This document shows, one piece after another, positions 1 through 24,000 of a DNA stretch of 24,000 bases. The notes beneath the pieces were generated by a model. The model saw only the letters and a list, made by a program, of their open reading frames with translations, did not search any database and was not told the DNA's origin. The first letter of the stretch is position 1, and each line of letters opens with the position of its first letter. Source of the stretch: Actinomycetota bacterium (GTDB taxonomy: Bacteria > Actinomycetota > Actinomycetes > Streptomycetales > Catenulisporaceae); assembly GCA_046724665.1 (NCBI GenBank), contig JBKOWZ010000021.1, positions 1 through 24,000 of the forward strand, given 5' to 3'. The translations under genes were made by a program, and so were the position numbers.

Positions 1-1
1 G

Positions 2-190
2 GTCTACCCGCCCGCGCAGCACGCCGCCGACGGCAGCGCGACCCGCTCGGTCAACCCCTTCGTCGACGATCACGTCATAGACGCCCTCGCGCTGATCGCG
101 ATCGCCGCATACGGCACCGGCAGCCGCCTCGGCCTCGGAGCGCTGTGGGCCAAACTGCCGATCGTGCGCGACAACAAGGTCCTGTTGTAG
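2..190 (+). CDS. 3' end (last 62 codons) of a gene entering from the left edge; hydrophobic C-terminus, possibly a DoxX-like membrane protein
   Basis: The frame is open from the window edge to TAG 188-190 with G/C-rich third positions. Translation ends ...NPFVDDHVIDALALIAIAAYGTGSRLGLGALWAKLPIVRDNKVLL (hydrophobic helix plus basic tail). It is absent from the ORF track only because it has no start codon in the window. The family guess is from memory. Confidence 0.45.
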   Translation, partial: VYPPAQHAADGSATRSVNPFVDDHVIDALALIAIAAYGTGSRLGLGALWAKLPIVRDNKVLL

Positions 191-311
191 CGCGCGGCGT
201 CGGCAGGAGAACCGGGGCGACCCGAGGAGTGGCAGGAGTGGTAACGATGAGCGGCCGTGTCGGGACCGAAGGCGGGTTCCGGCCCGGACCGTTCGAAGGC
301 GGGAGGACCCC

Positions 312-1262
312 ATGACCGCATCGTCGCCGTCCACCGGATCGTTGCCGCGGACGGTACCATCAGCGCCGGCTGAGGCGGCTCGGCCGTCGAGCGACCGGCG
401 GCCGGTCGTCGTCGGGGTCGACGCCTCGCAGTTCGCGGTGCGGGCGACCGCGTGGGCCGCGGCCGAGGCGGCGGATCGCGGCGTACCGCTGCACCTGATC
501 CACGCCGTCGACGCCGCGCCGAGCTCGGCGCTGCCGGGGCCGGAATACGAGCTGGTCGCGGAATCTGACCGCGCCAGCCACCTGGGGGTGCTCGCGCAGG
601 CCAAGTATCGCGTGCGCGAGGCCCATCCCGAGCTGGAGCTGGTCACCGAACTGGCTCACCAGTCGCCGGCCGGCGCGCTGGTCGGCGCCAGCCGCGAGGC
701 GCAGTTGCTGGTCGTCGGCACGCGTGGACGCGGCGGGTTCGCCGGTTCATATCTGGGGTCGGTCAGCCTGCGGGTGGCCGCGCACAGCCACTGCCCGGTG
801 GTCCTGCTGCGCTCGCCTGGGCATGAGGGAAGCCGGTCGGGTGAGGTCGTGCTGGGGATGGAGCACCACGAGTCGCCGGACGCCGTGCGGTTCGCGTTCG
901 AGGCGGCCGCGCGCGCCGGCACCGGCGTGCGGGCCGTGCACGCTTGGGCGCCGTATCCGGCCCACGCGCAGGACTACCTCAGCGACACAGACATCCTCGC
1001 GCGTCTCGCGGCAGAGGACATGGTCAATGTATTGAAACCGGTGCGTGACGAGTACCCGGGCGTGCCGGTGAAGATCAGCGTCCTGCGCGGGCATCCGGCC
1101 GCGGTGCTCGCCGGGGCCTCGCGCGACGCGCGCCTCACGGTTGTCGGCGCCCACCGGCGGCTCGGGCCGCTCTCGCTCGGCGTCGGACCGATCGTGCAGG
1201 GGCTGCTCGGACTCGCCGAGTCGCCGGTCGCGGTCGTGCCGGTGCACGAGGCCGGGAGCTGA
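312..1262 (+). CDS. Universal stress protein, tandem UspA domains
   Basis: 316-aa ORF with GGGAGGA 5 nt upstream of the ATG. It has two Usp repeats: VVVGVDASQ...LHLIHAV and LLVVGTRGRGGFAGSYLGSVSLRVAAHSHCPVVLL (the G-2x-G-9x-G(S/T) ATP-binding type), then VVLGMEH...LTVVGAH. Confidence 0.9.
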   Translation: MTASSPSTGSLPRTVPSAPAEAARPSSDRRPVVVGVDASQFAVRATAWAAAEAADRGVPLHLIHAVDAAPSSALPGPEYELVAESDRASHLGVLAQAKYRVREAHPELELVTELAHQSPAGALVGASREAQLLVVGTRGRGGFAGSYLGSVSLRVAAHSHCPVVLLRSPGHEGSRSGEVVLGMEHHESPDAVRFAFEAAARAGTGVRAVHAWAPYPAHAQDYLSDTDILARLAAEDMVNVLKPVRDEYPGVPVKISVLRGHPAAVLAGASRDARLTVVGAHRRLGPLSLGVGPIVQGLLGLAESPVAVVPVHEAGS

Positions 1263-1280
1263 GCGGCGCGGAAGCGTCAG

Positions 1281-1994
1281 ATGGCAGAGACATCGAGAGC
1301 ACCGAATGTATCGGAGGCAGAGCGGATGCACGGCGGTTGTGTGAACGATGTGATGACCCGTCACGTGGTGTGCGTCCTCGATTTCACGCCCTACAAGGAC
1401 GTTGTGCGCGTGTTGCTCGATCACGGCGTCAGCGCGGTGCCGGTCGTCGACGAGCAGCGCCGGGTGCGCGGCATCGTCTCCGAAGCGGACCTGATCGAGA
1501 AGGAGGCCCAGCGGGGTGAGGGATACCCGGAGCCGTGGGAGTTGCTGACTCGGCGAGGGCGCGACCTGCACTCCAAGGCCGAGGCGCTATCGGCGGCCGA
1601 GCTGATGACCGCGCCGGCGATCACCGTGAAGGCGGACACCGCCATAGCGCAGGCCGCGCGGCTGATGCGCAAGTACGGGATCAAACGCCTGCCGGTGATC
1701 GACGCGAACGGCGTCCTGGTCGGCATCGTCAGCCGTGGCGATCTGCTCAAGCCGTTCCTGCGCTCCGACGAGGCGATCCGCGAGGCGGTCGTTCAGGACA
1801 TTCTGCGCGACAGCATGTGCATCGACCCGCAGTCGATCGACGTGCGCGTGTGCGATGGCGTGGTGACGCTGGACGGCGAGACGGAAAACGAGTTCGTCGC
1901 CCGCGATACCGTGCGTATGGTGCGTGAGATCGACGGCGTGGTGTCAGTGGTCGACCGGCTGCGTCATCGGATCGTCGGCCGTTCGGGTCTGTAG
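1281..1994 (+). CDS. CBS-pair plus BON domain protein (hypoxic-response-protein-like)
   Basis: 237-aa ORF. The two CBS motifs are VMTRHVVCV...GVSAVPVVDEQRRVRGIVSEADLI and LMTAPAITV...GIKRLPVIDANGVLVGIVSRGDLL. The C-terminal BON-like segment is IDVRVCDGVVTLDGETE...VREIDGVVSVVDRL. It is a paralog of 4893-5627. Confidence 0.85.
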   Translation: MAETSRAPNVSEAERMHGGCVNDVMTRHVVCVLDFTPYKDVVRVLLDHGVSAVPVVDEQRRVRGIVSEADLIEKEAQRGEGYPEPWELLTRRGRDLHSKAEALSAAELMTAPAITVKADTAIAQAARLMRKYGIKRLPVIDANGVLVGIVSRGDLLKPFLRSDEAIREAVVQDILRDSMCIDPQSIDVRVCDGVVTLDGETENEFVARDTVRMVREIDGVVSVVDRLRHRIVGRSGL

Positions 1995-1998
1995 ACGG

Positions 1999-3180
1999 TC
2001 AGTGCGCGGGGTCCAGGCCGTGGTGCGGAAACACCGCCCGGCGCGTCGCCAGGATCCCCTGGTCGAGCGGGCTCGCCGGATCGTAACCGCTGGACCATGG
2101 GGCCGGCGCCGGCTCCTGGCCGTCGGACATGGTCGGCGGCGCGGCGCGGCCGGTGCGTTCGACGGCCAGTGCACGCCACGCCGCCGGGAGCTTGGCGTGC
2201 GGCGCGATGGGGCGGTGCGCCGCCTCGGCCAGCACATGCGTCCAGATCCGCGGCACGACGTATACGACCGCGTACCCGCCGCCGCCGAACAGCACCCACC
2301 TGCCGTCGGTGTGTTCGTGGGCGAGTCGGTGCAGCCGCTGCACGGTCGCGCGCTGCCCGTCCACGGTCAGCATCAGGTGCGCCAGCGGGTCGAACGCGTG
2401 GCTGTCGCAGCCGTGCTGCGTGACCAGGATCTCCGGTTCGAACGCGGCGAGCAGCGGGGGCACCACGGCTTCGAACGCGCGCAGCCAGGCCGCGTCGCGG
2501 GTCTTCGCCGGCAGCGTGACGTTCACGCTCATGCCCGCTGCCCTCGGCCCGCCGATCTCGCTAGGTAGGCCGGTGCCTGGGAACAGGGTGCTGGGATGCT
2601 CGTGCAGGCTGATCGTCAGAACCCTGGGATCGTCGTGGAACGCCGCCTGGACGCCGTCGCCGTGGTGGGCGTCGACGTCGACGTACGCGACACGCTGCGC
2701 GCCCTGGTCGAGCAGGCGCGCGATGGCGATCGCGACGTCGTTGTAGAGGCAGAAACCGGAGGCGTGTTCGCGCATGGCGTGGTGCAGGCCGCCGGCCATG
2801 TTCGCCGCGTGCGGGGCGCGCCCGGACCACACCGCGTCGGCGGCGGCGACGCTTGCGCCGGCGACGAGCGCGGATGCCTCGTGCATGGCGGGGAAGACCG
2901 GATTGTCGTCGGTGCCCAGGCCGTAGCGCAGCCGCTCGCCGTAGCCGATGTGGTTGACGTTCTTGACCGCGCGGATGTACTGCGGCGCGTGTACCAGTTC
3001 CAGCAGTTCGTCTTCGGCGGGCCGCACCGGTTCGAACGAGACTTCCGGCGCGTCGAGCAGGCCGAACTGCCGGGCCAGCGCCATCGTCAGCTCCAGGCGC
3101 ACCGGCGCGAGCGGGTGGTCGTGGCCGAAGTCGTACGACGTCAGCGCGTCGTCCCACGGAATTCGCAGCACTGCGCCCAT
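1999..3180 (-). CDS. acuC: Acetoin-utilisation AcuC / class I histone-deacetylase-family protein deacetylase
   Basis: HDAC signatures are GGLHHAMREHASGFCLYNDVAIA and YVDVDAHHGDGVQAAF. I chose ATG 3180 (MGAVLRIPWDD...) over the track start at 3279 because GGAGG lies just upstream and the extra 33 codons look non-coding. Confidence 0.9.
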   Translation of the reverse strand: MGAVLRIPWDDALTSYDFGHDHPLAPVRLELTMALARQFGLLDAPEVSFEPVRPAEDELLELVHAPQYIRAVKNVNHIGYGERLRYGLGTDDNPVFPAMHEASALVAGASVAAADAVWSGRAPHAANMAGGLHHAMREHASGFCLYNDVAIAIARLLDQGAQRVAYVDVDAHHGDGVQAAFHDDPRVLTISLHEHPSTLFPGTGLPSEIGGPRAAGMSVNVTLPAKTRDAAWLRAFEAVVPPLLAAFEPEILVTQHGCDSHAFDPLAHLMLTVDGQRATVQRLHRLAHEHTDGRWVLFGGGGYAVVYVVPRIWTHVLAEAAHRPIAPHAKLPAAWRALAVERTGRAAPPTMSDGQEPAPAPWSSGYDPASPLDQGILATRRAVFPHHGLDPAH

Positions 3181-3295
3181 GGCCGCCTCCGCCTGCCTCC
3201 AATTGTCACCACTTTCCACTGTCGCACGCGAAAGGCGGCCCGAACACGGACCTATGGCACTGTCGACCGCGCGCACCACAACAGAGAATCAATCC

Positions 3296-4237
3296 ATGGA
3301 AATGGACGCCGACGGGCTCGAGGTGCTTTCCCGGGCCAAGGCCATCGCGCTGCTGGAGACGCGCGAGGTCGGCCGGCTGGTGTACACCCGGCGCGCGCTG
3401 CCGGCGATCCGGCCGGTGAACTACGCGGTGCGCGGGGGAGCGGTGCTGATCTGGACGGGCTCGACCTCGTCGCTGGGCCAGGCGGTGCGGGGCGCCGTCG
3501 TCGCCTTCGAGACCGACGCGTTCGACCGGGTCGCCCGGTCGGGCTGGTCGGTCGTGGTGACCGGTACCGCACAACTGGTCACCGACGCCGCGCAGCTGGT
3601 GCACGCCCGGCTGGACGGCCCGGTGCCGTGGGCGCCGGGCGTTAAGGAGCACCTGATTCCGCATCCCGTTGATGATCGTCACCGGTCGCTGGCTGGCGGC
3701 GCGCGCGGACGAGACCATCGGCGCGCGGCCGTAGGTCTAATGTCCCTGACCGCTTCGCCGGCGCGGCGGCACGATCGAAGTATGGAAACCGACGCCACCG
3801 GCAACAGCCTCGCGATACTCGAATCCCGAACCGCCTCGGCCCTGATGAGCGCGCCATGCGGCATCGTGCGCAGCGATGCCAGTGTGTGGGAGGTCGTCGA
3901 ACGCTTTCTGACCGGTCCCGCGCGGCATGTGGTGGTCGTCGACGGCGCCGGGCAGTACGTGGGCGTCATCGGCGCCCGGCACCTGGCCGGGCTCTGGCCG
4001 CTGGACCTCAAGCGGCTTAAGGCGACCCCGGTCGAAAGCCTCGGCTGCGCGACGTGGATCGCGTTGCGCCCGCACGACGACCTGCGCACCTGCGCCCGGA
4101 CGCTGACCGAGTACCAGCTGGACGCGGCGCCCGTCCTCGACGAGGACGCGCGCGTCGTCGGCGTGGTCACGGCACGCGACATCACTCGCGCCGTCGCCGA
4201 CGCGCCCGACCACCAGCAGCGGATCTGGCAGGAGTAG
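3296..4237 (+). CDS. Continuous ORF with an N-terminal pyridoxamine-5'-phosphate-oxidase-family (Pyridox_ox_2-like) domain read in frame into a C-terminal CBS pair; probably two ancestral genes joined by a 1-nt frameshift (see findings)
   Basis: PPOX-like part: LSRAKAIALLETREVGRLVYTRRALPAIRPVNYAV...GWSVVVTGTAQLV. CBS part: LMSAPCGIV...VVVVDGAGQYVGVIGARHL and LDAAPVLDEDARVVGVVTARDI. An alternative start is ATG 3254. The track ORF start at 2948 lies antisense inside acuC and is rejected. Confidence 0.6.
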   Translation: MEMDADGLEVLSRAKAIALLETREVGRLVYTRRALPAIRPVNYAVRGGAVLIWTGSTSSLGQAVRGAVVAFETDAFDRVARSGWSVVVTGTAQLVTDAAQLVHARLDGPVPWAPGVKEHLIPHPVDDRHRSLAGGARGRDHRRAAVGLMSLTASPARRHDRSMETDATGNSLAILESRTASALMSAPCGIVRSDASVWEVVERFLTGPARHVVVVDGAGQYVGVIGARHLAGLWPLDLKRLKATPVESLGCATWIALRPHDDLRTCARTLTEYQLDAAPVLDEDARVVGVVTARDITRAVADAPDHQQRIWQE

Positions 4238-4242
4238 GTCCC

Positions 4243-4896
4243 ATGTCCGCCGGTCCGGAAACACTCAGCACGGTGCCGCGGCCACGTCGCGCGGCTCCCA
4301 TCGTCGTCGGACTCGACGACGGCGAGGCGTCGCTGGCCGCGTTGCGTTGGGCGGCCGGCGAAGCGGTGGCGCATCGCGCACCGCTGATCGCCGTCCACGT
4401 GCTCGACCCGCGTTCCCACGGCTTCGCGCCCTACGCGTGCTCCGGCTCGGACGAGGCGGACGAACTGGGGCAGTCGGCACGGCCCGACGACGCGGCCGCC
4501 GTCAAGCGGATGATCGCCGCGAGCGGCATCGATCCCACGCTGCGCCTCTTCGAGGTCGGCGTGCCCAGCCAGGTGCTGGTGCGCTGCGCGATCGGCGCGC
4601 GCATGCTCGTGCTCGGACACGCCGACCACCACCGCGACCGTGACGGCGAGACCTTCCGCGGCCCGATGCTCGGCTCCGTAGCGCGTGCCTGCACGGCCCG
4701 CGCGACGTGCCCGGTCGTGGTGATCCCGATTCCGGAACGCCATCCGGCGCCCGACACCGCCGAACCGGAGCCGAAGCGTGTCGAGGTCGCGCAGAGCGCG
4801 CCGCTGGTCGGCGGCCGCGCCATCTACCCGAAACGTCAACTGGTGCCGATCGCGCACGGCCATGCCGCGCCGGCCCGAAAGGATGTGAACCGATGA
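4243..4896 (+). CDS. Universal stress protein (single Usp domain with a Pro/Ala-rich C-terminal tail)
   Basis: ATG 4243 lies 5 nt after the upstream TAG. Motifs are PIVVGLDDGEASLAALRWAAGEA...LIAVHV and MLVLGHADHH...GPMLGSVARACTARATCPVVVIP. Its stop overlaps the next start (ATGA at 4893-4896). Confidence 0.85.
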   Translation: MSAGPETLSTVPRPRRAAPIVVGLDDGEASLAALRWAAGEAVAHRAPLIAVHVLDPRSHGFAPYACSGSDEADELGQSARPDDAAAVKRMIAASGIDPTLRLFEVGVPSQVLVRCAIGARMLVLGHADHHRDRDGETFRGPMLGSVARACTARATCPVVVIPIPERHPAPDTAEPEPKRVEVAQSAPLVGGRAIYPKRQLVPIAHGHAAPARKDVNR

Positions 4897-5627
4897 GCTC
4901 CGCGCTTACGCCCACCGAAATGCACGCCGCGGGACTGGACACCACCGCGGTACGCGACGTCATGTCCACGGACGTGGTCACCGTCCGCTCGTTCGCGCCG
5001 TTCCGCCGGATCGCGGCGATCATGCTCAGTCGCGGCATCGGCGCGGTGCCCGTCGTCGATTCGATGGGGCACGCGATCGGTGTCATCTCGCGCACCGACC
5101 TGATCGCCAAGCAGGCCGCGAACGCCGAAGGCCAGTCCGAGCTGTGGGAACTGCTCTCCCGCCGCGGCCGGCGTGCCCAGGCACGCAGCGACGCGGCGAC
5201 GGCCGGCCGCTTGATGACTCCCGACGTCGTCACGGTGACGCCGGAGACGGCAGTGGCACGCGCCGCGTATCTGATGGAGCGCCACGCCGTCAGCCACCTG
5301 CCGGTGGTCAACGACCGCGACGTGGTGGTCGGCATCGTCTCGCGCAGCGACCTGCTGCACGCATACCTGCGCGATGACCGCGAGATCCGGTCCGACGTCC
5401 TGCGTAGCCTCGAAGCGTACGTACCCGACGAGGACCTGGAGAAGATCGAGGTGCGCGTCGCCGAGGGCGTCGTCAAGCTGGTCGGCCCCATCGAGCGTCG
5501 TTACGCCGCACACGCCGTGCGTCACGCACGAGTCGTGCGCGGAGTCGTGGACGTCGTCGACGAGCTGGACCGACGCGACAACGAGACGGTGGAGATCGAA
5601 GCCTTCAACCCGGGGCCGATCTTCTAG
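4893..5627 (+). CDS. CBS-pair plus BON domain protein, paralog of 1281-1994
   Basis: The start is the ATG of the ATGA overlap at 4893. CBS motifs are VMSTDVVTV...GIGAVPVVDSMGHAIGVISRTDLI and LMTPDVVTV...AVSHLPVVNDRDVVVGIVSRSDLL. The BON-like tail is IEVRVAEGVVKLVGPIE...VRGVVDVVDEL. The N-terminal xEMHxxG also matches the paralog. Confidence 0.85.
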   Translation: MSSALTPTEMHAAGLDTTAVRDVMSTDVVTVRSFAPFRRIAAIMLSRGIGAVPVVDSMGHAIGVISRTDLIAKQAANAEGQSELWELLSRRGRRAQARSDAATAGRLMTPDVVTVTPETAVARAAYLMERHAVSHLPVVNDRDVVVGIVSRSDLLHAYLRDDREIRSDVLRSLEAYVPDEDLEKIEVRVAEGVVKLVGPIERRYAAHAVRHARVVRGVVDVVDELDRRDNETVEIEAFNPGPIF

Positions 5628-5651
5628 GCGCGCGCAGGAAGGCGGTCCGCG

Positions 5652-8165
5652 ATGGACATCGGGGCGATGGATGCCGACCTCGGGCCCGTCGGCACTCTGC
5701 CGGGCGGCTCCCATGCGTCCGCGTCCAACGCGGACCACGCCCCATCCGCGTCCTACGCGCTGCTGACCGATGGACGCTGTGTACTGATTCGGCCAGCCAC
5801 GCCGAACGACTGGCAGGCCGTGCACGACTTCGCCGCCGCACTCGGCAGAACCAGCGTTTACCGCCGTTTCTTCGGCTACGTGAAGTACCCGGGCAGGCTG
5901 ATGGCAGACGCGGCTTGCTCGCCGGCGCCCCCGGGGATACCCAGGCCGCGCGGCGCGCTCCTCGGCCTGCTCGACGGCGAGGTCGTCGGGCTGGCCGAAT
6001 GGATCCGCGCCGAGGACCCGCAGGAGGCCGAGATAGCGTTCGCGGTCGCGGACCGGCTGCAGGGACACGGCATGGCCACGCTGCTGGCCGAGCACCTGGC
6101 GGATGCTGCCGCCCGAGCGGGGATTCAGCGCTTCACCGCCGTCACGCAGGCCGAGAACAGCGCGATGATCGAGGTGTTCACCATGTTGGGCCTGCCGGTG
6201 GACAGGTCCTGGGACTGCGACACGCTGGTGGTGAGCGTGCAGTTGGACGTGCGCGCGGCCGAGCGCGTCGCACTGCTCGACGCGGCCGCGCGGCGCGAGC
6301 GCATCGCGGACGACGCCAGTCTGCGCCACCTCCTCACGCCGAGTTCCATCGCGGTGATCGGCGACCCGGCTGACGCGACGACTGCGGCGCTGCGCGAGCA
6401 CTTACGCGGATTCACCGGCCGCGTCTGGTTCACCGGCCCAGACGGCGCCGACCTGGACGCGGACGCCAAAGCCGAACTCGCGGTGATCACCTCTTCGCCG
6501 CAGCTCGCAGTCCGGGCCGCGCGCGCGTGCGCTGAGCGCGGCGTGCGGGCCGTGATCGCGACATCGACAGGGTTCGACGACACGACGGGACGCGCTCTGC
6601 TCGAAGCCTGCCGCGCAGGGGGCATTCGGCTGCTCGGCCCGGGCAGCCTCGGCGTCGTGAACACTGTCATACCCCGCGCAGAGGTCGATGACGCGGCCGC
6701 GGAAGCGCCCGATACAACGGCGCCCGGCGGGCTTAACGCGAGCCTGGCGCCGGGACCGTTCAGCGCGGGGCCGGTCGGGGTCGCGGTGCAGTCGGGCGGC
6801 GTCGGCTTGACGATCCTGAGCCACCTGGGCCGGCTCGGTATCGGCATCGCCACCTTCGCGGCGGTCGGCGACAAGTACGACGTGAGCGCGAACGACCTGC
6901 TGATGCACTGGCAGGGCGATCCGGAGATCCGGCTCGGGCTGCTGCACGTCGAGTCGTTCGGCAACCCGCGCAAGTTCGCCCGCACCGCGCGGGCGCTCTC
7001 CCGCCGGATGCCGCTGCTCGCGGTCGATCCCGAACAGTCGCCGAGCCAGCCGCGCACCGCCCTCTACGCACAGGCCGGGATCACGGCCGTGCCGTCTGTC
7101 GGCGCGCTGATCTGCGCGGCAGCACTGCTGGCAGATCAGCCGGCACCGCGCGGGCGACGTGTCGCCGTGCTCGGCAACACCCGCGGCATGGTGAGCCTGG
7201 CCGTGCAGTCCTGCGTCAAGGCGGGCCTCGATGTCGTGACGGCAGCCAACCTCACGCTACAGGCGGACGCAGGGCAACTCGCCGCCGCGCTCGCCGAGGC
7301 GGCCGAATCCGAAGCCTGCGACGCCGTGCTCGTCGCCCTGGCTCCGACCGCTTCCTCTGGTACTGCCGCTGCGGCGAACTGTCCCGCTACGGCGGATATG
7401 TCCTCTCAGCGAATCGCGCTCACGAACGCCACGCCACGGCGCGAGATCCCGCTGGTCGTCGTGCACGCCGAGCAAGCCGAAACCGTCACCGTGCGTCCCG
7501 GAACGAACGTCCTGGCAGCAGGCCTGCCGAGTGATCGCGTGCCGAGTTACAACGACGCCGCGACCGCTGCCGCCGCTCTCGCTGTCGCCGCCTCGGCCGC
7601 CGCCGTGCGCGACCGCCCGGACGATCCGCCGCCCGCGCTGGAGGGAACCGACCGCGCGGCGGCGCAGCGCGTCATCGAGGGCTGCCTCAGTACGTCACCG
7701 CATGGCAAGGCACTGACCCCGGCCGAACGCTCCGCGCTACTCGAAGCCTTCGGCGTGACGGCCGCACGCGGCGACACCGGGCCCGGCGGGTTCGAGCGCG
7801 AGACGCGTCGGCTGACCGTCATCGCCTGGCAGGACTTCCTCTTCGGCCCGCTGCTCACCTGCGCGCGTGTCGACGACTCGGCCCCGCGTGCCACGCTGCT
7901 CGCCCTGGCCGGTGCCGAGGACCTGGCCGGCCTCTGCCGGCGAGCGATCGGCGCACTGCCGAATCCCGACTGCGCGAACCTGACCGATCTGCTGGCACGT
8001 GTCGCAGCACTCGCCGACGAGTTTCCTCAAATCGCCTCGCTGCGTCTCGACCTCCTGCTGACCGAATGCGGCGCCGTGCGCGTCGTCGGTGGCGACGCCG
8101 AGGTCACCCCGGCGCGGCGGACGGACCCGTACCTGCGTCGCCTGCGCCGAGCACCTGTCGAGTGA
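5652..8165 (+). CDS. Bifunctional GNAT acetyltransferase / NDP-forming acyl-CoA-synthetase-family protein (Pat-like protein lysine acetyltransferase, GNAT-first domain order)
   Basis: 837 aa, with AGGAAGG upstream of the ATG. The N-terminal GNAT core is EIAFAVADRLQGHGMATLLAEHLADAAARAGIQRFTAVTQAENSAMIEVF. A CoA-binding / succinyl-CoA-ligase-like region follows (SSIAVIGD..., IRLLGPGSLGVVNT, VGVAVQSGGVGLTILS...FAAVGDKYDVSANDLL). The ATP-grasp-like C-terminus ends DPYLRRLRR. Confidence 0.85.
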   Translation: MDIGAMDADLGPVGTLPGGSHASASNADHAPSASYALLTDGRCVLIRPATPNDWQAVHDFAAALGRTSVYRRFFGYVKYPGRLMADAACSPAPPGIPRPRGALLGLLDGEVVGLAEWIRAEDPQEAEIAFAVADRLQGHGMATLLAEHLADAAARAGIQRFTAVTQAENSAMIEVFTMLGLPVDRSWDCDTLVVSVQLDVRAAERVALLDAAARRERIADDASLRHLLTPSSIAVIGDPADATTAALREHLRGFTGRVWFTGPDGADLDADAKAELAVITSSPQLAVRAARACAERGVRAVIATSTGFDDTTGRALLEACRAGGIRLLGPGSLGVVNTVIPRAEVDDAAAEAPDTTAPGGLNASLAPGPFSAGPVGVAVQSGGVGLTILSHLGRLGIGIATFAAVGDKYDVSANDLLMHWQGDPEIRLGLLHVESFGNPRKFARTARALSRRMPLLAVDPEQSPSQPRTALYAQAGITAVPSVGALICAAALLADQPAPRGRRVAVLGNTRGMVSLAVQSCVKAGLDVVTAANLTLQADAGQLAAALAEAAESEACDAVLVALAPTASSGTAAAANCPATADMSSQRIALTNATPRREIPLVVVHAEQAETVTVRPGTNVLAAGLPSDRVPSYNDAATAAAALAVAASAAAVRDRPDDPPPALEGTDRAAAQRVIEGCLSTSPHGKALTPAERSALLEAFGVTAARGDTGPGGFERETRRLTVIAWQDFLFGPLLTCARVDDSAPRATLLALAGAEDLAGLCRRAIGALPNPDCANLTDLLARVAALADEFPQIASLRLDLLLTECGAVRVVGGDAEVTPARRTDPYLRRLRRAPVE

Positions 8166-8206
8166 TCGGGTGACCGCAGCTTTCCACCTCGAGCGCCCTA
8201 CGCGGC

Positions 8207-9073
8207 TCAGCGGATCGGGACGACGGCCACCGGCGTCGGCGAGTGTGATAACAGGCCCTGCGCGACGTAACCAGCGCCGACCGACAGTGAGCTGCGCTTG
8301 CGATGTGCGCCGATAACCACCAGCCGCGCGTCACGCGGCGCTTCGATCAGCATCGGCACGGCGTTGCCGCGCATCGTGCTGACGCCGACCTTGACGTGAG
8401 GGTACTCCTCCCGCAGCCCCCTGATCAGCGCCTCGGCCTGCTCGGCCTGATGGCGTTCGGTGAGGTCGATGTCCTCCAGGTAGTAGCCGCCGTAGGTCAC
8501 GCGCGGCCACCAGGCACGCACCACGGTGAGCATCGCGCCGAGCGCCGACGCGGTCTGGAAGGCGAACCGGATCGGCGCTTCGGCCTGGTCCGGCTCGACG
8601 CCGAGGACGATCTCGTTGTACGGATCGGCGATCTGTGCGCCGCGCACCACGACCGCCGGGCCGTGCGCGTGCGCGGCGAGCTTGAGACTGACCGAGCCGA
8701 GCAGCAGGCCGGCGAAACCGCCGTGGCCGCGAGTGCCGGTCACCACGAGGTCTGGTTCCCCGCTCAGCGCGATCAACGTCTCCGGTGCACTCGCGTCGGA
8801 CAGTTCGCTGTCCAACGGCACGCCGGGAAACCGCTCACGCATCACGCTGACGACACGGCCGAGCAGCGCGGCACCGTCATCGCGGCGCGCTTGGGTGTAC
8901 CCGACCGCTTCGGAGTAGACGCTGGTTGCGCCGAGGTCGAGCGCGTGCACGACCAGCACCGGCACGTGCAGGTCAGCCGCCTGGCGCGCCGCCCAGAGCG
9001 CGGCGTGCAGCGCGTTGTCGGAGGAGTCGACGCCGACGACGATGCGCCGCGGCGTCAAGGGGCTCTGTGTCAT
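8207..9073 (-). CDS. Universal stress protein, tandem UspA domains
   Basis: Motifs are RIVVGVDSSDNALHAALWAARQA...VLVVHAL, LVVTGTRGHGGFAGLLLGSVSLKLAAHAHGPAVVV, and a second repeat LVVIGAHRK.... I preferred ATG 9073 (GAGG upstream) to the in-frame GTG at 9082 used by the track. Confidence 0.9.
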   Translation of the reverse strand: MTQSPLTPRRIVVGVDSSDNALHAALWAARQAADLHVPVLVVHALDLGATSVYSEAVGYTQARRDDGAALLGRVVSVMRERFPGVPLDSELSDASAPETLIALSGEPDLVVTGTRGHGGFAGLLLGSVSLKLAAHAHGPAVVVRGAQIADPYNEIVLGVEPDQAEAPIRFAFQTASALGAMLTVVRAWWPRVTYGGYYLEDIDLTERHQAEQAEALIRGLREEYPHVKVGVSTMRGNAVPMLIEAPRDARLVVIGAHRKRSSLSVGAGYVAQGLLSHSPTPVAVVPIR

Positions 9074-9100
9074 CGCAGCCACCTCGATCGTGAAATCGGA

Positions 9101-9616
9101 TCAGATGCCCGAGTAAGGCCGGCCGTGCAACTCAGGCCGTTGTTCTTCCAGTTCCCGTAGGGGATCCCACTGGCCACGGCCGCGCCAGCGGTGCGGACGG
9201 CGCACGGCGCGCGACATCTCCGGCGCTGGGACGGCGAGCACCGGGCAGCGAGCATGCCGAATGACGGCGCGCGAGACCGAGCCGGACCAGAACGCGTGCC
9301 ACGCACCCTTGCCGCTGGCGCCGACCACGATCAGGTCCTGCGGATCGGCGGCGGCCGCGCACAGCGCTTCGCTGATCGAGAGCCAGGAGACCCGCAACTC
9401 GACCTGGACGTCGGCGGGAATCACACCGAGCGCGTCCAGGAAAGCCGTTGCCATCGCGGTGGAATCCACGCACGCGATCCCGGTGGTGCGCGTGCGCACG
9501 CCGAGCAGCGGCATCCTGCGGCGGCGCGCCTCGGCGACGGCGGCGCGGATGGCGGCCAGACCGGACAGCGAGCCGTCGACACCGACCACCACACGTGGGT
9601 GCTCGTACTCGTTCAT
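9101..9616 (-). CDS. Universal stress protein (single, divergent Usp domain)
   Basis: The start is ATG 9616 (MNEYEHPRVVVGVDGSLSGLAAIRAAVAEA...) with a strong AAGGAG SD upstream. A further motif is LIVVGASGKGAWHAFWSGSVSRAVIRHARCPVLAVP. The track start at 9715 adds 33 implausible codons. Confidence 0.85.
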   Translation of the reverse strand: MNEYEHPRVVVGVDGSLSGLAAIRAAVAEARRRRMPLLGVRTRTTGIACVDSTAMATAFLDALGVIPADVQVELRVSWLSISEALCAAAADPQDLIVVGASGKGAWHAFWSGSVSRAVIRHARCPVLAVPAPEMSRAVRRPHRWRGRGQWDPLRELEEQRPELHGRPYSGI

Positions 9617-9929
9617 TGTGTGGGCTCCTTGCATACTGCCGCGCCAGCCTGTGTATGGCCTTCGCGCGGATCGGCAATCTTCGATGGTTGTCTGTTTTGG
9701 CCATTGCTTTCTCACTCTTCAGTGTCACGTTGCTGTCGGATGATGGACACGGTCGTACGTCCCGCCGAGGTCAGCCGGAAGACCTTTGTGGATGGCCACC
9801 TCACGACCGCGACCCGCTACGCGATGCGTCCGAGTCGGCCGTGCTCGGCCGATTTGGCAGAGAGTCAGAAGAACGGCGTAGCCGTACTCGTGGAATGAGA
9901 TACAGGGGCGCTCGGTCGGCGGCTCGTTG

Positions 9930-9959
9930 TTAGCACTCGGCCACCCGGACTGCTAGAGT
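9930..9959 (+). promoter_or_regulatory. Candidate sigma70-type promoter: TTAGCA - 18 nt - TAGAGT
   Basis: TAGAGT (9954-9959) fits the actinomycete TAnnnT / TAGAPuT -10 box. TTAGCA (9930-9935) matches TTGACA at 4 of 6 positions. The predicted start near A9966 coincides with an ATG. This is sequence pattern only. Confidence 0.3.
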
Positions 9960-9965
9960 TCCGGT

Positions 9966-10363
9966 ATGCGGACGTCCCCGCTACAAGCAGGGACGGGACA
10001 CTTCGCGGCGACGTTTGCCGCTCCGGGGTTCGCGAAGCTTACTCGGGAGTAACCCCTCTATCGAGACAGCCTGAATACTGACTGTGGTTGAGGGCCTGTC
10101 TAACCCTTTGTTCCACAAGATGTAGCAGAGGAATCCATGCGAGCCTCCACACCTAGTAGTCCGTAAGTGCGGGACTGTCGGTGGTCGCGGCTACCATGGC
10201 GACAATTAACCGAAAGACCCCGGCTCATCGGGTGTCTAGACCGAGAACCAGGGCCTTTCTTGCGTTTGGGACGCGCAGTAACCCTACAGTGCGGCGGAAT
10301 GATCCCGCCACATCCTCTCGGCAGACGCCCTGTGTTGTTCAGGGCCAAGACGTGAGGATATAT
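9966..10363 (+). other. Long AT-richer, hairpin-rich untranslated leader / candidate cis-regulatory or non-coding RNA upstream of the orphan gene
   Basis: No credible CDS on either strand. At least eight short helices can be read by eye (coordinates in findings), including a mutually exclusive pair. I recognised no known RNA family signature. Confidence 0.35.
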
Positions 10364-11236
10364 ATGTCTCAGGATGTCATCGACATTCCGGCCACACCTG
10401 CTGCTGAGCAGGTCGGCGCACTGCGTGAATTGCGCGTGCTGGCCGGATGGCTCTCGCCGGAGGAAGCTGTTCCGACGCTGCTGAGCTACCCGGGAGCGGC
10501 ACCCGAGGAGGCGCACGCCACGGCGGCCAAGCACGCGGCGCTCCGCGCTGCCGTGATCGCTCGCGGGGCCGCTGCGCTGGAGTCCCCGATCGTGTCTGGA
10601 GATCGGACCTTTCTCGATGCGGTGGCGAGCCGCCCGGAGGTGCACGCTGCCTTCTCGCCGCGTCCGATCCGCATCGAGTGGGTCGATCTGACCCGTGTCA
10701 TCGCTGTCCAGAAGCTCGTGTTCACCGACGGCATGGACGACAGGGTCGCCGCCGCAGCCACTAACGAGTCCGCTCTGGTGGAGCTCTGCCTGCCCTCGCA
10801 GCCGGCGATGTCCCCGGTCACCGTCTCGCAGGACAACGACGGGCGCGGCTTCACGTTCAGCTCGACGGATCCGAACCTGCGCCTCCACGGGGCTCAGGTG
10901 GTCGACGGTGCGGTGACCTTCATCGTCGGGACGGGATCTCCGTTCCTCTCGGTGGCGAGTTACCAGGGGTACCACTACCTGCAGAACGGATATCACCGCA
11001 CGGCGGGCCTGCTGCGGCGCGGATTGACGGTGGTGCCGGCAGTCGTCGTGGAGAACTCGGCTTACGACTTCCCCGGTGGCCGTGGAGCCCCGCAGTTCGG
11101 ACCCGAGATCCTCGCTGCGGCCGTGCCTCCGCTGCTCACTGACTACTGGGATGAAACGGTGGCGGCGGGCTCGTTCCGGTCGTACGCGAGTAAGAATCTG
11201 CGCGTGCGGGCTGAGGAGTTCATGACGCCGCGCTGA
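10364..11236 (+). CDS. Hypothetical protein, 290 aa, with a C-terminal ParB/sulfiredoxin-fold-like motif
   Basis: ATG 10364 has GAGGA 5 nt upstream. The frame is open to TGA 11236 with periodic G/C third positions, though more A/T-ending codons than its neighbours. The motif YHYLQNGYHRTAGLLRRGLTVVPAVVV resembles the DGhHR...G...vPv.v core of ParB-like nuclease/Srx domains. The rest is unrecognised. Confidence 0.6.
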   Translation: MSQDVIDIPATPAAEQVGALRELRVLAGWLSPEEAVPTLLSYPGAAPEEAHATAAKHAALRAAVIARGAAALESPIVSGDRTFLDAVASRPEVHAAFSPRPIRIEWVDLTRVIAVQKLVFTDGMDDRVAAAATNESALVELCLPSQPAMSPVTVSQDNDGRGFTFSSTDPNLRLHGAQVVDGAVTFIVGTGSPFLSVASYQGYHYLQNGYHRTAGLLRRGLTVVPAVVVENSAYDFPGGRGAPQFGPEILAAAVPPLLTDYWDETVAAGSFRSYASKNLRVRAEEFMTPR

Positions 11237-11275
11237 TCGACCGCTCAGGGCCGATTAGCGACCAGAAGCAGCAAA

Positions 11276-11305
11276 GGTGCCGGGCGGGTGCTCCTGCCCG
11301 GCACC
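11276..11305. terminator. Bidirectional intrinsic-terminator-like hairpin between convergent genes
   Basis: GGTGCCGGGC (11276-11285) and GCCCGGCACC (11296-11305) form a perfect 10-bp GC-rich stem around a 10-nt loop. The hairpin lies between the stop at 11236 (+) and the hypE stop at 11310 (-). There is no clear U-tract, which is common in high-GC actinomycetes. Confidence 0.6.
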
Positions 11306-11309
11306 AGCG

Positions 11310-12401
11310 CTAGCAGATGCGGGGTAGTTGTTCGCCGACGAGCATGTCGATGATGCGGTAGGCGCCGACGAGCGTGTGGAGCGCGACGCGACCGGGGTGG
11401 TGGGCGATGACTGTGCCGATGCGTACGGCCTGTGCGCCTTCCGGGCGGGCGCGCATCGCGGCGAGTACGGCGTCGGCGTGTACCGGGTGGACGAAGGCCA
11501 CGGCGCAGCCCTCGTTGGCCACGTGCAGGGGGTCGAGGCCGAGTAGGTCGCAGGCTGCTGCGACGACCGGCGGGATCGGGATCGCGTTTTCCTCGATCAG
11601 GATGCCGACGTCCGAGGACTGCGCGAGTTCGTTGAGGGCGGAGGCGAGGCCGCCTCGGGTCGGGTCGCGTAGGGCGTGCAGGTTGGGACCGGCCGTGTCG
11701 AGCATGGCTTGGACGAGGCGGTGCAGCGGCCTGGTGTCCGAGTGCAGCTCGGGGTCGGCGTCGAAGCCGAGGTCTTCGCGTGCGGCCAGCACGGTGACGC
11801 CGTGCAGGCCGATGGGACCGGAGAGCAGGACGGCGTCGCCGAGCTGGATCGCGGTGGCGGCGCAGCGGGCCCGCGGCGAGCGGCGGCCGAATCCGGTGGT
11901 GGTGATGAACAGTTTGTCCGCGCCGCCGCGTCCGACGACCTTGGTGTCCCCGGTGACGACGGGCACGTCGGCCGCCTCGGCGGCCTTTCCGATCGATGTG
12001 ACGATGCGGCGCAGGTCGGCCAGCGGGAAGCCTTCTTCGATGATGAGCGCTATGGCGAGGGCGAGGGGTTGTGCGCCGCGCATCGCCAGGTCGTTGATCG
12101 TTCCGTGTACGGCGAGGGTGCCGATGTCGCCGCCGGGGAACTCGAGGGGATCGACGACGTACGAGTCCGTGGTCAGCACGGCGTTGGCGGCTTCGGTGGG
12201 TGTCGCGAGCGGGCCGAGGTCGATGATCGCGGCGTCGTCGAGGCAGATTTCCGCCGCTGCGGCGCCGAGGGCGGGCACGATGAGGTCGCGCAGCAGTTGG
12301 GCGGAGAGCTGGCCGCCGGAGCCGTGGCCGAGCAGCACGCGTTCGTGTTCGGCGTGTGGCAGCGGGCAGGTGGCCTGGACGGGGTCGTTGATGACTGACA
12401 T
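11310..12401 (-). CDS. hypE: [NiFe]-hydrogenase maturation protein HypE (carbamoyl dehydratase)
   Basis: 363 aa. N-terminus is CPLPHAEHERVLLGHGSGG, the body is AIR-synthase-like, and the diagnostic C-terminus ends ...GEQLPRIC. GAAGGAGG SD lies upstream. Confidence 0.95.
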   Translation of the reverse strand: MSVINDPVQATCPLPHAEHERVLLGHGSGGQLSAQLLRDLIVPALGAAAAEICLDDAAIIDLGPLATPTEAANAVLTTDSYVVDPLEFPGGDIGTLAVHGTINDLAMRGAQPLALAIALIIEEGFPLADLRRIVTSIGKAAEAADVPVVTGDTKVVGRGGADKLFITTTGFGRRSPRARCAATAIQLGDAVLLSGPIGLHGVTVLAAREDLGFDADPELHSDTRPLHRLVQAMLDTAGPNLHALRDPTRGGLASALNELAQSSDVGILIEENAIPIPPVVAAACDLLGLDPLHVANEGCAVAFVHPVHADAVLAAMRARPEGAQAVRIGTVIAHHPGRVALHTLVGAYRIIDMLVGEQLPRIC

Positions 12402-12411
12402 GGTGCCTCCT

Positions 12412-13548
12412 TCACCTGCGATTCAGGGTGCTGGTCAGGTCGGCCGCGGCGGGCTCGGTGGATGGCTTGCGTCCTGCGGTGTAGTAGGCGGCGCAGGTGC
12501 CCTCGCCGGACACCATCGGCGCACCGAGCGGTCTGCGCGGGGTGCAGTCCGTGCCGTATGCGGCGCAGTCGGTCGGCAGCGAGCGGCCGGTGAGGATGCG
12601 TCCGGCGATGCAGCGCGGTTCCTCGATCGCGTGGACGTCCCCGGTGCCGAAGCGTCGTTCGGCGTCGAAGGGTGCGTACGCGTCGGCCAGTGTCAGTCCG
12701 CTGGCTGGGATCTGCCCGATGCCGCGCCAGGTGCGGTCGGTGAGCCGGAAGACGCGGCGGATCGCGTCCTGCGCGGTCGTGTTGCCGGTGCGGCGCACGG
12801 CGCGGGCGTACTGGTTCTCGACCTCGGCGCGGCCTTCCTCCAGCTGCCGCACGGCCATGAGGATGCCTTCGAGCAGGTCCAAGGGTTCGAAGCCGGTGAC
12901 CACGATGGGCACCCGGTACTTCGCGGCCAGCGGCGCGTACTCGGTCCAGCCCATCACCGCGCACACGTGCCCAGCCGCGAGAAATGCCTGCACCTCGCAG
13001 TCCTCGGATTCCAGGATCGCGGTCATCGCCGGCGGCACCAGCACGTGGCTGACCAGCACCGAGAAGTTCAGCAGCCCGAGGCGCTCGGCGACCAGGACGG
13101 CGCCGGCGTTGGCGGGGGCGGTGGTCTCGAAGCCGATGGCGAAGAAGACGACCTGCCGGTCGGGGTTGTCCTGCGCGAGGCACACCGCGTCCATCGGCGA
13201 ATAGACGACCCGCACGTCGGCCCCTGCCGCGCGCAGTTGCGCGAGCGACGTGATCGAGCCGGGCACCCGCAGCATGTCGCCGAACGACGCGAAGATCACC
13301 TCGGGGCGGGCCGCGATCGCCAGGGCCTTGTCGATGGTTTCAAGCGGGGTGACGCAGACAGGGCAGCCCGGTCCGTGGATCATCCGGATTCCGGCGGGCA
13401 GCAGTTCGTCGATGCCCTGGCGCACCAGGGTGTGGGTCTGGCCGCCGCAGACCTCCATGATCCGCCACGGCTGCGTGGCCACGGCGCGGACCTCGGCCAG
13501 CAGCCGCTTCGCCAGCGCCGGGTCGCGGTACTCGTCAAGATACTTCAT
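12412..13548 (-). CDS. hypD: [NiFe]-hydrogenase maturation protein HypD
   Basis: 378 aa, [17 protein letters not shown]..., with motifs [10 protein letters not shown] and [10 protein letters not shown]. The start overlaps the hypC stop (ATGA at 13545-13548). Confidence 0.95.
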
Positions 13549-13802
13549 CGCAGCGGCTCCCCGAGTTCCTGGGCGACCTGGTCGCCCATCGCGCGCAGCA
13601 CGTCCAGCGTGCGCAGCGCTTCGGCTTCATCGACCCGGGCGATGGCGAATCCGACGTGCACGATCACGTACTCGCCGGTCGCCGCCTGCGGGATGTAAGC
13701 GAGGCAGGCCTCCTTGCGTACGCCGCCGTAGTCGACCAGCGCGGTCGCGAACGGGTCGGTGTCGCGGATCTGCACGATCTTTCCGGGAATGCCCAGGCAC
13801 AT
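13545..13802 (-). CDS. hypC: [NiFe]-hydrogenase assembly chaperone HypC/HupF family
   Basis: 85 aa starting [12 protein letters not shown]..., the canonical N-terminal Cys after Met. The track ORF extension to 14135 overlaps hypF and is rejected. Confidence 0.9.
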
Positions 13803-13807
13803 GCCGC

Positions 13808-16318
13808 TCACCGGTCCTGAAGCCTGGCCGCGGCGACGGCGGCCTGTCCGTAGCTGATCCCGCCGTCGTTGCAGGGGACTCGCTGGTTGATGAAGACATC
13901 GAAGCCCGATGCTTCGAGTCCTGAGATGGCGGTCGCGGCGAGCCTGCGGTTCTGCCACACGCCGCCGGACAGGCAGACCGGCTTCGCGCCGACGACGCGC
14001 GCCGCGCATTTGACGAGCGCCATGGTCACCTCGGCGATCGTCTCGTGAAAGCCCGCCGCGAGCCGCGAGACCGGCACTTGCGCGGCGACGCCGTCGAGCA
14101 GCGCGGCCAGCGTCGGGCGCGGGTCGTAGACCCACAGTCCGTCGGCGCGGGTAAGCCGCCAGGGAAGTGCTGGCGCGCAGACGCCGGCCGCCGCGTTCTC
14201 CAATGCGATGGCCGCTTCGCCCTCGAAGCTGACCGGGCCCCCCGGGCGCAGCGCCTCGGGCAGGCCGAGGATCGCGGCGGCAGCGTCGAACAGCCGTCCC
14301 GCGCTCGAGGCGGCCGGGCTGTTGATCCGCCGCGCGATCATCCGCAGAAGGGTGGACACTTCGGGGGGATCGAGCCGGTCGGTGAAGCGGCGCACCGCGT
14401 CCGGGTCGAATGTCACGGCCTTCCCGTCACGGTGCGAGTTCGCGTCCGGGCTGTCGAGCGTTTCCAGCCCGGCGAGGTAGCCAAGCGCCATCCGTGCCGG
14501 ACGCAGCACCGCTGCCGCGCCACCTGGCAGCGGGGCGCGGGCGAACCGGCCGAGGCGGGTGTAGCCGCTCAGGTTGGCGACCATGACTTCGCCGCCCCAC
14601 AGCGTGCCGTCGTCGCCGAGCCCGAGTCCGTCGTACGCGACGCCGATCACGTCCTCGAGCCCGTGCTCGGCGGCGCACGACGCGATGTGCGCGTGGTGGT
14701 GCTGGACGGTGATCCGCCGGTCCTCCGGGAAGCGCGCGGCGTACTGCGTCGAGAGGTAGCCGGGGTGCAGATCGCAGGCTACGTACTCGGGCGCGATCCC
14801 GTGCAGGCGGCTCAGCCGCGCCAGACTGCGGGTGAACGCGTCGTGCGTCGCCGCGTCTTCGAGGTCTCCGATATGTGCGCTGGTGATGGCCGTGGCGCGG
14901 TGCGCGAGCGTGAAGGTGTGCTTGAGCTGCGCGCCTACCGCCAGCAGCGGACGGCGCGCGGGAACCGACAGCGGTAGGGGCGCCGGGGCGTAACCGCGGG
15001 CGCGGCGCACGATGGTCGGCCGGTCGGCGATGATCGCGGTCACCGAGTCGTCGTAGCGGGCCAGGATCGGCCGGTCGTGCGCGCAGACGCCGTCCGCGAC
15101 CGAGCGCAGCCGCTGCCACGCGGTCTCGTCGTCGATGACGATCGGCTCGCCGCCGAGGTTGCCGCTGGTCACCACCAGCGGACGGTCGAGCGCGCGCAGC
15201 AGCAGGTGGTGCAGCGGCGTGGTCGGCAGGAACAGCCCCAGCGTGGGGCTCTCGCAGCGCACCGAGGCGGCGATCGGCGCCCGGCCTTGCGGCAAGCGCG
15301 GCTCGGCCAGCACGATCGGGCGTACCGGGCCCGTCATCACTCGGTGCTCGGCTGCGCCCAGCGGCGCGTAGCGGACCGCCGTGCGGATGTCGGCGACCAT
15401 CACGGCCAGCGGCTTGCTCGGCCGGTGCTTGCGCTTGCGCAACAGCGCGACCGCGCCTTCGTTCGTCGCGTCGCAGACGAACTGGTAGCCGCCGAGCCCC
15501 TTCAGCGCGATGATGTCGCCCGCCGCCACGCACGCGATCGCGGCGCTCAGCGCGCTCTCGCCCACGGCTTCCTCGCCCGGCGCGGTGTTCGCGCCATCGC
15601 GCCAGGTAAGCTGCGGGCCGCAGTCGGGGCAGGCGACCGGCTCGGCGTGGAAGCGGCGGTTCGCCGGGTCGCGGTACTCGGCCGCACATGCGTCGCAGAG
15701 CTCGAATCCGGCCATCGCGGTGCGATGCCGGTCGTAGGGCAGGCCGTCGATGATGGTGGCGCGCGGGCCACAGTCTACGCAGTTGATGAACGGGTACCGG
15801 TAGCGCCGGTCGTCCGGGTCGAAGAGTTCTGCCAGGCACGCGTCGCAGATCGCCGCGTCCGGTGGGACGTCGCGGTGCGCGGGTGTCGGCTCACCGCTGC
15901 CGGTCCCGGCGCTGCCGCCGCCCTGCTCGGCCTCGCACGCCGACGACTCCTCGATGACGAACCCCGCCGCAATACCCCCGACCCGCGCGGGCAGCTGCAC
16001 CAGCGCGGTGATCACGGCCAGCGGCGGGGCCTCAGCGCGCAGCCGCGCCTCGAAAGCGTCGAGCGTCGCCGGGCGGCCTTCCGCGTCGATCAGCACCGTG
16101 CCGCCGGTGTTGCGCACGCGGCCGCTGAGCGCCAACTCGGTCGCCAGCCGGTGGACGAAGGGCCGGAAGCCGACGCCCTGCACGGTGCCGCGCACCTCCC
16201 AGCGCCGCCGCTCGTGGCCGGGGCGCGGTGTCGGCGCGTCGTCGTCGCGGCGGCCTGTGCACCCCTGCGCCGGGTGGCCGTAGTGGGCGTGCGGCAGATG
16301 CGGCGGCGTAACGGTCAT
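13808..16318 (-). CDS. hypF: Carbamoyltransferase HypF
   Basis: Acylphosphatase motif VRGTVQGVGFRPFVHRLA. Two zinc-finger pairs: CDACLAELFDPDDRRYRYPFINCVDCGPR and CDACAAEYRDPANRRFHAEPVACPDCGP. YrdC- and Kae1-like regions follow. I chose ATG 16318 (MTVTPP...), which overlaps the upstream stop as ATGA. Confidence 0.9.
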   Translation of the reverse strand: MTVTPPHLPHAHYGHPAQGCTGRRDDDAPTPRPGHERRRWEVRGTVQGVGFRPFVHRLATELALSGRVRNTGGTVLIDAEGRPATLDAFEARLRAEAPPLAVITALVQLPARVGGIAAGFVIEESSACEAEQGGGSAGTGSGEPTPAHRDVPPDAAICDACLAELFDPDDRRYRYPFINCVDCGPRATIIDGLPYDRHRTAMAGFELCDACAAEYRDPANRRFHAEPVACPDCGPQLTWRDGANTAPGEEAVGESALSAAIACVAAGDIIALKGLGGYQFVCDATNEGAVALLRKRKHRPSKPLAVMVADIRTAVRYAPLGAAEHRVMTGPVRPIVLAEPRLPQGRAPIAASVRCESPTLGLFLPTTPLHHLLLRALDRPLVVTSGNLGGEPIVIDDETAWQRLRSVADGVCAHDRPILARYDDSVTAIIADRPTIVRRARGYAPAPLPLSVPARRPLLAVGAQLKHTFTLAHRATAITSAHIGDLEDAATHDAFTRSLARLSRLHGIAPEYVACDLHPGYLSTQYAARFPEDRRITVQHHHAHIASCAAEHGLEDVIGVAYDGLGLGDDGTLWGGEVMVANLSGYTRLGRFARAPLPGGAAAVLRPARMALGYLAGLETLDSPDANSHRDGKAVTFDPDAVRRFTDRLDPPEVSTLLRMIARRINSPAASSAGRLFDAAAAILGLPEALRPGGPVSFEGEAAIALENAAAGVCAPALPWRLTRADGLWVYDPRPTLAALLDGVAAQVPVSRLAAGFHETIAEVTMALVKCAARVVGAKPVCLSGGVWQNRRLAATAISGLEASGFDVFINQRVPCNDGGISYGQAAVAAARLQDR

Positions 16319-16977
16319 ATCCTCAGCGTGGCGCGCGGGGACAGCACTCTGGCAGGGCCGCCCGGCCGCGACGAGCCGGGACCTTCGGCCCGATGACCGA
16401 GCGGAAGCGAGCCGAGCACTTCCCGGGTGATCCGGTTCACCAGCTGCGGAACCGCCATCGACACCGGCCGGGACAGCGGCGCGCCGAGCCGGAACTCCCG
16501 GCCGTGCACGGCGTAGAGGATCAGCCGGCCGGGCAGCCGGTCGAGCACCTGGCCGAGCCGCACCGCCGCACCGAGCCCGGCCGCATGGCTGTTGCCCTCC
16601 GGCTCGGTCCAAGCGCGGACGCTTGTGCCCGAGTGGGGGTCAACGCTGCTGCCGCCGCCACCGATGCGCGGCTCTGGCCGCCGCGCTCCGCCGGGCCGTG
16701 GCGGTACGGCGTCGGACGTCAGGTCGCGCCGATAGACGAAGCCGTAACGTTCCGCGCCGCCGCGTACCGCGTCGACGACCAGCGCGCAGCGGTAGCCCTC
16801 CCAGAGGTCGATCATCCGGGCCGGCTCGCCGTCGCAGCGCGCGAGCTGCACCCGGCCGCCGAGGCCGGGCTGGACCCGCAGGGCCTCGATGACCGCGGCG
16901 CCGAACCCGTCGTCGCCGCGCAGCTCGGTGCCGACACCGATGACGATGATCTGCGGGTCCTGACTCACTGGTCTCAC
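16315..16977 (-). CDS. Hydrogenase maturation endopeptidase (HycI/HoxW/HybD family)
   Basis: Motifs are IIVIGVGTELRGDDGFG, ALVVDAV and SHAAGLG. The start is taken as the GTG at 16977, overlapping the large-subunit TGA (GTGA); an alternative GTG is at 16968. It has an unusually long Pro/Gly-rich spacer between the Asp and His motifs. Confidence 0.8.
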   Translation of the reverse strand: MRPVSQDPQIIVIGVGTELRGDDGFGAAVIEALRVQPGLGGRVQLARCDGEPARMIDLWEGYRCALVVDAVRGGAERYGFVYRRDLTSDAVPPRPGGARRPEPRIGGGGSSVDPHSGTSVRAWTEPEGNSHAAGLGAAVRLGQVLDRLPGRLILYAVHGREFRLGAPLSRPVSMAVPQLVNRITREVLGSLPLGHRAEGPGSSRPGGPARVLSPRATLRI

Positions 16978-18320
16978 CTTCTCGTCACGTCGAGGTCCAC
17001 ACGGTGCAAATCCAGGAAGTGCGCGGAGCAGGAGATGCAGGGGTCGTAGTTGCGGATCGCCTGCTCGCAGTGCAGGGTCAGGTGCGCGTCGTCGAGGTGC
17101 GCCCCGGCCTGCACGACCAGGCGCAGGTCGGCCTCGATGGCGGCCTGGTTCTGCGCGGTGGGCGGCACGATGCGCGCCGCGGTGATCAGGCCGCGCTCGT
17201 CGAGGTCGTAGCGGTGGTAGAGCAGCCCGCGCGGCGCCTCGGTCGCCCCGAAGCCGCGGCCGGCACGCGGCTCGACCGGCACGAACGGCGGGTCCGGCGG
17301 CTCGTAGGCTTCGATGATGGCGCGTGCCTCGTCCACCGCCTGCACGATCTCCACCGCCCGCACCAGCACCGAGCGGAACGGATTGCGCTCGGACACCGAC
17401 AGCCCGATCTCGTGCGCCGCGCCGGCGGCCGCGTCCCACAGCCGAGAACCGGCCAGGTTGTAGCGCGCCAGCGGACCGGTGAGGTATGTGCCCACGCCTC
17501 TGAGGTGCGCATGCAGCGCGGTCGAATGCGGGACCTGCTTCTCGCTGATGTAGTTCTCGAAGTCCGGCAGCGGGAAGCCGATCCCCGCCGTGGTGACGAC
17601 GCCGGAGCCCGCGTCGATCGGGTATCGCGCGGTGTCTCGGCCTTGCGGGTACGTGAAGTCGGCGTCGTCGAGGGCGAGCAGCGCGTGCGGGGTCTCGAAA
17701 TCCGGGAAGTCGAAGTCGGCCGCCCAGCGCAGAGTCTCGAGCGTCGCCGTCAGCGCGTCGTCGAGCCTCGGCTTGAACGCGTCGAGCTCGTTGCGGGTGG
17801 GGGAGCGGTGGAAGCCGCCGATCCGCACGTTGATCGGGTGGATCGCCCGGCCGCCGACCAGCTCCACCAGGTCGTTGCCGGTCTTCTTCAGCGCCAGGCC
17901 GCGCGCGACCACCGCGCGGTGGTCCTTGGCCAGCTCGATCGCGTCCGGGTAGCCGAGGAAGTCGGGGGCGTGCAACATATAGATGTGCAGGGCATGACTC
18001 TCGATCCACTCGCCGCAGTACAGCAGCCGGCGCAGCGCCCTGATCTGTGGCGGTATCCACGTGCCGCACGCGTCCTCGATCGCGCGGCAGGCGCTGAGCT
18101 GATAGGCGACCGGGCAGATCCCGCACACCCGCGCGGTGATGTCCGGCGGCTCGGTGTAGGAGCGCCCGCGCAGGAAGGCCTCGAAGAAGCGCGGCGGCTC
18201 GTAGATGTTCAGCTGCGCCTCCGTCACGCGGCCGTGGTCGAGTACGACGCGGAGCGCGCCCTCGCCCTCGACCCGTGCGAGCGATCCCACTTCCAGGAGC
18301 CGTTCTTGACGATGCGTCAT
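16974..18320 (-). CDS. hyhL: [NiFe]-hydrogenase large (alpha) subunit, group 3b type
   Basis: 448 aa from ATG 18320 (MTHRQERLLEV...). The N-terminal Ni-binding motif is RVCGICP, and the C-terminal one is DPCISCSAH followed by a 14-aa cleavable extension. It is group-3-like in size and lacks a membrane-bound-type N-terminus. Confidence 0.9.
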   Translation of the reverse strand: MTHRQERLLEVGSLARVEGEGALRVVLDHGRVTEAQLNIYEPPRFFEAFLRGRSYTEPPDITARVCGICPVAYQLSACRAIEDACGTWIPPQIRALRRLLYCGEWIESHALHIYMLHAPDFLGYPDAIELAKDHRAVVARGLALKKTGNDLVELVGGRAIHPINVRIGGFHRSPTRNELDAFKPRLDDALTATLETLRWAADFDFPDFETPHALLALDDADFTYPQGRDTARYPIDAGSGVVTTAGIGFPLPDFENYISEKQVPHSTALHAHLRGVGTYLTGPLARYNLAGSRLWDAAAGAAHEIGLSVSERNPFRSVLVRAVEIVQAVDEARAIIEAYEPPDPPFVPVEPRAGRGFGATEAPRGLLYHRYDLDERGLITAARIVPPTAQNQAAIEADLRLVVQAGAHLDDAHLTLHCEQAIRNYDPCISCSAHFLDLHRVDLDVTRR

Positions 18321-18322
18321 GG

Positions 18323-19159
18323 TCAGCCGCCGCCCTTCTCGTCGCGTGCCGCCGCAGTCGTCGCCGCCTGCTCGATTCGCTCGCCGATCGCGCGGAACGC
18401 CGGATCGGCCGGGTTGGCCGAGGTGAGCGTGCGCAGCAGCGCGTCCGGCGACGCGCCGTCGGCCATCAGCAGGCGGGACATGGCACCCACCCGGGCCTGC
18501 CGGGTCGAGCCGAAGCACCCGAAGCAGCCGCGCTGGAAGGCGGGGCACAGCGCGCCGCAGCCGGCGTGCGTGACCGGACCGAGGCACGGCGTGCCGTGCG
18601 CGACGGTGACGCAGACTGTGCCGCGCGCCTTGCACTCGTAGCAGACGCTGCGATCCGGGATCGTCGGCGTGCGCCCGGCCAGGTACGCGGTGATCACTTC
18701 GAGCAGTTGGCCGCGGTCCACCGGGCAGCCGCGCAGTTCGTAGTCGACCTTCACGTGGTCGCGGATCGGCGTCGAGTCCTTCAGTGTGCTGAGGTACTGC
18801 GGGCTGGCGTAGACGGCCGAGGCGTACTCGGCGACGTCGGCGTAGTTCCGCAAGGCCTGGATGCCGCCGCTGGTTCCGCAGGCCCCGAGCACGACCAGGT
18901 AGCGCGACTGCTCGCGTACCCCGCGGATGCGCTCGGCGTCCTCGGGTGTGGTGATCGAGCCCTCGACGAGCGAGAGGTCGTACGGACCCGGCGCGACCGA
19001 GCGCGTGGCCTCGGGGAACGACGCGATGCGCACCCGCCCCGCGATAGCGAGCAGTTCGTCCTCGCAGTCGAGCAGGGAGAGCTGGCAGCCGTCGCAGGAG
19101 GCGAACTTCCACACGGCGAGAGTCGGTGTGGCCGCTGCGGCCGGCGTGGACACGGACAT
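18323..19159 (-). CDS. hyhS: [NiFe]-hydrogenase small (delta) subunit, group 3b type (NuoB/20-kDa-like Fe-S protein)
   Basis: 278 aa. Motifs are [24 protein letters not shown] and the distal Cys cluster [11 protein letters not shown]...GCGALCP...GCFGCFG. There is no Tat signal peptide, so it is cytosolic. Confidence 0.9.
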
Positions 19160-19162
19160 GGT

Positions 19163-20047
19163 TCACAGCTCCTTGACGTCGAGTAGCGGCGCGGCGTGCC
19201 GGTACGTGACGCACGGACCGTCGCGGCAGATCAGGTCCGGACCCAGCTGGCAGTGCCCGCACACGCCGATGCCGCACTTCATCGAGCGTTCGAGCGAGAG
19301 CATGATCCGCTCGTCCGATGCGCCGCGCGCCACCAGCGCCTCGGCGGCGGCGGTCATCATCACCTCGGGCCCGCAAACGAACGCCGTCGTCCACGCGCCG
19401 TCGATCCGAACATCGGCCAACGGCGCCGTCACCAGGCCGACCGGGCCGTCCCACGGCGTGCCATCGTCGCTCGGCCCCGGCCGGTCCACGGTCACTCGCA
19501 GGTCCACTCCGCACGCGCGCCAGGCCTCGTATTCGCGCGTGTAGAGCAGGTCGGCTGGCGTGCGCGCGCCGACCACCAGCGTGATCCGGCCGAACCGGCG
19601 GCGTTGCGCGGCCAGGCCGTAGACCACCGGACGCAGCGGCGCGAGCCCGAGCCCGCCGGCGACCACCACGACGTCCCCGCGCGGCCAGCCGTCCGTCAGC
19701 CAGCCGCGACCGAAGGGACCACGCACGCCGAGCACGTCGCCGGGACGCGCCGCGGCGATCGCGTGCGAGACCGCGCCGACGTCGCGCACCGTGTGCACGA
19801 GCCGGTCCTGGCGGAAGGGATCGCCGCTCACCGAGATCGGGATCTCGCCGACGCCGAACGCGTAGAGCATGGTGAACTGGCCCGGCTCCCAACTCGGCAG
19901 CGGAGTCGCGACGGGTTCGAGCACGAGGGTGACCGTGTCGTAGGACTCCCGATGCGAGGCGTGGACCAGGTACGGGAGCGGCGCCATCGTCGGCTCCATC
20001 TGCGATCCCTGCTTCTGGTCCGGCCGTGAGTCGATGAAGATGCTCAT
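19163..20047 (-). CDS. hyhG: Hydrogenase gamma subunit: FNR/PyrK-like FAD/NAD(P)-binding protein with a C-terminal [2Fe-2S] site
   Basis: The start is ATG 20047, overlapping the beta-subunit stop (ATGA). Motifs are PGQFTMLYAFGVGEIPIS, VVVAGGLGLAPL and CGIGVCGHCQLGPDLICRDGPC. Confidence 0.85.
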   Translation of the reverse strand: MSIFIDSRPDQKQGSQMEPTMAPLPYLVHASHRESYDTVTLVLEPVATPLPSWEPGQFTMLYAFGVGEIPISVSGDPFRQDRLVHTVRDVGAVSHAIAAARPGDVLGVRGPFGRGWLTDGWPRGDVVVVAGGLGLAPLRPVVYGLAAQRRRFGRITLVVGARTPADLLYTREYEAWRACGVDLRVTVDRPGPSDDGTPWDGPVGLVTAPLADVRIDGAWTTAFVCGPEVMMTAAAEALVARGASDERIMLSLERSMKCGIGVCGHCQLGPDLICRDGPCVTYRHAAPLLDVKEL

Positions 20048-21275
20048 TCGTCGTTCGCCTCCAGCGCCCACTCATCCTGGAGGGCGCGCAGTTCCTCGGT
20101 CAGGTCGATGCCGGCCGGGCACCACGCGATGCACCGGCCGCAGCCCACGCAGCCGGAGCTGCCGAACTGGTCCTGCCAGGTGCCGAACTTGTGGGTCAGC
20201 CACTGCCGGTAGCGGCTCTCGACGCTGGCGCGCACCTCGCCGCCGTGCACGTAGGAGAAGTCGAGGTCGAAGCAGGACGCCCAACTGTTCCAGCGTTCGG
20301 CGTGCTCGCCGGTCAGGTCGGTGGTGTCCTCGGTCGTGGTGCAGAAGCAGGTCGGGCACACCAGCGTGCAGTTGCCGCAGACGAGGCAGCGCTGCGCGAT
20401 GTCGCTCCAGTGCTTCGCGTCCACCGAGGCGGCCATCAGGGAACGCAGATCGACGGTCGGGAGCGCGGGCCGCCCGGACTGGAGCCGTGGCTGTGACCCG
20501 GACTGGACCTCGGCTGCGTAGGCGACCGCTCGACGCGCCGCTGTCACGGTCCCGCCGTCCGCCGGTGCGTGCGCGACGCGCGCCAACACCTCAGCGCCCC
20601 GACACGAGCCGCTGCGCACGAGGAGCCGGTGCCCACCGTGATCATCGACTTCTGTCAGCAGAAGGTCGTAGCGCGGCGCCCCCGGTGCCTGCGCCGGTGT
20701 GGCGCCCGGACCGCAATTCGTACCCTGTGACACCGAAGCGCTGACGCAGAAACAGGTCTCGGCTGGCTCGGTGCACTCGACCGCGACGATGAACGCTCGT
20801 GCCCTGCGCACCGCGTAGGCGGACCTAGCGCCTGCCGTGAGCATGACCCGGTCCAAAACCGTCAGCGCACGCAGATCGCAGGGTCGCACGCCTAGGAATG
20901 CCAGCGGCGGCTCGTCCTGCGCGTCCGGCTCGGTGACCACGAAGCCGCCGCCACCGCCATCGGTGCGGCCGTCACTGCCATCGGACGTCCGGTCGGCGTC
21001 CAGGATCTTCTCACGCGGCGGCCGCAGGAACCGCTTCCACGGCATCGGCCCGACCGCGCCCGCGAACAGCATCCGGTCGCCGCGCTCGGTGAGCCGGTAG
21101 TGTCCGGGGCCGGTCTCGACTCCGACCCCCCACGGCAACTCGGCTCCGCTGCGGACCTCGTCGAGCACCAGCGCGCCTTCCCTGGCGATCGGCGCGATGA
21201 CGCGGTATCCGCGTCGGCGCAGCTCCGCCACGAGGGCCGCGACGCCGGTCGCGGGCATCTGCGACGGGTCCGTGG

Positions 21276-21279
<4 letters not shown>
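20044..21279 (-). CDS. hyhB: Hydrogenase beta subunit: 4Fe-4S dicluster protein (sulfhydrogenase HydB-like)
   Basis: 411 aa. Ferredoxin-type motifs are CLVCGNCTLVCPTCFC and CVGCGRCIAWCPAGIDL. The start ATG 21279 overlaps the ppdK stop (ATGA). Confidence 0.85.

Positions 21280-24000
<2,721 letters not shown>

What the first reader, a model, noticed from the sequence alone, without database searches (positions are those of the whole stretch)
9617..11305. Compositionally foreign ~1.7-kb wedge between the USP operon and the hyp genes
Elsewhere in the window genes abut or overlap by 4 nt. Here about 750 nt (9617-10363) carry no convincing CDS on either strand. That stretch is visibly AT-richer, for example gaatactgactgtggttg, ttccacaagatgtagcagaggaatccatg, gacaattaaccgaaag and gaggatatatatg. 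The single gene that follows (10364-11236) uses many A/T-ending codons (tct, gat, gct, gga, aat, act, ttg) that the neighbouring genes largely avoid. The unit ends at a perfect 10-bp hairpin (11276-11305) shared with hypE. No integrase, transposase or terminal inverted repeats are visible. It therefore looks like an old or non-canonical acquisition of a self-contained promoter + long RNA + orphan protein module inside a hypoxia/stress locus.
Basis: partly seen in the sequence, partly recalled or inferred. Interest (0 to 1): 0.7.

Follow-up and report, generated by a model that had tools for sequence, protein, structure and literature searches.

The report
Self-contained gene cassette with structured leader
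The low-GC gap is real, and its right-hand 435 bases (a promoter and a roughly 400-base leader with a highly conserved folded RNA core) form one portable unit with the following uncharacterised ParB/sulfiredoxin-like gene. The same unit recurs in unrelated genomic neighbourhoods of other soil actinobacteria.

Summary
Window 9617-10363 is non-coding and is the only low-GC stretch in 24 kb (0.596 against 0.712). The compositional oddity of the gene itself is marginal (GC3 0.81, inside the window's range).

From about 9930 to the stop at 11236 the DNA is a unit that recurs upstream-to-stop in five other metagenomic contexts. Neighbours there include AbiTii with a methylase and IS110, HicA, a tmRNA-fragment scar, and NLPC_P60/NNH7.

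The unit has three parts:
- a palindromic promoter-like site, TTAGCA-N18-TAGAGT;
- a roughly 400-nt leader whose last 150 nt (10205-10354) are more conserved than the coding sequence, form covarying hairpins and sequester the Shine-Dalgarno sequence;
- a 290-aa protein of an unnamed family (about 750 cluster representatives) with a ParB/Srx-like DGxHR core.

No Rfam, Pfam, NCBIfam, PADLOC or PHROG family matches. Collinearity with the closest hyp operons stops exactly at the hypE stop codon.

The best reading is an acquired, default-OFF, RNA-controlled single-gene cassette. The transcribed strand, the trigger and the protein's function remain inferred.

The parts
9617..9929 (.). Left part of the gap. 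It is low in GC but not conserved in any relative. It is probably the upstream region of the divergent USP gene (9101-9616, minus strand) and not part of the cassette.
   Evidence: Alignment A8 shows no conservation left of about 9925. nhmmer homology with L019 starts at 9923.
9930..9959 (+). Promoter-like site overlapped by a palindrome. The -35-like hexamer TTAGCA is at 9930-9935, followed by an 18-nt spacer and TGcTAGAGT (extended -10-like) at 9951-9959. The palindrome is TTAGCAsTC-N9-GAsTGCTAr. The inferred transcription start is near 9966.
   Evidence: Conserved in window, L099 and L019. The palindrome covaries: CACTC/GAGTG in L099 against CAGTC/GACTG in L019. It occurs once in the window, with 0.04 expected by chance. 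It matches 8 of 12 consensus positions, so the consensus scan did not list it. Promoter function is inferred.
9966..10204 (+). Upstream part of the leader. It is only patchily conserved, with islands CCACAAGATGTAGCAG (10113-10128) and ACTGTCGG (10174-10181).
   Evidence: Alignment A8. RNAalifold on three sequences gives a weak consensus with a covariation penalty.
10205..10354 (+). Conserved RNA core of about 150 nt. It contains hairpin HP1 (10213-10259), HP2 (10260-10278), the CUACAG linker, HP3 (10289-10311), an anti-SD stretch AUCCUCUC (10312-10319) and a small hairpin GCCCUG/CAGGGC (10327-10345).
   Evidence: Covariance model R1 scores 128 bits here and 115-176 bits in L004, L099, L019 and L103/104. 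It scores 18 bits in L105 and finds nothing in about 80 other loci of the family. Core nucleotide identity exceeds CDS identity in all 15 pairs.
10354..10366 (+). Shine-Dalgarno sequence GAGGAU (10354-10359) and start codon ATG (10364-10366). In the predicted ground state they are paired with the anti-SD stretch.
   Evidence: The minimum-free-energy fold of all six leaders pairs the SD region. The anti-SD and SD covary: AUCCUC/GAGGAU, UCUUCUC/GAGAGGA, UUCCCUUC/GAAGGGAA, CCAUCAC/GUGAUGG. SD accessibility is 0.09-0.28 against 0.32-0.44 in shuffles.
10364..11236 (+). orf290, a protein of an unnamed family. It has a helical and beta N-terminal half and a C-terminal ParB/sulfiredoxin-like core with the motif NGYHR...G..VP (residues about 203-227, nt about 10970-11044).
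   Evidence: No Pfam, NCBIfam, PADLOC or PHROG family matches. An exhaustive search finds 750 representatives at E<=1e-3. A family profile against PDB sequences hits SbnI and free serine kinase at E=0.0024 on the DGxHR stretch. The AlphaFold2 model has pLDDT 91.4. Foldseek gives only weak but recurrent ParB/Srx matches.
11276..11305 (.). GC-rich hairpin between the convergent orf290 and hypE genes. A U-rich tail (UUUGCUGCUUCU) follows only on the minus strand, so it is more plausibly the hypE terminator that also bounds orf290.
   Evidence: Inverted repeat I7 and direct reading of the sequence. The hairpin lies outside the block that is collinear with related hyp operons, which ends at 11310-11312.

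Best explanation
Window 9930-11236 is a horizontally acquired single-gene cassette lodged at the distal end of the hyp operon. It is transcribed on the + strand from its own sigma-A-type promoter, which a palindromic operator overlaps.

The resulting mRNA has a 5' leader of about 400 nt. In its ground state, the last 150 nt fold into three consecutive hairpins plus a helix that pairs a pyrimidine stretch (AUCCUCUC) with the Shine-Dalgarno sequence, so translation of orf290 is OFF by default.

A competing fold is also conserved. In it the 5' arm and loop of HP1 pair with sequences next to the anti-SD (long-range helices P1-P3). This would free the ribosome-binding site, so the core would act as a riboswitch-like or factor-dependent translational switch.

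The regulated product is a ParB/Srx-fold protein, probably nucleotide-binding or a phosphotransferase. Its relatives sit next to RES and PIN toxins, Xre/ImmA switches and abortive-infection genes. This suggests a conflict-system enzyme whose expression must be kept tightly off.

Shown: conservation of the unit across different contexts, a core more conserved than the CDS, covarying helices, predicted SD sequestration, and the synteny break. Inferred: promoter use and the transcription start, the transcribed strand, the two-state switch, the trigger, and the protein's activity.
For: The unit recurs with different neighbours. All close relatives (44-57% aa identity to orf290 in one joint alignment) have a 590-910-nt gene-free stretch upstream. 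That stretch is homologous to window 9923-10354.

Core nucleotide identity exceeds CDS identity and third-position identity in every pair. Examples: L099-L004 0.95 against 0.71 and 0.58; window-L099 0.77 against 0.66 and 0.52. One-nucleotide indels exclude coding.

The helices covary. The local model has 87% of cells paired and 6 pairs with changes on both sides. The long-range model has 90% paired and 10 such pairs. Slid controls give 29-56%. In L105, HP3 is replaced by an unrelated perfect 7-bp hairpin at the same position.

Several features point to the + strand. HP2, HP3, P2 and P3 contain G.U pairs that form only on the + strand. The SD and anti-SD covary, and the SD is paired in the minimum-free-energy fold of all six leaders. 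SD accessibility is below shuffles in all five tested, reached by 1-5 of 100 shuffles in three. When the SD is forced open, the long-range fold becomes the best structure in L099, L004 and L019, at a cost of 7-12 kcal/mol. A conserved promoter-like site lies upstream on the + strand only.

Synteny with L107, L108 and L110 ends at the hypE stop codon.

Protein evidence: the DGxHR profile match to SbnI and SerK, and family contexts including RES, PIN_3, HTH_31 with Peptidase_M78, AbiTii and HicA.
Against: Only five independent sequences carry the element, plus one weak copy, so covariation statistics have little power. The structures were also derived from these same sequences.

HP1, the strongest helix, is more stable on the minus strand in five of six sequences, by 2.8-11.6 kcal/mol. 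This is because C.A mismatches on the + strand become G.U pairs on the minus strand. The whole gap also folds better on the minus strand: z = -5.1 against -0.7.

The long-range fold is poorly kept in L103 and L105. It is not the best SD-open fold in the window sequence itself. SD sequestration in the window and in L099 is not significant on its own, reached by 21 and 17 of 100 shuffles.

The promoter matches only 8 of 12 consensus positions, and no transcription data exist. No empty-site genome was found, so insertion is not demonstrated. The gene's composition is not foreign. The protein's function is not established: all fold matches have E>0.009.
Confidence: 0.55

Rival explanations
1. The conserved core encodes a minus-strand (antisense) small RNA. 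It would start near or inside the 5' end of orf290 and terminate at HP1. On the minus strand HP1 is a long G.U-containing hairpin followed by a U-rich tract. The RNA would repress orf290 by pairing across its SD and start codon, as a type-I-antitoxin-like or cis-antisense regulator.
For: HP1 is 2.8-11.6 kcal/mol more stable on the minus strand in five of six sequences, and its mismatches are G.U only there. The minus-strand tail is U-rich: UCUUUCGGUUUUCUUU in L004. The whole gap folds with z = -5.1 on the minus strand against -0.7 on the + strand.
Against: No promoter-like element is conserved on the minus strand: a TANNNT motif is seen in L004 but not in the window (direct reading of the sequences). 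HP2, HP3 and the SD/anti-SD helix carry G.U pairs that would be C.A mismatches on the minus strand; HP3 of L019 drops from -8.1 to -2.3 kcal/mol. The AAAG...CUUUC flanks make HP1 symmetric, so it could be a bidirectional terminator. The protein is 290 aa, unlike type I toxins.
Confidence: 0.13
2. The gap holds two transcription units and DNA-level operators. In this reading there is no single long leader. A stand-alone + strand sRNA of about 300 nt would run from the 9930-9959 promoter to HP1 used as a terminator (tail UUUCUUGCGUUU). orf290 would have its own promoter, with -10 TACAGT at 10285-10290. The inverted repeat CATGCG-N-CGCATG (HP2) over the -35 position would be a repressor site.
For: TACAGT (TANNNT) is conserved in four of six sequences, with TACCTT in L103. 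HP2 is a near-perfect DNA palindrome that never varies (6 of 7 pairs invariant). HP1 is followed by a moderately U-rich tract on the + strand. The upstream palindrome shows that DNA-binding regulation is used here.
Against: HP3 keeps its pairing through G.U pairs and is replaced by an unrelated hairpin in L105. This is expected of RNA and not of an operator. The SD/anti-SD covariation needs the RNA to be continuous at least from 10312. A 150-nt block conserved at 77-95% between proteins of 56-64% identity is unusual for promoter DNA. There is no recognisable -35.
Confidence: 0.14
3. The RNA is a functional partner of the protein, and its role goes beyond that of a passive leader. It could be an RNA antitoxin or cofactor, or the protein's own binding site for autoregulation. 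It would take the place occupied in sister clades by a 55-aa basic protein, a RES toxin or a PIN toxin.
For: The element is strictly confined to one clade of the family and always abuts the gene. In the sister clade the same position holds a conserved 55-aa basic protein. ParB/Srx proteins commonly bind nucleic acids and nucleotides (established knowledge; fold matches).
Against: The leader has no tandem repeats of the kind seen in type III antitoxins. There is no evidence of RNA processing or of protein-RNA contact. The protein is not known to be toxic.
Confidence: 0.1
4. It is an ordinary long intergenic region followed by a native, vertically inherited hypothetical gene, and the low GC merely reflects non-coding DNA.
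For: The gene's GC3 and codon distance are within the window's range. Non-coding DNA in high-GC actinobacteria is generally lower in GC (general knowledge).
Against: The non-coding core is more conserved than the CDS across hosts. The unit has different neighbours in every locus. It is absent downstream of hypE in the three closest hyp operons.
Confidence: 0.03

Closest known systems
SD-sequestering 5' leaders: translational riboswitch expression platforms and protein- or temperature-responsive riboregulators
   Same: A structured element lies directly upstream of the start codon. An anti-SD stretch pairs with, and covaries with, the SD. A mutually exclusive alternative fold is also conserved. 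The non-coding sequence is more conserved than the gene.
   Different: It matches none of the 4227 Rfam 15 families, even at E<=10. No ligand or factor is known. The leader, about 400 nt, is much longer than a typical riboswitch. Only about six examples are known.
ParB/sulfiredoxin-fold enzymes: free serine kinase SerK and S. aureus SbnI
   Same: It shares the DGxHR...G..(I/V)P nucleotide-binding motif, with a profile match at E=0.0024. ParB, Srx and SerK recur among the fold matches.
   Different: The match covers only about 50 residues. The rest of the 290-aa fold has no counterpart, with Foldseek E>0.009 throughout. Catalytic residues were not compared and no activity is known.
Toxin-antitoxin and Xre/ImmA-controlled conflict modules (Xre-RES, VapBC/PIN, ImmR-ImmA)
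   Same: Family members are co-operonic with RES (7 loci), follow a PIN_3 gene, or sit beside a divergent HTH_31 plus Peptidase_M78 pair. Close relatives lie next to AbiTii, HicA and IS110.
   Different: The window cassette has no protein partner at all: an RNA leader occupies that position. No PADLOC model matches.
Type III toxin-antitoxin systems (ToxIN-like), in which an RNA lies upstream of the toxin gene
   Same: A non-coding RNA region lies immediately upstream of, and is co-oriented with, a single protein gene, as a self-contained two-part unit.
   Different: There are no tandem repeats, no terminator between the RNA and the gene that is clearly used, and the protein is unrelated to ToxN/AbiQ.

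Membership tests
Any Rfam 15 RNA family, including the cobalamin riboswitch, other riboswitches and actinobacterial sRNAs | Covariance-model score at or near the family's gathering threshold | tested here: not met
   There were no matches at gathering thresholds in the whole window. The only hits at E<=10 in 9550-10450 and E<=5 in 9000-11600 were chance ones. Nothing was found in the homologous leaders of L099, L103, L105, L004 and L102.
ParB/sulfiredoxin (ParB/Srx) superfamily | Conserved DGxHR / GxxRxxA phosphate-binding motif within the Srx-like alpha/beta core | tested here: inconclusive
   The motif NGYHR...RRGL.VVP is present, and G209, R212 and P225 are invariant in 50 sequences. The profile against PDB sequences gives E=0.0024 to SbnI. 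Foldseek matches to ParB, Srx and SerK reach probability 0.96 but E>=0.009, with TM-scores normalised to the query length (TMq) <=0.24. There is no Pfam hit.
Free serine kinase (SerK/SbnI) family | Full-length similarity and the catalytic residues of SerK | tested here: not met
   Only residues about 188-241 align. There is no full-length sequence or fold match. Catalytic residues were not examined.
Type II toxin-antitoxin module | Two adjacent co-transcribed protein genes (toxin and antitoxin) | tested here: not met
   There is no conserved ORF in 9617-10363. The next genes are the divergent USP and the convergent hypE. Relatives in other clades do have RES or PIN partners.
Type III toxin-antitoxin (ToxIN-like) | Tandem array of antitoxin RNA repeats upstream of the toxin gene | tested here: not met
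   No direct or tandem repeats occur in the leader.
Type I toxin-antitoxin | Small hydrophobic toxin peptide plus an antisense RNA | tested here: not met
   The protein is 290 aa and predicted to be globular. An antisense RNA is possible but not shown.
Integrative genomic island or insertion sequence | Integrase or transposase, a tRNA/tmRNA target, and flanking direct or inverted repeats | tested here: not met
   The window has none of these. In L099 a 43-nt tmRNA 3' fragment lies 215 nt downstream of the homologue. In L100 an IS110 transposase lies 1 kb downstream. These hint at island contexts elsewhere.
Known anti-phage defence systems (PADLOC) and phage protein families (PHROGs) | HMM match to a catalogued component | tested here: not met
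   There are no hits for orf290. No relatives were found in IMG/VR contigs.
Intrinsic terminator (hairpin at 11276-11305) | GC-rich stem followed by a U-tract on the transcribed strand | tested here: inconclusive
   The stem is confirmed. A U-rich tail follows only on the minus (hypE) strand. The consensus scan did not list it.

The most novel reading that the evidence does not exclude
The 150-nt core is a new class of regulatory RNA, either a ligand-sensing riboswitch or an RNA bound by the ParB/Srx-like protein. It gates, or directly neutralises, a stand-alone conflict effector. In this clade it would functionally replace the protein partners that accompany the same enzyme family elsewhere (a 55-aa basic protein, a RES toxin or a PIN toxin). 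That would make it an RNA-for-protein swap within one toxin-antitoxin or defence-like family.
Probability: 0.15. Interest if true: 0.8.

Novelty: new variant of a known kind. Interest (0 to 1): 0.55.

Why it matters
If the leader is a true switch, it defines a new structured RNA family that is not in Rfam. It controls a widespread but completely uncharacterised ParB/Srx-fold protein family, with about 750 clusters at the 50% identity level. That family appears in four very different settings: toxin-antitoxin and defence islands, Xre/ImmA-controlled cassettes, RiPP-like bacteriocin clusters, and cobalamin nucleotide-loop operons.

The RNA offers a handle for finding what signal turns the enzyme on, and therefore what the family does. 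The case also shows that a promoter, leader and gene can move between genomes as a 1.3-kb unit without any mobility gene.

Tried and rejected
- **RNA family scans.** Rfam at gathering and permissive thresholds, on the window and on homologous leaders, gave nothing.
- **Cobalamin-riboswitch idea.** This was prompted by family members in B12 operons. It was rejected because there is no Rfam match and the window clade is not in B12 context.
- **Protein family scans.** Pfam, NCBIfam, PADLOC and PHROGs on orf290 gave nothing.
- **Homologue searches.** The word-indexed search badly under-reported the family, finding 4-7 hits. The exhaustive search found 750.
- **Genome contigs DNA pattern scan.** It returned 13 loci (L006-L018), none of which aligned to the window by blastn, so I treat them as chance hits.
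- **Viral and plasmid searches.** Viral contig scans with two RNA patterns and with the protein alignment found nothing. A plasmid DNA search with the leader found no match.
- **Upstream ORFs.** The 62-aa ORF at 10167-10355 and the 28-aa ORF at 9966-10052 were rejected because of frame-breaking indels and lack of conservation.
- **Extended start.** The GTG at 10181 (351 aa) was rejected for the same reason and because of the homologues' N-termini.
- **Other motifs.** There are no DosR-box-like motifs and no tandem repeats in the leader.
- **Literature.** Searches for a ParB/Srx-type threonine kinase or antitoxin found nothing relevant.
- **Source names.** A cluster look-up gave no names or accessions.
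- **Strand assignment.** Hairpin energies gave a split answer: HP1 favours the minus strand, while HP2, HP3 and the SD helix favour the + strand.
Full report
**Setting.** The window is high-GC actinobacterial DNA (71% GC). The HypE protein is 81% identical to that of an Actinocrinis sp. MAG and 88% identical to one from a forest-soil assembly. Genes to the left of the finding encode USP, CBS-BON, a deacetylase, a GNAT/acyl-CoA-synthetase fusion and two more USPs. Genes to the right are hypE, hypD and hypF, followed further on by two Fe-S/NAD-binding oxidoreductase genes.

**Observation.** Window 9617-10363 lies between the start of a USP gene (minus strand, ATG at 9616) and the ATG of a 290-codon ORF (10364-11236).
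- It shows no frame-specific GC3 signal. Its small ORFs are not conserved.
- Its GC is 0.596. All 400-nt windows below 0.64 GC in the whole 24 kb fall here, and the minimum is 4.7 SD below the mean.
- The ORF itself is only mildly shifted. GC3 is 0.808, its neighbours are 0.84-0.91, and the window-wide range is 0.73-0.92. Its codon-usage distance equals that of hypE.
- The hairpin at 11276-11305 is real. It has a U-rich tail only on the hypE strand.
- The window contains no tRNA or tmRNA. No repeats flank the wedge and no integrase or transposase lies near it.

**The protein.**
- No Pfam, NCBIfam, PADLOC or PHROG model matches.
- The word-indexed search found only four clusters. The exhaustive HMMER search found 750 representatives at E<=1e-3 and 281 at E<=1e-10. 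The family is therefore unnamed but not an orphan.
- A 50-sequence alignment has invariant G209, R212 and P225 within the stretch RDGYHRAxGLLxxGIxxVP. As a profile it matches SbnI and archaeal free serine kinase on exactly that stretch, at E=0.0024.
- With this alignment AlphaFold2 gives a confident model (pLDDT 91.4, pTM 0.87).
- Foldseek against PDB and BFVD gives no match at E<=1e-3. However, ParB-CDP, sulfiredoxin, PadC, KorB, Noc, SerK and phage 'ParB/Sulfiredoxin' proteins dominate the weak hits.
- I conclude that the protein has a ParB/Srx-like nucleotide-binding core embedded in an otherwise undescribed fold. Its activity is unknown.

**The non-coding DNA is part of the unit.**
- The 160 nt upstream of the closest homologue (L004, 58% aa identity) align to window 10205-10363 at about 80-90% identity, with single-base indels.
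- nhmmer of the gap against about 100 fetched loci found L019 (window 9923-10347) and L004.
- Contigs for the next-closest proteins all have a long gene-free stretch upstream: L099 667 nt, L100-102 750 nt, L103 667 nt, L104 at least 593 nt and L105 913 nt.
- A six-way alignment shows three conserved pieces:
  - (i) A promoter-like site, TTAGCA-N18-TGcTAGAGT, at 9930-9959. It is embedded in the palindrome TTAGCAsTC-N9-GAsTGCTAr, whose central base covaries between L099 and L019. The palindrome is unique in the window.
  - (ii) A small island at 10113-10128.
  - (iii) A core of about 150 nt ending at the ribosome-binding site.
- A covariance model of the core scores 115-176 bits in the five relatives and 128 bits in the window. 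It finds one diverged copy directly upstream of the L105 gene (18 bits) and nothing in about 80 loci of more distant family members.
- In all 15 pairwise comparisons the core is more conserved than the coding sequence, and much more than third codon positions.
- The core's GC is 0.57-0.64 in every host. The low GC is therefore a property of the element and does not mark foreign origin.

**Structure and strand.**
- Three consecutive hairpins are supported: HP1 at 10213-10259, HP2 at 10260-10278 and HP3 at 10289-10311.
  - HP1 shows C-G to U-A exchanges and register-shifting inner stems.
  - HP3 shows U-A to C-G and C-G to U-A exchanges. In L105 it is replaced by an unrelated perfect 7-bp hairpin.
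- Including the start region, the + strand minimum-free-energy fold of all six leaders pairs a pyrimidine stretch just 3' of HP3 with the Shine-Dalgarno region. The two covary: AUCCUC/GAGGAU, UCUUCUC/GAGAGGA, UUCCCUUC/GAAGGGAA and CCAUCAC/GUGAUGG.
- SD accessibility is 0.09-0.28 against 0.32-0.44 in shuffled leaders. It is clearly low in three of the five tested.
- RNAalifold on the + strand also predicts a mutually exclusive multi-branch fold. In it, the 5' arm and loop of HP1 pair with sequences flanking the anti-SD. This fold has 90% of cells paired, 10 pairs with double changes and many + strand-specific G.U pairs. Slid controls give 29-46%.
- When the SD and AUG are forced open, this long-range fold becomes the optimum in L099, L004 and L019, at a cost of 7-12 kcal/mol. 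It does not in the window, L103 or L105.
- Against a purely + strand reading, HP1 is more stable on the minus strand in five of six sequences, because its C.A mismatches become G.U pairs there. It is followed by a U-rich tract on that strand, and the whole gap folds better on the minus strand.
- The strand is therefore not settled. I favour the + strand for three reasons: the conserved upstream promoter-like site, the SD/anti-SD covariation, and the + strand-specific G.U pairs in HP2, HP3, P2 and P3.

**Acquisition.**
- The window is collinear with the closest hyp operons from about 18,600 down to 11,310-11,312, which is exactly the hypE stop codon. Nucleotide identity is 84.5% over 7.2 kb for L107, 81% for L108/L109 and 76% for L110.
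- Downstream of hypE each relative has different genes: a membrane protein; DUF4389 and flavodoxin; or Pyridox_ox_2. None has orf290 or the USP pair.
- Conversely, the cassette's neighbours elsewhere are AbiTii with a C5-methylase and IS110 (L100), and NLPC_P60, DUF1349, DUF2971 and NNH7 (L103). L099 has a HicA gene nearby and a 43-nt tmRNA 3' fragment 215 nt downstream.
- This pattern fits a small, frequently relocated unit. No empty site was available, so insertion is inferred.

**Family contexts.** These bear on function.
- The sister clade (43-45% identity) has a 55-aa basic protein (phrog_12550) immediately upstream of the gene, and a divergent HTH_31 plus Peptidase_M78 pair.
- A clade at 35-39% identity forms HTH-RES-family operons.
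- One member follows a PIN_3 gene.
- At least 23 loci at about 30-35% identity are translationally coupled inside cobalamin operons.
- Three alphaproteobacterial plasmids place a distant member between double-glycine-leader peptides with Ser/Lys-repeat cores and a HlyD plus peptidase-ABC exporter pair.
- The common denominator is an enzyme-like ParB/Srx protein under tight or dedicated control. In the window clade that control is supplied by the RNA leader.

**Verdict.** The finding is real and its interpretation is mostly right. It is a self-contained cassette of promoter, structured leader and gene, and it probably moves between genomes. The leader core is a new candidate regulatory RNA. The most likely mechanism is default-OFF translational control through SD sequestration, with a conserved alternative fold. 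The strand, the trigger, the protein's activity and the insertion event all remain to be tested.

Noticed in passing
L068 2547-9601; also L048-L098 (at least 23 loci): Distant members of the orf290 family (about 30-35% identity) sit inside cobalamin nucleotide-loop operons with 4-nt overlaps. The gene order is CobT-CobS-CobC(His_Phos_1)-[family]-PduO-type adenosyltransferase-BluB-like nitroreductase-CobQ-CbiB. Given the SerK/SbnI-like motif, the protein could be a missing kinase or nucleotidyltransferase of that pathway, such as an analogue of L-threonine kinase or CobU/CobY.
   Followed up: partly
L111 3476-8324 (Methylobacterium nodulans pMNOD02), L112 1334-5871 (Blastomonas plasmid), L113 3473-8180 (Paracoccus plasmid): These are RiPP/bacteriocin-like clusters. 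ORFs of 51-60 aa have a double-glycine-type leader (MRELTIDELTHVYGAG...) and Ser/Lys-repeat cores (SKSKSK...). They are followed by a 319-325-aa distant family member, sometimes a 2OG-Fe(II) oxygenase, and then HlyD plus a peptidase-domain ABC transporter. This suggests that some family members modify peptides.
   Followed up: partly
L106 1307-1474, L021 4758-4922, L022 217-381: A conserved 55-aa, very basic protein (phrog_12550, E=8e-20) lies immediately upstream of the family gene in the sister clade. It occupies the position that the RNA leader holds in the window clade. A divergent HTH_31 plus Peptidase_M78 (ImmA/IrrE-like) pair lies alongside in L106 and L021, and is also present in L024; L020 has at least the divergent HTH_31 gene.
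   Followed up: partly
L028 879-3153; also L025, L027, L031, L037, L038, L039: These loci have a three-gene operon: an HTH protein (277 aa), a RES-domain protein (177 aa) and a family member (302 aa), with 4-nt overlaps. A weak, recurrent Pfam PF23719 'VapB antitoxin-like' hit (E 0.009-0.03) falls on the DGxHR stretch of several members.
   Followed up: partly
L099 4091-4133 (minus strand): A 43-nt fragment matches the T-arm and 3' acceptor end of tmRNA (Rfam RF00023, 26.8 bits, E=5e-9). It lies 215 nt downstream of the orf290 homologue and looks like an att-site scar of an element integrated into ssrA.
   Followed up: partly
window 11310-11312 and L107/L108/L110: The hyp operon block (hypF-hypC-hypD-hypE) is collinear with relatives at 76-85% nt identity and ends precisely at the hypE stop codon. 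The DNA beyond it differs in every genome, so this point is a recurrent recombination or insertion boundary.
   Followed up: yes
window 4265-4706, 16613-17003, 18642-19162: My rough GC3-based gene calls leave gaps of 390-520 nt that have normal or high GC (0.70-0.75). They may hold genes that I did not call, and I did not examine them.
   Followed up: no
window 10488-10516: A short imperfect 14-nt tandem duplication (ACCCGGGAGCCGC, 2.2 copies) lies inside the 5' part of orf290. It is probably insignificant.
   Followed up: no

Follow-up and report, generated by a model that had tools for sequence, protein, structure and literature searches.

A conserved ~400-nt leader that may conceal the Shine–Dalgarno sequence of a mobile ParB/Srx-like gene in an actinobacterium

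Leaderless transcripts are treated by Shell et al. (PMC4633059), and the mycobacterial leaderless short-ORF attenuators presented in the preprint of Canestrari et al. (bioRxiv 10.1101/834739) are polycysteine LL-sORFs. A first-pass annotation of the 24,000-nt stretch of actinobacterial DNA considered here (the window) had proposed a related arrangement at positions 9966-10363, namely a structured leader or non-coding RNA of about 400 nt with mutually exclusive helices and a leaderless 28-codon uORF that starts exactly at +1. The letters and positions given in that proposal (TTAGCA, TAGAGT, ATG 9966, the 28-codon ORF to 10050-10052 and each of the helices) are all correct. The ~400-nt structured non-coding leader or ncRNA is also upheld by the comparison with homologous loci, in which its length and a set of predicted helices are kept, and it corresponds to no Rfam family. 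In contrast to the mycobacterial LL-sORFs, the conserved unit of this leader is the RNA and not a peptide frame.

The reading that we favor, with a probability of roughly 0.55, is that positions 9930-11236 constitute a single-gene mobile cassette, made up of a promoter, a cis-regulatory leader of ~400 nt that hides the Shine–Dalgarno (SD) sequence, and the gene itself. The two strongest features of the region, a 48-nt hairpin at 10212-10259 and a pairing between UCCUC and the SD sequence GAGGA, are both missing from the helices listed in the first-pass annotation.

Genomic setting of the cassette

The window, which is contig C42 of a MAG of 4.9 Mb and 70% G+C, contains a 747-nt gap between a Usp gene and a gene encoding a 290-aa protein, and this gap is the region studied. 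The G+C content of the window drops to 51-61% at 10050-10360. The elements of the locus are as follows.

9101-9616, minus strand: Usp gene (PF00582).
9930-9959, plus strand: predicted promoter, with the −35 hexamer TTAGCA (9930-9935), an 18-nt spacer and the −10 hexamer TAGAGT (9954-9959).
9966-10363, plus strand: predicted untranslated leader of 398 nt between the inferred +1 (A9966) and the start codon.
10364-11236, plus strand: orphan gene of the cassette (290 aa), with a ParB/Srx-like DGYHR core.

The comparison set comprises the window and three metagenome loci with 52-64%-identical downstream proteins. Two of these loci have full-length leaders, namely L063 (protein 56% identical, gap to the upstream gene 666 nt) and L064/L065 (52%, gap 750 nt), and the third, L005 (57%), is cut 222 nt upstream of the gene. 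The homology shared by the window, L063 and L064 runs from the −35 hexamer to the stop codon, the flanks on both sides being unrelated and the downstream terminator being different at each locus. In the window, GGTGCCGGGC...GCCCGGCACC at 11276-11305 forms a strong hairpin between hypE and the 290-aa gene, which are convergent. It is likely a bidirectional terminator; the hairpins found at the equivalent place in L063 and L064 are unrelated to it in sequence.

The Pat-Usp-Usp block is syntenic in same-genus genomes (G006:C97, G004 and G008; window 9617-11309). The DNA similarity to same-genus genomes ends at ~9630, ~15 nt beyond the Usp start, which indicates that the cassette is not native there. 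In G006, Usp and hypE are kept apart by 7.9 kb of other genes. The cassette appears to be an insertion or replacement that is peculiar to this genome.

Upstream of the Usp gene, the window carries ACGGTCGTACGTCCCGCCG at 9749-9768, with the counterparts ACGGTCGAACGTCCCGCCG and ACGGTCGAAGGTCCCGG upstream of the orthologous Usp in two same-genus genomes, and this motif likely serves the native Usp promoter as its operator. It recurs in part, as CGGACGTCCC, at 9969-9978, on the +1 of the cassette. The operator-like motif is overlapped by a 52-codon ORF (9740-9898, plus strand; GC3 ~0.8), which gave no match in Pfam and PHROG searches and is probably not a gene.

The downstream protein is rare, with ~75 homologues in a metagenome collection of 5.8 billion proteins, and the upstream DNA is common only to the closest branch of its family. 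Distant members are divergent from an XRE + Peptidase_M78 pair and are found near TIR, SIR2, primase, resolvase or RepSA-Xis-Int genes, contexts that we read as those of integrative elements or defence islands. In other branches (L021-L026, L066) the upstream regions are unlike the leader and contain XRE/M78 operators or a small basic ORF. It can be mentioned here that in one distant branch (L023:3760-3987, L024:3820-3987, L022:1-134) a very basic ORF of 55-75 aa (...RNPLTGIWTKRNHGTGRF...GRFKGV...) lies directly 5' of the gene in place of the long leader, and that repeated GTTTGACATCAGC operator-like motifs adjoin the XRE gene in the same branch.

The four leader loci found so far all come from soil-type metagenomes or MAGs, and no other copy was present in the ~580 actinobacterial genomes searched. 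Nucleotide searches with the intergenic region or its core gave no copy in 60 relatives, 400 class genomes, plasmids and phages, and a covariance model of the leader core, run on 31 family genomes and 151 class genomes, detected no additional one. The core 28-mer, with up to 3 mismatches, is absent from 401 phylum genomes, and a related degenerate core pattern has no exact match in viral contigs. A 31-bit match of the covariance model R1 in G002 was rejected, since it is the terminator between convergent DUF3071 and Dyp genes. This DUF3071/Dyp-peroxidase terminator region (L055 = G002:C83:4797-4884; G004:C75:5118-5134) has CGTTTGGAGGACGCGCA in common with the leader core, a resemblance in two same-genus genomes that is at chance level by a reversed-pattern control.

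The 290-aa protein has no Pfam, NCBIfam, PADLOC or PHROG match. A profile search gave a weak SbnI match (E = 0.04), and in a Foldseek search ~40 residues around DGYHR of the structure model (pLDDT 90.5) match ParB, Noc, PadC or sulfiredoxin (best E = 0.19), with no structure matching beyond this core. The weak profile match and the local structure matches point to an orphan fold with a ParB/Srx-like core, which neither explains the leader nor excludes an RNA-protein partnership.

The promoter near 9930-9959 that the first-pass annotation had predicted is retained in the homologues, as TTAGCA-18-TAGAGT in the window and L064 and as TTAGCA-18-TAAGGT in L063. The DNA upstream of the −35 is unrelated among the three loci, so that the homology begins at the −35 itself. 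The hexamers, a spacer inside the 16-19-nt range and the conservation across three loci are consistent with a sigma-70/HrdB-type promoter; a strict consensus scan did not call the site (8/12 matches). When the 747-nt intergenic region is shuffled with its dinucleotides preserved, 5% of the shuffles contain a promoter-like site with an ATG at +1; genome-wide, such a site is rare (79 in 9.8 Mb of strand sequence). By the shuffle test alone such a promoter is weak, and it appears to be strengthened by its conservation in two independent loci. The hexamers lie in an 8-bp inverted repeat, TAGCACTC (9931-9938) and GACTGCTA (9948-9955), which may be an operator; at its central pair, L063 has C-G, L064 has G-C and the window has C·C. 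DosR-type GGGAC-N4-GTCCC boxes are not enriched (20 found, 28 expected).

The leader and its predicted structure

Counted from a conserved A located 7-8 nt past the −10 to the start codon, the leader measures 398, 396 and 399 nt in the window, L063 and L064, respectively. In these three full leaders, conserved blocks alternate with variable stretches: 69 of the 100 alignment columns across 10211-10305 are invariant, the next-best conserved blocks being the 5' end and 10115-10139. The 3' part, 10208-10363, is 77-91% identical between loci. For the window and L005, the identity is 67% in the coding sequence and 42% at its four-fold-degenerate sites, compared to ~86-90% in 10208-10296. The leader appears, from these alignments, to be better conserved than the mobile ParB/Srx-like gene downstream of it.

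No ORF is common in position or frame to the three full leaders, and six-frame pieces of the leader gave no Pfam or PHROG match and no XRE/M78/PIN remnants. A small-protein reading of the conserved block was also considered and rejected, because the substitutions fall at second or first codon positions, or stops intervene (judged partly by eye). The best-conserved block of the 5' half, 10113-10128, includes an ATG-TAG start-stop at 10120-10125, which is also present at the equivalent positions of L063 and L064, with no conserved SD ahead of it. The region contains no tRNA and no tmRNA, and 9500-10500 is free of tandem repeats, with only short two-copy repeats at chance level. The first-pass annotation had recognized no RNA family in the leader, and, in agreement with this, Rfam (15) gave no match at gathering thresholds in the window, L063 or L064; an E-value scan of 9550-10450 returned a single chance match, Xist (E = 4.8).

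The structural elements listed below are those on which RNAalifold, single folds and column-averaged pair probabilities agree. The 28-codon ORF, the conserved block and the linker are given along with them.

9966-10052, plus strand: window-specific 28-codon ORF, the leaderless uORF of the first-pass annotation.
9973-9978 with 9990-9995 (span 9973-9995), plus strand: hairpin P1, which has an inner stem of 3 bp and is predicted at matching columns in the three full leaders.
10113-10128, plus strand: conserved block CCACAAGATGTAGCAG.
10152-10192 (~10152-10161 with 10183-10192), plus strand: hairpin P4, surrounding the conserved CTGTCGG (10175-10181).
10212-10259, plus strand: terminator-like 48-nt hairpin H1, GAAAGACCCCGG...CCAGGGCCTTTC, followed by UUGCGUUU.
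10261-10265 with 10271-10275, plus strand: small hairpin UGCGU/ACGCG, with 100% of cells paired in four sequences.
10276-10290, plus strand: near-invariant linker, ending in TACAGT (10285-10290).
10291-10311, plus strand: hairpin 2, present in four loci with differing sequences.
10312-10320 with 10351-10359, plus strand: anti-SD:SD helix, with the SD GAGGA at 10354-10358, enclosing a hairpin 10327-10332/10340-10345.

On the plus strand, the whole 398 nt folds marginally better than shuffles (z = −1.99). This signal comes from the 3' part and not from 9966-10199, which folds no better than shuffled sequence in the window (z = −0.90, 31/200 shuffles), and the 5' half is at the shuffle level in each of the three leaders. 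Within the 10113-10128 block, CAAGATGTAG is invariant in the three leaders. P1 exhibits a compensation, being U-A in the window and C-G in L064, and P4 has a column-consistent pairing probability in the three leaders, weakest in the window, with stem sequences that differ.

The helices read directly from the window by the first-pass annotation are preserved in part. GTCCC/GGGAC (as P1), GGCGG/CCGCC (as hairpin 2) and GCCCTG/CAGGGC are kept in the homologues, whereas the competing pair CTTCGCG/CGCGAAG and GCGGC/GCCGC, as well as GACAG/CTGTC, are not. GTCGC/GCGAC overlaps the 3' arm of P4, where the conserved pairing is a different one, and CCCG/CGGG is superseded by the larger H1. The mutually exclusive helices envisaged inside the uORF are consequently not conserved, and they fall in the half of the leader that folds at shuffle level.

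Regarding the 28-codon ORF, the −10 ends 6 nt before ATG 9966, a geometry that would fit a leaderless start. This ATG is ATC in both L063 and L064, and the full-length leaders have no uORF in common. The ORF has a codon score of −0.54 per codon, i.e., no coding signal, and its peptide, MRTSPLQAGTGHFAATFAAPGFAKLTRE, is without Cys; unlike the mycobacterial LL-sORFs, the ORF is not conserved and has no repeated-codon tract that could represent a run of a sensed codon. Its stop (10052) lies ~160 nt ahead of the terminator-like hairpin and ~260 nt ahead of the anti-SD at 10312-10320, and when 9966-10075 is masked in folding, the 3' hairpins are unchanged and the large hairpin still forms. The ORF is probably not functional as an ORF and seems to be a lineage-specific accident outside the mechanism. 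A start codon at +1 is insufficient to call a leaderless-uORF attenuator.

The 3' domain behaves differently from the 5' half. Folding of 10200-10363 in the window gives z = −2.48 on the plus strand and z = −4.86 on the minus strand. In the four-sequence alignment of this domain, 93.8% of the pair cells are standard, compared to 31-59% when the partners are slid by 1-3 columns. As the majority of pairs are invariant, the formal covariation is weak: there is one fixed-column double change, and the score is matched by 92 of 500 shuffles for four sequences, one of them partial.

H1 has 95% of its cells paired in the four sequences, with stabilities of −18.9 (window), −28.0, −29.9 and −23.3 kcal/mol across the four loci. 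Its tail, (U/A)UGCGUUU, is found in all four, the U-tract being interrupted by GCG, and the terminator scan did not list the hairpin. Pattern scans with the H1 arms in metagenome, genome and viral collections found only unrelated terminator hairpins, at gene ends and beside tRNA genes, and the match of the leader core covariance model in a same-genus genome was likewise a terminator between convergent genes. On these grounds H1 looks like an intrinsic terminator, and its sequence conservation appears to exceed by far what terminators need. The small hairpin that follows has a loop whose length varies 1-3 nt between loci, and hairpin 2 is maintained in L064 via three G·U pairs on the plus strand. 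Between the two, the linker reads GTGACTCTACAGTG in L005, L063 and L064 and GTAACCCTACAGTG in the window; a core of single-stranded RNA and a second −10 box are both conceivable roles for it.

The final helix pairs UCCUC (10313-10317) with the SD GAGGA (10354-10358). For the window and L005, the computed probabilities of SD pairing are 0.995 and 0.93, compared to a median of 0.56 for 600 genes, which ranks the window in the top 1.3% and L005 in the top 4.5% of 600 strong-SD genes of this genome. Coordinated changes preserve the pairing in three lineages (AUCCUC:GAGGAU, UCUUCUC:GAGAGGA and UUCCCUUC:GAAGGGAA). The SD regions are GUGAGGAU, GAGAGGAU and GAAGGGAA, and their upstream partners shift in step (AUCCUCUCG, UCUUCUCG and UUCCCUUC), such that all three SD/anti-SD sequence pairs are complementary and the anti-SD pairing has survived sequence change. 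The SD helix appears to be the clearest case of maintained structure in the leader.

Proposed mechanism and competing readings

We propose that a sigma-70/HrdB-type promoter, embedded in the possible operator repeat, would give rise to a plus-strand transcript from near A9966, the leader of which would act as a structured cis-regulatory RNA consisting of a 5' hairpin, single-stranded conserved blocks, H1, two small hairpins and the final SD helix. As UCCUC pairs with the SD GAGGA, the default state would block translation, i.e., the ParB/Srx-like protein would be off by default. H1 may additionally end part of the transcripts ahead of the gene. For expression, the anti-SD helix would have to be opened, whether by a protein, which might be the product of the gene itself, or by an sRNA, a ligand or temperature. 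Judged from the sequence comparisons, the most likely mechanism seems to be that sequestration of the SD keeps translation silent until some factor releases it, perhaps together with attenuation at H1.

The main rival, which is possible though somewhat unlikely, divides the region into two units. A free ncRNA of ~300 nt would end at H1, and a second promoter, with TACAGT (10285-10290) as its −10 and the TGCGT..ACGCA inverted repeat as its operator, would produce a short mRNA with an SD-sequestered 5' UTR of ~67 nt. The terminator-like character of H1 and the (U/A)UGCGUUU that follows it in four loci agree with such a division, but the GCG in the U-tract and the failure of the terminator scan to call H1 do not. 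Similarly, TACAGT is invariant and fits TANNNT, but a usable −35 is lacking, and the spacing of the TGCGTT box and TACAGT changes by 2-4 nt from locus to locus. Positions 10261-10296, the most invariant stretch, are conserved at the sequence level, as for protein-binding DNA; however, hairpin 2, whose structure is retained in four loci, would be cut by transcription starting near 10297.

We have also considered that the ~400-nt RNA represents a novel class among the large structured RNAs and acts jointly with the ParB/Srx-fold protein, either as a ligand- or protein-sensing riboregulator or as an antitoxin- or guide-like partner, and not as a passive leader. This we regard as unlikely.

ParB-family proteins commonly bind DNA sites near their own genes, and the conserved blocks might act as DNA, that is, as operator or centromere-like sites for the ParB/Srx-like product or for an element-encoded repressor, the hairpins being incidental inverted repeats. 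The promoter does lie inside an inverted repeat with covarying arms, GTAG-type short motifs recur (by eye), and the very high identity in 10208-10296 would fit DNA-level sites too. Such a role is nevertheless quite improbable: the one-sided G·U-type changes maintain pairing on just one of the strands, the hairpins shift register and change loop length in ways that suit RNA structure better than protein sites dependent on spacing, nothing at the DNA level would account for the SD:anti-SD compensation, and conservation does not extend to the GTCTAGAC palindrome.

A minus-strand RNA, antisense or a divergent sRNA, that ends at hairpin 10259-10212 and acts on the 5' region of the mRNA would be in line with the much stronger minus-strand fold of the window noted above. 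In the window alone, H1 (−27.7 vs −16 to −19 kcal/mol) and hairpin 2 are indeed more stable on the minus strand, which we attribute to A·C mismatches on the plus strand; in L063, L064 and L005, H1 is itself strong on the plus strand. Over the four loci, the cells paired through G·U only number 24 for the plus strand and 5 for the minus strand. The minus-strand hairpin of L005 is followed by GGUUUUCUUUG, but this U-tract is not conserved in the window, and TAGGGT/TAGAGT at 10286-10281 (minus) fits a −10 box, but the sole conserved −35/−10 pair points to the plus strand. The G·U pattern, the plus-strand H1 in the relatives and the conserved promoter together favor a plus-strand leader RNA and make a minus-strand one very improbable.

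It is also highly improbable that the region is functionless, its similarity stemming from recent transfer or recombination of the upstream segment. There are only four copies, in soil-type metagenomes or MAGs, and the cassette is patchy and absent from relatives, yet in these loci the synonymous sites are saturated and the proteins are 52-64% identical, so that a neutral leader should be scrambled; instead, conservation is block-wise, the length is conserved and the substitutions preserve pairing.

The least probable reading is that of the first-pass annotation, in which translation of the leaderless 28-codon uORF chooses between alternative helices and thereby attenuates the gene: the promoter geometry puts +1 on the A of ATG 9966, and an 11-mer at 10091-10101 resembles the 3' arm of the large hairpin (possible 1:2, 2:3 and 3:4 pairings with similar energies of −12.4, −11.6 and −13.6 kcal/mol), but the homologues contradict this reading, and by our own arithmetic chance should yield ~2-3 such 11-mer repeats, one mismatch included, per 800 nt.

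If the single-gene cassette with its silencing leader is real, it would represent an RNA motif of actinobacteria that has not been described before and is more strongly constrained than the protein under its control. The leader would travel with this protein between integrative-element-like and defence-island-like contexts, and its conserved promoter, compensated anti-SD helix and terminator-like hairpin would offer a handle on the silencing or switching of an orphan ParB/Srx-like mobile gene.

Comparison with known systems

In contrast to the mycobacterial LL-sORFs, the distance of ~260 nt between the ORF of this leader and the sequestering helix means that a ribosome on the uORF would not overlap the structure that hides the RBS.

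The leader has in common with ROOL, GOLLD, HEARO/omega RNAs, retron msr-msd and ToxI that a conserved non-coding RNA of several hundred nucleotides directly precedes a single mobile protein gene, in defence-island-like or integrative-element contexts. The leader differs from these in having no Rfam sequence or structure match to them and no reverse transcriptase. Type III toxin-antitoxin systems of the ToxIN kind consist of tandem RNA repeats, a terminator and a toxin gene, whereas 9500-10500 is without tandem repeats.

Similarly to intrinsic (bidirectional) terminators, H1 is GC-rich and flanked by GAAAG and CUUUC-UUGCGUUU, and other bacteria have identical stem types next to tRNA genes and at the ends of genes. 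Unlike them, it is situated inside a leader, between promoter and gene, is over-conserved in sequence and has an interrupted U-tract.

Riboswitch expression platforms and SD-sequestering leaders, such as RNA thermometers and ribosomal-protein leaders, provide a further comparison. The present leader is without an Rfam match and without a recognized aptamer-like junction or ligand; at ~400 nt it is much longer than most SD-sequestering leaders, and its gene is a mobile orphan and not a metabolic or ribosomal one. What it has in common with them is a long conserved 5' UTR with a compensated anti-SD:SD helix, a terminator-like hairpin upstream and conserved unpaired linkers.
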